A stretch of 59,904 nucleotides of DNA, filler included. It is 6 parts of 6 records of this genome, joined end to end, with 100 filler letters (N's around TTAATTAATTAA, not from the genome) between each part and the next. Parts side by side here need not be neighbours in the genome. Positions count along the whole stretch, not along the records: positions 38,145 to 44,962 come from DRR723986_5557; 5 more parts are not named here. The stretch is one strand, 5' to 3'. This document shows, in pieces, positions 1 to 59,904 of the stretch. Each line of letters starts with the position of its first letter. Position 1 is the stretch's first letter. The notes under the pieces were generated by a model. That model ran no database searches, was not told the DNA's origin, and worked only from the letters and a program-made list of their open reading frames with translations. Both the position numbers and the translations under genes were made by a program.

Positions 1-1
1 G

Positions 2-634
2 GCCAGCACCGATGATTTCAAAGGCAAAACACTGGGCGTTTGGTTCTTTGGCAACGAATTTCCGTTTCTGTCCTGGATGAGCCAGCTGGGCCTGCCCACC
101 ACAGGCGGGGCCGATGGCGTGACGGTTCTAAAGCAAGGGTTCAACGTAGACCCGCTGCTGCAAAAGCAGGCGGCTTGCGTATCGACCATGACCTATAATG
201 AATATTGGCAGGTGATCGATGCAGGCCTGACACCCGATGATCTGATCGTTTTCAAATACGAAGATCAGGGCGTGGCCACGCTGGAAGATGGGCTGTATGT
301 GCTGGAAGAAAAGCTGGCCGATCCTGCCTTTGAAGACAAGATGGTGCGCTTTGTGCGGGCATCGATGAAGGGCTGGAAATATGCCGAGGCCAACCCCGAT
401 GAGGCCGCCGATATCGTGTTGGAAAACGATGCAACCGGCGCCCAAACCGAGGCCCATCAGCGCCGCATGATGGCCGAGGTGGCCAAACTGACCGCAGGCT
501 CGAACGGCGCGTTGGATCCGGCAGATTACGAGCGCACAGTCGCCTCGCTAATGTCGGGCGGCTCGGACCCCGTTATCACAATGGCACCACAGGGCGCCTG
601 GACCCACGCCATCACCGACAAAGCGCTGAAATAA
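2..634 (+). CDS. ABC transporter substrate-binding protein, NMT1/THI5-like (5' truncated)
   Basis: ORF is open from the window edge; STMTYNEYWQV and FVRASMKGWKYA-type segments typical of NMT1/THI5 SBPs. Confidence 0.75.
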   Translation, partial: ASTDDFKGKTLGVWFFGNEFPFLSWMSQLGLPTTGGADGVTVLKQGFNVDPLLQKQAACVSTMTYNEYWQVIDAGLTPDDLIVFKYEDQGVATLEDGLYVLEEKLADPAFEDKMVRFVRASMKGWKYAEANPDEAADIVLENDATGAQTEAHQRRMMAEVAKLTAGSNGALDPADYERTVASLMSGGSDPVITMAPQGAWTHAITDKALK

Positions 635-655
635 GCGCAGCGGTTTTGCCAAACC

Positions 656-689
656 AAAGGCCCAAGGCGCATGCGCTTTGGGCCTTTTT
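656..689 (+). terminator. Rho-independent terminator after the SBP gene
   Basis: AAAGGCCCAAGGCGC-AT-GCGCTTTGGGCCTTTTT hairpin with T tract. Confidence 0.7.
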
Positions 690-714
690 CATGCCTAAAC
701 TTCCACCACCACGC

Positions 715-746
715 AAAAAGGCCCGGGGGTTTGCACGCCCCGGGCC
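715..746 (-). terminator. Rho-independent terminator after amtB
   Basis: GGCCCGGGG...CCCCGGGCC stem followed by TTTTT on the minus strand. Confidence 0.65.
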
Positions 747-770
747 CTTGGTTTTTGATCCGGTTGGGCC

Positions 771-2093
771 TTAGCCCTTGGAGAACTCGGGGTAGGCTTC
801 CATGCCCAGCTCGGCCATGTCCAGCCCGTTGATCTCGTCTTCTTCCGACACGCGGATGCCGACGGTGGCTTTCAGGATGAACCACAAGATGCCCGACACC
901 ACAAAGACAAAGGCGCCAACCACAACGATGGAATAAAGCTGCGCACCCAGGCTGGCATCACCATTGGTGAAGACCACTGCGATCGTGCCCCAGATACCGG
1001 CCATCAGGTGCACCGGAATGGCGCCAACCACGTCGTCGATTTTCAGCTTGTCCAGGAAGGGCACAGCAAACACCACGATCACGCCACCCACGGCACCGAT
1101 CAGCGTGGCCGAACCCAAGGTGGGGGTCAGCGGCTCGGCGGTGATCGAAACCAGGCCGGCCAGGGCGCCGTTCAGCACCATCGTCAGGTCAACCTTTTTA
1201 TACAGCAGCTGTGTCAGCAGCAGGGCCGCAACGGCACCGCCTGCAGCGGCCGTATTGGTGTTGGCGAAAATCCGGCTGATATCGGCCACGTTGCCCGCGG
1301 TATCCATATACAGCTGCGAGCCACCGTTAAAGCCAAACCAACCCAGCCACAGAATAAACGTGCCCAGCGTGGCCAGCGGCAGGTTCGACCCCATGAAGGG
1401 CACGGTGCGGCCTTCTTTGTATTTACCGATACGCGGGCCCAAGATCAGCGCGCCAGCCAAAGCGGCCCAGCCACCGACCGAGTGCACAACGGTCGAGCCG
1501 GCAAAATCTAGGAAGCCTGCCTCGTCAAGGAAACCACCGCCCCATTTCCAGCTGGCCTGGATGGGATAGATAAACGCCGTCAGCACGATAACGAAGAACA
1601 GGAACGGCCACAGCTTGATGCGCTCGGCCAGGGTGCCCGACACGATCGAGGCAGTGGTGGCGCAGAACATCAGCTGGAAGAAAAAGTCAGACCCGACAGA
1701 TGCATAGGTGAGATCAGGTTCGGCACCGGCCAGGCCCACAGGTTCCAGGCTGGCCATCGAGAAGGCACCGATGACGCCAGAAATTGTCCAGCCGTCGCCC
1801 GGATACATCAGGTTATAGCCCACCACGTAATAGGCGATAGCGGCCAGGGCAAACAGCGCGATGTTTTTTGTCAGCTGCATGGTTACGTTTTTGGAACGCA
1901 CCAGCCCGGCCTCGAGCATGGCAAAACCGGCCGCCATCCAGAACACCAAAAAGCCCGCGACAAGGAACATGAAGGTGGTGAAGATAAAGCCGATCTCTTG
2001 GTTCGGCGGGGTGACATCGGCCTCTTGGGCCAGGCCCAGCGACGGCAGCGCAATCAGCGCAGCGGCGGCCCCCAGTTTAACAGCAAAATTCAT
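771..2093 (-). CDS. amtB: ammonium transporter
   Basis: FAMLEAG, DFAGSTVVHSVGG, GWFGFNGGS and DDVVGAIPVH motifs; directly downstream of glnK; start chosen from the AGGA RBS. Confidence 0.95.
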   Translation of the reverse strand: MNFAVKLGAAAALIALPSLGLAQEADVTPPNQEIGFIFTTFMFLVAGFLVFWMAAGFAMLEAGLVRSKNVTMQLTKNIALFALAAIAYYVVGYNLMYPGDGWTISGVIGAFSMASLEPVGLAGAEPDLTYASVGSDFFFQLMFCATTASIVSGTLAERIKLWPFLFFVIVLTAFIYPIQASWKWGGGFLDEAGFLDFAGSTVVHSVGGWAALAGALILGPRIGKYKEGRTVPFMGSNLPLATLGTFILWLGWFGFNGGSQLYMDTAGNVADISRIFANTNTAAAGGAVAALLLTQLLYKKVDLTMVLNGALAGLVSITAEPLTPTLGSATLIGAVGGVIVVFAVPFLDKLKIDDVVGAIPVHLMAGIWGTIAVVFTNGDASLGAQLYSIVVVGAFVFVVSGILWFILKATVGIRVSEEDEINGLDMAELGMEAYPEFSKG

Positions 2094-2118
2094 GGTCATT
2101 TCCTTTCCCCAACACGCC

Positions 2119-2457
2119 TTACAGCGCATCCTCGTTGGTTTCGCCGGTCCGCACCCGCAGCGCCTGCTGCAGATCGAGCACAAATATCTTTCCATCGCCG
2201 ATCTTCCCGGTTTTGGCGGTTTGCGCGATGGTATCCACCACCTGATCCGCCATGCCCGACTGCACTGCGATTTCCAGTTTGATTTTCGGCACGAAATTCA
2301 CCGCGTACTCTGCACCACGGTAGATTTCGGTGTGGCCAGACTGTGCGCCAAAGCCCTTGATTTCGGTCACCATCATGCCGCGCACACCGATCGAGGTTAG
2401 CGCTTCGCGCACCTCTTCCAGTTTGAACGGTTTGATCGTTGCAATGATCAGTTTCAC
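2119..2457 (-). CDS. glnK: P-II nitrogen regulator
   Basis: 112 aa from GTG: KLIIATIKPFKLEEV...YRGAEY...GKIGDGKIFV; paired with amtB. Confidence 0.93.
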   Translation of the reverse strand: MKLIIATIKPFKLEEVREALTSIGVRGMMVTEIKGFGAQSGHTEIYRGAEYAVNFVPKIKLEIAVQSGMADQVVDTIAQTAKTGKIGDGKIFVLDLQQALRVRTGETNEDAL

Positions 2458-2578
2458 CTTAGTCCCCTTTACGATCTGCGGCGGAGGGTGCCCGCCCGTT
2501 TGCACCTGCAGAAAATCCCAATATCTGGCCGGGTGGAAAGATGGAGCGCTGCAAACACAGGCAAAACACCGCCCAAGT

Positions 2579-2595
2579 TGCACTCTTTTTGTGCA
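2579..2595. promoter_or_regulatory. putative NtrC binding site upstream of glnK-amtB
   Basis: TGCAC-TCTTTTT-GTGCA matches the TGCAC-N7-GTGCA NtrC consensus. Confidence 0.75.
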
Positions 2596-2717
2596 TTTTA
2601 ACTTTTTTGATTAATTTTTAATCTTCACAAAAAAGCGCGTATGGGAAATCAGGTGTCAACATTTGCCCACGCTGCCAGTATGATCGGGTGAATAATAACG
2701 CTCGGGCAGGGCAGTAT

Positions 2718-4889
2718 ATGAGTGATTCCGGACGCAGGCGGCCGCCATTGGTGGCAGAAAAGCGCTATGCTGCGCAGCCAGCCAAAAAGAAATCGGCCCC
2801 AAAGGCAAAACCCGCAGGCCAACCGCGCAAAGGGCCAAAGCGGCCCGCCACAAAGCCGCGCAACATTGTGGTGCGTCTGGTGGCGGGGCTGTTGGGGTGG
2901 CTGTGGCGCCTGATCTGGGCCTTTACATGGCGCATCAGCCTGACTGCCGCGGTGCTGGTGGGGCTGGCTGTGGGCTATACCTATTACACCTTGCCCGAAA
3001 TTGATGCTTTGCTAGACGGGCGGCAAAAAGGCTCGGTGACATTGCTGGATACCAATGGCGCGGTCTTTGCCTGGCGGGGCGACCAATTTGGCGGTGTGGT
3101 CACGGCCAATTCTGTAAGCCCACATCTGAAAAACGCGGTGGTTGCGACCGAAGACAAGCGGTTTTACAGCCATTTCGGCCTGTCGCCCCGCGGCATTGCC
3201 AGCGCTGTGCGCATCAACCTGCGCGAAGGGCGTGGCCCGCTTTCGGGGCATGGCGGCTCGACCATCACGCAACAAACGGCCAAGCTGCTGTGCCTTGGCG
3301 TGCCCTTTGACCCCAGCCAGTGGAAAAACCAAACCGAATACGAGGCCGATTGCCGCCGCTCGTCTTTGGTGCGCAAAGCCAAAGAAGCCATTTTTGCCAT
3401 GGCGATGGAGGCCAAATACACCAAGGATGAGATTCTAACCGTCTATCTAAACCGCGCCTATATGGGCGGCGGCGCCTATGGTGCCGAGGCGGCAGCGCAA
3501 CGGTTTTTTGGCAAAACCTCGGGCCAGTTAACCCCGGCTGAAAGCGCCATGCTGGCGGGCCTGCTGACCGCGCCAACAGCCTTGGCGCCCACCAGCAACC
3601 TTGAACGCTCGCAAAGCCGGGCGGCGGTGGTTATTAACCTGATGCACGATCAGGGCTATCTCAGCGATGCAGATACGCGCCAGGCCCTGGCCAACCCCGC
3701 ACAGCTATCCGAAGCAGCCGAGGCGCGCGCAGGCGGCTATTTCGTTGATTGGGTCATGTCTACCGGGCCCGAGTTTTTTACCCGCAACACCACCGAAGAT
3801 GTGGTGATACGCACCACACTGGACCCGCGCATTCAAACCGCAGCCGAAGAAGGCATGCGAGAAGTATTTGAAAGCAAGGTGAAAGAGGGATCGAAAGCGC
3901 AAGCCGCCATCGTGGTGATGGGCGCAGATGGCGCAGTGCGCGCCATGGTGGGGGGGCGCAAAACCAAAGTGGTGGGCGCCTTTAACCGCGCCACGCAGGC
4001 GCTGCGGCAAACCGGATCTAGCTTTAAGCCCTTTGTCTATGCGGCGGCGCTGGATATGGGCTATTCGGCCGAGGATGTCATCGCCGACGAGCGCTATTGC
4101 ATCGATGTGCCCGGCTCGGGCGAATGGTGCCCGCAAAACTATGACCGCAAATATCATGGCCAGGTCACACTGACCGAGGCGCTGCGCAGCTCGTTGAACA
4201 TACCAGCCGTAAAGGTGGCGCAAAGCGTGGGCCTGGAACAGGTGCGCACCGTGGCCAGTGGCTTTGGCATCAATTCCGATCTGGCCCTGGGCCCGGCGCT
4301 GGCCTTGGGCGCATCGGAATCGACACTGCTGGAAATGACCGGCGCCTATGCAGGCATTTTAAACGGTGGCTCGTCTGTGCGCCCCTATGGGCTGACCGAG
4401 TTGCGCATGCAGGGCGACCCCGCCCCGTTGATGAGCGCCACAGGCGGTATCGGCGAGCGGGTCATCCAGCAAGATGCCGCGCGCGAGCTGACCTGGATGA
4501 TGCACAAGGTGGTCAGCGAAGGCACAGGCCGGCGCGCTGATATCGAAGGCTGGCAGGTGGCGGGCAAAACCGGCACCACACAGGCCGCGCGCGATGCCTG
4601 GTTTATTGGCTTTACTGCCGATTATGTTGCCGGCGTTTGGATGGGCTATGATGATAACACACCACTTTCTGGCGTTACCGGATCGGGCTTGCCTGCCGAA
4701 ATTTGGCACGAAGTGATGGCCCGCGTGCACGAGGGGCTAGAGCCGCAGCCGCTGCCCATGGCCCCCCCCGTGGGCAATGGTGGTGGCCTGCCTGGCACCG
4801 GCGGGCAACCCGGTGGTGGGCTGGGGATAATCGACGGCTTGTTGCGCGATATATTTGGTGCGCTGCAGGGGGGCACCGGCGGGCGCTGA
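2718..4889 (+). CDS. class A penicillin-binding protein (PBP1A family)
   Basis: EDKRFY and GGSTITQQTAK transglycosylase motifs; GSSFKP (SxxK), SLN and KTGT transpeptidase motifs; N-terminal TM segment. Confidence 0.92.
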   Translation: MSDSGRRRPPLVAEKRYAAQPAKKKSAPKAKPAGQPRKGPKRPATKPRNIVVRLVAGLLGWLWRLIWAFTWRISLTAAVLVGLAVGYTYYTLPEIDALLDGRQKGSVTLLDTNGAVFAWRGDQFGGVVTANSVSPHLKNAVVATEDKRFYSHFGLSPRGIASAVRINLREGRGPLSGHGGSTITQQTAKLLCLGVPFDPSQWKNQTEYEADCRRSSLVRKAKEAIFAMAMEAKYTKDEILTVYLNRAYMGGGAYGAEAAAQRFFGKTSGQLTPAESAMLAGLLTAPTALAPTSNLERSQSRAAVVINLMHDQGYLSDADTRQALANPAQLSEAAEARAGGYFVDWVMSTGPEFFTRNTTEDVVIRTTLDPRIQTAAEEGMREVFESKVKEGSKAQAAIVVMGADGAVRAMVGGRKTKVVGAFNRATQALRQTGSSFKPFVYAAALDMGYSAEDVIADERYCIDVPGSGEWCPQNYDRKYHGQVTLTEALRSSLNIPAVKVAQSVGLEQVRTVASGFGINSDLALGPALALGASESTLLEMTGAYAGILNGGSSVRPYGLTELRMQGDPAPLMSATGGIGERVIQQDAARELTWMMHKVVSEGTGRRADIEGWQVAGKTGTTQAARDAWFIGFTADYVAGVWMGYDDNTPLSGVTGSGLPAEIWHEVMARVHEGLEPQPLPMAPPVGNGGGLPGTGGQPGGGLGIIDGLLRDIFGALQGGTGGR

Positions 4890-4903
4890 TGCGCGCCCTA
4901 GCC

Positions 4904-5506
4904 CTAGCTGCTGGCGCCCAATTCGGCGATCAACGCATCGATATCGCCACGGCGCCGGTCTAGCATGGCGCCGATTTCGGCACGTTCCGTCAACAGCATG
5001 TTCACACCTTCGATGAACATGTTGAAAAACTTGTCGCTGCCCGATCTGTCGGAAATAAGAAAGGTGACATCGAAAGGTGCCTCACCGCGCAAATGGGCGG
5101 TGGTTTTCACCTCGATAAAGCTTTTGACCGCCCGGGCCTCGTTTACCTCGATCCGGCCGCCGATGAATTCACGAAAGCGCCGGCCGTATTTCAAAGACAC
5201 GTAGCGCTGAAAAACCGTGGTGTAGCTTTGCAACTGCGCGGGCGTTGCGCGCCGCGCCTCGACGCCCAAAGTATAGCGCGCAATCGTGGGCACATCGGCG
5301 TAGCGGGCAAAGATACCTTCGAAATCGCGCAACATCGCTTGCTCGGGCTTACCAGACGAGATCACGCGGTTGATATCGGCCACCAGCCGATCAACCAACT
5401 GGCGCGCGCCAGCCTCGCTAAGCGCAAGGGCAGGCGTTGCAGCGCTGGCAAGCGTGGCGCCGATGATGCCCAGGGCGTGACGACGGGAAAAAACACTACT
5501 CGGCAT
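4904..5506 (-). CDS. mlaC: MlaC/Ttg2D phospholipid-binding periplasmic protein
   Basis: Tat-like SRRHAL leader, IARYTLG and IEGVNMLLTERAE segments; downstream of vacJ. Confidence 0.8.
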   Translation of the reverse strand: MPSSVFSRRHALGIIGATLASAATPALALSEAGARQLVDRLVADINRVISSGKPEQAMLRDFEGIFARYADVPTIARYTLGVEARRATPAQLQSYTTVFQRYVSLKYGRRFREFIGGRIEVNEARAVKSFIEVKTTAHLRGEAPFDVTFLISDRSGSDKFFNMFIEGVNMLLTERAEIGAMLDRRRGDIDALIAELGASS

Positions 5507-6266
5507 AAGGGTCCTCGTACGGGTCGGCGGTGGCGGCGTCTTTATAGGGGTCAGCATAGCCCAGGCTGGCATCGGCGCCCAGTTCGAAGCGGCGGTTTTG
5601 CAGGTAAATCAACCGTGATTGCGCGTAGCTGTCGGCGCTGTCGTAAAGCACTGAATCGATCGTGTTGCCAAAGCGCCCGCGCTTGCCCAATCGCTCGGCC
5701 ACTGAAATGGCGGTGCTGATCTCGCGCTCGGCGGGGGGCAGCGCGTTTTTCAGCGGGTTTGTGCCCAGATCTACCACACGGCCCACGGCATCGCGCACGG
5801 TTGAGGGGCCAAAGACGGGCAGTTCCACATAGGCGCCTTCGCCTGCACCCCATATGTGCAAGGTTTCACCGAAATCGGTGCTTTCTTCGGCAATACCCAT
5901 GGCGCCGGCGGTATCTAACAGGCCGGCCAGGCCAAAGGTGGCGTTTACGGAAAACCGGGTCAGGTTCAGCGCGGCCTTGTCGAATTTACCTTGTAGTAGG
6001 TGATTTGCCATATAGCCCGGCTGTGCCAAGGTATCGGCCAGATTGCCAATGCCGCTTTGCACAGGGCGCGGCAGCACCGCCACATAGGCCTTTGATGCCG
6101 GGCGCAACACAACCGCATCCAGGCCGCGGTTAAACCCGTGCACAGCGCGGTTCACACCCTCGGCCGGGTCGTTTACCGGGGTGCCGCCGGGCGTGGGTGT
6201 GCCCGCGCATGCCGTCAAAATGGACAGGGCCAAGGCCGCAGTTGCGATGCGCAGGAAAGGTGTCAT
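5496..6266 (-). CDS. mlaA: MlaA/VacJ lipoprotein
   Basis: Lipobox LTAC; DPAEGVNR, DFGETL and ELPVFGPSTVRD motifs. Confidence 0.9.
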   Translation of the reverse strand: MTPFLRIATAALALSILTACAGTPTPGGTPVNDPAEGVNRAVHGFNRGLDAVVLRPASKAYVAVLPRPVQSGIGNLADTLAQPGYMANHLLQGKFDKAALNLTRFSVNATFGLAGLLDTAGAMGIAEESTDFGETLHIWGAGEGAYVELPVFGPSTVRDAVGRVVDLGTNPLKNALPPAEREISTAISVAERLGKRGRFGNTIDSVLYDSADSYAQSRLIYLQNRRFELGADASLGYADPYKDAATADPYEDPYAE

Positions 6267-6476
6267 AGTTTACCCAAACAATGCCGGTTTCGGAGTATCA
6301 ATTCAAACCAACTACTTAGTCGCTGCACCTGCAAAGCCCACCCCAAAACGCATGGCTGCCTTAGGCTGTGGCAAAATGGCGACAGAAATCACAGGGGTTG
6401 ATCATAGCGGCAAATGGCAGGAACTTCGAGAGGCGATCTTTGCCAGTATACACAGCCCATGGAGTAACCCGTTAAG

Positions 6477-8210
6477 ATGAGCGCAACCGCCCCGCAAACC
6501 GGCCATGCCGAACTGGCCAAAATTCGGCAGGCCAGCCAGCATCTTTTCCTTTTCGTGGCGCTGTTTAGCATGGCGGTCAACCTGCTGATGTTGACCGGGC
6601 CGTTGTATATGCTGCAGGTCTATGACCGGGTTTTGGGCAGCCGGTCGGTGGAAACGCTGATCGCGCTTTCGCTGCTGGCCACGTTTCTATTTGTCATGAT
6701 GGGGCTGCTTGATCATGTGCGTGGGCGCGTGATGGGGCGGGTGGCCGCGCGGTTTCAGGCGGCATTAGATCAGCGCGTGTTTCAAGCGATGATTCGCAAA
6801 TCTGCCCTGCGCCCAGACGAACAAACCGCCGGTGCGCTGCGCGATCTTGAGGCGGTGCAGCGGCTGCTGGGGGCGCCTGCCATGCTGGCGCTGTTCGATC
6901 TGCCTTGGACACCGGTGTTTTTGTTTGGCATTTTTCTGTTCCACCCATGGCTGGGCTATTTGGCCATAGGCGGGGGGCTGGTTTTGGTGGCCATCACCGT
7001 TTTGAACCAGATCAGCACCCGCGCCCCCGTGGCCGAGGCGGCGCAGCGCGGCGCCCGATCCGAGGTATTGGCCGCGCAATTGCGCAGCGAGGCCGAGATG
7101 GTGCAAGCGCTGGGCATGGGCGCGGCGGTTATGGCGCGGTGGCGGCAGCTGCGGGGGCAGGCATTGCAGGCGCAGCTGGATGCGGCAGACCGGTCGGGGC
7201 TGTTCACCTCCAGCACCAAAACATTTCGGCTGTTTTTACAATCCGCCATGTTGGGGCTGGGGGCGTATTTGGTGCTGCAGGCCGAAGTGACCGCAGGCGC
7301 GATGATTGCAGGATCTATCTTGTTGGGGCGGGCGCTGGCGCCTGTCGAGCTGGCCGTGGGGCAATGGGCCATGGTGCAGCGCGCCCGCCAAGGCTGGCTG
7401 AATCTGGCCGCTCTTTTGGGCGATATCGCCCCCGACGCGCCCCGCACGCCGCTGCCCGACCCAAAGGCGCTGCTGGATGTGCAACAGCTGACAGTGTTTC
7501 CACCGGGCGAGGCGCAGCCTGTGTTGCGGGCTATCACCTTTGCGCTGCAACCGGGGCAGGCGGTTGGGGTGATTGGCGTGTCGGGCGCAGGCAAATCCAG
7601 CTTGGCGCGCGCGTTAACAGGCGCGTGGCGGCCCGCGCAGGGCAGCATCAGGCTGGATGGTGCAACGCTAGATCAATACGAGCCGGCCATATTGGGCCGC
7701 CACATCGGCTATTTGCCCCAACGCGTGCAGCTGTTCGAGGGCACGATCGCAGAAAACATCGCCAAAATGGCTACGCAGCCCGATGCCGAAAAAGTGGTGC
7801 AAGCCGCCCGGCGCGCCGGTGCGCATGAGATGATTTTGAAACTGCCCCAAGGCTATGACACGCTGGTGCCGGCCAATGGCGGGCGTTTGTCGGGGGGGCA
7901 GATGCAGCGCATTGCCCTGGCCCGCGCGCTTTATGATGACCCGGTGATCTTGGTGCTAGACGAGCCGAATTCGAACCTCGATACCGATGGCAGCGCCGCG
8001 CTGAACCAAGCCATTTTGCAGCAAAAACAGGCGGGCAAGGCGTGTTTGGTTATGGCCCATCGCCCTGCCGCCATCCAGGAATGCGACATGCTGCTGGTGT
8101 TAGATAACGGGCACAGCGTGGCCTTTGGCCCGCGCGATGATGTGCTGCGCAAGGCGGTGCATAACCACCAGCAATTGGCCCAACGCAGCACCCAGGGGGG
8201 CATACAATGA
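6477..8210 (+). CDS. type I secretion ABC permease/ATPase (PrtD/AprD family)
   Basis: LYMLQVYDRVL, Walker A GVSGAGKS, LSGGQMQR, LDEPNSNLD. Confidence 0.92.
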   Translation: MSATAPQTGHAELAKIRQASQHLFLFVALFSMAVNLLMLTGPLYMLQVYDRVLGSRSVETLIALSLLATFLFVMMGLLDHVRGRVMGRVAARFQAALDQRVFQAMIRKSALRPDEQTAGALRDLEAVQRLLGAPAMLALFDLPWTPVFLFGIFLFHPWLGYLAIGGGLVLVAITVLNQISTRAPVAEAAQRGARSEVLAAQLRSEAEMVQALGMGAAVMARWRQLRGQALQAQLDAADRSGLFTSSTKTFRLFLQSAMLGLGAYLVLQAEVTAGAMIAGSILLGRALAPVELAVGQWAMVQRARQGWLNLAALLGDIAPDAPRTPLPDPKALLDVQQLTVFPPGEAQPVLRAITFALQPGQAVGVIGVSGAGKSSLARALTGAWRPAQGSIRLDGATLDQYEPAILGRHIGYLPQRVQLFEGTIAENIAKMATQPDAEKVVQAARRAGAHEMILKLPQGYDTLVPANGGRLSGGQMQRIALARALYDDPVILVLDEPNSNLDTDGSAALNQAILQQKQAGKACLVMAHRPAAIQECDMLLVLDNGHSVAFGPRDDVLRKAVHNHQQLAQRSTQGGIQ

Positions 8211-9514
8211 CCAACCCCACACCAGAATTCAGCGTGCATCGGCACTTGGCCCTTGGCTTGGGCGGGTTGGCGTTGTTGATCCTTGGCTTTGGGGGCTGGG
8301 CCAGTTTCAGCGAAATCTCGGGCGCGGTTATTGCCCCGGGGCAGATCGAGGTAGATCAAAACCGCCAGGTGGTGCAGCACCCCGATGGCGGTGTTGTGGC
8401 GCAGATCTTGGCCCAGGAAGGCGATAGTGTGCGCCAGGGCCAGCTGTTGATCCAGCTTGATGCCACGCGCCTGGGATCAGAGCTGGCCATTATCGAGGGC
8501 CAGCTGTTCGAGCTGATGGCCCGCCGCGGCCGGCTAGAGGCCGAGCGCGACGACAAGCCCGAGCCGGTTTATGATATGTTGTTGCGCGATAGCGCCGCCA
8601 GCAATCAAGATGCGGCGGTTTTGATGGCAGGCCAAAGCCAATTGCTGGCCGCCCGCCGCGCATCGCGGGCACAAGAGGTGGCGCAGCTGGCCAAAAGGCG
8701 CAGCCAGATCGATACGCAAATCACCGGGATCAGCGCCCAATCGCAGGCCCTGGGCCAGCAGCTGGAATTGATCGAGCAAGAGCTGAAAGATCAGCAAACT
8801 TTGCTCGATCGCGGCCTGGCGCAGGCGGGGCGGGTGCTGGCACTGCGGCGCGAACAGGCGCGGCTTTCGGGGCAATTGGGCGAGCTGACAGCGCAGCGCG
8901 CTTTGGCCCAAGAGCGCGCCACTGAAATAGACCTAGAGGTAATCAAACTGCGCACCCAGCAGCGCGAAGAGGCCATTACCCGCCTGCGCGATTTGCAGTT
9001 TCGCGAATTAGAGCTGGCCGAACAGCGCCGCGCCTTGCTGGACCAACGCGACAGGCTGGCCATCCGCGCCCCGGCAAGCGGCATTATCTATGGGCTGCAA
9101 GTCACCACGCCACGATCGGTTATTCGCGCGGCCGAGCCGGTGATGTTTATCATCCCGCAAGATCGGCCCTTGGTTATTGCCGCGCGGGTCGATCCCATTC
9201 ACATCGATAAAATCACGCTGGGCCAGCCCGTAAACCTGCGGTTTTCCGCGCTTGACCAGCGCACCACCCCGGAATTGACGGGCGAGGTGGCCAAAGTATC
9301 GCCCGATGCCTTTGTCGATCAGGCCCGCGGGCTAAGCTACTATCGCGCCGAAATTACCCTGCCCGAGGCCGAGCAAGCCAAGCTGCCCGAAAACATACGC
9401 CTGCTGCCGGGCATGCCGGTCGAGGCCTTTATCCGCACGGGCGACAGAACACCGCTGGCCTATTTGACCAAACCGCTGACCGATTATTTCAGCAAGGCGT
9501 TTCGCGATGGCTAG
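8207..9514 (+). CDS. HlyD-family type I secretion membrane fusion protein (PrtE-like)
   Basis: VQHPDGGVV, a long coiled coil, IRAPASG and PGMPVEAFIRTG; 4-bp overlap with the ABC gene. Confidence 0.92.
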   Translation: MTNPTPEFSVHRHLALGLGGLALLILGFGGWASFSEISGAVIAPGQIEVDQNRQVVQHPDGGVVAQILAQEGDSVRQGQLLIQLDATRLGSELAIIEGQLFELMARRGRLEAERDDKPEPVYDMLLRDSAASNQDAAVLMAGQSQLLAARRASRAQEVAQLAKRRSQIDTQITGISAQSQALGQQLELIEQELKDQQTLLDRGLAQAGRVLALRREQARLSGQLGELTAQRALAQERATEIDLEVIKLRTQQREEAITRLRDLQFRELELAEQRRALLDQRDRLAIRAPASGIIYGLQVTTPRSVIRAAEPVMFIIPQDRPLVIAARVDPIHIDKITLGQPVNLRFSALDQRTTPELTGEVAKVSPDAFVDQARGLSYYRAEITLPEAEQAKLPENIRLLPGMPVEAFIRTGDRTPLAYLTKPLTDYFSKAFRDG

Positions 9515-9553
9515 GCCGCCCAGCGCCCCAAAGGGGGCGCCGGGCATCGAGGC

Positions 9554-12010
<2,457 letters not shown>

Positions 12011-12094
12011 TTACTGCCGTTTTATAGCGGCCCGCGGCCGGATTGTCACGCCACAGACACAATATTTGGTGGGTTCCAGCCATATCAGCCGCAA

Positions 12095-12715
12095 TCACGT
12101 GAAAGGGATAACACAGCCCACAAAAATCAATACCGCACCCGAGCCGATGTTCATCCGCCGCAGCGCCTTTGGGCTTTGCAACATTTGCCGCACACGATCC
12201 AAAAACAGCGCCAAACCCAAATTGCCCAGCATCGGCACCAGCGCAGAAATTGCCAAAATACAGGCAATATCCAGCGCGCCCACGCGGCCCAAATCAAAAA
12301 ACCCCGGCAAAATGCCCATGTAAAACAAAATTGCCTTTGGGTTGCCGATCACTGCCGCCACGCCAACAGAAAACCCAGCCCACAGGCCCGGCCGCGTCAG
12401 CCTGCTGTCGCCCTCAAGCCGTGTGGCGGGGCTGCGGACCAACATCACACCCATGCCCACAAACACCACAGCTGCCACCCAACGCAGAACGGATAAAAAA
12501 TCGCCATAGCTGGACAACACCCAACTCAGGCCGAAAATCGCGCAAAGCGGCCAGATCAAATCGCCCAGCGCCACCCCCACGGCCAAGGGCCACGCCCCAC
12601 GCATCCCCCCCGACAGGGCACGCGCCACCAAAGCCACCCACACAGGCCCCGGCACAGCCCAAAGCGCCGCCATGCCCCCCGCGTAAAGCAACAGATCATA
12701 CAATGAAACGGTCAT
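12095..12715 (-). CDS. LysE family translocator
   Basis: Hydrophobic protein with PGP and GNPKAILFY motifs. Confidence 0.85.
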   Translation of the reverse strand: MTVSLYDLLLYAGGMAALWAVPGPVWVALVARALSGGMRGAWPLAVGVALGDLIWPLCAIFGLSWVLSSYGDFLSVLRWVAAVVFVGMGVMLVRSPATRLEGDSRLTRPGLWAGFSVGVAAVIGNPKAILFYMGILPGFFDLGRVGALDIACILAISALVPMLGNLGLALFLDRVRQMLQSPKALRRMNIGSGAVLIFVGCVIPFT

Positions 12716-12749
12716 ATCCTATGTCCCATACCCCGTGCCCGGGGGGCGC

Positions 12750-13871
12750 TTAACCCGCTTGTGGCGCCGATACCATGTGCAACTCTGACACGCCGCCAAG
12801 CTCGGCCATTTCCACATATTGCGCCCGCGCGCCCATGCCCTGAAACAGCTCGGGCCCCGTTCCTGTCATCCAGGCCTGCGCCCCCAGCGCGCAGATTTCA
12901 TCATAAAGCGCCGCCCGCCGTGCCGCATCCAAATGCGCGCCCACCTCATCTAGCAACACCAGCGGTGGCGCGCCCAGATCCGCCGCCAAGGCCCGCGCAT
13001 TGGCCAAGATCAACGACACCAACAGCGCTTTTTGCTCGCCAGTCGAACAGTCTTTCGCCGCCACCCCCTTGGCCGCATACACGGCGTGCAAATCTGTGCG
13101 ATGCGGCCCCACCAAACTGCGCCCCGCCGCCATATCCCGAAACCGGCTTTCGCCAAAGGCGGCCAGCAAATCGGCCTCGGTGCTGGCCTGCGCCCCTTCT
13201 GCCTGGATGATCTCAAGATGCGCCGCGGGAAAGGCCGTCTCGGCGCCCTCTTGCGCCGCCAGCAGCCGCGCCAGCGCAGCTGCGCGGTTTTGCGCCATCT
13301 GGGCACCTGCGCGCGCCATCTGTCGCTCTAGCGCCAGATACCAATGCGCGTCGCGCACCTGCTCTTTCAACAGCCGATTACGCTCGCGCATCGCCTTGTC
13401 GTAAACCAACACCTGCGCACCATGATCGGGAAAAAAGCTTAGCGTCATGCGGTCTAAAAACCGCCGGCGCCCCTCGGCCCCTTCAATCCACAAACGGTCC
13501 ATGCTGGGCACCAGCCACAACACACGCAAAAGCTGGCCCAACGCCGCTTGCGCCGCAGCCTTGCCACCCAGCTTTACCTGCCGCGCAGCACCTGCATCTG
13601 AAAAAATCTCAACCTCTGTATCCAGCTCGGCACCGGCCAAAATAAAGCGCAGCTTCCAGCCCAGCGCCTCGGGGCGGCGCGCCATCTCTTCTGCCGCCGC
13701 CCGGCGCAGCCCGCGCCCCGGCGATAACAGCGACACGGCCTCTAACAGATTGGTCTTGCCAGCGCCATTGGGGCCAAATACCGCCACCGGCCGCGCGTCT
13801 AGCGCCAGCTCACCGCGCTGATGCGATCGAAAATGCGAAATCGATAGCGCAGAGACATAAAGGCCAGTCAC
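12750..13871 (-). CDS. recF: DNA replication/repair protein RecF
   Basis: GPNGAGKTNLLEA, GPHRTD, STGEQK and LLDEV; lies between dnaN and gyrB. Confidence 0.95.
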   Translation of the reverse strand: MTGLYVSALSISHFRSHQRGELALDARPVAVFGPNGAGKTNLLEAVSLLSPGRGLRRAAAEEMARRPEALGWKLRFILAGAELDTEVEIFSDAGAARQVKLGGKAAAQAALGQLLRVLWLVPSMDRLWIEGAEGRRRFLDRMTLSFFPDHGAQVLVYDKAMRERNRLLKEQVRDAHWYLALERQMARAGAQMAQNRAAALARLLAAQEGAETAFPAAHLEIIQAEGAQASTEADLLAAFGESRFRDMAAGRSLVGPHRTDLHAVYAAKGVAAKDCSTGEQKALLVSLILANARALAADLGAPPLVLLDEVGAHLDAARRAALYDEICALGAQAWMTGTGPELFQGMGARAQYVEMAELGGVSELHMVSAPQAG

Positions 13872-13932
13872 CAAAACCGCCCTTCATCTTGCCAAAAATA
13901 CTCATCTTCCACAGGGCCCATCTGGCGCCACG

Positions 13933-14125
13933 TCAGACGCGCATGGGCATCACGACATAAACCGCGCTGGTGTCATTGCCCTCGCGCATCAACGTCGGGT
14001 CGCCGGCAGAATTGAACAAGAACACCGCATTTTCGCGGTCCACTTGGCTGGCGATTTCCAACAGATATTTGGCGTTAAACCCAATTTCCAGCCGCTCGTC
14101 GCCATAGGCCACGGCCAGCTCTTCC
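13933..14125 (-). CDS. dnaN: DNA polymerase III beta clamp, C-terminal fragment (truncated by contig end)
   Basis: My translation: EELAVAYGDERLEIGFNAKYLLEIASQ...YVVMPMRV*. Confidence 0.93.
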
Positions 14126-14225
14126 NNNNNNNNNNNNNNNNNNNNNNNNNNNNNNNNNNNNNNNNNNNNTTAATTAATTAANNNNNNNNNNNNNNNNNNN
14201 NNNNNNNNNNNNNNNNNNNNNNNNN
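14126..14225. other. artificial contig join (N run + TTAATTAATTAA)
   Basis: 100-bp spacer with a six-frame stop linker. Confidence 0.98.
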
Positions 14226-14263
14226 CGCGACCCCGCGGCAGGCGCGCCGCCGGATCGGGCGCG

Positions 14264-15511
14264 TTACCGCAGCATCGCCAGCAGTGCGCGCGAGGGCTGG
14301 CCGGTGACCGCCAGCCCCTTCGCGGCCTGATAGGCCGAGATCGCCGCTTCGGTCTTCTTGCCCATGACGCCGTCCGGCGTGCCCGCGTCGTAGCCCGCGC
14401 GGGTCAGGCCGGCCTGGAGCGCCTTGCGGTCCTCCAGCGTCAGCCCGTTGGCGTCCGGTCCGAAGGAGGCAACCAGCGGGCCGTCCCCGGCGAGGCGCCC
14501 GGCCATGTAGCCGACGCCCAGCCCGTAGTTCTCGGACGGGTTGTAGCGCAGGATCATCGTGAAGTTGTGGAAGACGAGGAAGGCGGGCGCGCCCGTGCCC
14601 ATGGGCGCCAGCACCGCCGCCGGACCCGCGTCCGGCAGGGCTCCACCTCGCGCGGGCGTGACGCCCAGCGCGCGCCAGTCTGCCACCGAACGCCGGTTGC
14701 CGCGTCCGATGGCGGCGTCGAAGCCTTGGGGCAGCCGCACCTCCAGCCCCCAGGGCTGGCCGCGCCGCCAGCCCGCCTCGGACAGGAAGCGCGCGGTGGT
14801 CGCGAAGGCATCGACGGGGTTGTCCGACCAGATGTCGCGCTTGCCGTCGCCGTCGAAGTCCACCGCGTGGCGCTGGTAGGCGTCGGGGATCAGCTGGGTG
14901 TGGCCCATGGCCCCGGCCCAGCTGCCCACGAGCTGCTCGGGCCGCGCGTCGCCGGTCTGCAGGATGCGCAGGGCGTTCATCAGGTTCGATTCGAAGAAGG
15001 CCCCGCGGCGGCCCTCCCAGGCCAGGGTCGAGGTGGCCGAGATCACCGGGATCTTGCCGCGCCGCGTGCCGAAGTAGCTTTCCAGTCCCCAGATCGAGCC
15101 CAGCACATCCGCCGCCACGCCGTAGCGGGCCTCGACCTGCGCCAGCGCGCCGCGCTGCCCCGCCACCGCGCGGCGGCCGAAGGCGACCTTCTCCTCGGGG
15201 GCCACGATGGCGAGGTAATCCTCGAGCGAGCGCTTGAACTCGGTCTGGTTGCGGTCGCGCTCGACCACGCCGGGCAGGTAGCCCTGTCCGCGAAAGGCCG
15301 CGGTCAGCACCTCGTCCGAGATGCCCCGCCGCCGGGCGCGGTCCTTGAAGGCCGCGACCCAGGCGTCATAGGACGGGTTGGGCTGGGGGCGCAGCCCCGG
15401 CTCCAGTTCGGGATCGGGCCGGGCCACGTCGGGCACCGCCATGCCGGCCCCGCAGCCCGCCAGCCACAGGGCGGCGGGCGCCATCATCACAAGGCGCCTG
15501 TTGAGTGTCAT
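14264..15511 (-). CDS. lytic murein transglycosylase (MltB-like) with C-terminal peptidoglycan-binding domain
   Basis: Lipoprotein-type leader (LAGC); IWGLESYFG, GSWAGAMGHTQ, DFDGDGKRDIW; PG-binding DGVMGKKT. Confidence 0.9.
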   Translation of the reverse strand: MTLNRRLVMMAPAALWLAGCGAGMAVPDVARPDPELEPGLRPQPNPSYDAWVAAFKDRARRRGISDEVLTAAFRGQGYLPGVVERDRNQTEFKRSLEDYLAIVAPEEKVAFGRRAVAGQRGALAQVEARYGVAADVLGSIWGLESYFGTRRGKIPVISATSTLAWEGRRGAFFESNLMNALRILQTGDARPEQLVGSWAGAMGHTQLIPDAYQRHAVDFDGDGKRDIWSDNPVDAFATTARFLSEAGWRRGQPWGLEVRLPQGFDAAIGRGNRRSVADWRALGVTPARGGALPDAGPAAVLAPMGTGAPAFLVFHNFTMILRYNPSENYGLGVGYMAGRLAGDGPLVASFGPDANGLTLEDRKALQAGLTRAGYDAGTPDGVMGKKTEAAISAYQAAKGLAVTGQPSRALLAMLR

Positions 15512-15630
15512 CGTCTGCTCCTGCATCGTTTTCTTGTCGATTGCCTCTGCGGCAATCTACAGCAGGGCGGCGGGGACCGGCAACAGGCGCCCTGCGCTGC
15601 GGCGCGGGATCGCCGGTCGGCGCCGGCGGA

Positions 15631-15789
15631 TCAGGGCGCCAGCCACCATGCCGCGGCCACGAGCGCGGCCAGAACCGGCAGGAACCACCAGCGGTTCCAC
15701 GGCGGCGTCGGTACGAAGCAATAGCCGCAATCGCGGGCCCCCAGCCTGACGCGGTGATTGCAGCGGCAGCGGAAAATCCTGACAGTCAT
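15631..15789 (-). CDS. small Cys-rich membrane protein (52 aa)
   Basis: MTVRIFRCRCNHRVRLGARDCGYCFVPTPPWNRWWFLPVLAALVAAAWWLAP; GGAG RBS upstream; CxC...CxxC plus a C-terminal TM helix. Confidence 0.5.
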   Translation of the reverse strand: MTVRIFRCRCNHRVRLGARDCGYCFVPTPPWNRWWFLPVLAALVAAAWWLAP

Positions 15790-15996
15790 CACGCATACTC
15801 CACATGGTCTGGTGGCAGCCACGACCCGGCCGCCGAAAGGTTTCAGGGCGCATCCCGGTTAAAGGACAAACTGGGGAAACTCCCGCCTTCCCGAGCGTCA
15901 GTTTTTCCGGATTTCTTCACGGTTGTTTAAGGACGTCGCGTCACCCTGCGCGCAGTCCGGGCAATGGGTGCCGGGGCCGGAACCGTCGGACCGCAG

Positions 15997-18366
15997 ATGA
16001 ACCATCCCATCCCCCCGGATCCCCAGCCGAGGCCAGAGCGGGCAGGAACCGGCCACGATGGCGCATCGGGGCGCCTGCCCCGTCTCGGGCTGCGGGCCTG
16101 CATGATCCTGCTGGGCCTCTGCGCCGCCCTGCTGGGCGCGCTGCTGGTGGGGATCGCTGGCTACCGCGCCACCGACGGGACCGCGCGCGAGGGCGCCTCG
16201 GCGCTTCTGGCCGCGGAGGCGCGGCTGAACGCCGACCGCCTGTTTGCCCCGCTGGACCGGATGCGCTCCGAGACCGAGATCCTTTCGCGCCTGCCGATCC
16301 TGCGCCTCATGGCCCCCGGGTCCGAAACCCCGGCGGACCAGCGCGCCGACCTGAACCGGCGGCTGGCGCTGGTCTTCTCGACCCTGCTGACGGAGCGGCC
16401 CGCCTATTATCAGGCCCGGCTGATCCTGCTTGCCGATGGCGGGCGCGAGGCGGTGCGCGTCGAATCCGGCACCGGCGGCATCCGCGTGACGCCCCCCGCC
16501 GCCCTGCAACGCAAAGCGGCGGAGCCCTACATGCGACCGCTGTTCCGCGCGAACACGCCGGGCGGATATTTCTCCGACGTCACCCTGAACCGAGAGCATG
16601 GGCGCGTGCAGGAGGCTGCTCCCGTGACGCTGCGCCATGTCCAGCCGGTGCGGGACGCCGAGGGGCGCATATACGGCGCCATCGTGCTGAACGCCGATCT
16701 CACCCGGCTGTTCGAAGGGGTGCAGCCGCATCTTGACCCCGACCATCTGCTGCATCTCGTCATGCAGAGCGGCGACCACATCACGCTGGGGGCCGAGGGG
16801 CCCGTGACCGCGCTGCGCTTTCACGGCGCAGCGGATTTCCAGCCGCTCGACTGGCCCGGCGCGGGCCACCCCGTGCCGCCCGAAGGCGCCCGGTTCGACG
16901 CCGGTGGCACCGTCGCCCATGCCGTGCCCCTGGCCCTGCCGGGCCCCGACGGCCCCCAGCGCCTGACCGCCGTCGTCAGTGCGCCGCTGAAGACCCTGCT
17001 GGCGCCGGTCCATACGCTGGCGTTGACGGCGCTGCTGCTCACGGCGCTGGCCGGGGCGCTCGCTCTGGCGCTCAGCCTCGGCCTCTGGCACGGGGCCATG
17101 CGCCCGATCCGGCCGCTGCTCGCGCGCACCGGCGAGGCGCTGGCCCGCCATACCGCCGGGCAGGCGAGGGTGATGACCGGCAGCGGGGACGATCTGTTGG
17201 ACCTGCGCGGCTCTCTCGCGGCGGCGCTCGACCGGCTCTCGGACGCCAGCGACCGGGCGCGCGCGATGTTCCTCGGCACCGCCGATGGCGTCATGCTGGT
17301 CCGCCGCGACGGGACGATCACCGACATAAACCCCTCTGCGCTCGCCATGTTCGGCTATGCCGAGGGGGATGCCGTGACGCTCGAGATGCTTGTCCCCCCC
17401 GCATCGCGAGAGGTGCATCGCGGGTTGGTGCGCGGGGCGGATGTCGGCCCGGAGGGGCGGCGCATGGCCGAGACCCGGCCCATCCGCGGCGTGCGCGCCG
17501 ACGGCTCCACCTTCCCGATCGAGATTTCGATCAGCCCCGTCGATTACCACGGCGACACGCAGTTCGTCGCCATGATCCGCGACATTTCGGTACGCTCTGG
17601 CATAGAGGCGGAGCGCGAGGCGCTGATCGCCGACCTTGGTCGCGCGAAGGCGGATCTGGAACGCTCCAACGAGGAACTCGACAGCTTCGCCTATGTCGCC
17701 TCGCACGACCTCAAGGCGCCGCTGCGGGTGATCGACAATGCCTCGCGCTGGCTGGAAGAGGATGTCGGAGAGGGGCTGGACGCGGATTCGCGCGAGAACC
17801 TTGCGCTGATCCGCACCCGCGTCCGGCGGATGGAGCGTCTGCTCGACGATCTGCTGATGCATTCCCGGATCGGACGGGATCGGCGCGTCCACGCCTCGGT
17901 CCCGGGCGACGACCTGATGGCCGGGGTGATCGGGCTGACCGACGCGCCCGAGGGCTTCGCGATAGAGGTGGACGACAGCCTCGGCGAGGTCTCCCTGCCG
18001 CGCATGCCGATCCAGAGCGTGCTGCTCAACCTCGTCTCGAACGCGATCAAGCATCACGACCGCCCCGACGGCAGGGTCCGCATCTCCGTGGCCGAGGCCG
18101 GCACGGAGTTTGTCTTCACCGTCGAGGACGACGGCCCCGGCATCGCGCCCGAATACCATGACCGCATCTTCGACATGTTCACCACTCTGCGGCCTCGCGA
18201 TCAGGTCGAAGGCAGCGGCATGGGGCTTGCCATGGTGCGCAAGACGCTGGGCATGGTCGGCGGCGCCATCCAGCTGGAGTCGGCCCCCGGTGCGGGTTGC
18301 CGCTTTACCGTCACATGGCCGCGGCCCGACCAGCCCCGGGCGGATGACGCGGATCAGGCCGCCTGA
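15997..18366 (+). CDS. membrane sensor histidine kinase (extracytoplasmic sensor, PAS, HisKA, HATPase)
   Basis: Two TM segments; PAS (DGSTFPIEISIS), H-box SHDLKAPLR, N-box NLVSNAIKH, DDGPGI and GSGMGL. Confidence 0.9.
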   Translation: MNHPIPPDPQPRPERAGTGHDGASGRLPRLGLRACMILLGLCAALLGALLVGIAGYRATDGTAREGASALLAAEARLNADRLFAPLDRMRSETEILSRLPILRLMAPGSETPADQRADLNRRLALVFSTLLTERPAYYQARLILLADGGREAVRVESGTGGIRVTPPAALQRKAAEPYMRPLFRANTPGGYFSDVTLNREHGRVQEAAPVTLRHVQPVRDAEGRIYGAIVLNADLTRLFEGVQPHLDPDHLLHLVMQSGDHITLGAEGPVTALRFHGAADFQPLDWPGAGHPVPPEGARFDAGGTVAHAVPLALPGPDGPQRLTAVVSAPLKTLLAPVHTLALTALLLTALAGALALALSLGLWHGAMRPIRPLLARTGEALARHTAGQARVMTGSGDDLLDLRGSLAAALDRLSDASDRARAMFLGTADGVMLVRRDGTITDINPSALAMFGYAEGDAVTLEMLVPPASREVHRGLVRGADVGPEGRRMAETRPIRGVRADGSTFPIEISISPVDYHGDTQFVAMIRDISVRSGIEAEREALIADLGRAKADLERSNEELDSFAYVASHDLKAPLRVIDNASRWLEEDVGEGLDADSRENLALIRTRVRRMERLLDDLLMHSRIGRDRRVHASVPGDDLMAGVIGLTDAPEGFAIEVDDSLGEVSLPRMPIQSVLLNLVSNAIKHHDRPDGRVRISVAEAGTEFVFTVEDDGPGIAPEYHDRIFDMFTTLRPRDQVEGSGMGLAMVRKTLGMVGGAIQLESAPGAGCRFTVTWPRPDQPRADDADQAA

Positions 18367-18384
18367 AGGGGGAGGAAGGGCACG

Positions 18385-18828
18385 ATGATGCAGCGACGGA
18401 AGTCCCGGCCCATCAACATCCTTCTGGTGGAGGATGACGACGGCGACGCCAAACTGGTGACCCGCGCCTTTCACCGGGCCCAGATCGCCAATCCCATCGT
18501 CCGCGGCCATGACGGCCAGGAGGCGCTGGAGATCCTGCGCGCCCAGGCCATCCATCCGCCCGAGACCCCCTTCATCTGCCTCGTGGACGTGAACATGCCC
18601 CGGATGTCAGGGCATGAATTCGTCGCGGCGCTGCGCAGGGACCCCGCCCTGCGCAAGCTGGTGGTCTTCATGCTGACCACCTCGCGGCTGCGCGAGGACG
18701 TGGACAGCGCCTATGACAACAACGTGGCGGGCTATATCGTGAAGGACTCCGCCGGCACGGATTTTCTCGACCTGATCGGCACGCTCGACGCCTACTGGCG
18801 TCTCGTCGAACTGCCGGACCTGCCCTGA
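18385..18828 (+). CDS. single-domain response regulator (Rcp1/CheY-like)
   Basis: ILLVEDD, DVNMPRMSG, MLTTS and YIVK. Confidence 0.9.
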   Translation: MMQRRKSRPINILLVEDDDGDAKLVTRAFHRAQIANPIVRGHDGQEALEILRAQAIHPPETPFICLVDVNMPRMSGHEFVAALRRDPALRKLVVFMLTTSRLREDVDSAYDNNVAGYIVKDSAGTDFLDLIGTLDAYWRLVELPDLP

Positions 18829-19952
18829 TGACGGCGCAGCCGCCGCACCCCCCGGGCCAGCCGCCGCGGATCCTCGTCATCGACGACGACCGCGGCGACG
18901 CCAAACTGCTCGCCCGCGCGCTGCGCGACAGCCGAATGCCCTGCGCGGTGCATCTGGCCGAGACCATGGACGCGGCGCTGAGGGACCATGCCGCCGGCCC
19001 GCTCGATCTGGTCTTCCTCGATTTCGGGCTGCCGGATTCCGACGGGCTCGTGAACATCACCATCCTGCAGCACCACTGGCCAGAGGCCGCGGTGGCCGTG
19101 GTCACCGGACAGGGCGACGAGATGATCGCCGCCGCCGTCATCAAGGCCGGCGCCATCGACTATATCCCCAAGCGCAACATCTCTGCCGCCTCGGTCGCGC
19201 GGCTGGTGCAGAACGGGCTCGAGGTCACGCGCCTGCGCCGCCAGATAGAGACGCAGCGGCAGGAACTGGACACCTTCGCCCATACGCTCGCCCATGATCT
19301 GAAGGCGCCGCTGCGGGCGCTCGACTATTTCACCGATTCGCTGGCAGAGGGCATCGCGGCGGGCGATTGCGCCGCCGTCGATGCGGACCGGCGCGAGATC
19401 GCCGGGCTGGTCTCGCGCCTGCATCGCACCATCGACGACCTCTCGGCGCATCTGCGCCCCGGGGCGGGCGGCGGGGCGCATGGGCCGGAGCCGGCGGAGG
19501 CGCTGCTGCGCGCGGCCACCGCCAACCTGCAGGCCGAGATCGCGGAACGCGACGCGACCCTCTGCGCCGATCCGCTGCCGGTGATCCTCTGCTCGGGCAG
19601 CGAGGTGATCCAGCTGTTCCAGAACCTCATCGGCAACGCCATCAAGTACTGCCCCAACCACCCGCCCCGGATCCATGTCGGCGCCAGCCTCGATGCCGCC
19701 GGACGCTGGGTCTTTGCGGTGACGGACAACGGCATCGGCGTGCCGCCCGACCATGCGGAGCGGATCTTTCAGCCCTTCCAGCGCCTCCACCGCGAGGAAG
19801 AGATCCCCGGCACCGGGCTGGGCCTTGCGACCTGCGCCAAGATCGTGCGGCGCCATGGCGGCCGCATCTGGTGCGAGCCGCAGGAAAGGGGAACCCGCAT
19901 CCGGTTTACCATGCCCGACGCGCCGGATGCCGCCCGGACCGGCACCGCATGA
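18828..19952 (+). CDS. hybrid receiver-histidine kinase
   Basis: N-terminal REC (VIDDD, LDFGLPD), AHDLKAPLR, QNLIGNAIKY and GTGLGL. Confidence 0.88.
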   Translation: MTAQPPHPPGQPPRILVIDDDRGDAKLLARALRDSRMPCAVHLAETMDAALRDHAAGPLDLVFLDFGLPDSDGLVNITILQHHWPEAAVAVVTGQGDEMIAAAVIKAGAIDYIPKRNISAASVARLVQNGLEVTRLRRQIETQRQELDTFAHTLAHDLKAPLRALDYFTDSLAEGIAAGDCAAVDADRREIAGLVSRLHRTIDDLSAHLRPGAGGGAHGPEPAEALLRAATANLQAEIAERDATLCADPLPVILCSGSEVIQLFQNLIGNAIKYCPNHPPRIHVGASLDAAGRWVFAVTDNGIGVPPDHAERIFQPFQRLHREEEIPGTGLGLATCAKIVRRHGGRIWCEPQERGTRIRFTMPDAPDAARTGTA

Positions 19953-20282
19953 GACCGCTTCGATGGATGGCCCGCAAACCTTCGCGACCAGCGCAGCGAC
20001 CGCGAGGGGCAGGCCGTCGATCCCGATTGGACCGGGACCGGACCCCGCCTGCCCGTTCGCGACCGGCGGCTCCGCTTCGCCGTGGGCGCCCCCGGCCCGC
20101 CGAAGACGCCGCCGTTCGGATTTCTGCGCCCCCCAGCCGCTCCGGGCGAGAGGGTCACCTCTTCCGAGCCGCGGCCTCGCCACTTGGGCGATCGGCGGCT
20201 CCGCCCCGCCAAGTCCCCCGGGCAGGCGGGCACCGCCGCCCCGGGTGCAGCGGCCCCCGGCTTTCCGCAACGGGCGGCGGGG

Positions 20283-21707
20283 TCAGCCCTTGAGGGCCGC
20301 CGCGCGCATCTGGCTCAGGGTCTGGCGTGGGGTTATCGCCTCTGCCGCGATCTCGAGGTCCAGCACCGCCCCCGTGTCCGAGGCCATGGCCCGCGCGAAG
20401 GCCGCCGGGAAATCCTCCGTCGCGGTCACGCGCTCGGCGTGGAACCCGTAGGCCTGCGCCAGCATCGTGAAATCCGGGCTGACCATGTCCGTGCCCGAGA
20501 CGCGCCCGGGGAACTGCCGCTCCTGATGGGCGCGGATGGTGCCGTAGACGCCGTTGTTGAGGATCAGCACGATGGGCCGCGCCTCTGCCTGCGCGGCCGT
20601 CGCAAGCTCTTGGCAGGTCATCTGGAAATCGCCGTCGCCGGCGAAGCAGATCACGCAGCGCGCGGGGTCCGCCACCTTGGCGGCGATGGCGGCGGGCAGC
20701 CCGTAACCCATGGCGCCCGATTGCGGCGCCAGAAGCCGGGCCTTGGGGCCGAAGGGGAAGAACTTGTTCGGCCAGACACTGAAGTTGCCCGCGCCGTTGG
20801 TCAGCACCACGTCCTCGGGCAGCACCGCGCGCAGATGCGCCGTCACCTTGCCCATGTCCACCGGGGAGGGCTGGTCCGGCAGTTCCAGCCCCGAGACATA
20901 GGCCGCGCGCCCCTCGGCGCACCAGCCGTCCCATGCCCCCTCGCAGGGGTCGAGCGCGGCGGCGAAGGCATTGGGCCCCGCGACGATGCCCAGCGCGGGC
21001 CGGTAGATCTTGCCGATCTCGCCCGCCTCGGCGTGCACATGCACCAGCGTCTGCGCCATTTCGGGCAGTTCGAACAGCGCGTAGCCGTCCGTCGTCATCT
21101 CGCCGAAGCGCACGTTGACCGCAAGGATCAGGTCCGCGCCCTGCAGCACCGCCTTGACGTTGGGCGGCATCCCCACGCCCGCCTCGCCGCAATAGACCTC
21201 CGAGAAGTTGTCGAAGCGGTCCTGAAAGCGGAAGGCGGCGACGACCGGAATGCGCGAGGCCTCGGCAAAGGCCTGCAGGTCGGCGCGGCCCTCGTCGGAC
21301 CAGCCGCTGCCGCCCATCAGGATCACCGGCCGCGCGGCCCCGGCGAGCAATTCCGCCAGACGGTCCATCGCGTCGCCATCCGGCGCGGGCTGCGCCAGCC
21401 GCACGGGGGCGGTCAGCGGCGCGGCGTCGGAGGTCTCGACCAGCATGTCTTCGGGCAGGGCGATCACCACCGGGCCGGGCCGCCCGCTGGTCGCCACGGT
21501 CCATGCGCGCGACAGGATCTCGGGGATGCGGTCGACGTCGTCGATCTCGACCGCCCATTTCGCCATGGTGCCGAAGACGGCGCGGTAATCGACCTCTTGA
21601 AAGGCCTCGCGCCCGCGCATGTCGGTCGCCACCTGCCCCACGAAGAGCAGCATGGGCGAGGAATCCTGCATCGCGGAATGCACCCCGATCGAGGCATTGG
21701 TGGCCCC
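20283..21707 (-). CDS. thiamine pyrophosphate-dependent enzyme, acetolactate synthase-like (5' truncated)
   Basis: GRPGPV, SGAMGYGLPAA and the GDGDFQM...NNGVYG TPP motif. Confidence 0.9.
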   Translation of the reverse strand, partial: GATNASIGVHSAMQDSSPMLLFVGQVATDMRGREAFQEVDYRAVFGTMAKWAVEIDDVDRIPEILSRAWTVATSGRPGPVVIALPEDMLVETSDAAPLTAPVRLAQPAPDGDAMDRLAELLAGAARPVILMGGSGWSDEGRADLQAFAEASRIPVVAAFRFQDRFDNFSEVYCGEAGVGMPPNVKAVLQGADLILAVNVRFGEMTTDGYALFELPEMAQTLVHVHAEAGEIGKIYRPALGIVAGPNAFAAALDPCEGAWDGWCAEGRAAYVSGLELPDQPSPVDMGKVTAHLRAVLPEDVVLTNGAGNFSVWPNKFFPFGPKARLLAPQSGAMGYGLPAAIAAKVADPARCVICFAGDGDFQMTCQELATAAQAEARPIVLILNNGVYGTIRAHQERQFPGRVSGTDMVSPDFTMLAQAYGFHAERVTATEDFPAAFARAMASDTGAVLDLEIAAEAITPRQTLSQMRAAALKG

Positions 21708-21807
21708 NNNNNNNNNNNNNNNNNNNNNNNNNNNNNNNNNNNNNNNNNNNNTTAATTAATTAANNNNNNNNNNNNNNNNNNNNNNNNNNNNNNNNNNNNN
21801 NNNNNNN
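21708..21807. other. artificial contig join
   Basis: N run + TTAATTAATTAA. Confidence 0.98.
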
Positions 21808-22015
21808 GGTCGTTGACCGTGCGCCCGCCGATGCTGATCTCGCCGGTGGTGGGGCTGTCGAGCCCCGCCAGCATCCGCAGCGTCGTGGACTTGCCGCAGC
21901 CCGAGGGGCCGAGCAGGGCGACGAACTCTCCGTCGTGGATCTCGAGGTTGAGGTTTTCGAGGGCCACATAGGTTCCGAACCGCTTGTGGACGTCTTTGAA
22001 GGTAACGTTGGCCAT
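21808..22015 (-). CDS. sugar ABC transporter ATPase (MalK-like), N-terminal fragment
   Basis: [14 protein letters not shown]...[19 protein letters not shown]. Confidence 0.9.
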
Positions 22016-22031
22016 TGGGTGTCCTTTGGGG

Positions 22032-22859
22032 TCAGCCCTTGACCCCGCCGGCACCGAAGCCGGAGGTCAGGTAGCTTTGCAGGAAGGCGAAGACGACGAT
22101 GAGCGGGATGCTCATCATGACCGAGGCCGCCATGAGCAGGGACCATTCGATGTTGAACGCCGAGATGAGCATGGACATGACGCCGGTGGTCAGGGGCGTG
22201 ACGCTGTCCGAGTTCACCAGCACCAGCGCGTAGAGGTATTCGTTCCACGACAGGATGAAGGTGAAGAGCGCGGTCGAGATGATGCCCGGCAGAAGCTGCG
22301 GGAAGATCACGTCCCTGAAGGCCCCGAGGCGGCTGGCGCCATCGACCAGCGCGGCGTTTTCGAGGTCCTCGGGGATGCCCTCCATGAACGAGCGCAGAAG
22401 CCAGAGCGCGTAGGGCAGGGCGAAGGTGGTATGCGCGAGGATCAGGCCGAAAAGCGAGTTCGACAGGCCCAGCGTCGCGATCATCAGGTAGAGCGGGATG
22501 ATCAGCACCACCGACGGCAGCAGGTAGGTGAAGAGCACAAGCATGGCCAGCGTCTCGCGCCCCCGGTAGGTGAAGCGCACGAGGCTGTAGGCACCAAGCG
22601 TGCCCAGCCCCACGACGAAGATCGTCGTCGAGACCGCCAGCACCACTGAGTTGCGGAAGTACTTGAGGAAGGGCGTCTCGGTCAGCAGCCGCCAGTAGTG
22701 CTCGAAGGTGATGGTCTCGGGGATCCAAGTCGGCGGGATGCGGAAGATCTCGGACTGGGGTTTCAGCGAGGTGATGATCATCCACAGCAGCGGGAAGGCC
22801 ACCAGAAGGACGATGGACCACGTCACGAGGTTCAGGATCAGCGGACGGGCGAGTTTCAT
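22032..22859 (-). CDS. CUT1 carbohydrate ABC permease (MalG-like)
   Basis: EAA loop [18 protein letters not shown]. Confidence 0.9.
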
Positions 22860-23770
22860 GACTTGTCTCCCGTGCGGCGGATGTAGAGGACCATGAAGAC
22901 GAGCATCACCAGCATCATGCCGACCGAATAGGCGGCCGCCTGTCCCATCTGGTTCAGGCCGAAGGCCTCTTGGTAGACCAGCAGCGACAGGGTTTGCGTG
23001 GACGTCACCGGCCCGCCCCCGGTCAGCAGGTACAGCAGGTCGAATTCCTTGAAGTCCCAGATGGCGCGCAGAAGGATGATGACCGTCAGGACGGATTTCA
23101 GCTGCGGCAGGGTGATGTCGAAGAAGCGCGCGATGGGGCCGGCGCCGTCGATGCGGCTGGCCTCGTAGAGGTTTTCCGGGATCGTCTGCAGCCGCGCCAG
23201 CACGGCGATGACGACGAAGGGGAAATACTTCCACGCGCCCACGAGGATCACGCCGATCATCGCGTTGGGCATGGAGCCGAGCCAGTCCAGCGGCATGTCG
23301 ATGATGCCAAGCTGCATCAGACCGTGGTTCATCGCGCCGTAAAGGTCGTTGAACAGCCAGCGCCAGACCAGCACGGCGACGACCGTGGACAGGAAGTAGG
23401 GAAACAGGATCAGCGAGCGCGCCAGCGAGCGGAACCAGATGTTCTGATGCAGCAGAAGCGCGACGCCCACGCCCAGAACGATCTGCAGCGACAGGGTGCC
23501 CACGGTCCAGATCAGCGTGACGCCGAGCGCGTTCCAGAAGGCCTTGCCGCTCAGCAGTTCGACGTAGTTCGCCGCGCCCACGAAATCGCCCTGAAGCGTC
23601 GGCGTGTAGATCGAGAAGACGGACAGGTAGATCGCCGCCAGAAGCGGATAGACGATGACGAGGCTGAAGACGAGGATCGTCGGCGCGATCAGCAGCATGC
23701 CCAGCCGGGCATAGGCCCGTTCGAGGGGCGGCGTCGTCGCGCGCGGGATGTCTGTGGTGAGTGCGGTCAT
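22856..23770 (-). CDS. CUT1 carbohydrate ABC permease (MalF-like)
   Basis: LYEASRIDGAG and LTGGGP. Confidence 0.9.
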   Translation of the reverse strand: MTALTTDIPRATTPPLERAYARLGMLLIAPTILVFSLVIVYPLLAAIYLSVFSIYTPTLQGDFVGAANYVELLSGKAFWNALGVTLIWTVGTLSLQIVLGVGVALLLHQNIWFRSLARSLILFPYFLSTVVAVLVWRWLFNDLYGAMNHGLMQLGIIDMPLDWLGSMPNAMIGVILVGAWKYFPFVVIAVLARLQTIPENLYEASRIDGAGPIARFFDITLPQLKSVLTVIILLRAIWDFKEFDLLYLLTGGGPVTSTQTLSLLVYQEAFGLNQMGQAAAYSVGMMLVMLVFMVLYIRRTGDKS

Positions 23771-23846
23771 GAGAAGTCCTGAAAGGGTTGCCCGGCGGCA
23801 GGAGTGGAGGATGCCGCCGGGCGGGACAATGGCAGGTCGGGGAGGG

Positions 23847-25184
23847 TCAGCCCGCCATTATCTCTTCGATGCGCTTGGCGGTCTCGCCCAGCACCTCGTC
23901 GGTGTTCTCGTCGTTCAGGACGATGCGCTGCACCATCTCGGCGATCACGCCCGAGTTCACCACCTCGCCCGCGCGGGTGTTGGGCTGGTGCTCGGGGCTT
24001 TCCCAGCCGAGGTTGAAGCCGTTGGCGGCGGCTTCGGACATCAGGTCGACCTCGGCGCGGTACTTCTCGATGATCTCGTTGTCGAGATAGGCGGGGTCCT
24101 CGGCGATGGTCCTGAGCACCGGCAGCACGTGGCCGGGGGCGGCGTGCAGCTGCTGGATGTAGCCTTCGGGATCGTAGAGGAAGGCGGCGAACTGCTTGGT
24201 CGCCTCCATGTTACTGGCCTGCTTGGGGATGAAGACCGAGGGGAAGTCGTTGAAGGTCCAGGGCGCCACATCCTCGGAGATCGTCGGGTAGACGTCGCAG
24301 GTGATGTGGTCGGCGATGGACGGGTTCTGCAGGGCGACGTTGGTCAGCACGCGGCCGGTGTAGATGCCGGTGGCGCAGGCGCCCGAGACGAAGGCGGTCA
24401 GGCTTTCGCCCCACGAATAGTTGGTCGCGCCCGGCGGGCAGTACTGGCGCATCGCCTTGTAGAATTCCAGCGCGTCGCGGGTTTCGGGGCTGTCGATGGC
24501 CACCTGCAGGTCGGGGCTGAAGACCATGCCGCCGGCCTGATGGATCACGCCGATGAAGACCAGCGAGGTCATGGAGTTGCGCCCGTAGGGCAGGGGTGCG
24601 CCGTAGATGCCGCCGCCCTGCATGGCTTCGCAGGCGGACAGAAGCTCGTCCCATGTGCGCGGGTTCTTCTCGATCCCGGCCTTTTCCATCAGGTCCTTGC
24701 GCAGCCAGATCACGTTGGCGGCGGAGTTGCCGATCGAGGTGCCCGCGTATTGACCCGCGTCGATCTCGTAGATGCGGTTCACGCCGTCATAGAACTTGTC
24801 GGCGCCGATCATCTCGATGACGTCGTTGAAGGGTTCCACCAGTCCGTTGCGCCAGTAGTTCGACACGGCGAAGCTGGGCAGGTGGGTGACGATGTTCGGC
24901 ACGTCGCCGCTGGCGAAGGCTGCGGCCAGCTGGGGGGCATAGCCCTCGTCCGAGGTTTTCTCGAAGACCACTTTGACATTCGGCTGCGCCGCCTCGAAAT
25001 TGGCGATCTGGGTCTTGTAGGCGGCCAGCTGTTCCGGCGAGGACTGAGGCGACCACCACCGCAGGGTGATCTGTTCCTGCGCCATGATGCGGCGCGGCAT
25101 CAGCGCGGCGGCGCCCGCCGCGGCCATTCCGGTCAGAACCGTGCGACGCGGCAGACCCGCGTTCTTCCGATTGTTGGTGGTCAT
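23847..25184 (-). CDS. ABC substrate-binding protein (SBP_bac_1), Tat-exported
   Basis: PRRTVL Tat motif; ITLRWW and RTWDEL; first gene of the ABC operon. Confidence 0.85.
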   Translation of the reverse strand: MTTNNRKNAGLPRRTVLTGMAAAGAAALMPRRIMAQEQITLRWWSPQSSPEQLAAYKTQIANFEAAQPNVKVVFEKTSDEGYAPQLAAAFASGDVPNIVTHLPSFAVSNYWRNGLVEPFNDVIEMIGADKFYDGVNRIYEIDAGQYAGTSIGNSAANVIWLRKDLMEKAGIEKNPRTWDELLSACEAMQGGGIYGAPLPYGRNSMTSLVFIGVIHQAGGMVFSPDLQVAIDSPETRDALEFYKAMRQYCPPGATNYSWGESLTAFVSGACATGIYTGRVLTNVALQNPSIADHITCDVYPTISEDVAPWTFNDFPSVFIPKQASNMEATKQFAAFLYDPEGYIQQLHAAPGHVLPVLRTIAEDPAYLDNEIIEKYRAEVDLMSEAAANGFNLGWESPEHQPNTRAGEVVNSGVIAEMVQRIVLNDENTDEVLGETAKRIEEIMAG

Positions 25185-25206
25185 GAGACACTCCCCTGTT
25201 GGCGAT

Positions 25207-25240
25207 GTTCGCATATCGAACATATGTTCGTATTATTGGC
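25207..25240. promoter_or_regulatory. paired PcaR/IclR-type operator upstream of the ABC operon
   Basis: GTTCGCATATCGAAC palindrome, plus a second GTTCGTATT half-box starting 19 bp later. Confidence 0.65.
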
Positions 25241-25320
25241 GATGCGAATCTCGAATCGCAAGTGTTTTTTGGCTGCCGGCGGGGGTGAAGACGGGTTCCG
25301 CTGCCGGACCGCCGGTGATA

Positions 25321-25335
25321 GTTCGTAATGCGCAC
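25321..25335. promoter_or_regulatory. IclR-type operator upstream of the iclR gene (possible autoregulation)
   Basis: GTTCGTAATGCGCAC. Confidence 0.55.
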
Positions 25336-25352
25336 AGAAAGCGAGAGGACCG

Positions 25353-26201
25353 ATGGCGAAACCAGTGAAGACGAGCGCCGTGCAGACCGCCAGCGACACG
25401 CGGCTTGGGACCGTGACGGCCGATGCCGAGGAACAGGACAAGATTTCCAGCCGGGATTTCGTCTCTTCGCTGTCGCGCGGGCTGGAGATCCTGTCGAGCT
25501 TCAGCCGCACCTCGAAGAAGATGACGCTGTCCGAGGTCGCGGCGGAAACCGGCATGAGCCGCGCCACCGCGCGCCGCTTTCTGCTGACGCTGGTCAAGGA
25601 AGGCTACGTGGTCACCGACGGCAAGCTGTTCGACCTGACGCCGAAGGTTCTGGATCTGGGTTTTTCGGTGCTGTCCAAGATCGGCATCTGGGACCGCGCC
25701 CGCCCCCTGATGGAGCGGCTGTCCGAGCAGACCGGCGAAAGCTGCACGGCGGCGATCCTCGACGGGCTGGATGTGGTCTACGTGGCCGGTGTGCAGGCGC
25801 ATAACATCATCAGCGTGGGCATTTCCGTGGGCAGCCGCCAATCGGCCTTCTACACGGCGAACGGGCGGGTGCTTCTGGCCTCGCAGCCGGAGGACAACTG
25901 GGACGGCATCATCGCCAATGCGCGCCTCGTGCCGCGCACGCAGCACAGCATCACCGGCAAGGCCGATCTGCGCGCGGTGCTGGAACAGGTCCGCGATCAG
26001 GGCTGGGCGCTGGTGGATCAGGAGCTGGAAGAGGGGCTCTTGTCCATCGCCATTCCGCTGAAGTTCCGCTCTGGCGTGCTGGCGGGGTCGATCAACATCG
26101 CCGTGCCCTCGATCCGGGCCTCGCGCGAGATCATGGTAGACACCTACCTGCCCAAGCTGCGCGAGACGGCGGAAGAGATCCAGAAGTCACTGGCGCATTG
26201 A
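25353..26201 (+). CDS. IclR family regulator (PcaR/PobR-like)
   Basis: FVSSLSRGLEIL, TLSEVAAETGMSRATARRFLLTL and VDQELEEGL. Confidence 0.92.
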   Translation: MAKPVKTSAVQTASDTRLGTVTADAEEQDKISSRDFVSSLSRGLEILSSFSRTSKKMTLSEVAAETGMSRATARRFLLTLVKEGYVVTDGKLFDLTPKVLDLGFSVLSKIGIWDRARPLMERLSEQTGESCTAAILDGLDVVYVAGVQAHNIISVGISVGSRQSAFYTANGRVLLASQPEDNWDGIIANARLVPRTQHSITGKADLRAVLEQVRDQGWALVDQELEEGLLSIAIPLKFRSGVLAGSINIAVPSIRASREIMVDTYLPKLRETAEEIQKSLAH

Positions 26202-26487
26202 GGCGGCGGGGGACGGTCACGCCCGCGCTGAGGGGGACGTCGGGTCCTTCGGCTCTGTCGCCAATCGCGTGCCGGGGCGGCCGCTGGCCCTTGGCGCGAT
26301 CCCGTCGCGCCGGCGCCCTGTCCGGCATGGTCCCAGGCCAGGCGACGTCCATTCGGGGTAACGGAGGCCGGGGCGATGTCGCCTCCTGTGTCCCGCCTGC
26401 GCCACGGTCCGATCCAAAGCCGGTTTCCGGGCTGTCTTACCCATGGGGCGGTTTTGCCCCGGAGGCCTTACCCAAAGGGCGGGCGCC

Positions 26488-27606
26488 TTACCCCCGCCAG
26501 CGGGCGGGGTCGTAGGGGGCGGGGTCGATGGGCGGTTCCAGACCGAGGGCGACCGCTGCCGCCGTGCGGCCCGTGACCGGCCCCAGCGTGTAGCCCGCGT
26601 CGCCGGGCAGGGCGAGGAAGACGCGGCTGCCGGGTTGCGCCGGGCCGATGGTGGCCTTGCCGTCCACCGGCGTGTTGTAGCCCGCCCATGTGCGGATCAC
26701 CCGCAGGCCGCCGATGCCCGGCGCGATCTGCGCCGCCAGCGCGACATTGCCCAGAAGGCTCTCGCGCCGGATGCGGGGCGCGCGCGTGTCGTCCTGCGCC
26801 AATGAGGCGTCCCAACCGCCGCCGATCACCACCTGACCCGAGCGGAACTGCTTCAGCGTGATCGGACGCTCGGCGTGCTGCACGAGGTGGTGGATTTGGT
26901 ACTCCCCCGCCTCGGTGATGTTCATGTGCAGCGGCTCGGGCGGGGTCCTCAGCGTCAGGCCCAAGGGCGCGGCCAGCGCCTCGCCGCCCCAGGCTGCGGC
27001 GACAAGCACCACGTCGGCCTCATAGGCCCGCGCGCCATGGGCCACGGGGCGGGGGCCGTCCTCGATCCGGGCGATGCGGTCGTGGATGTGGCGCACGCCA
27101 AGCGCATCCAACGTGGCGCGCATCTTGGCATTGGCCATCAGCGGGTTCAGCTTGCCCTCGTTGCGGCAAAGCTCCGCCCCCTCGATCCGGTCCGAGAGCC
27201 AGGGCGCCAGCCGCATCAGCGCGTCGCGGTCGAGGATCTCGACATCCAGCCCCTTCTTCCGCTCACGCTCTGCCTTCTGGTGGAGGAAGGCCATCTGCGC
27301 CGCGTCCTCCGCCAGCATCAACCCGCCCTCGCGGGTCAGTTCGACGCCGCCGAGGCGGGCGTCCAGCGCCTCCCACTCGGTCACGGCGGAGAGATACAGA
27401 GGCAGCGAGTCCTCGAGGTTCTGCGCCAGATGCGGGTTCAGCCGCAGGAAGCGGCTTTGCATCTGGACATGCAGGCTTCCGGCGTTTGCATGAGAGCCGG
27501 CGGTGCGCGCGGCATCGACGATGGTCACGTGGGCGCCCGCCTCGGCGGCGGTCAGGGCGGCCATCTGTCCGGTGATGCCGCCGCCGATGATCAGCAGGTC
27601 GGTCAT
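26488..27606 (-). CDS. FAD-dependent oxidoreductase (DadA/SoxB/HcnC-like)
   Basis: MTDLLIIGGGITG, GSHANAGSLH, RTWAG and GYTLGP. Confidence 0.85.
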   Translation of the reverse strand: MTDLLIIGGGITGQMAALTAAEAGAHVTIVDAARTAGSHANAGSLHVQMQSRFLRLNPHLAQNLEDSLPLYLSAVTEWEALDARLGGVELTREGGLMLAEDAAQMAFLHQKAERERKKGLDVEILDRDALMRLAPWLSDRIEGAELCRNEGKLNPLMANAKMRATLDALGVRHIHDRIARIEDGPRPVAHGARAYEADVVLVAAAWGGEALAAPLGLTLRTPPEPLHMNITEAGEYQIHHLVQHAERPITLKQFRSGQVVIGGGWDASLAQDDTRAPRIRRESLLGNVALAAQIAPGIGGLRVIRTWAGYNTPVDGKATIGPAQPGSRVFLALPGDAGYTLGPVTGRTAAAVALGLEPPIDPAPYDPARWRG

Positions 27607-29234
27607 TCGTCCAGCAGCGCCTCGGCGGCGGTGATCGCGGCGATGTCCACCGGCTTGATCGGCACGCGGGGGGCGAAGTAGGACAGATCCTCCAGCGGGC
27701 GGCCCTGACGGCGCGCCATGATGCCGGCCACGGCGGGGGCGCAATAGCGGCCCTGACAGCGGCCCATGCCGATGCGCGTGGCGCGTTTCAGCGCGCCGAT
27801 GTCGGTGGGATCGTCCGCCAGCGCGGCGTCGAGCTGCGCCTTCGTCACCTCTTCGCAGCGGCAGATGTGGGTCTCGGGCGGGGCGCTTTCCGGCTGCGGC
27901 AGGGCGGCGGCGTAGACCCGCCAGAGCGCGTCCTGAAAGGCGCGGTGGCGGGTCAGGCCCTCGCGGTCCTCGGGCAGGGGGGCGGCGCCCGTCGCGGCGC
28001 GGCCTGCGATCCGGCCTTCGGTCACGGCGGCGGGCGCGCCACCCAGCCCGCAGCAATCGCCCACGGCATAGACGCCGGGCACCGAGGTCTCGCAGGTCTC
28101 GGAGCGGGTCACGCGCAGGTGGTCGAAGCGTGCGTCGTAGCTCATGGCGCAGCCCAGCAGCCGCAGCACCTCGTTCGAGGGCTGGAAGCCGTAGTTCAGG
28201 CAGACCACATCGGCGGTGACGGTCTTCGTCACGCCCTTGGCCGTGTAGGTCACCGTCAGGCCGTCGGCGCCCTGTTCGATCCAGTCCGGCAGCGCGTCGA
28301 AGGCGGGCCGCACGCCGAAGCGGCGCAGCGCCGCCATCATCCGCAGGCCCTTGTCGGCGAGCGCGCGGTCGCGGCGCAGCATGTCGAGGCCCGCCAGCGG
28401 GCGGCGCCATGGGGCGGGCGCGGCCTCTGCCAGCAGGACCACCTCTGCGCCGCCCTGCGCCAGTTCCAGCGCCACCTGCGCCACCAGCGGTCCGTTGCCC
28501 AGCAGCGCAACGCGCTTGCCCGGCAGCGTCCGGTAGCTGCGCCAGAGCGTCTGCGCCGCGCCCACGGTCATCACGCCGGGCAGCGTCCAGCCGGGCACCA
28601 TGGCGGGGCGCTCGTAGGCGCCGGTCGCGACGATGAGCTTTTCCGGCGCGATGGCGTAGACCGCGTCGGGGGCGCTGGCCATGATCTCGGGGCCGTCGAA
28701 GGCGCCCCAGACCTCTGTCTGCGGCAGGATCGTGACGCCCGCGTCCCGGGCCTCCTGCACCAGCGCGGCGCCTTCGGACTGCTGGTCGTCCAGCGGAGCG
28801 CCCCGGGCGGCCTGCTTGTAATACTGCCCGCCGGGGATCTTGCGCTCGTCCAGCAGCACCACCTCGGCACCGCTGTCCCGGGCGGCGATGGCCGCCGTCA
28901 GCCCGCCCGCGCCGCCCCCGATCACAAGAACCGAGGGCGTCAGCCGGTGCGGCGCAAGGGCGCGCGGCGTGGGCGCGGTCAGGGCCGGGCGGGCGGTCTG
29001 CCGGTTTACCGCCATGCCCTCTGCGGCGGGCGTCATGCAGGCGCGCTGATTCGGGCGCCCGTCCACGGTGACGAGGCAGTCCTGACAGACGCCCATGCCG
29101 CAGAAGATCCCGCGGTCAGCCCCCTGCTCGGTCTGGCGGAAGGCCCGCAGACCGGCCGCCGTCAGGGCAGCGGCCAGAGAGGTTCCGGGCGCGCAGGCGA
29201 TCTCTTGCCCGTCGAAGGTGAAGCGAAGCGTCAT
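27603..29234 (-). CDS. fused 2Fe-2S / FAD-NAD oxidoreductase (HcnA-HcnB / opine oxidase A-like)
   Basis: FCGMGVCQDC...RAC, GGGAGG, ATGAYER, ICRCEEV and GMGRCQGRYC. Confidence 0.85.
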   Translation of the reverse strand: MTLRFTFDGQEIACAPGTSLAAALTAAGLRAFRQTEQGADRGIFCGMGVCQDCLVTVDGRPNQRACMTPAAEGMAVNRQTARPALTAPTPRALAPHRLTPSVLVIGGGAGGLTAAIAARDSGAEVVLLDERKIPGGQYYKQAARGAPLDDQQSEGAALVQEARDAGVTILPQTEVWGAFDGPEIMASAPDAVYAIAPEKLIVATGAYERPAMVPGWTLPGVMTVGAAQTLWRSYRTLPGKRVALLGNGPLVAQVALELAQGGAEVVLLAEAAPAPWRRPLAGLDMLRRDRALADKGLRMMAALRRFGVRPAFDALPDWIEQGADGLTVTYTAKGVTKTVTADVVCLNYGFQPSNEVLRLLGCAMSYDARFDHLRVTRSETCETSVPGVYAVGDCCGLGGAPAAVTEGRIAGRAATGAAPLPEDREGLTRHRAFQDALWRVYAAALPQPESAPPETHICRCEEVTKAQLDAALADDPTDIGALKRATRIGMGRCQGRYCAPAVAGIMARRQGRPLEDLSYFAPRVPIKPVDIAAITAAEALLDE

Positions 29235-29237
29235 GTC

Positions 29238-30161
29238 CTACCCTTTCAGGATGTCCCGGCGCGCGTTCAACAGCCGCGCCAGAGCCTGTTCGCGCCATGC
29301 GCGGCGGGCGGGCAGGGCGTCCTCGGGCAGCACGGCGCGGCGTTCCGCCTCGACCCTGTCCACCAGCGCGGGCGGCCAGTCGGGCGCGGTCTCGCCCCGG
29401 TCGCGGCCGATGGCAGCATAGGCCGGGCCAAGCCGTTCGGCATGGCCGCGGATGCCGCCCGCGGTGTTCAGTTCCGCCGTCTCGAAGGGACCCGACAGCG
29501 CCCAGCGGGGGCCGAGCCCGTCGCGGACCAGCGTGTCCAGCGCCTCGACCCCGATCACGCCCTCGTCCACCAGCCGGTAGGCCTCTCGCAGAAGCGCGCT
29601 TTGCAAGCGGTTGAAGACGAAGGCCGGGACCTCGTGGCCAAGGTGGGCGGGGGCGAAGCCGCCGTCGCGGAACAGCGCCTCGGCCCGGTCCATGGTCTGC
29701 GCCGTGGTGCCCGGGGCGGGGACCAGTTCCAGCACGCGCAGAAGGCTGGGTGGGTTGGCGGGATGGGCGACGAGGCAGCGGGTCTGATCGCCCGTATCGG
29801 GCAGGATGCGCGAGACCGGGATGGCAGAGGAGGCGGTGGCGACCAGCGCCGCGCCGCGCCCCAGCAGATCGCGGAACAGCGCCTGCTTGGCCTCCAGCCG
29901 CTCGGGCCCGCATTCGAGGGCAAGCGCGGCGTCGATCCGGTCGGGCAGGGCGGCGATCACCTCGGGCGCGGTCTTGGGAACGGCCAGCCCCGCCAGCGCC
30001 ATGGCCTCTGCGTGACGGGCGACCAGCGCGGGTGCGGCGGTGCGCGCCGCCTCGGACGGGTCGCAGAGCGTGACCGCGAATCCCGCGCTCAGGAAAGCGG
30101 CGGCGAAGCCGGTCCCGATGGGGCCGGCGCCAAGGATCAGCACGGAAGGCGTGTCATTCAT
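29238..30161 (-). CDS. 3-hydroxyacyl-CoA dehydrogenase family (gulonate 3-dehydrogenase/carnitine dehydrogenase-like)
   Basis: GAGPIG, AHPANPP, FVFNRLQ and GLGPRWALSGPFET. Confidence 0.8.
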   Translation of the reverse strand: MNDTPSVLILGAGPIGTGFAAAFLSAGFAVTLCDPSEAARTAAPALVARHAEAMALAGLAVPKTAPEVIAALPDRIDAALALECGPERLEAKQALFRDLLGRGAALVATASSAIPVSRILPDTGDQTRCLVAHPANPPSLLRVLELVPAPGTTAQTMDRAEALFRDGGFAPAHLGHEVPAFVFNRLQSALLREAYRLVDEGVIGVEALDTLVRDGLGPRWALSGPFETAELNTAGGIRGHAERLGPAYAAIGRDRGETAPDWPPALVDRVEAERRAVLPEDALPARRAWREQALARLLNARRDILKG

Positions 30162-30179
30162 GTTGCCGGGCTCCCTCAT

Positions 30180-30213
30180 GTTCGTTATGTGAACATTTGT
30201 GCGAAATGATGAA
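30180..30213. promoter_or_regulatory. paired IclR-type operator in a divergent promoter
   Basis: GTTCGTTATGTGAAC, plus a weaker GTGCGAAATG box 19 bp later. Confidence 0.6.
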
Positions 30214-30244
30214 TGGCGTCAAGGGCGCCGTGATGGAGGTGCGG

Positions 30245-31006
30245 ATGTTGGACGGCAAGACGATTCTGGTGACGGGCGCCTCCAAGGGTATCGGGCAGGA
30301 GATCGCCCGGGAAGTGGCGGCGCAGGGTGCGCGCGTGGTGGCGCATTACGGTGGCGACCGCGCGGGCGCAGAGGCCGCCATGGCGGGCATCCCCGAGGAC
30401 CGCGGGATCCTGTTGCAGGGCGACCTTGCCAGCCCCGGCGGGGCGGAGGCGCTGTTCGCCGAGGCGGTGCGGCTGACCGGCGGGCTGGACGGGGTGGTGA
30501 ACAACGCCGCCGTCATGCATTTCGCCGGGGGCATAGAGGACCCGGCGGAGGAATGGGACCGCGTCTGGGCCGAAACCTTTCAGGTCAACGTCTTCTCGGC
30601 GTCGATCCTGCTGCGCGAGGCGGTGAGGCATTTCCGCGCGAAGGGCGGCGGCGAGATCGTCGGCATCAGCAGCTGGGCGGCGCAGAAGGGCGTCACCAAC
30701 CCGCGCACCATCGGCTACGCGGCCTCCAAGGCGGCCTTCAAGGCGGCGCTTCAGACGGTGGCGACGGGCTACGCGCGCGACGGCATCCGGACCTACATCA
30801 TCGCGCCCGGCGTGGTGGACACCAAGATGAGCCGCGATTTCGCCGAAAGCCAGGGCGGGCGCCATGTGGTCGAGGACCGGCTGGCCATGGGAGAGTTCGT
30901 GCCGCCCTCGGACATCGCCGCGCTGGCGGCCTTCTGCCTGTCGGGCCGGTGCCGCCATCTGTCGGGCGCCACGCTGGACGTCAATGGGGCAAGCTACATC
31001 CGCTGA
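30245..31006 (+). CDS. short-chain dehydrogenase/reductase
   Basis: TGASKGIG, NNAA and YAASK; GGAGGT RBS. Confidence 0.9.
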   Translation: MLDGKTILVTGASKGIGQEIAREVAAQGARVVAHYGGDRAGAEAAMAGIPEDRGILLQGDLASPGGAEALFAEAVRLTGGLDGVVNNAAVMHFAGGIEDPAEEWDRVWAETFQVNVFSASILLREAVRHFRAKGGGEIVGISSWAAQKGVTNPRTIGYAASKAAFKAALQTVATGYARDGIRTYIIAPGVVDTKMSRDFAESQGGRHVVEDRLAMGEFVPPSDIAALAAFCLSGRCRHLSGATLDVNGASYIR

Positions 31007-32249
31007 CCTGAAGACCGTCGCGCGGCAGTTGGACCCGGAAGGTGGTCTCATCCTGCGCGGAGGTCACCTCTATCGTACCGCCATGGGCCGCGACGATGGA
31101 ATGGGCCACGTAAAGCCCCAGCCCCAGCCCCATCGACTTGCCCTCGGCGCTTTCGCCCCGTCTGAAGGGGCGGAACAGGCTGGCGCGCAGGCTGTCGGGA
31201 ATGGCGGGGCCGTGGTTCGTGACCTGGATCAGCGCGGCTTCGGGGGTGGATGCGGCGCGCAGGGTGACGGGCTGCCCCTCGGCCCCGTGCTGGGCGGCAT
31301 TCGACAGCAGGTTCGAGACCAGCTGCGCGATGCGGTCGGTGTCGCAATGGACCGGGTGGGGCAGGTCGGTTTCCAGCACGAAGGTGCCTTCGGGCAGGGC
31401 GACGCGGATCTCTTCGATCACCTGCGCGAGGGTCTCGGCCAGCGGCGCGTCGGGCTGCGGCGTGATCCGGATGCCGCGCCCCAGACGCGACCGGGCGTGC
31501 AGCATGATGTTGTCGATCAGCTCGTTCATGCGCCGCTGCGAGCCCTTCATCAGGCGCAGGATCAGCCTTGCCCGGTCGCTTTGCTGCTCTGCCTCGAGCT
31601 GGCGCAGCCCGGCGCCGAAGGCGGCCACGGGGTTGCGCAGGTCGTGGCCGAGGACGGCGATGAACTCTTCCTGAATCCGCGCCATCTCTTGCGTGCGCTC
31701 GGCGTGGATCCGATGCGCCTCCAGCCGTTCCTCGGTTTCGAGGCTTTGGCCGATGATGTCCGCGAACATCTCGAGCATGGCGACGGCGCGGGGCGTCTTG
31801 ATCTCGTTGGGCTCGCGGTCGATGGCGCAGAGCGTGCCGAAGAAGCTGCCGTCGCTGCGGTAGATCGGAAAGGAGGCGTAGCTGGCGATGCCGAATTTCA
31901 GCGCGATCGGGTGGTTCGCGTAGGTTTCGTCGGTGGCCACGTTGCCGAAGATCACCGGGTCGGAGGAATCGCGCACCGATTGGCAGAAGGTGGACCGGAT
32001 CTCTATCTCGTCCCCGGCGCGAAGGCCGAACTGCGTCTCGTCCACGGTGCGGCAGGCCACCCAGCGGTCGCGCGTCACCCGCGCCACGGCGGCAAAGCGC
32101 ATCCCGGTCGCCATCATGACGGTCTCGAGGATGGTGCCCACAAGCTGGCTGTTCGACAGGACTTCGATGTCGGACTGAAAGTCGTGGGTGCCCCCGACGA
32201 ATGCAGCGTGGTCCTGCAGGCTCGTCGGAGGCGCAACGTCGGTGGTCAT
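30981..32249 (-). CDS. GAF-domain sensor histidine kinase (cytoplasmic)
   Basis: GAF (GMRFAAVAR...GTLCAID), GHDLRNP, NLLSNA and GLGLGL. Confidence 0.85.
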   Translation of the reverse strand: MTTDVAPPTSLQDHAAFVGGTHDFQSDIEVLSNSQLVGTILETVMMATGMRFAAVARVTRDRWVACRTVDETQFGLRAGDEIEIRSTFCQSVRDSSDPVIFGNVATDETYANHPIALKFGIASYASFPIYRSDGSFFGTLCAIDREPNEIKTPRAVAMLEMFADIIGQSLETEERLEAHRIHAERTQEMARIQEEFIAVLGHDLRNPVAAFGAGLRQLEAEQQSDRARLILRLMKGSQRRMNELIDNIMLHARSRLGRGIRITPQPDAPLAETLAQVIEEIRVALPEGTFVLETDLPHPVHCDTDRIAQLVSNLLSNAAQHGAEGQPVTLRAASTPEAALIQVTNHGPAIPDSLRASLFRPFRRGESAEGKSMGLGLGLYVAHSIVAAHGGTIEVTSAQDETTFRVQLPRDGLQVSGCSLPH

Positions 32250-32336
32250 CGTTTTGGCGCCCGTTTCCTAGGAATAGCCACAAGCCTAACACCCGGCTCC
32301 GGTCTGCACCAGTCGAAGGGCGGGCGGGTCGTTCCG

Positions 32337-33023
32337 TCAGACCGGGTCGGGGGCGAAGATCTGCGGATAGAGGCTGCGCATGGCGATCTCGTCGAACTCT
32401 GCCTTGAACTGGTGGTGATCCTTCAGCGCCTGCGCGCGGGCGGCGGCGGGGCGGGCGTCGATGGTCTTCATCAGCCGGTCGAGGTTGGGGTATTTCGCCA
32501 TGATGTCGTCGTCGCCCAGCATGTAGGTCAGCCGAGAGCCCCAGCCCCAGACCGCCATGTCGACGATGGAGTAATCGTCGCCCATCATCCATTCGCCCCG
32601 TGCCAGACGGTCGTCGACGATCTGCCAGTGGCGGCGTGCTTCGAAGTCGTAGCGTTTCACCGCATAGGGCGGCTTCTCGGGGGCGAAGTTGCGGAAGTGG
32701 ACGGCCTGCCCGGAAAAGGGGCCGAGGCCCGAGGCCACGAACATCATCCACGACAGCAGGTCGCCGCGCTGCGCGGGCGTGGCCATGAACTGCCCGGTCT
32801 TCTCGCCGAGGTACAGCAGTATGGCGTTGCTGTCGAAGACCACCGTCTCGCCATCGGTCAGCACCGGCAGCTTGGCGTTGGGGTTCAGCGCCTTGAAGGT
32901 GTCGCTGTGTTGTTCGGCCTTGCGGGTGTCGATCGGCACCGGCTCGTATTCAAGGCCGGATTCCTCGAGGAACAGCGCCACCTTCATCGGGTTCGGCGCC
33001 ATGTTGTAGAAAAACCGGATCAT
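32337..33023 (-). CDS. glutathione S-transferase (YfcG/YghU-like)
   Basis: APNPMKV, LNPNAKLP, FDSNAILLYL and YSIVDMA. Confidence 0.88.
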   Translation of the reverse strand: MIRFFYNMAPNPMKVALFLEESGLEYEPVPIDTRKAEQHSDTFKALNPNAKLPVLTDGETVVFDSNAILLYLGEKTGQFMATPAQRGDLLSWMMFVASGLGPFSGQAVHFRNFAPEKPPYAVKRYDFEARRHWQIVDDRLARGEWMMGDDYSIVDMAVWGWGSRLTYMLGDDDIMAKYPNLDRLMKTIDARPAAARAQALKDHHQFKAEFDEIAMRSLYPQIFAPDPV

Positions 33024-33077
33024 CGCGGTCTCCATGGGACAGGAAGACGGCGCCCGAGGGGGGCGCCGCCGTGGCGT

Positions 33078-34181
33078 TCAGGACGCCAGTTTCAGGTAGA
33101 AGGCGTAAAGCTTCGGCAGGATCGAGGCCGGTTCCGGGTGCCCCAGCGCCTGCGCGGCCTGGTAGGGCCATGCCGGGTCGCGCAGCAACCCGCGCGCCAG
33201 CGCCACGAGGTCGGCCTTGCCGCTTGCGACGATCTCATTGGCCATCTCGGCCTCGGTGATCATGCCCACGGCTGCCGTGGCCATGTTGCATTCGGCGCGG
33301 ATGCGCTCGGCATAGGGCACCTGAAAGCCCGGCTCGGGCTTTTGCTGCGCCAGCCGCATGCCCGCCGGGATGCCGCCACCCGAGGCGTCGATCAGGTCGA
33401 CGCCCTCGGCCTTCAGCGCGTGGGACAGGGCAACGGTGTCGTCCAGCGTCAGGCTGCCGCCTTCGCCGTCCACGCAGGAGGCGCGGTACAAGAGCGGCAT
33501 GTCGGCGGGCAGCGCCGCGCGCACGGCGCGGGCGACCTCGACCGGCAGCCGCATCCGGTTCTCCACCGGGCCGCCGTAGTCATCGGTGCGCTTGTTCGAG
33601 AAGGACGACATGAACTCATGCAGCAGGTAGCCGTGGGCGCCGTGGATCTCGACCCCGTCGAAGCCTGCCTCGACAGCGCGTTCGGCGGCGCGGGCAAAGT
33701 CGCTGACGATGGCGGCGATATCCTCCACCTCCAGCGGCTGCGGGACGTGCCAGCCCTCGCGGGCGGGTACGGCAGAGGGCGCGTAGGTCTGCCACGGCGG
33801 CTCTGCGCTGCCCGGCTCCAGCGGCCCGCCGCCGTCCCATGGCCGCATGGTCGAGGACTTGGCGCCGGCGTGGTTGATCTGCACGAAGACCGGGATGCCC
33901 TGCGCGCGGTAGAGGTCGGTGATCCCGCGCCACGCGGCGACCTGCGCGTCGGTGTAAAGGCCGGTGCAGCCGGGGCTGATCCGGCCTTCGGGAGAGATGC
34001 CGGTCGCCTCGACCACCACCGAGCCCACGCCCGAGGTGGCATAGCGCCCGTGATGCGCGCGGTGCCAGTCGTTCGGCACGCCGTCCACGGCCTGATACTG
34101 GCACATCGGCGCCATCATGATCCGGTTCGGGAAGGTCACGCCGCGCAGGGTGAAGGGGGTGAAGAGGGGCAGATCGCTCAT
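33078..34181 (-). CDS. NADH:flavin oxidoreductase (Old Yellow Enzyme, YqjM-like)
   Basis: NRIMMAPMCQY, EIHGAHGYLL, NKRTDDYGG and LARGLLRDP. Confidence 0.9.
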   Translation of the reverse strand: MSDLPLFTPFTLRGVTFPNRIMMAPMCQYQAVDGVPNDWHRAHHGRYATSGVGSVVVEATGISPEGRISPGCTGLYTDAQVAAWRGITDLYRAQGIPVFVQINHAGAKSSTMRPWDGGGPLEPGSAEPPWQTYAPSAVPAREGWHVPQPLEVEDIAAIVSDFARAAERAVEAGFDGVEIHGAHGYLLHEFMSSFSNKRTDDYGGPVENRMRLPVEVARAVRAALPADMPLLYRASCVDGEGGSLTLDDTVALSHALKAEGVDLIDASGGGIPAGMRLAQQKPEPGFQVPYAERIRAECNMATAAVGMITEAEMANEIVASGKADLVALARGLLRDPAWPYQAAQALGHPEPASILPKLYAFYLKLAS

Positions 34182-35116
34182 GCCGCCTTGGCCTCCAGCT
34201 CATCCATCAGGCGGTCGAGGTCGTCCATGATGCCCTTGAGCTTTTCCGCCTTGGCCAGATCCTCGGCGCCCAGCGAGGCGAAGGTGGTCAGCGGCGGGCG
34301 CACGTCGCCGACGGGGTAGCCCGCCTTGGCCGCGAGCGCCTTGGAATAGCACTGGTGGCCGTAGGTCGGATGGCCCTCGGCGATGACGTGTTCGATCACC
34401 GTGATGTGGCGCTGGATGCGCTTGGCATCCTCGATCCGGCCCGCCAGCAGCAGGTCCCAGATGCGGGTGGAGGCGCGTGGGATGTAGTTGCCGAAGGGGT
34501 TCACGTAGCCGACCGCGCCCAGAAGGAAGCTTTCGACGATGCGCTCTCCGGCGAAGACGTTCATCACGCCCTCGGTTTCCTCGATGATGTCGTAGACGCG
34601 GGCGACGTCCATCGACGCCTCCTTGATGTAGCGCACCGTGTCGAAGGCGCGGGTCAGGCGGCCGACCAGCCTGGCGGACATGTCGACATTCGACGTGACC
34701 GGGTTGTTGTAGAGCATGATCGGAAGATCGCAGGTCTTCGTGATCGTGTCGTAATAGCCCATGATCTCGTCTTCGGTGGGCGTGTAGTAATAGGGCGGAA
34801 TGATCATCAGCCCCTGCGCGCCGGCCTCTTCCGCCTCGCGCGCATAGCGCGCGGCAGTGGGGGAATGCGCGTTGGCCGCGCCCACCAGTACGTCGATGCG
34901 GCCGTTCACATGGGCCAGCGTGTCCTCGATGTAGCGGCGGCGCTCGTCATCGGTGACGGTCAGGAACTCGCCCGAGGTGCCGAGGATGATGATCCCGGGC
35001 ACGCCCTGCGAAATCTGCCAGTCGATGAACTTGCGGTTGGCCGCGAGGTCGATGTCGCCGCCATCCGCCGTGAAGGGGGTGACGTTGACGGAATAGCTTC
35101 CGCGAAACTCTTTCAT
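34178..35116 (-). CDS. dihydrodipicolinate synthase-family lyase/aldolase
   Basis: TPF, GTSGE, MLYNNP and the Schiff-base Lys in YIKEAS. Confidence 0.88.
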   Translation of the reverse strand: MKEFRGSYSVNVTPFTADGGDIDLAANRKFIDWQISQGVPGIIILGTSGEFLTVTDDERRRYIEDTLAHVNGRIDVLVGAANAHSPTAARYAREAEEAGAQGLMIIPPYYYTPTEDEIMGYYDTITKTCDLPIMLYNNPVTSNVDMSARLVGRLTRAFDTVRYIKEASMDVARVYDIIEETEGVMNVFAGERIVESFLLGAVGYVNPFGNYIPRASTRIWDLLLAGRIEDAKRIQRHITVIEHVIAEGHPTYGHQCYSKALAAKAGYPVGDVRPPLTTFASLGAEDLAKAEKLKGIMDDLDRLMDELEAKAA

Positions 35117-35135
35117 GGTCTGTCTCTCTCAGGGA

Positions 35136-35966
35136 TTACAGCGCCGACCAGCCGTGGTCGGCGAGGATGGCGTGGGATTTGCGATAGTCGCCGTCGGGAT
35201 CGTTGGCCGGGTCGTTGGCGTCGGCGATGATCTCGAGCACCGTGACCTTGTCATAGCCGATGTCCTTCAGCGCCTGCATGGTGGGGCCGGGATCGACGAT
35301 GCCGGTGCCGAGGCATTCGTGCTTGAACACATCCGCCGGGGTGTCCGAGATGTGGACGTTCTCGACCAGATCGCCCAGCATCCGGATCGCCGCCGCCGGG
35401 TCTTCCTTGATGTAGACGGAATTGCAGACGTCGAAATTCACGCCCACGTCGCCGATCCGCTCGCAGAGATGCTTCATGTCCTCCGCGCTGGGGCGGTGGG
35501 TGAAGGGCACGTTCTCCAGCAGGATGCGGACGCCCGCGCCCTTGGCATGCTCCACCACCTTCTGCGCGCTTTCGACGAACCAGTCGTCCAGCCACTCCTT
35601 CGGTGGGTCGATGAGGCCGCCGTAGACGCCGGGGATCATCACCACATAGGGGCAGGATAGCTCGGCCGAGAGGTCGATGGCCTCTTTGTAGCGGTCCACC
35701 GTGTAGTCGCGCATCAAGCGGTCGGGCGCGTTCGGGTTGTTGTCGATCAGCGGGTAGCAGAACGAGGTGATCTGCGTGCCCTCGCCATCGAGCCATGCCT
35801 TGTATTCCGCGCGCTGGTCTTTCGACAGGTCGGCGGGCCAGCAATGCGGCGGGAAGATCATCAGTTCGAACTTCTTGTACCCAAGCCCCTGCAGGTGCCG
35901 CAGGGACTCGAGCCCGGTCGAAGAGTAGAGATGCGGGAAGGTGCTGGCGGCGACGTCCAGAGCCAT
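35136..35966 (-). CDS. sugar phosphate isomerase/epimerase (AP endonuclease 2 TIM barrel)
   Basis: LLENVP, NFDVCN, VHISD and VLEI metal ligands. Confidence 0.8.
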   Translation of the reverse strand: MALDVAASTFPHLYSSTGLESLRHLQGLGYKKFELMIFPPHCWPADLSKDQRAEYKAWLDGEGTQITSFCYPLIDNNPNAPDRLMRDYTVDRYKEAIDLSAELSCPYVVMIPGVYGGLIDPPKEWLDDWFVESAQKVVEHAKGAGVRILLENVPFTHRPSAEDMKHLCERIGDVGVNFDVCNSVYIKEDPAAAIRMLGDLVENVHISDTPADVFKHECLGTGIVDPGPTMQALKDIGYDKVTVLEIIADANDPANDPDGDYRKSHAILADHGWSAL

Positions 35967-35998
35967 GAGGGAAACCTCCGTGTCGGTGAATTCTGTAT

Positions 35999-36032
35999 GT
36001 TCATTATGCGGACAAAAGTTACTATAGCGAAC
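35999..36032. promoter_or_regulatory. paired IclR-type operator in a divergent promoter
   Basis: GTTCATTATGCGGAC (35999) and GTTACTATAGCGAAC (36018), 19-bp period. Confidence 0.6.
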
Positions 36033-36061
36033 ACGAAGAGCGGTTCAACGGGGTTTTTGCC

Positions 36062-37177
36062 ATGCGCTACGATCTTGCGGTCATCGGTGGGGGGCTCGCC
36101 GGGACGGCGACGGCCTATTACGCGGCGCAGGCGGGCGCGCGGGTCGTCGTGATAGAGGCGCGCGACGTGAACCTAGGCGCTTCGGGGTCGAACGCGGGTT
36201 CGATCCACGCGCAGATTCCCTTCGACCCGTTCCGCCATCTGGGGGCCGACTGGGCGCGGCATTATTCCGAAGTGCTGCCGCTTTTCATCGAATCGATTGG
36301 CCTCTGGGCGGGGCTGGAGTCGGAACTGCGCGGCGACCTCGGGTTCCACGCAAAGGGCGGGCTGATGGTGGCCGGGTCCGAGGCCGAGATGGCCTTGCTG
36401 CGCGAGAAATCCGCCATCGAGCAGGCGCAGGGGCTGCGGATCGACCTGTGGGGGGCGGACGATCTGGCCGAGCGCGCGCCCTTTCTGACGGGCGGTTATC
36501 CCGGCGGTGCCTTCTGCCCGATCGAGGGCAAGGCCGACCCCTTCAAGGTTGCGCCCCTGTTCCTGAAGCGCGCGCGCGAGGCGGGGGCGGTGCTGCTGCG
36601 CAACGCGCCGGTGACGGCGATCACGCCCGAGGCGGGCGGCTTCGCGGTGACGGCGGGCGAGGTGATCCACGCCGCCCGCGTGGTCAACGCGGCGGGCGCG
36701 CAGGCGGCGGATGTGGCGCGCATGGTGGGGGTCTCGGTCCCCATAGAGGCCCATGCGATTCAGGTCAGCGTGACCGAGAAGCGGCCCCAGCTTCTGCCGT
36801 GGCTGCTGTATTTCACCTCCGAGAAGCTGACGCTGAAACAGGCGGTCGAGGGCGGCTTTCTCATCGGCGGCGGCTGGCCCGCGCGGATGCGGGGCGGGCC
36901 GGTGGTCGATCACCGCTCTACCCTGCGCAACCTCGCGCTGGCGCAGCGGCTGGTGCCGGGGCTGGCGGACGTCCAGATCGTGCGCAGCTGGGCCGCCATG
37001 GTCAACGGCACGAAGGACTGGCGCCCGGTTCTGGGCGCGGTGCCCGCCGTTCCGGGCTTCTTCCTCAACCTCTTTCCATGGATGGGCTTCACCGCCGGGC
37101 CGGTGGTGTCCAAGGCCATCGCGGCGCTGGCGCTGGGGCAGGCGCCCGATGTGGACCTGACGCCCTTCGCCCTCTGA
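36062..37177 (+). CDS. FAD-dependent oxidoreductase (DadA/SoxB-like), second paralog
   Basis: VIGGGLAG, GASGSNAGSIH, VRSWA and GFTAGP. Confidence 0.85.
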   Translation: MRYDLAVIGGGLAGTATAYYAAQAGARVVVIEARDVNLGASGSNAGSIHAQIPFDPFRHLGADWARHYSEVLPLFIESIGLWAGLESELRGDLGFHAKGGLMVAGSEAEMALLREKSAIEQAQGLRIDLWGADDLAERAPFLTGGYPGGAFCPIEGKADPFKVAPLFLKRAREAGAVLLRNAPVTAITPEAGGFAVTAGEVIHAARVVNAAGAQAADVARMVGVSVPIEAHAIQVSVTEKRPQLLPWLLYFTSEKLTLKQAVEGGFLIGGGWPARMRGGPVVDHRSTLRNLALAQRLVPGLADVQIVRSWAAMVNGTKDWRPVLGAVPAVPGFFLNLFPWMGFTAGPVVSKAIAALALGQAPDVDLTPFAL

Positions 37178-37220
37178 CCGCCTCCCCGCCGAAGGAACGG
37201 CGTTGCAAGACTCACGATTC

Positions 37221-37254
37221 GTGCGCTATACGAACAAAAGTCCGTAATACGCGA
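37221..37254. promoter_or_regulatory. paired IclR-type operator upstream of the aldehyde dehydrogenase
   Basis: GTGCGCTATACGAAC (37221) and GTCCGTAATACGCGA (37240). Confidence 0.6.
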
Positions 37255-37267
37255 AAGGGAGACTTCG

Positions 37268-38044
37268 ATGTCGGAATTGCTGCGGCAGGCCAACCTGATT
37301 GGCGGGGAATGGGTGGGGGCCGACAGCGGCGCCACTCTGGATGTCACCGATCCCTCGAGCGGCGAGGTGATCGGCACCATCCCCAACGCGGGCGCCGAGG
37401 AGACCCGCCGCGCCATCGAGGCCGCCCACGCCGCCTTTCCCGCCTTCGCCGCCAAGACGGTGACGGAACGCGCGGCGCTGTTGCGCGCGCTCTCGGCCGA
37501 GATCACCGCCCATGCGGATGAACTGGCACGCATCCTGACGATGGAGCAGGGCAAGCCGCTGGCCGAGGCGAAAGGCGAGGTGCTGTCCTCCGCCGCCTAC
37601 GTCCAGTGGTTCGCCGAGGAAATCCGCCGCGCGCGCGGCGAGGTCATCCCCTCGCCTTGGCCGGGCCGCCGTTTGATGACGACCAAGCATCCGGTCGGCG
37701 TCGTCGCGGCGATCACCCCGTGGAACTTCCCGTCGTCGATGCTGGCGCGCAAGCTGGGGCCGGCGCTGGCCGCAGGCTGCCCGGTGGTGGTGAAGCCGGC
37801 GACAGCGACGCCCTACAGCGGCCTCGCATGGGGTGTGCTGGCGGAACGGGTGGGCTTCCCCAAGGGTGTCGTCAACATCCTCACCGGCTCGGCCCGCGCC
37901 ATCGGCGGCGAGATCATGGCCAACGACAAGGTGCGCAAGGTGACCTTTACCGGCTCGACCGAGATCGGGAAGGAGCTGCTGCGCGGCGCGGCGGGCACCG
38001 TCAAGAAGGTCAGCATGGAGCTGGGCGGCAACGCGCCCTTCATC
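37268..38044 (+). CDS. NAD(P)-dependent succinate-semialdehyde dehydrogenase-like ALDH (3' truncated)
   Basis: ITPWNFP, FTGSTEIG and MELGGNAP. Confidence 0.88.
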
Positions 38045-38144
38045 NNNNNNNNNNNNNNNNNNNNNNNNNNNNNNNNNNNNNNNNNNNNTTAATTAATTAA
38101 NNNNNNNNNNNNNNNNNNNNNNNNNNNNNNNNNNNNNNNNNNNN
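38045..38144. other. artificial contig join
   Basis: N run + TTAATTAATTAA. Confidence 0.98.
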
Positions 38145-38149
38145 GCGGT

Positions 38150-38260
38150 ATAAGGCCACATTATGTAACAGCGAGTCGCAGGAAGCGGGATACAAAAGAT
38201 TATCACTTAACAGATTGAATGTTTTTGCGGCGGCCGCAGTGCCGAGGTGGCCCGCAAGGC
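38150..38260 (+). repeat. left terminal inverted repeat (25 bp perfect, ~110 bp imperfect)
   Basis: ATAAGGCCACATTATGTAACAGCGA (38150-38174) is the exact reverse complement of 44938-44962; similarity continues (CGGGATACAA, GCGGCGGCC, TGGCCCG). Confidence 0.9.
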
Positions 38261-38309
38261 AGGGGGCATGGCCGTGCCTGGAGCGGCCGGCGAGGCGCTG
38301 TGTAGATTA

Positions 38310-38425
38310 AGAGACTTGGGGTTTGGGGTTGAGTGACTGCGTGAGAGCGGAGAAAGACTTATCTATTATTATTTAAACTATTAACAGACTGACCCGGAAT
38401 CGTTAACGTCAGAGACTTGGGGTTT
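38310..38425 (+). repeat. 15-bp direct repeat pair AGAGACTTGGGGTTT
   Basis: Copies at 38310-38324 and 38411-38425. Confidence 0.7.
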
Positions 38426-38430
38426 AGTGT

Positions 38431-38623
38431 TTTACAATCCTTGTTGGGGCGGATTTAAGGCTTGAAATGCGAGCGTTGTTCAGACAGCAAAGGCATCATT
38501 AGACGTTGTTTCAATCCTTGTTGTAGCGGATGATGGAGCATTACACATAAGCTCACGGTGATGCAGTAGGACTCATTCGAGCATTTGTTTCAATCCATGT
38601 CTGGGCGGATATTTAAGCGCTTA
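38431..38623 (-). CRISPR. degenerate CRISPR-like mini-array, 3 repeats / 2 spacers, no cas genes
   Basis: Minus-strand 37-mers TAAGCGCTTAAATATCCGCCCAGACATGGATTGAAAC, GTAATGCTCCATCATCCGCTACAACAAGGATTGAAAC and TTTCAAGCCTTAAATCCGCCCCAACAAGGATTGTAAA; periods 79 and 77 bp; unique spacers of 42 and 40 nt; ATCC/GGAT stem; ATTGAAAC 3' end in two copies. Confidence 0.65.
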
Positions 38624-38960
38624 GTCCGTACGTCTTTTTTGTCTGTGCATCCCGAATCACCAAGTCGAGTAGATAGTTAACAACCTTTCTGGATTCACTC
38701 GACAGTTGCTGGATTTCCTCAAACTTCTTAAGAAGCTCCGGATCTTTGATCGTCGTTTCCTCCACGTCGTCGTTCATCAGGTAATCGATTGTCGTCCCAA
38801 GTGCGTCGGCGACTTTTTTAATGGATTGTGCCGAGGGCTGGGATGTGTCCTGCTCGTAGCGGGAAATATTCTTTTGATACAGGCCGGAAGCTTCTGCCAG
38901 CTCAAGTTGTGACATTCCTTTCTGCCGCCGCAACATCCTGATTTTTTCTCCTAACTGCAT
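38613..38960 (-). CDS. XRE family HTH transcriptional regulator
   Basis: LGEKIRMLRRQKGMSQLELAEASGLYQKNISRYEQDTSQPS...VADALGTTIDYL. Confidence 0.9.
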   Translation of the reverse strand: MQLGEKIRMLRRQKGMSQLELAEASGLYQKNISRYEQDTSQPSAQSIKKVADALGTTIDYLMNDDVEETTIKDPELLKKFEEIQQLSSESRKVVNYLLDLVIRDAQTKKTYGLSA

Positions 38961-39041
38961 ATATCTGCCTTCACGATTACTGTTTTGTCTCAATAAGTGG
39001 TAATAAAGGCACTTTTTGACTGAGTATCAAGAATAAATAGT

Positions 39042-39080
39042 CGTCTAGGGTTTGCATGCTTTAGACGGTTGTGGTATATT
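39042..39080 (+). promoter_or_regulatory. sigma70-type promoter of the symE-primase operon with a flanking inverted repeat (putative XRE operator)
   Basis: TTGCAT (39052) and TATATT (39075) separated by 17 bp, with TG in the extended -10 position; CGTCTA (39042) / TAGACG (39062) arms bracket the -35. Confidence 0.6.
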
Positions 39081-39159
39081 GAGCGCAAATGTGTCTAGCG
39101 AAAAAGTTTTCCACACCCAGGGAAACAGGTCTGAAATCACATCAAAACCACGAGGAATT

Positions 39160-39444
39160 ATGCCAAACGATCAAATCCGTACGCGCAAACTGCAGCCCAA
39201 GTACTGCCGGCGTCTTGGCGGCGATAGCGTTGTTCCGAGTCTGCACCTTGCGGGCGTATGGCTGGAGAAGCGCGGCTTCCAGGTCGGCGATATCGTTGAG
39301 ATCATCGAGCGCGACGGTTTACTGATCATCCAGTCCTTGCGTGATGAGTCTGCCGAACTGCGTGCGGCGCGGCAGGAACTGCGTGATATTAAACAAGGCA
39401 TCAAGGCATTGTCTGCAAATGGACAGGAGGAGCTCAATGTCTGA
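39160..39444 (+). CDS. SymE-family (AbrB-fold) toxin-like protein
   Basis: VPSLHLAGVWLEKRGFQVGDIVEIIERDGLLII; GAGGA RBS. Confidence 0.8.
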   Translation: MPNDQIRTRKLQPKYCRRLGGDSVVPSLHLAGVWLEKRGFQVGDIVEIIERDGLLIIQSLRDESAELRAARQELRDIKQGIKALSANGQEELNV

Positions 39445-39670
39445 ACCTTGTGTTTTCTCCGGTCACATGAACGCTGTGAGTATTGACTATGATGACGGCC
39501 ACGGTGAGCTGGTTCCGCAGCTGTCGATGTACGGTGCGGAACTGGCGGATGCCGGTTTTCCGATCGGCGAGGAGATTGCGATCATTATCGAAGAGCGGAT
39601 GTTAATCATTGTTCCGCGTTCGCGCGTTGGTGAACGGGCGGCGGCGGTCTCTACGGCGCAGGTGGTGTGA
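39437..39670 (+). CDS. second SymE-like protein
   Basis: VPQLSMYGAELADAGFPIGEEIAIIIEERMLII aligns by eye with the upstream SymE core; GGAGGAG RBS. Confidence 0.6.
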   Translation: MSEPCVFSGHMNAVSIDYDDGHGELVPQLSMYGAELADAGFPIGEEIAIIIEERMLIIVPRSRVGERAAAVSTAQVV

Positions 39671-42304
39671 ATGTCAATCCGCGAATTAAAGGCGCGCGCC
39701 GATATTCTGGATGTGGCCGCGCGCCTGGGTATCGATGTAGACACGCGGACGCAAAAAGCTTTGTGTCCCTTCCATTCCGACAGCAGTCCAAGTTTGCAGT
39801 TCAGCCGTGAACGTCAGATCGCGACCTGTTTTAGCTCGCGTTGTGATGCGGGCACGATGGATGTGGTGGACCTGGTGGAGCGTCACAAGGGTGTTAACAC
39901 AGCGGATGCGGCCAAGTGGCTGGAAGGAGAACTGGGATTAACAGCACCGGTGACAAGCGCCATAACACCAGTAGTACCAAGCCTCAAGGCGAACGAGTCA
40001 CGGGCACTTGTCCTGGCAAAAGTCTGGAAGATGTTCCGATCGGGTATCTACAAAAGCGTGAAGGCGCGCGACTATGTGGCACAGCGTTGTTTAAGTGCCG
40101 ACGCACTTGAGATCGGTTATAACTCCGGCAGTTGGCATCAGGGCCGTTCGGCGGAACTACTGGACGCCGCAGTGGAGTGCGGCCTGTTAACACGGCGTTC
40201 GGGCAGCTATCAGGCGTTCGGCAAGGGTTCTCTGGTCTTTGCACTTAAACATCAGGACGGCACGCCGGGTGGTCTGTACTTCCGTCATGCGGGTCAGAAA
40301 GACGATCCGCATCTTTATCTGAAAAACCGCTCCGGCCTGTATCCGCAGTATCCGGACGCGGGCAGCAAACGCCTTTTACTCACTGAAAGTGTGGTTGATG
40401 CGGCAACGCTGTTAATGCATCCGGCGATCACGCGGCAGTATGCAGTCCTGGCCTTGTACGGCACGAATGGATTTACAGCGGAACATGCCGAGGCCATTAA
40501 AGAGCTGAAGCAGCTCGAAGAAGTTATCCTGGCGATGGACGGTGACGCCAGCGGCCGTGCGGCGATTGAAAAGGTCGGTCGTCAGTTGCATGACCTTCAG
40601 CCGGATATTACGATCAGCGCAGTAAACATGCCGGACGGTGAGGATGTTAACAGCTTTGCCGTGGGGCAGGGGATGGACGCCTTAGAGCTGTTATTGCAAG
40701 ATCGGCGCAGTCTGTTTACATCGGAGAACAGCGGGTTAACAGCCGGTAAGACTTTATTGGAAGTCCCCACTGAACAAGTAGCAGATCCTCCGACTGAAGA
40801 TAAAAGTGTGCTCGATGCCAGTGATCCGGGACGGATTGTTTATCGCAGCGGCGCGGCGGAGTACACGGTGCTTGGCGGTGTTCCGGATGATGCCTCGACA
40901 CTTAAAGTCACGCTTGCAATCGAGCATCCGGCCTCGTATCGCAAGAGTCGTCAGCGCGTGGATCTGTTCGAGGATCGTCAGATTAAACGTGCGGCGAAGG
41001 ACGCCGGTCTGCGTCTGGACCTTGCGGTGCGGAGCATTGAGGAGGACCTGCACCAGCTGGCGGACATACTTGATACCCGCCGCCGGAGCCGCCGCACGGG
41101 CGATGCGCGCGAACGAGTGGCCGTGCCTTCCGGCGCACGTGGTGCCTGTCTTGACTTCCTGCAGGCGCCGGATCTGTCTGGCAGGTTAAACAGCCTTATC
41201 GGTTCCTCGGGTGTTGTCGGAGAAGAAATCCCGCGTCTGTTCCTGTTTATGATCGCGCTGAGTTACAAAATGCCGGAGCCGCTTCACGCCTTGCTTCAGG
41301 GCACGAGCGGTTCGGGTAAAACGCACCTGTTAACGGGCGTGTCAAATCTGATGCCTGCCGAAGACGTGCTCCTGTTAACCCGTGTGACGGAACACAGTCT
41401 GTACAACCACGACGAGAACTTTTTGCGTCACCGGCTGCTGTGTCTTGAAGACCTCGACGGTTTAAAGGAAGAAGCGCTCTACGCCCTGCGCGAGTTGCAG
41501 TCGCGCGGCTCGCTGACAAGTTCAACGAGCGTGCGCGGCACTGACGGCAAGATCCGCGCGGCGATGCGCACGGTGCGCGGCCCGATCGCGAGTCTGGCGG
41601 CAACGACGCATGGCGAGTTGTACGAAGACAATATGAGCCGCTGTTTTTTGGTTGCCGTTGACGAGTCGGAAGAACAAACGCGGCGCGTACTGGAGTATCA
41701 GAATAACCGTGCCGGTGGTCTGATCGATCTTGAAGCCGTTAAACGCACACGCGAGTTCATCCAGAACTGCGTGCGTCTGCTTGAGCCCGTCCAGGTTGTT
41801 AACCCCTATGCCGGGCGTGTGGTCCTGCCGCCGGAAGCGCAGGCCCTGCGCCGCTTAAACGACTTGTATCAGCGTCTGATTGCGCAGGTTGTGATGCTTC
41901 ATCAATATCAGCGCGCGCGTGACGCGCGTGGCGCATTTATCGCCACACCGGCGGATCTGCGTCTGGCCTGCGAGCTCATGTTCGAAAGTGTGGTGATGAA
42001 AATAGATGATTTACCTGTTGACCTGCGCCGGTTTTATGAGCAACTTCAAAGGTGGCTTGAAACGCGTGGTGATAGCGGCCAGACCTTTGGTCGCCGTGAA
42101 ATGCGTGAGGACTTGCGCATCAGCCGCAGCGGTCAACACCGCATGTTAACTGGGCTCGTGGCCTTTGAACGCCTTGAGATTACTGCCGGTGCCTCTCGCC
42201 GAGCCAACCGCTACCGGTTAAGTGATCCGGACTACTACGCGGCCTCACGCAAGCGTGTATATGCCGATCTCCGCAGGCAGATTGATAATCTCGGTAGCGA
42301 ATAA
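39671..42304 (+). CDS. CHC2 zinc finger-Toprim primase fused to a P-loop NTPase (primase/helicase)
   Basis: CPFHSDSSPS...CFSSRC; Toprim TESVVDAATL, MDGDASG, EDVN; Walker A QGTSGSGKT and Walker B LCLED. Confidence 0.88.
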   Translation: MSIRELKARADILDVAARLGIDVDTRTQKALCPFHSDSSPSLQFSRERQIATCFSSRCDAGTMDVVDLVERHKGVNTADAAKWLEGELGLTAPVTSAITPVVPSLKANESRALVLAKVWKMFRSGIYKSVKARDYVAQRCLSADALEIGYNSGSWHQGRSAELLDAAVECGLLTRRSGSYQAFGKGSLVFALKHQDGTPGGLYFRHAGQKDDPHLYLKNRSGLYPQYPDAGSKRLLLTESVVDAATLLMHPAITRQYAVLALYGTNGFTAEHAEAIKELKQLEEVILAMDGDASGRAAIEKVGRQLHDLQPDITISAVNMPDGEDVNSFAVGQGMDALELLLQDRRSLFTSENSGLTAGKTLLEVPTEQVADPPTEDKSVLDASDPGRIVYRSGAAEYTVLGGVPDDASTLKVTLAIEHPASYRKSRQRVDLFEDRQIKRAAKDAGLRLDLAVRSIEEDLHQLADILDTRRRSRRTGDARERVAVPSGARGACLDFLQAPDLSGRLNSLIGSSGVVGEEIPRLFLFMIALSYKMPEPLHALLQGTSGSGKTHLLTGVSNLMPAEDVLLLTRVTEHSLYNHDENFLRHRLLCLEDLDGLKEEALYALRELQSRGSLTSSTSVRGTDGKIRAAMRTVRGPIASLAATTHGELYEDNMSRCFLVAVDESEEQTRRVLEYQNNRAGGLIDLEAVKRTREFIQNCVRLLEPVQVVNPYAGRVVLPPEAQALRRLNDLYQRLIAQVVMLHQYQRARDARGAFIATPADLRLACELMFESVVMKIDDLPVDLRRFYEQLQRWLETRGDSGQTFGRREMREDLRISRSGQHRMLTGLVAFERLEITAGASRRANRYRLSDPDYYAASRKRVYADLRRQIDNLGSE

Positions 42305-42308
42305 AACA

Positions 42309-42471
42309 AACTGTTCCAGGGGTCTGGAACAGTTAACGCCATAAGAATCAAGCACTTACATTATCACCAAAGTTTAAGAAGTGAAAAGTTGGAACAGATC
42401 GGGCGGTTTTGTGCACCCGTTTGGAACAGGTAAGTCTATGATTTATATGCGTTTAAGCCCAACTGTTCCAG
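42309..42471. repeat. iteron-like TGGAACAG repeats, putative replication origin
   Basis: AACTGTTCCAG-GGGT-CTGGAACAGTT palindrome (42309-42334); further copies near 42390, 42422 and inverted at 42463; AT-rich spacers. Confidence 0.65.
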
Positions 42472-42511
42472 AATTTTTAAAAGTGTGTAGACGGTGAGCT
42501 TTTTTGTGGCC

Positions 42512-43372
42512 ATGAACATCGAACACCACTTGCGCGGCTTTAACGCCGATTTGCACTGGCGCGGCCTGAATCCTGTGACCTGCTCGCAGCACGTCGCGTC
42601 CGCACGTGAGCTCCTCGAATGGCTTGCCGCGCACGCAGTACATCGTCTTGAAGATGTTAATCGTTCCATTCTTGATGCGCACGTCGCGTGGCTGTGGCAA
42701 CGTCCGAACCGTCGTCTTGGTGGTCATCTGTCTGTCAGCACGATCCGCGGTCATGTACTGGGCCTGCGGTCGTTCTTTGCGTGGCTGGAGCGCTCCGGCG
42801 TGTTAACAGAAAACCCAGCCTCGACGCTTGCCCTGCCAACGATGCCGCCCGTCCCTGCGCGTGTTGCATTAACAGCCGATGAGATCGCGCGTCTGCGCGC
42901 CAGGTGCCAAAACCCGACCGATCGCGCGCTTCTTGCGGTGTTCTACGGCTGTGGTCTGCGGCGCGCCGAAGGCGCGGCGCTCGACACTGCGGATGTAGAT
43001 GTTGAGCGCGGTCTGCTTCATGTACGGCGCGGCAAGGGCGGCAAGCCGCGCTCGGTGCCGATGAGCGCCGGCGTTCAGCGTGACCTGGCGGATCTGTTGT
43101 GGCGCCATCGTCCGGACGGTCAGACGGCTCTGTTTGTGAACCTGCGCGGTGATCGTCTGAGCGCCAATCGCATGTACGCGCTTGTTAAACAACTGGCACG
43201 GCGTGCGCGAATAACGAGCGTTGTCACGCTCCACGGCCTGCGGCATGCCGTGGCGACACACCTGCTTCAGCGCGGTTTAACACTTGAACAGGTGCGTGAC
43301 TTTTTAGGTCACAGTTCGATCGAGGCCACGCGTATCTATACGCACGGTCTGCCTGCGGAGCCGCAGGAATGA
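42512..43372 (+). CDS. tyrosine recombinase (XerC/D-like) with intact catalytic residues
   Basis: YGCGLRRAE (R), RGKGGK (K), HGLRH (HxxR), LGHSS (H) and TRIYTH (Y). Confidence 0.9.
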   Translation: MNIEHHLRGFNADLHWRGLNPVTCSQHVASARELLEWLAAHAVHRLEDVNRSILDAHVAWLWQRPNRRLGGHLSVSTIRGHVLGLRSFFAWLERSGVLTENPASTLALPTMPPVPARVALTADEIARLRARCQNPTDRALLAVFYGCGLRRAEGAALDTADVDVERGLLHVRRGKGGKPRSVPMSAGVQRDLADLLWRHRPDGQTALFVNLRGDRLSANRMYALVKQLARRARITSVVTLHGLRHAVATHLLQRGLTLEQVRDFLGHSSIEATRIYTHGLPAEPQE

Positions 43373-44220
43373 CACTGGATGAATGGTTAAGCGCTCGCTA
43401 TGCGGCCTCGACGGCCAAAGCCTACCGGCGTGTCATCGACATGTGGTTGAGTCGTATCGGTCGGAAACACGCGCCGGACGCGGTCTACAACGACGTGGCC
43501 GCGTGGATCGGCAGTCTGCGTGAGCAGACGCCCAATCCGGCGAGTCTGCGTGTGTATGTACACGGCCTGCGTGCCTATTACACCTGGCTTGTTGAAATGG
43601 GACATCGCAGGGATGACCCGACGCGTTCGCTCATTGCCGGACGTGTGAGTCGCCACGTGCACCTGCCAGACCTGTTAACAGCGGCGGAAGTGCGGCGCCT
43701 GCGCGCGCATGCCGCAGAACTGGAGCCTCGTCTGCGCGTTACACTTGAGCTGTTGACATACAGCGCATTAACAAGCCGCGAGATCAGTCTGCTGACAACT
43801 GAAAACGTTAACCTGGAAGCCGGCACAATCGATGTTCCGGCGACGGGCCGCACCGAAGCGCGGCAACTGAAACTCACCGGCGTACAGCACAATCACCTGG
43901 TAAACTACCTTGAAGAAGCCAGGCCTGCTCTGCTCTCAGCGCCAACTGAAAAACTCTTGTTAACATCCCGCGGCACGCCGCTCACAGTTGACGGCATCCA
44001 TCACCAGGTCACACGTCTGCGCTCGATCTTGCCGGGAAGAAAATTAACGCCAACCCTGATCCGCCAGTCGGTGATTGCGATGATGTTAAGTAGCGGCACC
44101 GAGTTACGTTCCGTTCAGCTCTTTGCCGGACACCGCTATCCCAGCTCCACCGAACGCTACCGATTTACGAACCTGGCCGAACTACGCGCGGCAGTGACGC
44201 AGTTCCATCCGATGGAATAG
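43369..44220 (+). CDS. second tyrosine recombinase with degenerate active-site motifs
   Basis: SAM-like N-terminus; YSALTSRE replaces GLR; PTLIRQS replaces HxxRH; FAGH...STERY retained. Confidence 0.8.
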   Translation: MTLDEWLSARYAASTAKAYRRVIDMWLSRIGRKHAPDAVYNDVAAWIGSLREQTPNPASLRVYVHGLRAYYTWLVEMGHRRDDPTRSLIAGRVSRHVHLPDLLTAAEVRRLRAHAAELEPRLRVTLELLTYSALTSREISLLTTENVNLEAGTIDVPATGRTEARQLKLTGVQHNHLVNYLEEARPALLSAPTEKLLLTSRGTPLTVDGIHHQVTRLRSILPGRKLTPTLIRQSVIAMMLSSGTELRSVQLFAGHRYPSSTERYRFTNLAELRAAVTQFHPME

Positions 44221-44306
44221 GCGCAGATACACTCGGCGCGGTTCAGGGTCGTTGTATCTGTCATTGATTAGAAGTTCTTACGAACAAATCCAACGTGGTG
44301 TTTATC

Positions 44307-44513
44307 ATGAGAAAAGTACTATTGCATCGCGCCGAAGAAGGTGGCTGGGTTGTCACCTGTCCCTCGCTTCCCGGCTGTGTGAGCGAAGGAGAAACCAAGG
44401 ACGAGGCACTGGCCAATATCCGCGAGGCGATCGACCTTTATATTGAAGATATGATCGCCGATGGCGAACCGGTTCCCGAGGACTGGGGCGAAACTCTTCT
44501 GGTAGCGGTATGA
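44307..44513 (+). CDS. hicB: HicB-family antitoxin (short form)
   Basis: EEGGWVVTCPSLPGCVSEGETKDEALANIREAI. Confidence 0.88.
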   Translation: MRKVLLHRAEEGGWVVTCPSLPGCVSEGETKDEALANIREAIDLYIEDMIADGEPVPEDWGETLLVAV

Positions 44514-44731
44514 GCCATATTCCGGTGATCAGTGGCCGTAAATGTGTCAAGGCTCTTGAGAAAATCGGCTTTGTCTTCAAGCGACAGCGTGGCAGTCACA
44601 TGATCCTGAAACGCCCAAATCCACCCTGCCGGGTATCGGTCCCGGATCACAAGGCCATGAAAACCGGAACGTTGTATACGATTATCAAAGAAGCCGGATT
44701 AACTGTTGAGCAGTTCAAAGAACTCCTGTGA
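44510..44731 (+). CDS. hicA: HicA-family mRNA interferase toxin
   Basis: KALEKIGFVFKRQRGSHMIL...VPDH...GTLYTIIKEAGL. Confidence 0.9.
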   Translation: MSHIPVISGRKCVKALEKIGFVFKRQRGSHMILKRPNPPCRVSVPDHKAMKTGTLYTIIKEAGLTVEQFKELL

Positions 44732-44854
44732 CCCTCCAGGGTTCAGTTTACGTTACATTCTGACGTGTTAACACCCAACAACAAACCTCCGAACCACAAA
44801 CCGAAAGCCTGGGCACGCCACTCATCAGGCCACTTCCGTCGTGGACCTTCCACT

Positions 44855-44962
44855 CCGTCCGGGCCATCTTCGCGCCGTGGCCGCCGCCGGGCGAAAGAGC
44901 CAAAAGTGTTAAGCCATTGTATCCCGACGCTTGCGCATCGCTGTTACATAATGTGGCCTTAT
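44855..44962 (-). repeat. right terminal inverted repeat
   Basis: TCGCTGTTACATAATGTGGCCTTAT (44938-44962) is the reverse complement of the left end. Confidence 0.9.
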
Positions 44963-45062
44963 NNNNNNNNNNNNNNNNNNNNNNNNNNNNNNNNNNNNNN
45001 NNNNNNTTAATTAATTAANNNNNNNNNNNNNNNNNNNNNNNNNNNNNNNNNNNNNNNNNNNN
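44963..45062. other. artificial contig join
   Basis: N run + TTAATTAATTAA. Confidence 0.98.
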
Positions 45063-45668
45063 GATCTGTTCCATGTTGCGCTGTGCGTTCGCAGGCAGCC
45101 AGCCATCGGTGTAGGCTTCGCCCACGATCTCGATGTCACCGGCGTCAATTGCGGCTTGCAGGACTTCCTGCTGACCGCCGCGCAGGAAGTCTGCGTTCGG
45201 GTCAGTGGGCGAGCCCTTGATCATGACGTAACGACCGGTCGGCGCTGCTTCCAGAACCGCGCGGGCCTGCATCCGGCCCACTTCGACGTTGTCAAAGGTC
45301 AGGTAGAAGGCACGGGGGTCTTCGATCAGACGGTCATAGGCGATGACCGGGATGCCTTCGTCGGCGGCGGCCTGAACGGCCGGGCCAATGGCTGCTGCGT
45401 CCTGCGCCAGGATGATCAGGGCATCAACGCCCTGAGCGATCAGGCTTTCGATATCGGACAGCTGCTTGGATGCGGACGACTGAGCGTCGGCCGAAATATA
45501 TTCCGCGCCAGCGGCTTCCAGCGCGGCAACGATAGCCGCTTCGTCGGTTGCCCAACGTTCTTCCTGGAAGTTGGACCAGCTGACACCAACGGTGATGTCC
45601 TGCGCAAAGGCAGCGGTGGTCATGGTTGCCGCAAACACCGTTGCTGCGGCTGCTTTCAGAAACTTCAT
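45063..45668 (-). CDS. xylF: D-xylose ABC transporter substrate-binding protein (3' truncated)
   Basis: VGVSWSNFQEERW, IAYDRLI, TFDNVEVG and KGSPTDPNA; located in a xylA/xylB cluster. Confidence 0.88.
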
Positions 45669-45739
45669 GCTTTCCTCCCTGTGATACCTGGTCAGGGCCC
45701 GCTTGACCGAGTCCCGCCATGTATTCTTCTCCTAGCATT

Positions 45740-45843
45740 ATTTTTTTCAAAGATCAAATTAAATGATGAGACTTTCCCGAAGACAGCCTAGGTTCTGCAA
45801 AACAACACCACGCTTGATGATTTATTTTTTTTGGTGAATTATA
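45740..45843. promoter_or_regulatory. two AT-rich ROK-type operator-like sites between xylF and xylR
   Basis: ATTTTTT-N9-AAATTAA and TTTATTT-N9-AATTATA; a similar site lies upstream of xylB. Confidence 0.4.
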
Positions 45844-45859
45844 CCTGTGGGAGGACATT

Positions 45860-47077
45860 TTGGCAGGACATCACCGCACATCACTCGCGAATGATCAGCG
45901 TGAAAACGGGCGCCAGCAGGTGTTCGAAGCGATTCGGCAAGCCGGTCGAATCGCCCGAATCGACATCGCCCGCGACACTCAGGTCAGTCCCGCCACGGTC
46001 ACGGCCATAACTTCGGAACTTCTGACTGCCGGTCTTATAGAAGAAATCACCCCCGAAAGCGACCGATCCGGTGCCAAGCGTGGCCGCCCGAGGGTAGCGC
46101 TCAAGGTGCGCGGTGCGGCGCATCTGATTGCGGGAATCAAGATCTCTGACCGCTCGGCCACAGTGATTCTGGTGGATTTCGAGGGCCAGACTGTTGGCGA
46201 GTACGATCACGAACTGCCCGGCCCGGTGATGTCGGCCGAGGAAATGGTCACCCTTGTGAAACAGGCTTTGGCCGGGGCATGCGCGGCGGCGGGACGCACG
46301 ATCTCCGAGGTGTCGGGCGTCGGGCTCGGCTTGGCGGGGTTGATCGACGCCAATCGGAATTTCGTGCATTGGTCGCCGTCGCTCGATCAGCGGAACGTTG
46401 AACTGGGGCGTATGCTGTCGGACGTGATGCCGGTTCCGTTCTTCATGGACAACGACGCCAATCTGGTCGCAAAGGCCGAGCAACTGTTTGGCGAGGCCCG
46501 CAATGTATCCGATTTCATCGTCATCACCATCGAACAGGGCGTCGGCATGGGAATCGTCATCGACGGGCGCATCTATCGCGGCGAACGTGGGTGCGGGGCG
46601 GAATTCGGTCACACAAAGGTGCAACTCGACGGGGCGCTCTGCCGCTGCGGCCAACGCGGCTGCCTTGAAGCCTATGTCGGCGACTACGCCTTGCTGCGCG
46701 AGGCCAATATCCGTGGCAGCGCGCAGCCAGAGGATGATCTGTCGGTCCTCTACGCCCGTGCCAAGGCTGGCGATGCAATGGCCAGGTCCATTTTTGACCG
46801 TGCGGGCAGGATGTTTGCCATGGGTCTGGCGAATGTGATCAATATCTTCGACCCGAGCCTGGTGATCCTGTCAGGTGAGCAAATGTCCTTCGACTTCCTC
46901 TATTCTTCTGATGTGCTGAACAAGGTGAAATCCTCGGTCGTGCAGGTCGACGCGCCTCTACCCGAAATCCGGGTGCATAAATGGGGTGATCTGATGTGGG
47001 CCAAGGGCGCCGCCGCCTGCGCGATGGAGGGGGTTTCGGAACTGACCATCCGCAACCTCGGCGCCGATGCGGCCTGA
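45860..47077 (+). CDS. xylR: ROK family transcriptional regulator (XylR)
   Basis: N-terminal wHTH (VSPATVTAITSEL, RGRP); DNDAN, EFGH and CRCGQRGCLE. Confidence 0.85.
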   Translation: MAGHHRTSLANDQRENGRQQVFEAIRQAGRIARIDIARDTQVSPATVTAITSELLTAGLIEEITPESDRSGAKRGRPRVALKVRGAAHLIAGIKISDRSATVILVDFEGQTVGEYDHELPGPVMSAEEMVTLVKQALAGACAAAGRTISEVSGVGLGLAGLIDANRNFVHWSPSLDQRNVELGRMLSDVMPVPFFMDNDANLVAKAEQLFGEARNVSDFIVITIEQGVGMGIVIDGRIYRGERGCGAEFGHTKVQLDGALCRCGQRGCLEAYVGDYALLREANIRGSAQPEDDLSVLYARAKAGDAMARSIFDRAGRMFAMGLANVINIFDPSLVILSGEQMSFDFLYSSDVLNKVKSSVVQVDAPLPEIRVHKWGDLMWAKGAAACAMEGVSELTIRNLGADAA

Positions 47078-48578
47078 TCTGTGCCTGACGGCCCTGCTGG
47101 TTGCATCTGCCCCGGCAGCGGCCGATCCGCTCTTTGAACCGCGCCCGATCGCAGCACACAGCTATGAAGGCGGGTGGGAACATTTCGTGGGCGGCGGTGT
47201 TGCGGCTTTCGACTGCAACGGGGATGCCTTGCCAGAGCTGTTCGCGGCGGGCGGCGAGGCACCGGCGCAACTGTTCCTCAACCGCTCATCCCCCCAAGGC
47301 GAATTGGCGTTCGATGCGGTGGACAGCACCCTGTCCCTGACAGGCGTCATCGGGGCCTACCCGCTTGATATCGACAGCGACGGGGTGATGGACCTCGCCG
47401 TTCTGCGGGTCGGTGAAAACACCCTGATGCGCGGGTTGGGCGATTGCCAGTTTGTGCCCTTTGACGGGATCGGATTTCAGACCGACGCGCGCTGGACCAC
47501 CGCCTTTTCCGCAACATGGGAGGCAGGGCAGAGCCTGCCGACGCTGGCCTTCGGCAACTACGTCGACCGAACCGACCCGGATGGTCCGTTCGAAGCCTGC
47601 GACATCAACCAGCTGTATCGCCCCGAGGGCAATGGCTATGCCCCGCCCCTGCCGCTGGAGCCCGGCTTTTGCGCGCTGTCGATGCTGTTCACCGACTGGG
47701 GCAGACAAGGCCGCGCCGATCTGCGGGTGTCGAACGACCGTCATTACTATGTGCGCGGCGGCGAGGAACAGATGTGGGCGATGGACCTGTTGCCCCGCCT
47801 CTATGGCCCCGTCGATGGCTGGAACAGCCACCTCTTGTGGGGCATGGGCATCGCCTCGCGCGATCTGGATGGCGATGGACTGTCCGAGGTCTACCTGACC
47901 TCGATGGGGGATCAGCGGTTGCAGGTGCTCGCACCCGGCGGCGGCCCCACCTATGCCGACGCCCCCTATGAAAGCGGCGCCACTGCGCACCGGCCCTATA
48001 CGGGCGGCGACGGACGACCCTCGACCGGCTGGCACGCGGTGTTTGGCGATGTGGACAATGATGGCTGGTCCGATTTGTTCGTCGCCAAGGGCAATGTCGA
48101 ACAGATGCCGGGCAGCGCGATGGACGACCCCAACAACCTGTTGATGGGCGGCACCGACGGGATTTTCCGTGAAATGGGATTGCAGGCCGGTATAGCCAGC
48201 CTGCACCGCAGCCGGGGCGCGGCACTGATGGACATGAACAGGGATGGCTTGCTGGATCTTGCGGTTCTCAACCGCCACGCGCCGATGGAGCTGTATCAGA
48301 ATGTGACCGAGGCAGCGGGAAACTGGCTGTTGGTCGAGGTATCGCAGCACGGCGCCAACCCAGATGCCGTGGGCGCGTTTGTCGAACTGCAATCTGATAC
48401 ACGGATCTGGACACAGGAAATCACTATCGGCGGTGGACATGCGGGCGGCGTGACCGGGCCGCTGCATTTCGGTCTGGGCGCGGTGGACAGGGTAGAGATG
48501 CGGGTGATCTGGCCGAATGGCGAAACCGGCGACTGGCAGGCCGTCTCGGTCAATCAAGTGATCCCCGTCACGCGTTGA
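47067..48578 (+). CDS. secreted CRTAC1/ASPIC-UnbV family protein with FG-GAP-like repeats
   Basis: Signal peptide; repeated DxDxDG motifs (DCNGD, DIDSDG, DLDGDG, DVDNDG, DMNRDG); C-terminal LHFGLG...VIWPNG. Confidence 0.8.
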   Translation: MRPDLCLTALLVASAPAAADPLFEPRPIAAHSYEGGWEHFVGGGVAAFDCNGDALPELFAAGGEAPAQLFLNRSSPQGELAFDAVDSTLSLTGVIGAYPLDIDSDGVMDLAVLRVGENTLMRGLGDCQFVPFDGIGFQTDARWTTAFSATWEAGQSLPTLAFGNYVDRTDPDGPFEACDINQLYRPEGNGYAPPLPLEPGFCALSMLFTDWGRQGRADLRVSNDRHYYVRGGEEQMWAMDLLPRLYGPVDGWNSHLLWGMGIASRDLDGDGLSEVYLTSMGDQRLQVLAPGGGPTYADAPYESGATAHRPYTGGDGRPSTGWHAVFGDVDNDGWSDLFVAKGNVEQMPGSAMDDPNNLLMGGTDGIFREMGLQAGIASLHRSRGAALMDMNRDGLLDLAVLNRHAPMELYQNVTEAAGNWLLVEVSQHGANPDAVGAFVELQSDTRIWTQEITIGGGHAGGVTGPLHFGLGAVDRVEMRVIWPNGETGDWQAVSVNQVIPVTR

Positions 48579-48638
48579 TTCAGGATCGAAGAACGGATTT
48601 TGAAAATCCGTGACGCCGCCGCGCGGCGGCGTCCAGCG

Positions 48639-49931
48639 TTACTGATCCACCTGCAAACCACTTGGCACTGTCGCAGGCACCCCAAGCTGTCCTTCCGCCC
48701 CCGCCACATCGGTCAGAGACTCCAGAAACGCGACCAGATCCGCGACCTGCGCATCGTCGAGCGACAGCGGCGCCAATTCATTCGCCGCTGCAATCGCCGT
48801 CATCTCGTCTGCATCATCCAAGATCCGCCAATCCAGCGCGCCCGGCAACTCTGGCAGGATCGCCTGGCTTCGGTCATAGGCATAAAGCGAACCGACCGGG
48901 TCGAGGTGATGGCGGATCACGCCCTCCAACGTCGCATAAGCCCCCGCATGGCCGTAGGGCGCGGTCAGGGTCACGTTGCGCAAAGACGGCGTGCGAAAGG
49001 CAAAGGCATCATCCGGGTTTCCGGTCACATGCATCCGGCCCTCATCCCGCGCGTGGCTTTCAAACCGCGCGGCTTTGCCGGGGCCGATCTGGACCATGGC
49101 GATGGCGTGGAAATCATGGTCGGTCTGGAAGCGGCCCGAATGGCAGGCGGCGCACCCAGCCTCACCATAGAACAGCGCCATCCCTCGCTCTGCCGCCTCG
49201 GGCAACTGGGCCTCACCAGCCAGATAGAGGTCAAACGGGCTGCGGTCCGCGCGCCATTCGAAGCGGATGAAATCGGCCATGACGTTGGAGATATCGGTGA
49301 AGTGGATCTCTGCGCCCTGCCCCAGCACATCATCGAACCGCGCGCGATAGTCCGGCACCGCCGCGACCCGCGCCGCGATCTGGTCCCAGGCCCCACCCGA
49401 CAATGACAGATGCCCCATCCGCACAGCCTGTGAAATCGGGTTTTCGGAGTAGTGGCCGGCCATCTCATCTGGCGACAGGACCGGGAACATGGCCTGCGCC
49501 GACAGGACACTGTCGAAGCCTTCCGCCATGGCGTCGCCAAGCGGGGTGCGGATGCCGTTGGGGCGGGTTGAATCAGCTTCCAGCCGTCCGTCATGGAACA
49601 TATGGGTGAACTCGGCCGCACCGAGGTTGAACAAAGCGGGCGCATTCCGGGGAACGCGCTGTTCCGGCAGATTATCCGGGTCAGCCACCCGATCCGGCCC
49701 AAGCCCCTGCGCCCCATCCCCAAGCGACAGCGACACCCCGTCCGAGGTGCCGAAGCGCGGGTGATGGCAGGTCGCACAAGACACCTCCTGGTTGCCTGAA
49801 AGGATCGGGTCATAGAACAGCAGCTGCCCCAGCTCGACCCGCGCCGGGTCGGTCTCAGTGAATTCCGCCGGGGGAAAAACCGGCTGCGCCAACAGCGGCA
49901 GCGGCACCAATGCAAGGGCAAGCCATTTCAT
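48639..49931 (-). CDS. di-heme cytochrome c peroxidase/MauG family protein
   Basis: LGQLLFYDPILS, CATCH, RNAPAL, CAACH and FRTPSLRNV..TAPYGHAG. Confidence 0.88.
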   Translation of the reverse strand: MKWLALALVPLPLLAQPVFPPAEFTETDPARVELGQLLFYDPILSGNQEVSCATCHHPRFGTSDGVSLSLGDGAQGLGPDRVADPDNLPEQRVPRNAPALFNLGAAEFTHMFHDGRLEADSTRPNGIRTPLGDAMAEGFDSVLSAQAMFPVLSPDEMAGHYSENPISQAVRMGHLSLSGGAWDQIAARVAAVPDYRARFDDVLGQGAEIHFTDISNVMADFIRFEWRADRSPFDLYLAGEAQLPEAAERGMALFYGEAGCAACHSGRFQTDHDFHAIAMVQIGPGKAARFESHARDEGRMHVTGNPDDAFAFRTPSLRNVTLTAPYGHAGAYATLEGVIRHHLDPVGSLYAYDRSQAILPELPGALDWRILDDADEMTAIAAANELAPLSLDDAQVADLVAFLESLTDVAGAEGQLGVPATVPSGLQVDQ

Positions 49932-50914
49932 CGCGGAACCTCCATGATCTCGACTGTCAGACGTTGGCGATAGGGCAGTTCCGGCGTGACGATGACCGAG
50001 GGAAAGCCAGGGTGATTGACCGCGTCTGGAAAGCCCTGCGGTTCCAGCGCAAGACCGGCCCAAGGCGCGATGGATTGGCCGGGATGAGCGCCGTGCCGCG
50101 ACGGCAGACCGTGGCCGGTATAGACCTGCAGCCCCGGCTGATCAGACCATATCCGCAACCGCAGACCATTGGGGGCCAGTACGTCTGCAATCGGCTCGGA
50201 ACTGTCCCGCGCATCCGGCAGGGCAAAGTTAAGATCGGTGCCCTCGCCCAAGGGATCGGCATCGGCCAGCACGGCACCCTTACGGAAATCATGCCGCGTC
50301 CCCTCGACCGGCACCACCTGCCCCACTGGGATCATCGCGGTATCCACCGGCGTGGTTCGGTCTGCCGAACAGGTGAACCTTGCCTTGCGGGCAAGCCCGT
50401 CCATCCCAAGCGAATAATAGCTGTGTTGCGCCAGACTGATCGGCGTAGGCCGATCCACGATGGCTTGCATATCATAGGTGACCCGCGCCCCATCCAAATG
50501 CACCGTCACCGCGAAATCGACAGTCCCCGGATAGCCTTCTTCACCATCCATGGACCTGTAGGTAAAGCGCACGGACCGTGCGCCCCCCCTCTCTGCCTGC
50601 CAGATCCGGGAATGCAGCCCGCCTGTCCCGCCATGCAGCTGGTTCGCGCCTTCGTTCGCGGTGAGGTGATGGTCCCGCCCCTCAAGCGAGAACCGCGCCC
50701 CGCCGATCCGGTTGGCCACGCGCCCTGCAATCACGCCCATGAATGTAGGGTTCCGGGCGTAATCTGCGGGGTTCGCAAAGCCAAGCACCACAGGCACCGA
50801 CGCCCCGCCCAAGGGCACCCACCAGCCCCGCGTGATACAGCCGAGGTTGAGGAGCGAGAGCGTGACGCCCCCGTCCTCCAACTGATACTCCCGGATATCC
50901 GCAGCGCTAGGCAT
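49928..50914 (-). CDS. aldose 1-epimerase (mutarotase)
   Basis: GRVANRI, NQLHGG, EGYPG, HSYY and ALEPQGFPDA. Confidence 0.9.
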   Translation of the reverse strand: MPSAADIREYQLEDGGVTLSLLNLGCITRGWWVPLGGASVPVVLGFANPADYARNPTFMGVIAGRVANRIGGARFSLEGRDHHLTANEGANQLHGGTGGLHSRIWQAERGGARSVRFTYRSMDGEEGYPGTVDFAVTVHLDGARVTYDMQAIVDRPTPISLAQHSYYSLGMDGLARKARFTCSADRTTPVDTAMIPVGQVVPVEGTRHDFRKGAVLADADPLGEGTDLNFALPDARDSSEPIADVLAPNGLRLRIWSDQPGLQVYTGHGLPSRHGAHPGQSIAPWAGLALEPQGFPDAVNHPGFPSVIVTPELPYRQRLTVEIMEVPR

Positions 50915-50921
50915 ATCCCCC

Positions 50922-52235
50922 TCAGGCGAAGCGGTTTACGACGTTTTCAAGATATTCCTGCTTGCCCGAAACCGGTGCGGGATTGATCCCTTCGGCCTCG
51001 ACCCGCGCGGCGATCTCTTCCAGTGTGCGCTCGCCCTTCAGCATCGCCTGCGCTTCCGGTGCGGACCAACCGGCATAACGATCCTCGACAAACCCCGGCA
51101 GGGTGCCCTCCTCGATCATCGCGGCGGCGGCTTTCAGGCCGCGCGCGCAGACATCCATGCCGCCGATATGGGCGATCAACAGATCTTCCGGGTCCAGCGA
51201 CTGACGGCGCAGCTTGGCGTCGAAATTGGTGCCGCCGGTGGTGAAGCCACCATCCTGAAGGATGTGGTAATAGGCCAGCGCCACCTCGGGCACGTTGTTG
51301 GGGAACTGGTCGGTGTCCCAGCCGGATTGATAATCATTGCGGTTCATGTCGATCGATCCAAGGATACCAAGCGCCGAGGCCAGGGCGATCTCATGCTCAA
51401 AGCTGTGACCGGCCAGAATGGCGTGGCCTTGCTCAATATTCACCTTCACCTCGCCCTCCAGCCCGTGACGCTTGAGGAAGCCGTAGACCGTGGCGACATC
51501 GTAGTCATACTGATGCTTGGTGGGCTCTTGCGGCTTGGGCTCGATCAGGATCGCGCCGTCAAAGCCGATCTTGTGCTTGTAGTCCACCACCATGTTCAGG
51601 AAGCGGCCGAACTGCGCGTCTTCTTGTGCAAGATTGGTGTTCAGCAGCGTCTCATATCCTTCGCGCCCGCCCCACAGAACGTAGTTTTCACCGCCCAAAC
51701 GATGCGTCGCGTCCATGCAGGATTTGACCGTCGCAGCGGCGAAGGCGAAAACATCCGGGTCAGGGTTCGTGGCCGCGCCCGCCATGAAGCGGCGGTTCGA
51801 GAACATGTTGGCCGTGCCCCACAGCAGTTTGACGCCGGTCTGGTCCATTTTCTCGGCGAAGTAATCCGCGATCTGGTTAAGCGTGTCGCGGTTTTCGGCA
51901 AAGCTCGCGCCGTCTGGACGAATGTCGAAATCATGGAAGCAGAAATAGGGCACTTTCAGCAGGCTGAACATCTCGAAGGCCACGTCGGCTTTGCGCTTCG
52001 ACAGCTCCATCGTGTCGGCCGGGAACCACGGGCGTTCGAAGGTCTGGCCGCCGAAGGGGTCATTCCCCGGCCAGACGAAATTATGCCAGTAGCAGGCGGC
52101 AAACCGCAGGTGATCCTCCATGCGCTTGCCCATGACGATCTCATCCGGGTTGTAGTGGCGGAAGGCCAGCGGGTTGGCGCTGTCCGCGCCTTCGAACGGG
52201 ATCTCGGTGATGTCTTTGAAGAAGCCGGTGCTCAT
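50922..52235 (-). CDS. xylA: xylose isomerase
   Basis: [25 protein letters not shown] and GWDTDQF. Confidence 0.97.
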
Positions 52236-53683
52236 GTCAGTGCTGCCTTGATGGAAGGATAGAGGGCGCGATAGCGGGCATAGCGGTCGTCATAGGCTGC
52301 TTGCAGGTCCGCGCGGGGTTCAATTGTTTCGGCCACTTGCGGCGGGGTCATTGTGTCATGCAGATCGGCCCCGTCAGCGACCATCGCCAACCGTGCCGCG
52401 CCAAGCGCTGCGCCGAATTCGCCCTTGGCGGGAAGGCGCAGGGGCAAGCCCAGGATGGTGGCGAGGCTTTCCAGCCAGAACCGCGATCCGGTGCCGCCGC
52501 CGATGGCAAGAACGGAGTTCAGATTGGTGCCGGTCGACCTCAGTGCCTCTAGCGAATCCCGAAGCGCGAAGCTGACGCCTTCCATCACGGATTGGGTCAG
52601 GTTTTCCTTGCTGGAACCGATGTCGAGACCGACGAAAGCGCCTCGGATATCGGCGTCGTTATGCGGCGTGCGTTCGCCAGACAGGTAAGGCAGGAAGAGC
52701 GCGCCGGACGGGCCGTTGATCGTGTCGGGCAGGCGGCCCGCCAGCGTCGCGGGGCTGTCATTGAGGGTTTTGGCCAGCCAGTTCAGGCAGTCGGTCGCGG
52801 CAAGGATCACACCCATCTGATACCAGGTTCCGGGCACTGCGTGGCAAAAGCTGTGGACGGCGGTTTCCGGCGCTGGCGCGAAGCTATCCTTCGCCGCCAG
52901 AAGCACCCCGGATGTGCCAAGCGACACGAAGCCATCGCCTTCACGGAAACAGCCAACTCCACAGGCCGCGACCGCGTTGTCTCCGCCGCCGCCTGCCACG
53001 ACAACGGGGCCGGAAATCCCCCACTCGGTCGCCAGATCTGCGCGCAATTGGCCGGAAGCTTCGCTGCCCTCCACAAGGCGTGGCATCTGGTCGGCGCGCA
53101 TGTGGCCCGCGTCCAGCAAGTCGGGCGACCAATCCCGTTTGCCCACATCCAGCCAGCTTGTGCCTGCCGCATCGGACATGTCGGACACATGATCCCCCGT
53201 CAGCCATAGGCGCAGATAATCCTTTGGTAGCAGAACCTTGGCGACTTTCGCGAAAATCTCTGGCTCGTGCTTTTCAACCCATAACAGCTTGGGCGCAGTG
53301 AAGCCGGGAAAGACGATATTGCCCGACAGATCCCGCACATTAGGGGTAGCGTCCAGCGCCGCAGCCTCGGCATGGGACCGTGTGTCATTCCACAGGATGC
53401 AGGGGCGAAGGACATTATCCGCCGCATCGAGCAAGGTCGCGCCGTGCATCTGGCCCGACAGGCCGATGCCGCGCACGGCAGACAGGGCCTCTGGCGCCTC
53501 TGCCTTCAGCTTGGCCAAGGCGACGCAGCAACAGTCGATCCAATGCGCCGGGTCTTGTTCGCTATGGCCCGGCGCAGGGTGGCTGACGGAGGCTGCGTGT
53601 TCGGCGGCGGCGACCAGCGCACCACCGGCATTGACCAGCACAGCGCGCAGGCCGGACGTGCCCAGATCCAGTCCGAGATACAT
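52232..53683 (-). CDS. xylB: xylulokinase
   Basis: [28 protein letters not shown] and PYLSGERTP. Confidence 0.95.
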
Positions 53684-53716
53684 GGTTCCTCCCATGGCAC
53701 CCTCCCCCGGTGCCGT

Positions 53717-53739
53717 ATTTATTTTGATAGATAAATTAA
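53717..53739. promoter_or_regulatory. ROK-type operator-like site upstream of xylB
   Basis: ATTTATT-N9-AAATTAA. Confidence 0.4.
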
Positions 53740-53809
53740 TTTCACGGAGGACGCCGCGAGTCAATCCCCCGCGATGCTGAGGCAGCCAAAATCAGCCCGT
53801 CACCCTGCG

Positions 53810-53838
53810 TGCACCCCCTGTACACCCCCTGTACACCC
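53810..53838 (+). repeat. short tandem repeat (TGTACACCCCC)n at contig end
   Basis: TGCACCCCC TGTACACCCCC TGTACACCC. Confidence 0.6.
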
Positions 53839-53938
53839 NNNNNNNNNNNNNNNNNNNNNNNNNNNNNNNNNNNNNNNNNNNNTTAATTAATTAANNNNNN
53901 NNNNNNNNNNNNNNNNNNNNNNNNNNNNNNNNNNNNNN
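53839..53938. other. artificial contig join
   Basis: N run + TTAATTAATTAA. Confidence 0.98.
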
Positions 53939-53939
53939 C

Positions 53940-54431
53940 GATGCGGGGGCCTATACGCTGGGCTTTGTGATTTCTTGGTTGGGCATCAGCCTGTTGCGCG
54001 CGGTGCCCGAAGCCTCGGCCTGGGCGGTGTTGTTGACGGTGTTTTGGCCGGTGTCAGATACCATGCTGGCCATCTACCGGCGCTGGCGCCTGGGGGCCGG
54101 TGCGATGGCGCCAGACCGGCTGCATGTGCATCAATTGGTGATGCGAATGCTGGAAATTCGGTTTCTGGGCAAGGGGCGGCGCCATATCTCGAACCCGCTG
54201 ACCACGCTGGTGTTGGCGCCATTTGTCATGGCGCCACCGATCGCGGCGGTCTTGCTTTGGGATGATCCATTTGGCGCCATACTGGCGGTGACAGGCTTTA
54301 CGCTGTTGTTTTGGGGCAGTTATTTTGCGGCCTTTCGCCTGTGCGGCTGGGTGGGCCGGCGCCGGCTGCGCCTGCCCGATCTGGCGCATAAACGCGCCCA
54401 ACTGGCATTGGCAGCCGGGCGCAGCAAGTGA
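53940..54431 (+). CDS. MraY/WecA-like glycosyltransferase family 4, C-terminal part (5' truncated)
   Basis: DAGAYTLGF, PVSDTMLAIYRR and PDRLHVHQ. Confidence 0.8.
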   Translation, partial: DAGAYTLGFVISWLGISLLRAVPEASAWAVLLTVFWPVSDTMLAIYRRWRLGAGAMAPDRLHVHQLVMRMLEIRFLGKGRRHISNPLTTLVLAPFVMAPPIAAVLLWDDPFGAILAVTGFTLLFWGSYFAAFRLCGWVGRRRLRLPDLAHKRAQLALAAGRSK

Positions 54432-54623
54432 TCATCAGCGCCCCAAGGGGGCTGTGATTCTGTTGCAAATTGTGTCAAAATGAGTTAGCGTTGAATACAG
54501 ATTACACCCATGGGTGGTAATTGGTATTTAATTTAAACAGTTTTTTAGTGTTTTGACATATAGTTATTGCATGCACGTAATTGCAGCAATTATATTTAAT
54601 GGTGTTCATGTCAGGGGACGATA

Positions 54624-54908
54624 ATGGAAGCGCCAAAACTTGCGGCTTTAAGATCTTTGCTTCACGGGATGGAGCGGGAATTAGGCCTTGATGATCTTAG
54701 TCAAAGCCAGCGTGATGTATATTACGCCGCCAGCCTGCTGCATGGTGCGGGCGAGCCCATTACAACCGAGCTTTTGCAAACCCACCCGCTGACCCGCGAT
54801 ATCCCGCGGCCCACGTTCTTTCGCAGCCTGAAATCCCTGTTGAATCGCAAGCTGATGTTCCGCAGCGGCGGCGAGCGTTCTGGACGCTATGTTCTAAGCC
54901 AAGACTAA
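54624..54908 (+). CDS. small winged-helix-like protein
   Basis: 94 aa; AGGGG RBS; IPRPTFFRSLKSLLNRKLM resembles a wHTH recognition helix. Confidence 0.6.
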   Translation: MEAPKLAALRSLLHGMERELGLDDLSQSQRDVYYAASLLHGAGEPITTELLQTHPLTRDIPRPTFFRSLKSLLNRKLMFRSGGERSGRYVLSQD

Positions 54909-54927
54909 ACGGGGTTATCCGGCCGAA

Positions 54928-55494
54928 ATGTGGCAAAACTGGATATTGCCAACGCTCGTCATTAGCCACCTGTATTTGGCCAGCTATTGGGTAACCACCT
55001 GGGCACCCGATTTTACCATTGCAAGCGATAATGGCGTATTTGCAACGGCCAGCCTGTTGTTTTTACCCCATGGTGTGCGGGTGATTGCCGCCTGGCTTTA
55101 TGGCTGGCGATAAATACTTTTGTTAATTCCGGGCACATATGCAGCACATTTTTTGCGCGTTGGCACAGTCTCGATGAGTTGGGCCGAATTTATTGGCCCG
55201 ATGTTCGGGGTGATTTGCGCGGCGTTTTGTTTTTGGCTATTGGCCCGGCTTGGCGCCGATTGGCGGCTGCGGCCGGGGTTTGTAACAAACTGGAAAGATG
55301 TGCTGCTGGCGGGCTGCCTGGCCTCGGTGGTGAATGCTGTGGGCAGTAATCTTTTGTTTGGCAATGGCTGGCCGGTGGTGGCTGGCTACTTCTTTGGCGA
55401 TATCATGGGGATGCTGGCGTTGTTTGCCACCTTGATGCTGGTATTTCGCGCCCTGCGCATCATGAATTTTCGCATGGGCGGCGGCAAAAATTAA
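54928..55494 (+). pseudogene. MASE1-like membrane protein interrupted by an in-frame TAA at 55111-55113
   Basis: ORFs 54928-55113 and 55120-55494 share a frame; the read-through is LLFLPHGVRVIAAWLYGWR*ILLLIPG, continuously hydrophobic. Confidence 0.7.
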
Positions 55495-55575
55495 TCAATT
55501 ATTAACCTAAATCACCAATCTCTAAATGCATCGCCCGGCCTTTGGCCGGCCAATCTGATATGGGGTATTTGGGTG

Positions 55576-55743
55576 ATGATGCAGTTCGAGGCAGGCAACA
55601 ATCAGGCAAAAAAGAACGGGCCGGCGCGTGGTGATGGCCAGCGGCGTGCCTATGCCAAGCCGCAATTGGTGATGTTGGGAACGGAACAGACGGAAAACTT
55701 TACTGGTCCCTCGGCTGATGCATTCGTGGGCGACCCGAGCTAG
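55576..55743 (+). CDS. putative lasso-type RiPP precursor peptide (55 aa), absent from the ORF track
   Basis: MMQFEAGNNQAKKNGPARGDGQRRAYAKPQLVMLGTEQTENFTGPSADAFVGDPS*; YxxPxL...G...T leader motif. Confidence 0.6.
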   Translation: MMQFEAGNNQAKKNGPARGDGQRRAYAKPQLVMLGTEQTENFTGPSADAFVGDPS

Positions 55744-55844
55744 TCAACCTGACAGCGGCGGCTTTCTAGTATTTTCCGCCTTATCCCGGCCACAAACTGC
55801 CGTTAACATAGCGGGCGTGGTTTAGGCGGTAAAGCGGGGGATCG

Positions 55845-57068
55845 GTGCAACAAACTGTGCGCAAGCGGCGGGTGTTCTATATCCCCGGTTATGATCCCAT
55901 TCCGCCACGCCGCTACCGCGAGCTGTTTCGCAAAGAGGGGGCAGCGCAGGCGCAGATTAGCGGCTACCAGCTGCAGATTGGCCAGGGCACTGCAGGCCAG
56001 GGCTTTGGCTGGCGGGCCCGCGCGCAGATTGCGGGCCAATCCTGCGATAGCGATTTTCAGGTGCTTGTGTGGTCAGATATCGTGCGCGATAGCATGGCCA
56101 ATTCGGTTTTGGCCACCTATGGGCAGTTACTGGCCACGGCCTGGGCCTATATTGGCACCGGCGCCTTGTGGCGCTTGATGCGGCTGCGCAAGGGGCCGGT
56201 GATTGCCGCACTTTACCCTGTTGTGGCGCTTTTGGGGCAATTGGCCTTGGCGCTCTTCTTGGGGGGGGCTGGCGCCTGGGGTTTGGGCATTGGCGCGCAG
56301 GCGGCGGGCCTGCCGTATTGGGCGGGCATGGCGCTGGGGGGTGCTGTGGGCCTGGCCCTTGTGGCGGGTGTGCTGGGCTGGTTTCGCGCCAATGACAGCC
56401 GGTTTTACGCCTATTACCTGATGCATGATTATGCCTTTAGCGCCCGCCATTACGGCGCGGTGCCGCCGGCGCTGGCCAGGCGCATGGCCGCCTTCACCCA
56501 AACCGTGGCCGAAGCGCTGACAAGCGACGCAGACGAGGTGCTGGTGGTGGGCCATTCCTCGGGGGCGCATCTGGCGGTAACGGTTTTGGCTGATCTTTTG
56601 CGCCACCATTGCGTGGCGCCGGGGCGGCTGGGGTTTTTGTCATTGGGCCAGGTGGTGCCCATGGTCAGCTTTTTGCCGCGCGCGGGGCGGTTGCGGGCAG
56701 ATCTGGCCTATTTGGCCGCGCATGAAGGGCTGACATGGGTGGATGTCAGCGCGCCGGGCGATGGCTGCTCGTTTGCGCTGTGCGATCCGGTGGCGGTCAG
56801 CGGCGTGGCGCCTGCGGGGCAGCGCTGGCCCTTGGTGATTTCTGCCGCCTTCACCCAAACCCTGTCGCCCGCGCGCTGGCAGGCCCTAAGGTGGCGGTTT
56901 TTTCGCCTGCATTTTCAATATCTTTGCGCGTTTGATCGGCCCAAGGATTATGATTATTTTCAAATCACCACCGGCCCCGTGTCGCTGGCGCGCCGCTTTG
57001 CCGGGCGCCCGCCATCGGCCAGCCGCATCACCCGGGCGCTGTCGAAATACCGCGATATGCAGCCATGA
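55845..57068 (+). CDS. membrane-associated alpha/beta-hydrolase-like hypothetical protein
   Basis: VFYIPGYDP; GHSSG nucleophile elbow; central TM hairpin; LHFQY. Confidence 0.65.
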   Translation: MQQTVRKRRVFYIPGYDPIPPRRYRELFRKEGAAQAQISGYQLQIGQGTAGQGFGWRARAQIAGQSCDSDFQVLVWSDIVRDSMANSVLATYGQLLATAWAYIGTGALWRLMRLRKGPVIAALYPVVALLGQLALALFLGGAGAWGLGIGAQAAGLPYWAGMALGGAVGLALVAGVLGWFRANDSRFYAYYLMHDYAFSARHYGAVPPALARRMAAFTQTVAEALTSDADEVLVVGHSSGAHLAVTVLADLLRHHCVAPGRLGFLSLGQVVPMVSFLPRAGRLRADLAYLAAHEGLTWVDVSAPGDGCSFALCDPVAVSGVAPAGQRWPLVISAAFTQTLSPARWQALRWRFFRLHFQYLCAFDRPKDYDYFQITTGPVSLARRFAGRPPSASRITRALSKYRDMQP

Positions 57069-58453
57069 TCCCGCCCAAGCCCACACCGCGGCCTGACAGG
57101 GTTTCGCCCTGGGCCTATTTGCGCCTGTTTCGCCGCGATATTTTATCGGCGCAGCCCGCGCGGCTGTATCGTGCCTGGATGGCCGAGTTTCGCACGCCGT
57201 TTTTCCGCTCGTTCCTGATCAACCAGCCCGACTTGGTGCAGCTGGTGCTCAAAGACCGCCCGCAAGATTTCCCCAAATCCAGCCGCCTGGGCGAGGGGCT
57301 GCGCCCGCTGTTGGGCAATTCGGTGTTTTTGACCAATGGCGCGCAATGGCAGCGCCAGCGCCGCATCATCGACCCCGCCTTTGAAGGGGGGCGCCTGCGC
57401 GGCAGCTACCCCGCCATTTGGCACGCAGCCGAAGCGGCCGTAGAACGCTTGGCCGCGCAGGCGGGGGGGGCGCATGGCGTTGAGATAGAAGAGCAGGCCA
57501 GCCATGCCGCAGCCGATGCGATTTTTCGCACGCTTTTCTCTATTCCCATCCAGCATGGCACCGCAACGGCCGTATTTCACGCCTTTCGCGCCCATCAGCG
57601 CAGCCAGCCGATTTTGAATTTGGGGGCGTTTTTGCCCCTGCCGCGTTGGATGCCAAGGTTTCACCGCGCCAGCACCCGCGCCACAGCACGCCATATTCGC
57701 GGGCTGATCACCCAGCTGACCCAGGCGCGCATGGCCCAGATCACGGCAGGCCAGGCCCCCGATGATCTGGCCACCAAGATCATGACCACCCCCGACTCGG
57801 AAACGGGGGCGTGTTTTGACACCCAAGACATGGTCGATCAGGTGGCGATTTTCTTTCTGGCAGGCCATGAAACCAGCGCATCTGCCTTGGCTTGGGCGCT
57901 GTATCTGTTGGCCCTTTCCCCGGATTGGCAGGCGCAGGTGGCCGCCGAAGGGGCGGCGCTGGATGCGCCCGATTTTGCCCAAGTGGCGCGTTTGCGTGTG
58001 GCGCGTGATGTGTTTCGCGAGGCGTTGCGCCTCTATCCGCCGGTGCCGATGATGGTGCGCGAAACCACCCAGCCCGAGGTGCTGCGCGGGCGCCGGGCGG
58101 GGCGGGGGGCGCAAATCGTGCTCAGCCCGTGGCATCTGCACCGCCACAGCCGGCTGTGGGATAACCCCGATGGGTTTGATCCGGGGCGCTGGCACACAGA
58201 AAATGGCCGGGCCTGCGCGCGCGATGCCTATATTCCCTTTTCTGCCGGGCCCAGGGTGTGCCCAGGTGCGGGGTTTGCCATGGTGGAAGGGCCGGTTTTA
58301 TTGGCCAAACTCTGTGCCGCTTTTCAGTTTACCGCCGATCCACAGCGCGTGCCGGTGCCGGTGGCGCATTTAACCGTGCGCGCGCGCGATGGCATTTACC
58401 TGCAGGTGCGTCCGCGTCAGGCCTGCGCAAGCACGGCGGTTAAATCACCATAG
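57065..58453 (+). CDS. cytochrome P450
   Basis: AGHETS I-helix, EALR, and the PFSAGPRVCPG heme-Cys motif. Confidence 0.93.
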   Translation: MIPPKPTPRPDRVSPWAYLRLFRRDILSAQPARLYRAWMAEFRTPFFRSFLINQPDLVQLVLKDRPQDFPKSSRLGEGLRPLLGNSVFLTNGAQWQRQRRIIDPAFEGGRLRGSYPAIWHAAEAAVERLAAQAGGAHGVEIEEQASHAAADAIFRTLFSIPIQHGTATAVFHAFRAHQRSQPILNLGAFLPLPRWMPRFHRASTRATARHIRGLITQLTQARMAQITAGQAPDDLATKIMTTPDSETGACFDTQDMVDQVAIFFLAGHETSASALAWALYLLALSPDWQAQVAAEGAALDAPDFAQVARLRVARDVFREALRLYPPVPMMVRETTQPEVLRGRRAGRGAQIVLSPWHLHRHSRLWDNPDGFDPGRWHTENGRACARDAYIPFSAGPRVCPGAGFAMVEGPVLLAKLCAAFQFTADPQRVPVPVAHLTVRARDGIYLQVRPRQACASTAVKSP

Positions 58454-59052
58454 CCGGTAAAGCGCCGCTCAAAGGCCAGCCCCATACGCTGGGCGCAATC
58501 TTGGGCTTTTTCGGTCAATACTGGATCGTCGGTTTGGGCCTGGTAGACCAGCTTTTCGTAATGGCCAAAATACATCTCAAGCAACTCGGGGTGGCGATCC
58601 AGCCCCAGTGGGCGCCAGACAAAGGCATCGAATTGGCGCACCAAAAAATCGGTCAGGTAAAAGGCGGTGATTTCATCTGGGGCGTTTTCAGCAAAACGCG
58701 CGTTGCCCTCGAAAAAACTGTAGCAATGGGGCCCTTCTACCATCTCTACACCCAGTGCATCGCAGGTTTGGCGCAGCAGGCCGCCGGTGCCACAATCGGC
58801 ATAGACCACAAAAACCCGGTCATAGTTTGGGGCGTTTTCCTCTACCGTCTGGCGCACGGCCTGTGGGATACGTTCGGGGTGGTTGTGCAAGATGGCAGGC
58901 AGGCATTGCAGGTCTAGGTGGTGCCAGTTATTGGCCGCCTTTAGCGCCAAAATCTCGCGCGCAAGGGCGCCGCAGGCCACCAGCAACACCTGGCCTGCGC
59001 CGGTGGCATCAAGGCCCTGTTCGGTCAGGGTGTGATCATCTGCTGTGGTCAT
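58417..59052 (-). CDS. DUF1638 family protein
   Basis: LVACGALARE, LHNHPERI, YADCGTGG, PHCY and FYLTDFL; near a corrinoid protein gene. Confidence 0.8.
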   Translation of the reverse strand: MTTADDHTLTEQGLDATGAGQVLLVACGALAREILALKAANNWHHLDLQCLPAILHNHPERIPQAVRQTVEENAPNYDRVFVVYADCGTGGLLRQTCDALGVEMVEGPHCYSFFEGNARFAENAPDEITAFYLTDFLVRQFDAFVWRPLGLDRHPELLEMYFGHYEKLVYQAQTDDPVLTEKAQDCAQRMGLAFERRFTGYGDLTAVLAQA

Positions 59053-59157
59053 GGTGGCTCCTTCTGCGCAGGGGCAGTGTGACGTGGCGTTGCAGGTTTT
59101 GCACGCGTCGAATCGACATAAGCTGGTGGAAATTCGCCCTTTTTTAAAGGAGAGGCC

Positions 59158-59634
59158 ATGACCACCCCCATTTGGCCCCAACCCCAGTTTCAGCCCCGCT
59201 GCGCTGATTATCAGGCCCGGGTTGCAGATAGTTTTGCCAAACAGGGCCTGATGGCGGGGTTTGGCGCGCAGCTGGCGCAGGTGGCGCCGGGGCTGGTGGC
59301 GATCACCATGCCGTTTTCCCCGGGCGTGACCCAGCAGCACGGCTTTTTGCATGGCGGCGCTGTGGCGGCGGTGCTCGATAGCGCCTGCGGCTATGCGGGC
59401 TTTACGCTGATGGATGCGAAAAGCGCGGTTTTGACAGCAGAATTCAAGATCAATTTTCTGGCCCCCGCCCAAGGGCACAGTTTTCGCTTTGTGGGGCAGG
59501 TGATAAAGGCCGGGCGCAGTTTGCTGCCAACTGAGGGGCGCGCCTATGCGCTGGCCGATGATGGGCAAGAAAAGCTGATTGCCACGATGAGCTGCACCTT
59601 GATGGCGGTGCGTGGGCGCGGGCTGCAAGGCTAA
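59158..59634 (+). CDS. PaaI family thioesterase
   Basis: QQHGFLHGG...LDSACG and EFKINFLAP. Confidence 0.88.
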   Translation: MTTPIWPQPQFQPRCADYQARVADSFAKQGLMAGFGAQLAQVAPGLVAITMPFSPGVTQQHGFLHGGAVAAVLDSACGYAGFTLMDAKSAVLTAEFKINFLAPAQGHSFRFVGQVIKAGRSLLPTEGRAYALADDGQEKLIATMSCTLMAVRGRGLQG

Positions 59635-59636
59635 AG

Positions 59637-59662
59637 AAAACCCCCGCCCAAAGGGGCGGGGG
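59637..59662 (-). terminator. hairpin terminator between convergent genes
   Basis: CCCCCGCCC-AAAG-GGGCGGGGG followed by TTTT on the minus strand. Confidence 0.6.
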
Positions 59663-59687
59663 CTGGGTGTTGCAAAGGGCTGTGCGT

Positions 59688-59904
59688 TTAGGCGCGGGCT
59701 TGGTTGTGCTTGCGCGCGACGTAATCCTTGGCGGTGTCAACAGCCACGGCCGCATCGCGGCAATAGGCATCGGCGCCGATGGCTTTGCCGAATTCCTCGT
59801 TCAGGGGCGCGCCGCCGACCAAAACGATATATTCATCGCGCATGCCTTTTTCGACCAGCGTGTCGATCACCACTTTCATGTAAGGCATGGTGGTGGTCAG
59901 CAGG
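59688..59904 (-). CDS. B12-binding corrinoid protein (split methionine synthase/MtbC-like), C-terminal fragment
   Basis: LLTTTMPYMK...VLVGGAP...IGADAYCRDA. Confidence 0.85.
   Translation of the reverse strand, partial: LLTTTMPYMKVVIDTLVEKGMRDEYIVLVGGAPLNEEFGKAIGADAYCRDAAVAVDTAKDYVARKHNQARA

Follow-up and report, generated by a model that had tools for sequence, protein, structure and literature searches.

The element described here occupies one whole contig of 6818 bp at positions 38145-44962 of the window, i.e. the 59,904-nucleotide stretch of DNA analysed, in which contigs are joined via N44-TTAATTAATTAA-N44 separators. Its GC content (~0.44-0.60) contrasts with that of neighbouring contigs of the window (0.54-0.75). 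A first-pass annotation had listed an XRE regulator, a SymE pair, a primase, an origin, a recombinase pair and HicBA, and all of these were confirmed in the contig, the origin as a putative one, together with structured ends and a small repeat array:

38145..38208, plus strand: left end, with a dif-like core (~38145-38176) followed by the rest of a 59-nt repeat (repeat and site alignment)
38227..38259: left arm of a subterminal GC-rich inverted repeat (partner 44855-44887; 33 nt, 76% complementary)
38328..38623, minus strand: mini-CRISPR-like array, three repeats and a degenerate fourth
38613..38993, minus strand: RstR-family (XRE/Cro-C1 type) repressor (HTH_3, E 1.6e-14), divergent from the operon
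39052..39444, plus strand: SymE/AbrB-fold small protein 1 (PF08845, 29.7 bits, cut-off 29)
39341..39670, plus strand: SymE-like small protein 2 (PF08845, 21.2 bits, below cut-off)
39671..42304, plus strand: Rep, a DnaG-type primase (CHC2 zinc finger, Toprim) with the C-terminal P-loop domain PF27228 (domain models)
42305..42493: putative origin with five TGGAACAG iterons
42494..43372, plus strand: tyrosine recombinase 1, XerC/D-like (R, H-x-x-R, H and Y residues present)
43369..44220, plus strand: tyrosine recombinase 2, XerD/C-like (first Arg present in the window copy)
44295-44513, plus strand: HicB antitoxin (Pfam)
44510-44731, plus strand: HicA toxin (Pfam)
44904..44962, minus strand: right end, with the dif-like site of the left end in opposite orientation, 5 nt short at the contig end

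No capsid, transfer or DDE genes were found in the contig, whose Pfam-based gene content thus upholds the earlier statement that capsid, conjugation and DDE functions are missing. The remaining ORFs are without a Pfam match, and an Rhs-like segment is absent. The repressor passes the NCBIfam RstR-family model NF041951 (85.5 bits versus a cut-off of 80) and keeps its position in relatives. SymE-like protein 1 has its likely start at 39160, with a Shine-Dalgarno-like motif upstream, and SymE-like protein 2 at 39437 after AGGAGG, ending 1 nt before the primase start codon; Chitinophagaceae-type relatives keep one SymE-like copy. The two recombinase genes overlap by 4 nt, and in both Bacteroidota relatives aligned (n=2) the first catalytic Arg of recombinase 2 is replaced.

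The primase/P-loop fusion carries the Walker A motif GTSGSGKT, and PF27228 was present on 120/120 homologues among the matches listed; by sequence, no PDB relative was found for its C-terminal half. Downstream, TGGAACAG occurs in 5 copies within 42311-42470 (11 in the whole window versus 1.45 expected), two of which pair as an 11-bp hairpin directly after the primase stop codon. The iteron layout is conserved in relatives, with a word that co-varies between them (GGAACGC, CGAACAC, GGAACAG). A contig of >10 kb was missing for 82/120 homologue clusters among the matches listed; one relative (P0001), 70% identical, lies on a contig of 6,628 bp. For the two full-length relatives that come closest (70% identical), only the proteins are known. 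The contig of another relative, L027, has an identical 327-bp overlap at both termini and thus represents a circle or a tandem.

The terminal inverted arms (38150-38208 and 44904-44962) are 59 nt long and 83% complementary, with the outer 25 nt forming a perfect inverted repeat. Within the window this outer core is unique to the contig ends, and 0/100 shuffles produced any match. The contig had been described as running from one repeat to the other, of which the inverted ends stand, but the contig actually begins 5 nt before the left repeat, and alignment with L013, L027, L043 and Flavobacteriales-type loci identifies these nucleotides as part of a conserved site. Its layout is TATAA, 7 nt, TTATGTAA; the left-end copy consists of a left arm ending in GGTATAA, the 7-nt centre GGCCACA and the right arm TTATGTAACAG. 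The window end TATAAGGCCACATTATGTAA differs from the L043 site at 1/20 positions, centre included, with the L043 primase being only 40% identical to that of the window. The pair 38227-38259/44855-44887 further inside may be accessory sequence. A perfect repeat of 25 nt would on its own be too short to interrupt a modern assembly; the contig nevertheless ends precisely where the sites are.

In 584,877 bp of related loci, a scan with 15 fixed positions and ≤2 mismatches detected 40 dif-like sites, with ~1.1 expected. Where at least 700 bp were available downstream of the recombinase 2 gene (n=34), a site followed within 1 kb in 17 cases, mostly after 180-290 bp, and the other 17 showed none at this stringency; nor was one found, profile scan included, in the Chitinophaga pinensis-type loci L002, L046, L040 and L006. 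The first-pass annotation had named homologues without the terminal repeats as grounds for rejecting its reading; the repeat core, however, is a family-conserved site. The invariant letters given for the Acinetobacter XerC/D 28-mer in the accessible part of PMC5790767 are TT..TAA, a central region and TTATG..AA, and in comparison to this right arm the Flavobacteriales-type site matches at 10/11 and the window site at 8/11 positions. Judged by its sequence and by the XerC/XerD-like genes next to it, the terminal core is a dif-like Xer site and not a transposase-type end. Since the site includes TATAAT, it could also act as a promoter element, or be nothing more than one.

Site orientation varies within the family. 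In L013 an inverted site pair flanks the module (score 25 versus a shuffle maximum of 16), and the unit junction consists of back-to-back sites with an 11-nt spacer; similarly, in L004, L042 and L043 a minus copy after the recombinase 2 gene is followed by a plus copy which opens the next unit. The tandem arrays of L054, L049 and L019, however, have one direct-orientation site per unit, and most Flavobacteriales-type units carry such a single direct site and not inverted ends, which weighs against the reading of the contig proposed below.

The XRE/[SymE]/primase/recombinase-pair module is present in 29/33 genome loci and 18/24 metagenome loci, with the remaining ones (4/33 and 6/24) ending at the primase; a published description of such a family was not found. 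The association with Rhs genes mentioned in the first reading turned out to be real, since in at least 35/57 related loci, mostly from Bacteroidota, an Rhs core fragment, a toxin tip and an immunity gene adjoin the module, with tip and immunity gene bounded by the left site on one side and the repressor gene on the other. These Rhs-cassette units often form tandem arrays behind a full rhs gene, and one complete chromosome contains three tandem unit copies. By Pfam, L028 features a full-length Rhs protein with Endonuclea_NS_2, then a SUKH immunity gene, as well as an orphan Rhs-core fragment with the same Endonuclea_NS_2 domain, and L027 has an Rhs fragment with a WHH nuclease plus a SUKH gene. 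In the gammaproteobacterial copy studied here, three repeats directly after the repressor gene take the place where relatives hold Rhs cargo. The idea of two cargo positions just inside the ends fits these data, as the relatives' Rhs tip and immunity gene correspond to the mini-array slot, and in L040 a HicA-like gene follows the recombinases, as hicA does in the window.

The array repeats lie on the minus strand at ~38431-38454 (R1), 38508-38531 (R2) and 38587-38610 (R3), 77 and 79 nt apart and separated by spacers of ~42 and 40 nt; read in this direction they end at 38429, 38508 and 38587, respectively. The degenerate fourth copy is located around 38328-38360. R3 shares sequence with the final codons and the stop codon of the repressor gene, and no terminator-like site was found between this gene and the repeats. 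R2 matches a 37-nt CRISPR repeat of genome G144 at 23/24 nt (26/37 overall), and that repeat forms a 5-copy array adjoining cmr3, RAMP, cmr5 and RAMP genes. A repeat search of 401 genomes gave a multi-copy match in one, and a reversed control pattern gave four single matches. On this sequence evidence the G144 repeat is of the type III-B (Cmr) type and the mini-array is CRISPR-derived, consistent with its description as CRISPR-like in the first reading of this DNA. Against this, the three repeats are mutually diverged and their CRISPR likeness is confined to the 3' 24-26 nt. No protospacer was found for the spacers, and neither cas nor Rhs genes are linked to the array in the contig.

Taken together, we consider the contig to be probably a complete unit of an undescribed family, small, self-replicating and moved by its own Xer-type system. 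Binding of the proteins to the site, excision, replication, exchange and a function of the array RNA are what we infer from this arrangement. Each of the overlapping XerC/D-like recombinases would bind one half of the dif-like core site. With one site per unit end in inverted orientation, recombination between a unit's own two sites would result in inversion, and a like-oriented site on a neighbouring unit or another replicon would allow excision of a circle, insertion or a swap, resembling the exchange proposed for Xer-site-bounded cassettes on Acinetobacter plasmids. To copy a free circle, the primase/P-loop fusion could start at the iterons located between its own gene and those of the recombinases. 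The element would be silenced by the RstR-type repressor, whose gene diverges from the SymE-like/primase/recombinase operon, and HicBA would penalize its loss. The slot between left site and repressor gene would hold conflict cargo. In Bacteroidota relatives this is a piece of the Rhs core that brings a new toxin tip together with the matching immunity gene. Here it is a three-repeat type III-B-like array, which may form the tail of the repressor transcript and would presumably provide a host Cmr system with guide RNAs or decoy repeats.

A rather unlikely alternative is a small circular plasmid, whose back-to-back sites only resolve multimers like cer or psi and whose circle the assembler opened at that point. 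Joining the contig ends would indeed put a minus site ahead of a plus site, as at the L013, L004, L042 and L043 junctions, an iteron cluster and a toxin-antitoxin pair accompany the replication module in the contig, and the relative L027 looks circular. Yet, the terminal direct overlap usual in circular contigs is missing, multimer resolution requires one site and not two inverted ones, relatives are chromosomal (three in a complete genome), and we estimate a chance opening exactly between the sites at about 1 in several hundred. The contig stopping at both element ends is what would be expected of a repeat occurring in several contexts, and could thus reflect a transposon with multiple tyrosine recombinases (in the style of SE, RIT, GInt or Tn554), moving by cut-and-paste or copy-out, with its inverted ends joined in a circular intermediate and few target sites; the assembler would then have isolated it because several contexts were present. 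Known kin have imperfect inverted ends of 13-34 bp, and two SEs of 6.3 and 7.2 kb are described in the accessible part of PMC10214605. This is quite improbable, however, because tfp and srap, which belong to the SE core, are missing, there are two recombinases instead of three, which score as Xer-like and not as any such transposon family, the end constitutes an Xer-type site complete with both arms, and relatives with one direct site per tandem unit do not follow a transposon pattern.

Still further down in probability is a phage satellite or a PICI/P4-like island dependent on a helper phage. A compact unit that combines a repressor switch with recombinases and a replication protein of primase type would suit it, and the repressor family takes its name from a filamentous-phage repressor, but packaging, capsid-redirecting and cos/pac-type genes are missing, a primase search of IMG/VR yielded only 6 weak, Toprim-only matches, the contig DNA is without match in phage records, and relatives reside in rhs loci and not at tRNA or helper-linked sites. 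In the former designation as 'satellite/transposon-like', the first term is unsupported, given the missing packaging genes and the weak Toprim-only matches, and the ends are recombination sites of Xer type instead of transposase-type inverted repeats. Finally, that the inverted repeats coincide with the contig ends would also be seen with a linear replicon having hairpin or protein-capped inverted ends, or with a terminal repeat that is an assembly artefact, but there is very little chance of either. A fold-back chimera is excluded because the 59-nt repeat is imperfect (83%) and a second diverged pair follows it; the 5 nt that precede the left repeat belong to the conserved site and not to a fold-back complement; no protein-primed polymerase or protein of telomere-resolvase size is present; and relatives carry the same site inside long chromosomal contigs.

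The proposed self-replicating unit with its own Xer-type system shares features with several known systems. According to the accessible parts of the sources, in the pdif modules or xrs-cassettes of Acinetobacter XerC/D-type sites also bracket DNA, often in opposite orientation, the cargo includes toxin-antitoxin genes, and movement is thought to occur via site recombination between co-resident replicons (PMC5790767; bioRxiv 10.1101/2024.04.09.588662). Moreover, the Acinetobacter consensus and the site described here are alike in shape, and both have a left arm ending in TAA and a right arm beginning with TTATG (PMC5790767). As far as these sources go, however, the cassettes rely on host chromosomal XerC/XerD and have no replication genes, whereas our unit possesses its own recombinase pair, primase/Rep and putative origin; its site centre is 7 nt in our alignment instead of 6, its hosts are Bacteroidota and an uncultured gammaproteobacterium, and its cargo consists of Rhs tips or a mini-CRISPR array. 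Elements of the IMEX type (CTXphi, TLCphi, GGI), as portrayed in the available portion of PMC5357621, likewise have a dif-like site, Xer integration and tandem arrays at the target, and CTXphi-type elements have an RstR repressor, whose family model the unit's repressor passes. Yet, they use host XerCD and chromosomal dif, whereas the XRE/primase family has its own pair, is found in rhs loci, not demonstrably at dif, and lacks filamentous-phage genes.

SE, GInt, RIT and Tn554 are similar in being small, in having two or three adjacent recombinase genes and imperfect inverted ends, in lacking transfer genes and in forming a circular intermediate (PMC10214605, PMC3414803). Their accessory core genes tfp, srap, ginC/D and tnpC are missing from the unit, however, and in the accessible parts of these papers they come without a primase, with recombinases that are larger or from other families, and with ends for which no Xer-type site is described. 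The rAID system also combines a tyrosine recombinase with arrays of orphan toxin-tip/immunity cassettes and conserved intergenic motifs, but has one recombinase, many short immunity genes and no primase or replication module, and dif-like sites go unmentioned in the available part of its description. Mini-CRISPR arrays and solitary repeats, RNA anti-CRISPRs included, occur on viruses and plasmids with few repeats and without cas genes, and such cas-less repeats on mobile elements presumably use or jam the Cas machinery of the host. In contrast to these, the array of the unit constitutes the 3' tail of a repressor gene, has spacers of 40-42 nt and is built from mutually diverged repeats reduced to the 3' two-thirds of a type III-B-linked repeat.

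The 6818-bp contig at 38145-44962 is a complete unit of an apparently undescribed family of putatively self-replicating elements, which carry their own dif-like sites together with a Xer-like recombinase pair. Rhs toxin tips fill the cargo slot of these elements in Bacteroidota; in the window copy it is taken up by a type III-B-like mini-array. The first-pass annotation had described this contig as a compact replicative-integrative element running from one inverted repeat to the other; that observation is confirmed, and its interpretation is not only supported but sharpened. The contigs of the window are separated by N44-TTAATTAATTAA-N44, and the element occupies one of them entirely. Our gene calls match the original ones and give the following features:

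38150-38208, left terminal inverted repeat with the dif-like end site
38613-38993, minus strand, XRE/RstR-type repressor gene
39052-39444 and 39341-39670, two SymE-like ORFs
39671-42304, primase gene
42494-43372, gene of recombinase 1
43369-44220, gene of recombinase 2
44295-44731, hicBA
44904-44962, right terminal inverted repeat with the dif-like end site

The XRE repressor encoded on the minus strand scores above the NCBIfam cut-off for the RstR family. Both small ORFs that come next have a putative SymE/AbrB fold, with likely starts at 39160 and 39437; the first just reaches the SymE_toxin domain (29.7 against a cut-off of 29), the second stays below that cut-off, and the NCBIfam SymE equivalog is matched with 26.5 against 132. 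Being encoded by the first genes of the operon, these SymE-like proteins may be AbrB-fold regulators. The primase protein (877 aa) carries a CHC2 zinc finger and a Toprim domain within its first 350 residues, followed by a C-terminal half of P-loop type. This half is without a family in the local copy of Pfam and found no match when PDB was searched by sequence; PF27228 is recorded on all 120 homologs listed as well as on Atlas look-alike clusters. The two tyrosine recombinase genes overlap each other, and their products are XerC/XerD-like by score, with 157.7 bits against the XerC equivalog cut-off of 335 for recombinase 1 and 106.3 against 329.6 for XerD in the case of recombinase 2 (NCBIfam); by these values they are predicted Xer-like paralogues, not housekeeping XerC and XerD. 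HicB (PF15919, E 4.9e-14) and HicA (PF07927, E 6.7e-20) are encoded by genes overlapping by 4 nt, i.e. they form a type II toxin–antitoxin pair of the HicAB kind. Capsid, conjugation and DDE transposase genes, whose absence had been noted before, are indeed missing among the Pfam-checked ORFs of the contig; an Rhs-like segment is not found in its 6.8 kb either, and its DNA matches no plasmid or phage record.

The GC content of the contig is below that of its neighbours in the window, where GC per kb ranges from about 0.44 to 0.75 across the six contigs. Such a mixture suggests a loose bin, or simply a collection of metagenome contigs, and linkage between the contig and its neighbours is not to be assumed. 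The word GTTAAC occurs 16 times in the contig, with about 1.3 copies expected from base composition; these are 16 of the 19 copies in the entire 59.9 kb, and they lie in various reading frames as well as in non-coding DNA. Seven copies are also present in 3.8 kb of fragments of genome G001 (loci L069 and L071, 74-79% related). In Bacteroidota relatives CTGCAG is abundant instead, with 10 copies in 5.6 kb of locus L013 and 11 in 5.1 kb of L040.

The termini of the contig are inverted repeats of 59 nt with 83% complementarity, followed by a second, diverged pair of 33 nt, with the outermost 25 nt of the terminal repeat being perfect and found nowhere else in the window. Because the terminal repeat is imperfect, a fold-back assembly chimera is ruled out. 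Hairpin telomeres at the contig ends were considered and rejected, and so was a conserved palindrome breaking a circle, since the palindromes of 23-59 nt near the repressor in related elements are ordinary bidirectional terminators made up of an A-run, a GC-stem and a T-run. A perfect repeat of 25 nt alone should not break a modern assembly. Structural heterogeneity at the sites may be why the contig stops exactly there, and this is the explanation we favour.

When inverted repeats were searched for around the module, i.e. the repressor, optional SymE, primase and the two recombinases, a single clear case emerged from 15 relatives: locus L013 from Flavobacterium soyae, with a score of 25 against a shuffle maximum of 16. 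The core of this inverted repeat shares ATTATGTAACA with the end of the window contig, and a search with this word revealed a strongly conserved site in many related loci. Aligned, these sites are two-armed, consisting of C or G and TATAA, about 7 nt, and then TTATGTAA(A/C)A. The site of the window differs from that of locus L043, the primase of which is about 40% identical, at just 1 of 20 positions, the centre included, and the conserved site also takes in the 5 nt by which the contig extends beyond the repeat on its left side. Altogether, 40 sites are present in 584,877 bp of related loci, compared with about 1.1 expected (15 fixed positions, at most 2 mismatches). Enough sequence follows the end of the recombinase 2 gene in 34 cases; in 17 of them a site lies no more than 1 kb downstream, mostly at 180-290 bp. 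A profile scan for weaker copies recovered the strong ones alone; sites with a centre shorter by 1 nt (L013 at 9031, L042 at 5208) came from the motif search only and were missed by the scan. Exact end-site patterns had no matches in metagenome contigs and none in viral contigs.

A published consensus drawn from 17 Acinetobacter XerC/D sites places arms of 11 nt on either side of a centre of 6 nt, the left arm ending in TAA and the right one beginning with TTATG (PMC5790767; for the general anatomy of dif, see PMC5357621). Measured against this Acinetobacter-derived consensus, the right arm of the Flavobacteriales-type site matches at 10 of 11 positions and that of the window site at 8 of 11; on our alignment the centre has 7 nt. 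Layout and letters of the end site fit the Xer site. In two phyla Xer-like genes adjoin a Xer-like site, and most simply this would mean that the recombinase pair acts on the dif-like site.

Sites are arranged in several ways around the module. In the window and in L013 a plus site lies ahead of the repressor side and a minus site behind the recombinase side. In loci L004, L042 and L043 a minus site follows recombinase 2 and, about 45-50 nt further on, a plus site opens the next unit; in L013 the back-to-back sites are 11 nt apart, and the two ends of the window contig, if joined, would give the same back-to-back picture. Tandem arrays of the Flavobacteriales type (L054, L049, L019) have a single plus site per unit, which results in direct repeats one unit apart. 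Neither motif search nor profile scan found a recognizable site in loci of the Chitinophaga pinensis type. Two Chitinophaga-type loci without dif-like site (L002 at about 10880-10960, L046 at about 14860-14930) have a conserved segment resembling a tRNA T-arm (GGGAATCGAACCCGC) 3' of recombinase 2. In L023 (6464-6764, 34 nt x 8.9) and L026 (7698-7870, 56 nt x 3.1), the stretch from recombinase 2 to the following Rhs fragment contains head-to-tail tandem repeats, which are of another kind than the interspaced ones of the window.

Between the primase gene and recombinase 1, where the first-pass annotation had put an 'ori', five TGGAACAG words occur within 160 bp. Relatives share this layout at the same place: 2-4 copies in direct orientation at intervals of about 11 nt and, beyond a spacer, two inverted ones. 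The word varies between subfamilies (GGAACGC, CGAACAC). Such co-variation of the word is the pattern of an initiator and its iterons and backs the reading of this gap as a putative origin.

With the primase as query, 33 loci were recovered from species genomes and 29 from metagenomes, 24 of the latter being strong. Almost all genome loci are from Bacteroidota by record title. Primase identity is at most about 45% over most of the length. The one exception is a gammaproteobacterial MAG, in which a C-terminal fragment reaches 81%; the element is represented there by pieces only, on two contigs (1.5 and 2.3 kb) that lack the ends, and among 400 scored genomes of the class of this MAG there was no other close match. 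Two further primase relatives with 70% identity are known as proteins only; the contigs that encode them measure 6,628 and 25,660 bp. The module order—repressor on the minus strand, optional SymE, primase, recombinase 1, recombinase 2—is kept by 29 of the 33 genome loci and by 18 of the 24 strong metagenome ones; the others stop at the primase. Among the homolog clusters listed, 82 of 120 are never on a contig longer than 10 kb, which fits repeated or extrachromosomal units.

A segment coding for Rhs core adjoins the module in at least 35 of 57 loci. In locus L028, Pfam identifies a full-length Rhs protein whose C-terminus is a nuclease, together with a SUKH immunity gene; both lie upstream of the module, and an orphan Rhs-core fragment bearing the same nuclease lies downstream. 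Locus L027, an 11,363-bp contig binned as Limnohabitans, carries, besides the module, genes for SUKH immunity and for AbiTii abortive infection and an Rhs fragment with WHH nuclease; its ends overlap by 327 identical bp, which makes it either a circle or a (collapsed) tandem. Tandem units have a period of 7.8-8.7 kb. On the complete chromosome of Flavobacterium davisii (CP067378, about 1.66-1.70 Mb; L028/L029) three of them stand behind a full-length rhs gene, 7,833-7,837 bp apart and 99.3-99.9% identical. In these copies the primase reading frame consists of two ORFs (310 and 408 aa), which may reflect either a broken gene or a naturally shorter form.

How new tips of Rhs and other polymorphic toxins are acquired is described only as recombinational 'displacement' with arrays of orphan tips as its trace, and no dedicated machine is named (PMC13183296, citing Jackson et al. 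2009). A possible though tentative view, to which we would give somewhat less than even chances, is that the present family is the missing vehicle of this C-terminal displacement, a chassis that can swap the tip for mini-CRISPR and HicBA cargo and that has crossed from Bacteroidota-type hosts to Gammaproteobacteria. The cargo of small self-replicating circles bounded by their own dif-like sites would be an Rhs core fragment without promoter, along with a new toxin tip and its immunity gene. Such a circle could enter an rhs locus either through core homology or by Xer-type exchange, with the old tip being pushed downstream as an orphan. The order main rhs, new tip, immunity gene, module, site, orphan core and old tip would, on this model, result from Campbell-type entry of a circle via the Rhs core.

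In the window copy, three repeats lie on the minus strand downstream of the repressor gene, 77 and 79 nt apart and with unique spacers of 42 and 40 nt. The first of them overlaps the repressor stop codon, and there is no terminator-like site between the repressor gene and the repeats. Repeats R1-R3 differ from one another: compared with the near-identical 28-37 nt of a regular CRISPR array, only 24-26 nt are shared, R1 has a 2-nt insertion, and the 5' thirds are unrelated. Rfam gave a sub-threshold match to CRISPR-DR7 (26.2 bits, gathering score 37) and no other. A scan with the repeat consensus (at most 3 mismatches) covered 401 genomes from the same class as the related MAG. Matches occurred in 11, and several copies, five at 71-75 nt from each other, in genome G144 alone; a reversed control pattern gave four single matches. 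Single repeat-like matches in genome G225 are not arrays and were rejected as such. The G144 locus (L091, G144:C192, 332-4931) consists of cmr3, RAMP, cmr5 and RAMP genes and at least five 37-nt repeats reaching the contig end; by its position directly after these genes, it is a bona fide type III-B array. R2 agrees with the last 24 nt of the G144 repeat at 23 positions (26/37 overall) and R3 at 18 (22/37), and the segment common to window and G144 repeats includes the ATTGAAAC end. In type III-B-like systems, this repeat end gives the 8-nt crRNA tag.

There is no cas gene on the 6.8-kb contig, and no protospacers were found in the related loci examined or in the window; against phage and plasmid records, the best spacer match was just 21/22 nt (E 0.6). 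The array region folds no better as RNA than shuffled sequences on either strand (z 0.45 and 1.21), and the repeat pattern had no matches in viral contigs. A weak match to R2 (31/37 nt, E 0.3) lies in an unannotated stretch of an Aureispira sp. plasmid (NZ_CP133672.1, 42710-42746), which could be a further CRISPR-like repeat or chance. Judged by its repeats, the window array appears to be CRISPR-derived, with guide source, decoy and decay all being possible roles.

Overall, a widespread unit that sits between toxin tips and has its own replication protein, a Xer-like pair and matching sites makes the question of tip acquisition testable in culturable strains of Chitinophaga, Flavobacterium and Chryseobacterium. 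It also widens the idea of the Xer-site-bounded cassette: hitherto known from Acinetobacter plasmids and dependent on the XerCD of the host, such cassettes would now include self-sufficient elements of other phyla. The window copy adds an example in which a type III-like array without cas genes is attached to the repressor gene of a mobile element. In the open literature (article texts without supplementary files), we found no published description of the module of primase and recombinase pair, its site or its link to Rhs.

In comparison with known systems, the term 'satellite' used in the first-pass annotation does not hold in the sense of P4 or PICI: there are no packaging genes, IMG/VR gave weak Toprim matches only, and no phage record was matched. 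BIM elements were dropped as kin, having one recombinase and an SMC-like protein rather than a recombinase pair. RIT elements need three adjacent tyrosine recombinase genes, of which there are two here. SE elements carry intA, tfp, intB and srap between imperfect inverted repeats of 13-19 bp (PMC10214605); compared by description, the unit is not an SE, as its two recombinase genes overlap and are followed by hicBA only and the ORF list has no counterpart of tfp or srap. SE, GInt, RIT and Tn554 resemble the present unit in being small and having inverted ends but differ in core genes; in rAID arrays, a single recombinase goes with orphan immunity genes. Among described systems, the Xer-site-bounded cassettes of Acinetobacter plasmids and IMEX come nearest; both need host XerCD and are without a replicon. 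IMEX integrate at the chromosomal dif of the host, whereas relatives of the present unit lie in rhs loci. Xer-site-bounded cassettes (pdif modules or xrs-cassettes) have no recombinase of their own and use host XerC/XerD, whereas the present unit encodes two Xer-like recombinases. Compared with the published 28-mer, both contig ends carry a site of XerC/D type, inverted and identical over 25 nt, with a centre of 7 nt where the definition has 6-8 nt. The unit would therefore work like a Xer-site-bounded cassette, yet it is not a member of that family.

What the first reader, a model, noticed from the sequence alone, without database searches (positions are those of the whole stretch)
38431..38623. 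Cas-less, degenerate CRISPR-like mini-array fused to the 3' end of the XRE repressor gene
On the minus strand, three ~37-nt units share ATCCGC-N6-CA(A/T)GGATTG(A/T)AA(C/A) at 79/77-bp spacing. The unique spacers are AAATGCTCGAATGAGTCCTACTGCATCACCGTGAGCTTATGT and AACGTCTAATGATGCCTTTGCTGTCTGAACAACGCTCGCA. The conserved part is the hairpin plus the ATTGAAAC 8-nt handle that Cas6 leaves on type I/III crRNAs; the 5' thirds have diverged. The two repeats that precede spacers keep a perfect handle, while the terminal one is decayed. The first repeat overlaps the XRE stop codon, so the array would be co-transcribed with the repressor. The element has no cas gene. Inference: it borrows host Cas6/Cascade, either to target competing elements, as an RNA anti-CRISPR decoy (Racr-like), or as regulatory crRNA-like guides (CreA-like).
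Basis: partly seen in the sequence, partly recalled or inferred. Interest (0 to 1): 0.85.

Follow-up and report, generated by a model that had tools for sequence, protein, structure and literature searches.

The report
CRISPR-derived mini-array on small mobile element
A 6.8-kb mobile DNA element carries, directly behind its repressor gene, three decayed copies of a common CRISPR repeat separated by two unique spacers and no cas genes; mobile elements are already known to use this trick to borrow or jam a host's CRISPR machinery.

Summary
Three units on the minus strand (38623-38587, 38544-38508, 38467-38429) share ATCCGC-N5-CA[A/T]GGATTG, not N6 as written, at 79/77-nt spacing. None of 100 shuffles gave three matches.

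The middle unit carries the exact 3' 24 nt of a widespread 37-nt CRISPR repeat class...ATCC-N6-ACAAGGATTGAAAC. That class forms long arrays in several phyla, in one case next to cas3-cas6b-cas1-cas2-cas4. It also occurs as solitary units in 50 viral contigs. Rfam CRISPR-DR7 hits the unit below threshold (26.2 bits, E 0.011).

The array lies on its own 6,818-bp contig, a mobile element encoding XRE, SymE-like proteins, a primase-helicase, two tyrosine recombinases and HicAB, with about 190-nt inverted ends. It occupies a slot where relatives carry variable two-gene cassettes. Unit 1 overlaps the XRE stop codon, and the contig has no cas gene.

Not shown: the host (no genome is held), expression, processing, or any spacer target.

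Verdict: a real, CRISPR-derived, cas-less mini-array and a new member of a known kind (mini-arrays, Racr, Cracr arrays). Its function is inferred only.

The parts
38587..38623 (-). Unit 1 (37 nt). Its 3' 24 nt read ATCCGCCCAGACATGGATTGAAAC with a perfect ATTGAAAC handle. Its 5' third overlaps the last XRE codons and the TAA stop (38615-38613).
   Evidence: class model 13.3 bits, E 0.14
38545..38586 (-). Spacer 1, 42 nt, unique.
   Evidence: no target found
38508..38544 (-). Unit 2 (37 nt). Its 3' 24 nt ATCCGCTACAACAAGGATTGAAAC match every invariant position of the repeat class.
   Evidence: Rfam CRISPR-DR7 26.2 bits, E 0.011; class model 35 bits
38468..38507 (-). Spacer 2, 40 nt, unique.
   Evidence: no target found
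38429..38467 (-). Unit 3, terminal (39 nt). It keeps a repeat-like 5' start (TTTCAAG...) and a 5-bp stem. Its handle is interrupted: ATTG-TA-AAAC.
   Evidence: class model 17.8 bits, E 0.0063, alignment shows the TA insertion; fold
38613..38993 (-). XRE-family HTH repressor gene (126-aa ORF; homologues align from about residue 10-14). The array follows it on the same strand with no gap.
   Evidence: Pfam HTH_3 E 1.6e-14; homologues in 10 related loci
38145..44962 (.). Carrier: a 6,818-bp contig that is a mobile element. Gene order: XRE(-), two SymE-like ORFs, primase-helicase 39671-42304, tyrosine recombinases 42494-43372 and 43369-44220, and HicB/HicA (HicA 44510-44731).
38150..38331 (.). Left arm of an imperfect terminal inverted repeat of about 190 nt (outer 25 nt perfect). 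Its partner lies at about 44770-44962.
   Evidence: score 118; shuffles 29.6 +/- 5.7, max 55
38411..38431 (+). Second copy of a 21-nt direct repeat (first copy 38310-38330). It abuts and overlaps the last bases of unit 3. Role unknown.
   Evidence: family D3, 90% identity

Best explanation
The region is a CRISPR-derived, cas-less mini-array: three decayed repeats and two spacers, carried as cargo by a 6.8-kb integrative mobile element.

Proposed mechanism, inferred and not shown:
1. The array is transcribed as the 3' tail of the XRE repressor mRNA.
2. A host Cas6b-type endoribonuclease recognises the conserved ATCC...GGAT/ATTGAAAC module and cuts 8 nt before the end of each unit.
3. This releases two crRNA-like RNAs with an AUUGAAAC 5' tag, carrying spacer 1 and spacer 2. 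Their 3' tags come from the decayed 5' thirds of units 2 and 3.
4. These RNAs load into the host's type I-B (or co-resident type III) effector.

I favour an anti-defence outcome: a decoy that competes for Cas proteins, or a regulatory crRNA-like RNA (Racr/Cracr-like). I rate classical targeting of competitors lower, because the units resemble the many viral solitary units of this class, with the 3' two-thirds kept and the 5' third free.

My odds: CRISPR-derived origin about 0.9; any present function through host Cas proteins about 0.55; specifically anti-defence about 0.35. The confidence given for this entry is for the full statement, including the anti-defence branch.
For: The three units are real and periodic.

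Unit 2 matches all 19 invariant columns of a 49-sequence alignment of the class. Rfam's independently built CRISPR-DR7 model aligns to it over model positions 10-37.

In a full-model scan of all 59,904 bases on both strands, the three best hits are exactly the three units (35, 17.8 and 13.3 bits). The next best hit scores 7.5 bits.

Bona fide arrays of the class have periods of 70-78 nt. One lies next to cas3-cas6b-cas1-cas2-cas4.

Type I-B Cas6b yields crRNAs with an AUUGAAAC tag and trimmed 3' ends (PMC3479195, passages).

Conservation is lopsided, as that mechanism predicts. Units 1 vs 2 match at 5/13 positions in the 5' third and 19/24 in the 3' part. Units 2 vs 3 match at 2/13 and 20/24 (read).

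The same pattern is seen inside a 68-repeat array on G001:C35: the 22 repeats I read individually vary in the 5' 14 nt, with one loop substitution each in two and a handle ending in T in a third. Many viral solitary units show it too.

No terminator is predicted between XRE and unit 1.

In 5 relatives sampled by Pfam, the same slot holds variable two-gene cassettes, including nucleotidyltransferase, Imm40-like and JAB-toxin-like genes. The slot is therefore accessory cargo, not core machinery.

MGE-borne mini-arrays, solitary repeats and multiplexed 'Cracr arrays' are documented (PMC11656645 and PMC10651486, passages; bioRxiv 10.1101/2024.10.29.618823, abstract and section 7).
Against: There is no expression or processing evidence.

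The host is unknown and no cas genes can be linked to the element.

No minus-strand promoter or terminator was predicted in 38145-39200.

The stems are no more stable than shuffles.

The Rfam hit is below the gathering score (26.2 vs 37), and nothing in the window reaches gathering.

The class model was built from sequences fetched with a pattern derived from unit 2, so unit 2's 35 bits are circular. Unit 1 alone is weak (E 0.14).

The repeats are not identical to each other, unlike described virus-borne mini-arrays.

Spacers of 40-42 nt, and one period of 79 nt, lie at or just beyond the 70-78 range seen in the arrays I read.

None of 29 related loci carries such units. The only two model hits in relatives, L018 and L031, have flanking sequence that, by my own reading, translates to a YYPFGLK(H) motif, so they are probably protein-coding.

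Cas6 enzymes that need the repeat's 5' end would not process units 1 and 2.
Confidence: 0.35

Rival explanations
1. Classical cas-less mini-array. The two spacers are true guides that use the host's effector to destroy or silence competing mobile elements (superinfection exclusion), as shown for archaeal virus mini-arrays.
For: The region has repeat-spacer-repeat architecture with near-normal spacer lengths. Perfect handles precede both spacers. It would be co-expressed with the resident-state repressor. The slot holds conflict-type cargo in relatives. The review says most viral mini-array spacers target related viruses (PMC11656645, passages).
Against: No protospacer was found in any search: the window and 29 related loci; array-bearing loci; 50,697 phage records (best E 0.3); 72,556 plasmids (best E 0.3); 254 genomes (only chance-level hits in the spacer parts); IMG/VR exact search for spacer 1. 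The repeats are heterogeneous, whereas described mini-arrays copy the host repeat exactly.
Confidence: 0.2
2. Inert relic. A fragment of a host CRISPR array was captured by the element and is decaying, with no present function.
For: The repeats differ from one another, and unit 3's handle is broken. There is no leader and no cas gene, so no acquisition is possible. No spacer targets were found. No relative keeps such an array.
Against: Decay is not uniform. The 3' 24 nt stay 19-20/24 identical while the 5' 13 nt are at 2-5/13. This is the same asymmetry seen in a 68-repeat array and in viral solitary units. Both handles that would tag a spacer are intact.
Confidence: 0.25
3. Protein-binding repeats unrelated to CRISPR: iterons for the primase-helicase, arm sites for the two recombinases, or XRE operators.
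For: The units are three spaced repeats near an element end and next to a DNA-binding regulator gene. The element has other short repeats and long inverted ends nearby.
Against: Unit 2 matches 18 specified positions of a canonical CRISPR repeat end, which is far beyond chance in 60 kb. The motif is absent from the right end, from the XRE/primase promoter region and from the rest of the window. It is also absent from all 29 related loci, which share the core genes. In relatives the slot holds protein-coding cargo, not core sites.
Confidence: 0.07

Closest known systems
Virus-borne cas-less CRISPR mini-arrays (inter-virus competition), as summarised in PMC11656645 (passages read)
   Same: One or two spacers flanked by CRISPR repeats, carried by a mobile element without cas genes, and presumed to use host Cas proteins.
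   Different: Described mini-arrays have repeats identical to the host array and spacers that hit related viruses. Here the three repeats differ from one another, no target was found, the host is unknown, and the carrier is a 6.8-kb primase/tyrosine-recombinase element rather than a virus.
Racr RNA anti-CRISPRs / solitary repeat units (PMC10651486, passages read)
   Same: Repeat mimics on mobile elements without cas genes. In this repeat class I found 50 viral contigs with one exact unit, many keeping only the 3' two-thirds of the repeat, like the window's units.
   Different: Racrs are solitary and usually sit just downstream of their own promoter. Here three units stand at CRISPR-like spacing with spacer-like inserts, no own promoter is predicted, and the array is fused to a gene's 3' end.
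Cracr arrays / viral crRNA-like regulatory RNAs (bioRxiv 10.1101/2024.10.29.618823, abstract and section 7 read)
   Same: Degenerate repeats flanking spacer-like sequences, stacked into multi-spacer units resembling CRISPR arrays, on phages and plasmids.
   Different: Cracr membership is defined by at least 9 PAM-proximal matches to a host cas or cre promoter, which cannot be tested without the host. The 30 reported arrays are I-C, I-E or I-F; type I-B appears only among the predicted targets of the 219 candidates (Cracr = viral crRNA-like RNA) and has no arrays. This one belongs to a Cas6b/I-B-linked repeat class.
37-nt type I-B (Cas6b) CRISPR repeats giving an AUUGAAAC 5' tag (PMC3479195, passages read); Rfam CRISPR-DR7
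   Same: Same 3' module, ATCC-loop-GGATTGAAAC, the same 37-nt unit length and a similar period.
   Different: The 5' thirds are not conserved. The Rfam score is below gathering. There is no leader, no cas genes and only three units.

Membership tests
CRISPR repeat class ...ATCC-N6-ACAAGGATTGAAAC (Rfam CRISPR-DR7-like, Cas6b-linked) | 8-nt 3' handle ATTGAAAC | tested here: met
   Units 1 and 2 have a perfect handle. Unit 3 has ATTG-TA-AAAC.
CRISPR repeat class ...ATCC-N6-ACAAGGATTGAAAC (Rfam CRISPR-DR7-like, Cas6b-linked) | ATCC/GGAT stem with a 10-nt loop directly before the handle | tested here: met
   Present in all three units. It is thermodynamically weak and no better than shuffles.
CRISPR repeat class ...ATCC-N6-ACAAGGATTGAAAC (Rfam CRISPR-DR7-like, Cas6b-linked) | Score at or above Rfam's gathering threshold over the full 37-nt model | tested here: not met
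   26.2 bits against 37, covering model positions 10-37 only and unit 2 only. No hit reaches gathering anywhere in the window.
Canonical CRISPR-Cas locus | Near-identical repeats, a leader and adjacent cas genes | tested here: not met
   The 5' thirds match at 2-5 of 13 positions. XRE coding sequence stands in place of a leader. No cas family is found on the contig.
Canonical CRISPR-Cas locus | Repeat period typical of the class | tested here: inconclusive
   The window's periods are 79 and 77 nt. In the four arrays I read the period was 70-78 nt.
MGE-borne cas-less mini-array | 1-2 spacers between repeats on a mobile element lacking cas | tested here: met
MGE-borne cas-less mini-array | Repeats identical to the host's own array | not testable with these tools
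   No genome is held for the window. GyrB is only 50-56% identical to 9 tested genomes.
MGE-borne cas-less mini-array | Spacers match related mobile elements | tested here: not met
   No significant match was found. The metagenome collection could not be searched for spacers, and IMG/VR was searched only for an exact copy of spacer 1.
Racr (solitary repeat unit RNA anti-CRISPR) | Single repeat unit expressed from its own nearby promoter | tested here: not met
   Three units with spacers. No minus-strand promoter is predicted within the scan.
Racr (solitary repeat unit RNA anti-CRISPR) | Binds Cas6/Cas7 into an aberrant complex and inhibits interference | not testable with these tools
   This needs biochemistry or phage assays.
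Cracr / crRNA-like regulatory RNA array | Degenerate repeats flanking a spacer-like sequence, on an MGE and outside cas loci | tested here: met
Cracr / crRNA-like regulatory RNA array | Spacer partly complementary (at least 9 PAM-proximal bp) to a host cas or toxin promoter | not testable with these tools
   The host genome is not available.

The most novel reading that the evidence does not exclude
A non-viral, 6.8-kb primase/tyrosine-recombinase element has reduced a type I-B/III CRISPR array to its minimal working module: the Cas6b recognition stem plus the 8-nt tag. It has fused that module to the 3' end of its own repressor mRNA. As a result, the dose of crRNA-like decoy or regulatory RNAs is coupled to the element's resident state. 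This would be a multiplexed RNA anti-CRISPR for a Cas6b-type system, carried in the element family's variable cargo slot.
Probability: 0.3. Interest if true: 0.6.

Novelty: new member of a known kind. Interest (0 to 1): 0.45.

Why it matters
If the array is active, CRISPR mimicry extends beyond phages and plasmids to very small integrative elements. It would also reach a Cas6b/type I-B-linked repeat class, for which the Cracr preprint reports no multi-spacer arrays (section 7).

The lopsided conservation, with the 3' 24 nt kept and the 5' 13 nt free, also serves as a natural mutagenesis experiment. It points to the part of this repeat that matters for processing and loading.

As things stand, this is a clean but unvalidated example of a documented phenomenon.

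Tried and rejected
0 matches. Corrected to N5.
- **Whole genome of the window:** not held.
- **Contig DNA against collections:** no match at E 1e-5 against 72,556 plasmids or 50,697 phage records.
- **Primase against IMG/VR:** only a 61-residue Toprim stretch, in 6 loci.
- **Arrays behind XRE in relatives:**
  - No GGATTGAAAC-type array in the 29 loci.
  - An exact 9-mer chain scan found nothing, but it also missed the window's own array.
  - A windowed self-comparison of 10 XRE-bearing relatives found nothing above AT-rich noise.
  - The class model hit only L018 and L031, at sites whose flanking sequence translates to YYPFGLK(H) by my reading, so probably protein-coding.
- **Spacer targets:**
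  - None in the window or loci.
  - None in array-bearing loci.
  - Phages: best E 0.3. Plasmids: best E 0.3.
  - 254 genomes of G001's order: hits inside spacers had per-genome E of 0.005 or worse, which is chance level over 254 genomes.
  - Exact spacer 1 in IMG/VR: 0 matches.
  - Spacer 2 was not searched in IMG/VR.
- **Sequencing runs:** none was listed and no RNA holder was listed.
- **Host identification by GyrB:** 50-56% identity to 9 of 10 genomes tested, so no close relative. G001, the MAG with the most similar array, is therefore not the window's organism.
- **Rfam at gathering over the whole window:** 0 hits.
- **Promoter/terminator scan:** no minus-strand site.
- **Are viral solitary units of this class typically behind HTH genes?** Of 10 upstream ORFs, 0 were HTH, 0 were cas and 2 had phage Pfam hits.
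- **Earlier findings of this scan:** nothing returned.
- **Supplementary tables** of the Racr and Cracr papers were not consulted. They may list type I-B candidates similar to this one.

Full report
**Where the finding sits.** The 59,904-base window is not one molecule. It is six contigs joined by N44-TTAATTAATTAA-N44 linkers. The finding lies on the fourth contig, 38145-44962 (6,818 bp, GC 0.553). Its neighbours have GC 0.60-0.71. No whole genome is held for the window, so 'the host' cannot be inspected. GyrB from another contig of the window (9554-12010) is only 50-56% identical to the 9 genomes (of 10 tested) that gave a match. The organism therefore remains unidentified, and the low-GC contig may not belong to the same cell as the others.

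**The observation.**
- On the minus strand, three units match ATCCGC-N5-CA[AT]GGATTG[AT]AA at 38588-38610, 38509-38531 and 38432-38454. That is 3 matches against 0.02 expected, and 0 of 100 shuffles reached 3.
- The repeat finder independently reports a three-copy family with 77/79 spacing.
- The XRE ORF (38613-38993, minus strand; HTH_3 E 1.6e-14) ends with TAA at 38615-38613, inside unit 1.
- No ORF of 40 aa or more lies in 38145-38612.

**Are the units CRISPR repeats?**
- Rfam's CRISPR-DR7 model aligns to unit 2 over model positions 10-37 (26.2 bits, E 0.011). This is below its gathering score of 37, and nothing in the window reaches gathering.
- A scan of IMG/VR for ATCC-N{5,8}-ACAAGGATTGAAAC returned 56 loci:
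  - Six have two or more exact copies (34, 4, 2, 2, 2, 2).
  - Fifty have one exact copy. Of these, 40 are not covered by a stop-free frame of 150 aa or more, and 6 have a second, degenerate unit 52-76 nt away.
- A scan of one genome per species for the ATCCGC variant returned 20 single matches. Six are variant repeats inside long arrays, in MAGs labelled Methanoregulaceae, Methanolliviera, Cyclobacteriaceae, Hyphomicrobiales, Promethearchaeota and Planctomycetota.
- I read four of those arrays. They have 37-nt repeats and periods of 70-78 nt.
- The Cyclobacteriaceae array lies directly downstream of cas3-cas6b-cas1-cas2-cas4, a type I-B set.
- Type I-B Cas6b of M. maripaludis and C. thermocellum makes crRNAs with an AUUGAAAC 5' tag and trimmed 3' ends from 37-nt repeats (PMC3479195, passages).
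- I built a covariance model from 49 distinct repeats of the class and scanned the whole window with filters off. The three best hits are the three units: 35 bits (E 5e-8), 17.8 bits (E 0.006) and 13.3 bits (E 0.14). The next best hit is 7.5 bits.
- Caveat: the training sequences were fetched with a pattern derived from unit 2, so its score is partly circular. Units 1 and 3 and the Rfam hit are the independent part.
- The model alignment shows that unit 3's handle carries a 2-nt insertion (ATTG-TA-AAAC).

**Pattern of conservation.**
- Units 1 and 2 match at 5 of 13 positions in the 5' third but 19 of 24 in the 3' part. Units 2 and 3 match at 2 of 13 and 20 of 24 (read).
- The same asymmetry occurs in a 68-repeat array on G001:C35. 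In the 22 repeats I read individually, the 5' 14 nt vary between repeats. The 3' 23 nt (ATCCGATAAACAAGGATTGAAAC) are near-constant: two repeats carry one loop substitution each and a third ends its handle in T. One of those variants differs from unit 2's 3' part by a single inserted base.
- Many viral solitary units also have non-repeat-like 5' thirds.
- The 5' third of a repeat becomes the 3' tag of the preceding crRNA, and that tag is trimmed in these systems. This asymmetry is therefore what selection for processing and loading would leave. With three units this is an argument, not a proof.
- The stem is only 4-5 bp and folds no better than shuffles. 'Hairpin' should be read as a conserved sequence module, not a stable structure.

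**The carrier.**
- The contig encodes XRE (minus strand), then on the plus strand two SymE-like ORFs, an 877-aa CHC2-zinc-finger/Toprim primase-helicase, two overlapping tyrosine recombinases and a HicB/HicA pair. It has no cas family.
- Its ends are inverted repeats: 25 nt perfect, with similarity extending to about 190 nt (score 118; shuffles 29.6 +/- 5.7, max 55).
- The primase finds 29 metagenome loci. In 24 of them identity is 40-54% in the best segment, and they keep the XRE | (SymE) | primase | Int | Int order (XRE seen in 10 loci).
- Some relatives are circular contigs (L010, L020: 123- and 127-bp terminal overlaps). Some are tandem copies (L019, L024). Others are integrated and flanked by direct repeats about 6.4-7.8 kb apart (L016, L018, L026, L031). 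This is a family of small integrative elements.
- In relatives, the slot between the element end and XRE holds about two plus-strand genes in the 10 loci listed. In the 5 loci sampled by Pfam they differ from element to element: 3 of 10 ORFs had hits (nucleotidyltransferase, Imm40, JAB-like toxin).
- In the window that slot is a 468-bp non-coding stretch holding the mini-array. The array is therefore accessory cargo. None of the relatives has it.

**What it probably does.**
- *Shown:* CRISPR-derived units in array format, on a cas-less mobile element, abutting XRE on the same strand with no predicted terminator between.
- *Inferred:* read-through from XRE; cleavage by a host Cas6b 8 nt before each unit's end; release of two AUUGAAAC-tagged crRNA-like RNAs; loading into a type I-B or type III effector.
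- Whether these RNAs guide attack on competitors, soak up Cas proteins, or repress host cas genes cannot be decided.
- No target was found for either spacer in the window and related loci, array-bearing loci, phage records (best E 0.3), plasmids (best E 0.3), or 254 genomes (chance-level hits only). An exact IMG/VR search for spacer 1 also found nothing.
- I lean to anti-defence for two reasons. Solitary, 5'-degenerate units of this class far outnumber exact mini-arrays in viral contigs (50 against 4 two-copy loci). Stacked degenerate 'Cracr arrays' are now described on phages and plasmids.
- An inert relic remains a serious rival.
- Protein-binding sites are unlikely. The motif is absent from the other end, from the promoter region and from every relative, and it equals a canonical CRISPR repeat end.

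**Comparison and novelty.**
- Cas-less mini-arrays and solitary repeats on viruses are reviewed in PMC11656645 (passages).
- Racr RNAs are shown to inhibit type I-F by binding Cas6f/Cas7f (PMC10651486, passages).
- Viral crRNA-like regulators occur singly and in 30 multi-spacer arrays of types I-C, I-E and I-F (bioRxiv 10.1101/2024.10.29.618823, abstract and section 7).
- CreA/CreR-type elements I saw only in a search listing.
- The present case fits this known kind. Three features are particular to it: the carrier is a 6.8-kb primase/two-recombinase element rather than a phage or plasmid; the repeat class is Cas6b-linked; and the array is fused to the repressor gene's stop codon.
- The fusion is not unique in style. 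Seven of 40 viral solitary units of the class also abut the stop codon of a co-oriented upstream ORF.
- I could not see the supplementary tables of these papers, which may already list similar I-B candidates.

**Verdict.** This is a new member of a known kind, of moderate interest.

Noticed in passing
window 14126-14225, 21708-21807, 38045-38144, 44963-45062, 53839-53938: The window is six contigs joined by N44-TTAATTAATTAA-N44 linkers. GC ranges from 0.553 to 0.712 between contigs, so adjacency across linkers carries no biological meaning.
   Followed up: yes
window 38150-38331 and about 44770-44962: The carrier contig ends in imperfect inverted repeats of about 190 nt (outer 25 nt perfect). 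If circular, the junction would be a 25-5-25 palindrome. Relatives instead show direct terminal overlaps or flanking direct repeats. I cannot explain what the inverted ends mean: a transposon-like boundary, a palindromic att site or an assembly break.
   Followed up: partly
window 38310-38330 and 38411-38431: A 21-nt direct repeat (AGAGACTTGGGGTTT...) occurs twice, 101 nt apart. The first copy is at the inner edge of the left inverted repeat and the second abuts unit 3. A similar G/T-rich motif lies at the mirror position of the right end.
   Followed up: no
L010-L033 (metagenome loci): This is a family of about 6.4-9-kb elements sharing XRE | SymE-like | primase-helicase | two tyrosine recombinases. 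They are seen as circular contigs, tandem copies and integrated copies. A variable two-gene cargo slot lies between the element end and XRE, holding nucleotidyltransferase, Imm40-like or JAB-toxin-like genes.
   Followed up: partly
L039-L091 (IMG/VR loci): Fifty viral contigs carry a single exact unit of the same repeat class, often with a non-repeat-like 5' third. Seven of the 40 examined abut the stop codon of a co-oriented upstream ORF. Two of those upstream ORFs are a tail tube protein and an ERF recombinase.
   Followed up: partly
L009 7535-7641: A GC-rich (0.65) viral contig carries a two-unit degenerate mini-array of the same class (26.8 and 22.5 bits), 74 nt apart. It is the closest analogue found to the window's array.
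   Followed up: partly
G001:C35 6398-11462 (L103, L114): A 68-repeat array has no cas gene in the parts of its 48-kb contig that I scanned. In the 22 repeats I read, the 5' 14 nt vary and the 3' 23 nt are near-constant. The same contig holds a 312-aa Toprim fragment 45% identical to the element's primase. The genome has RAMP genes and Cas1 on other contigs.
   Followed up: partly
L012 3068-3098/4023-4053; L013 4632-4668/5593-5629: In two relatives, inverted repeats of 31-37 nt flank the first tyrosine recombinase gene. This may mark an invertible segment.
   Followed up: no
window 39052-39670: Two tandem SymE-like (AbrB-fold) ORFs lie between the divergent promoter region and the primase gene, and a HicB/HicA pair lies at the right end. 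The small element thus carries several toxin-antitoxin-type genes.
   Followed up: no
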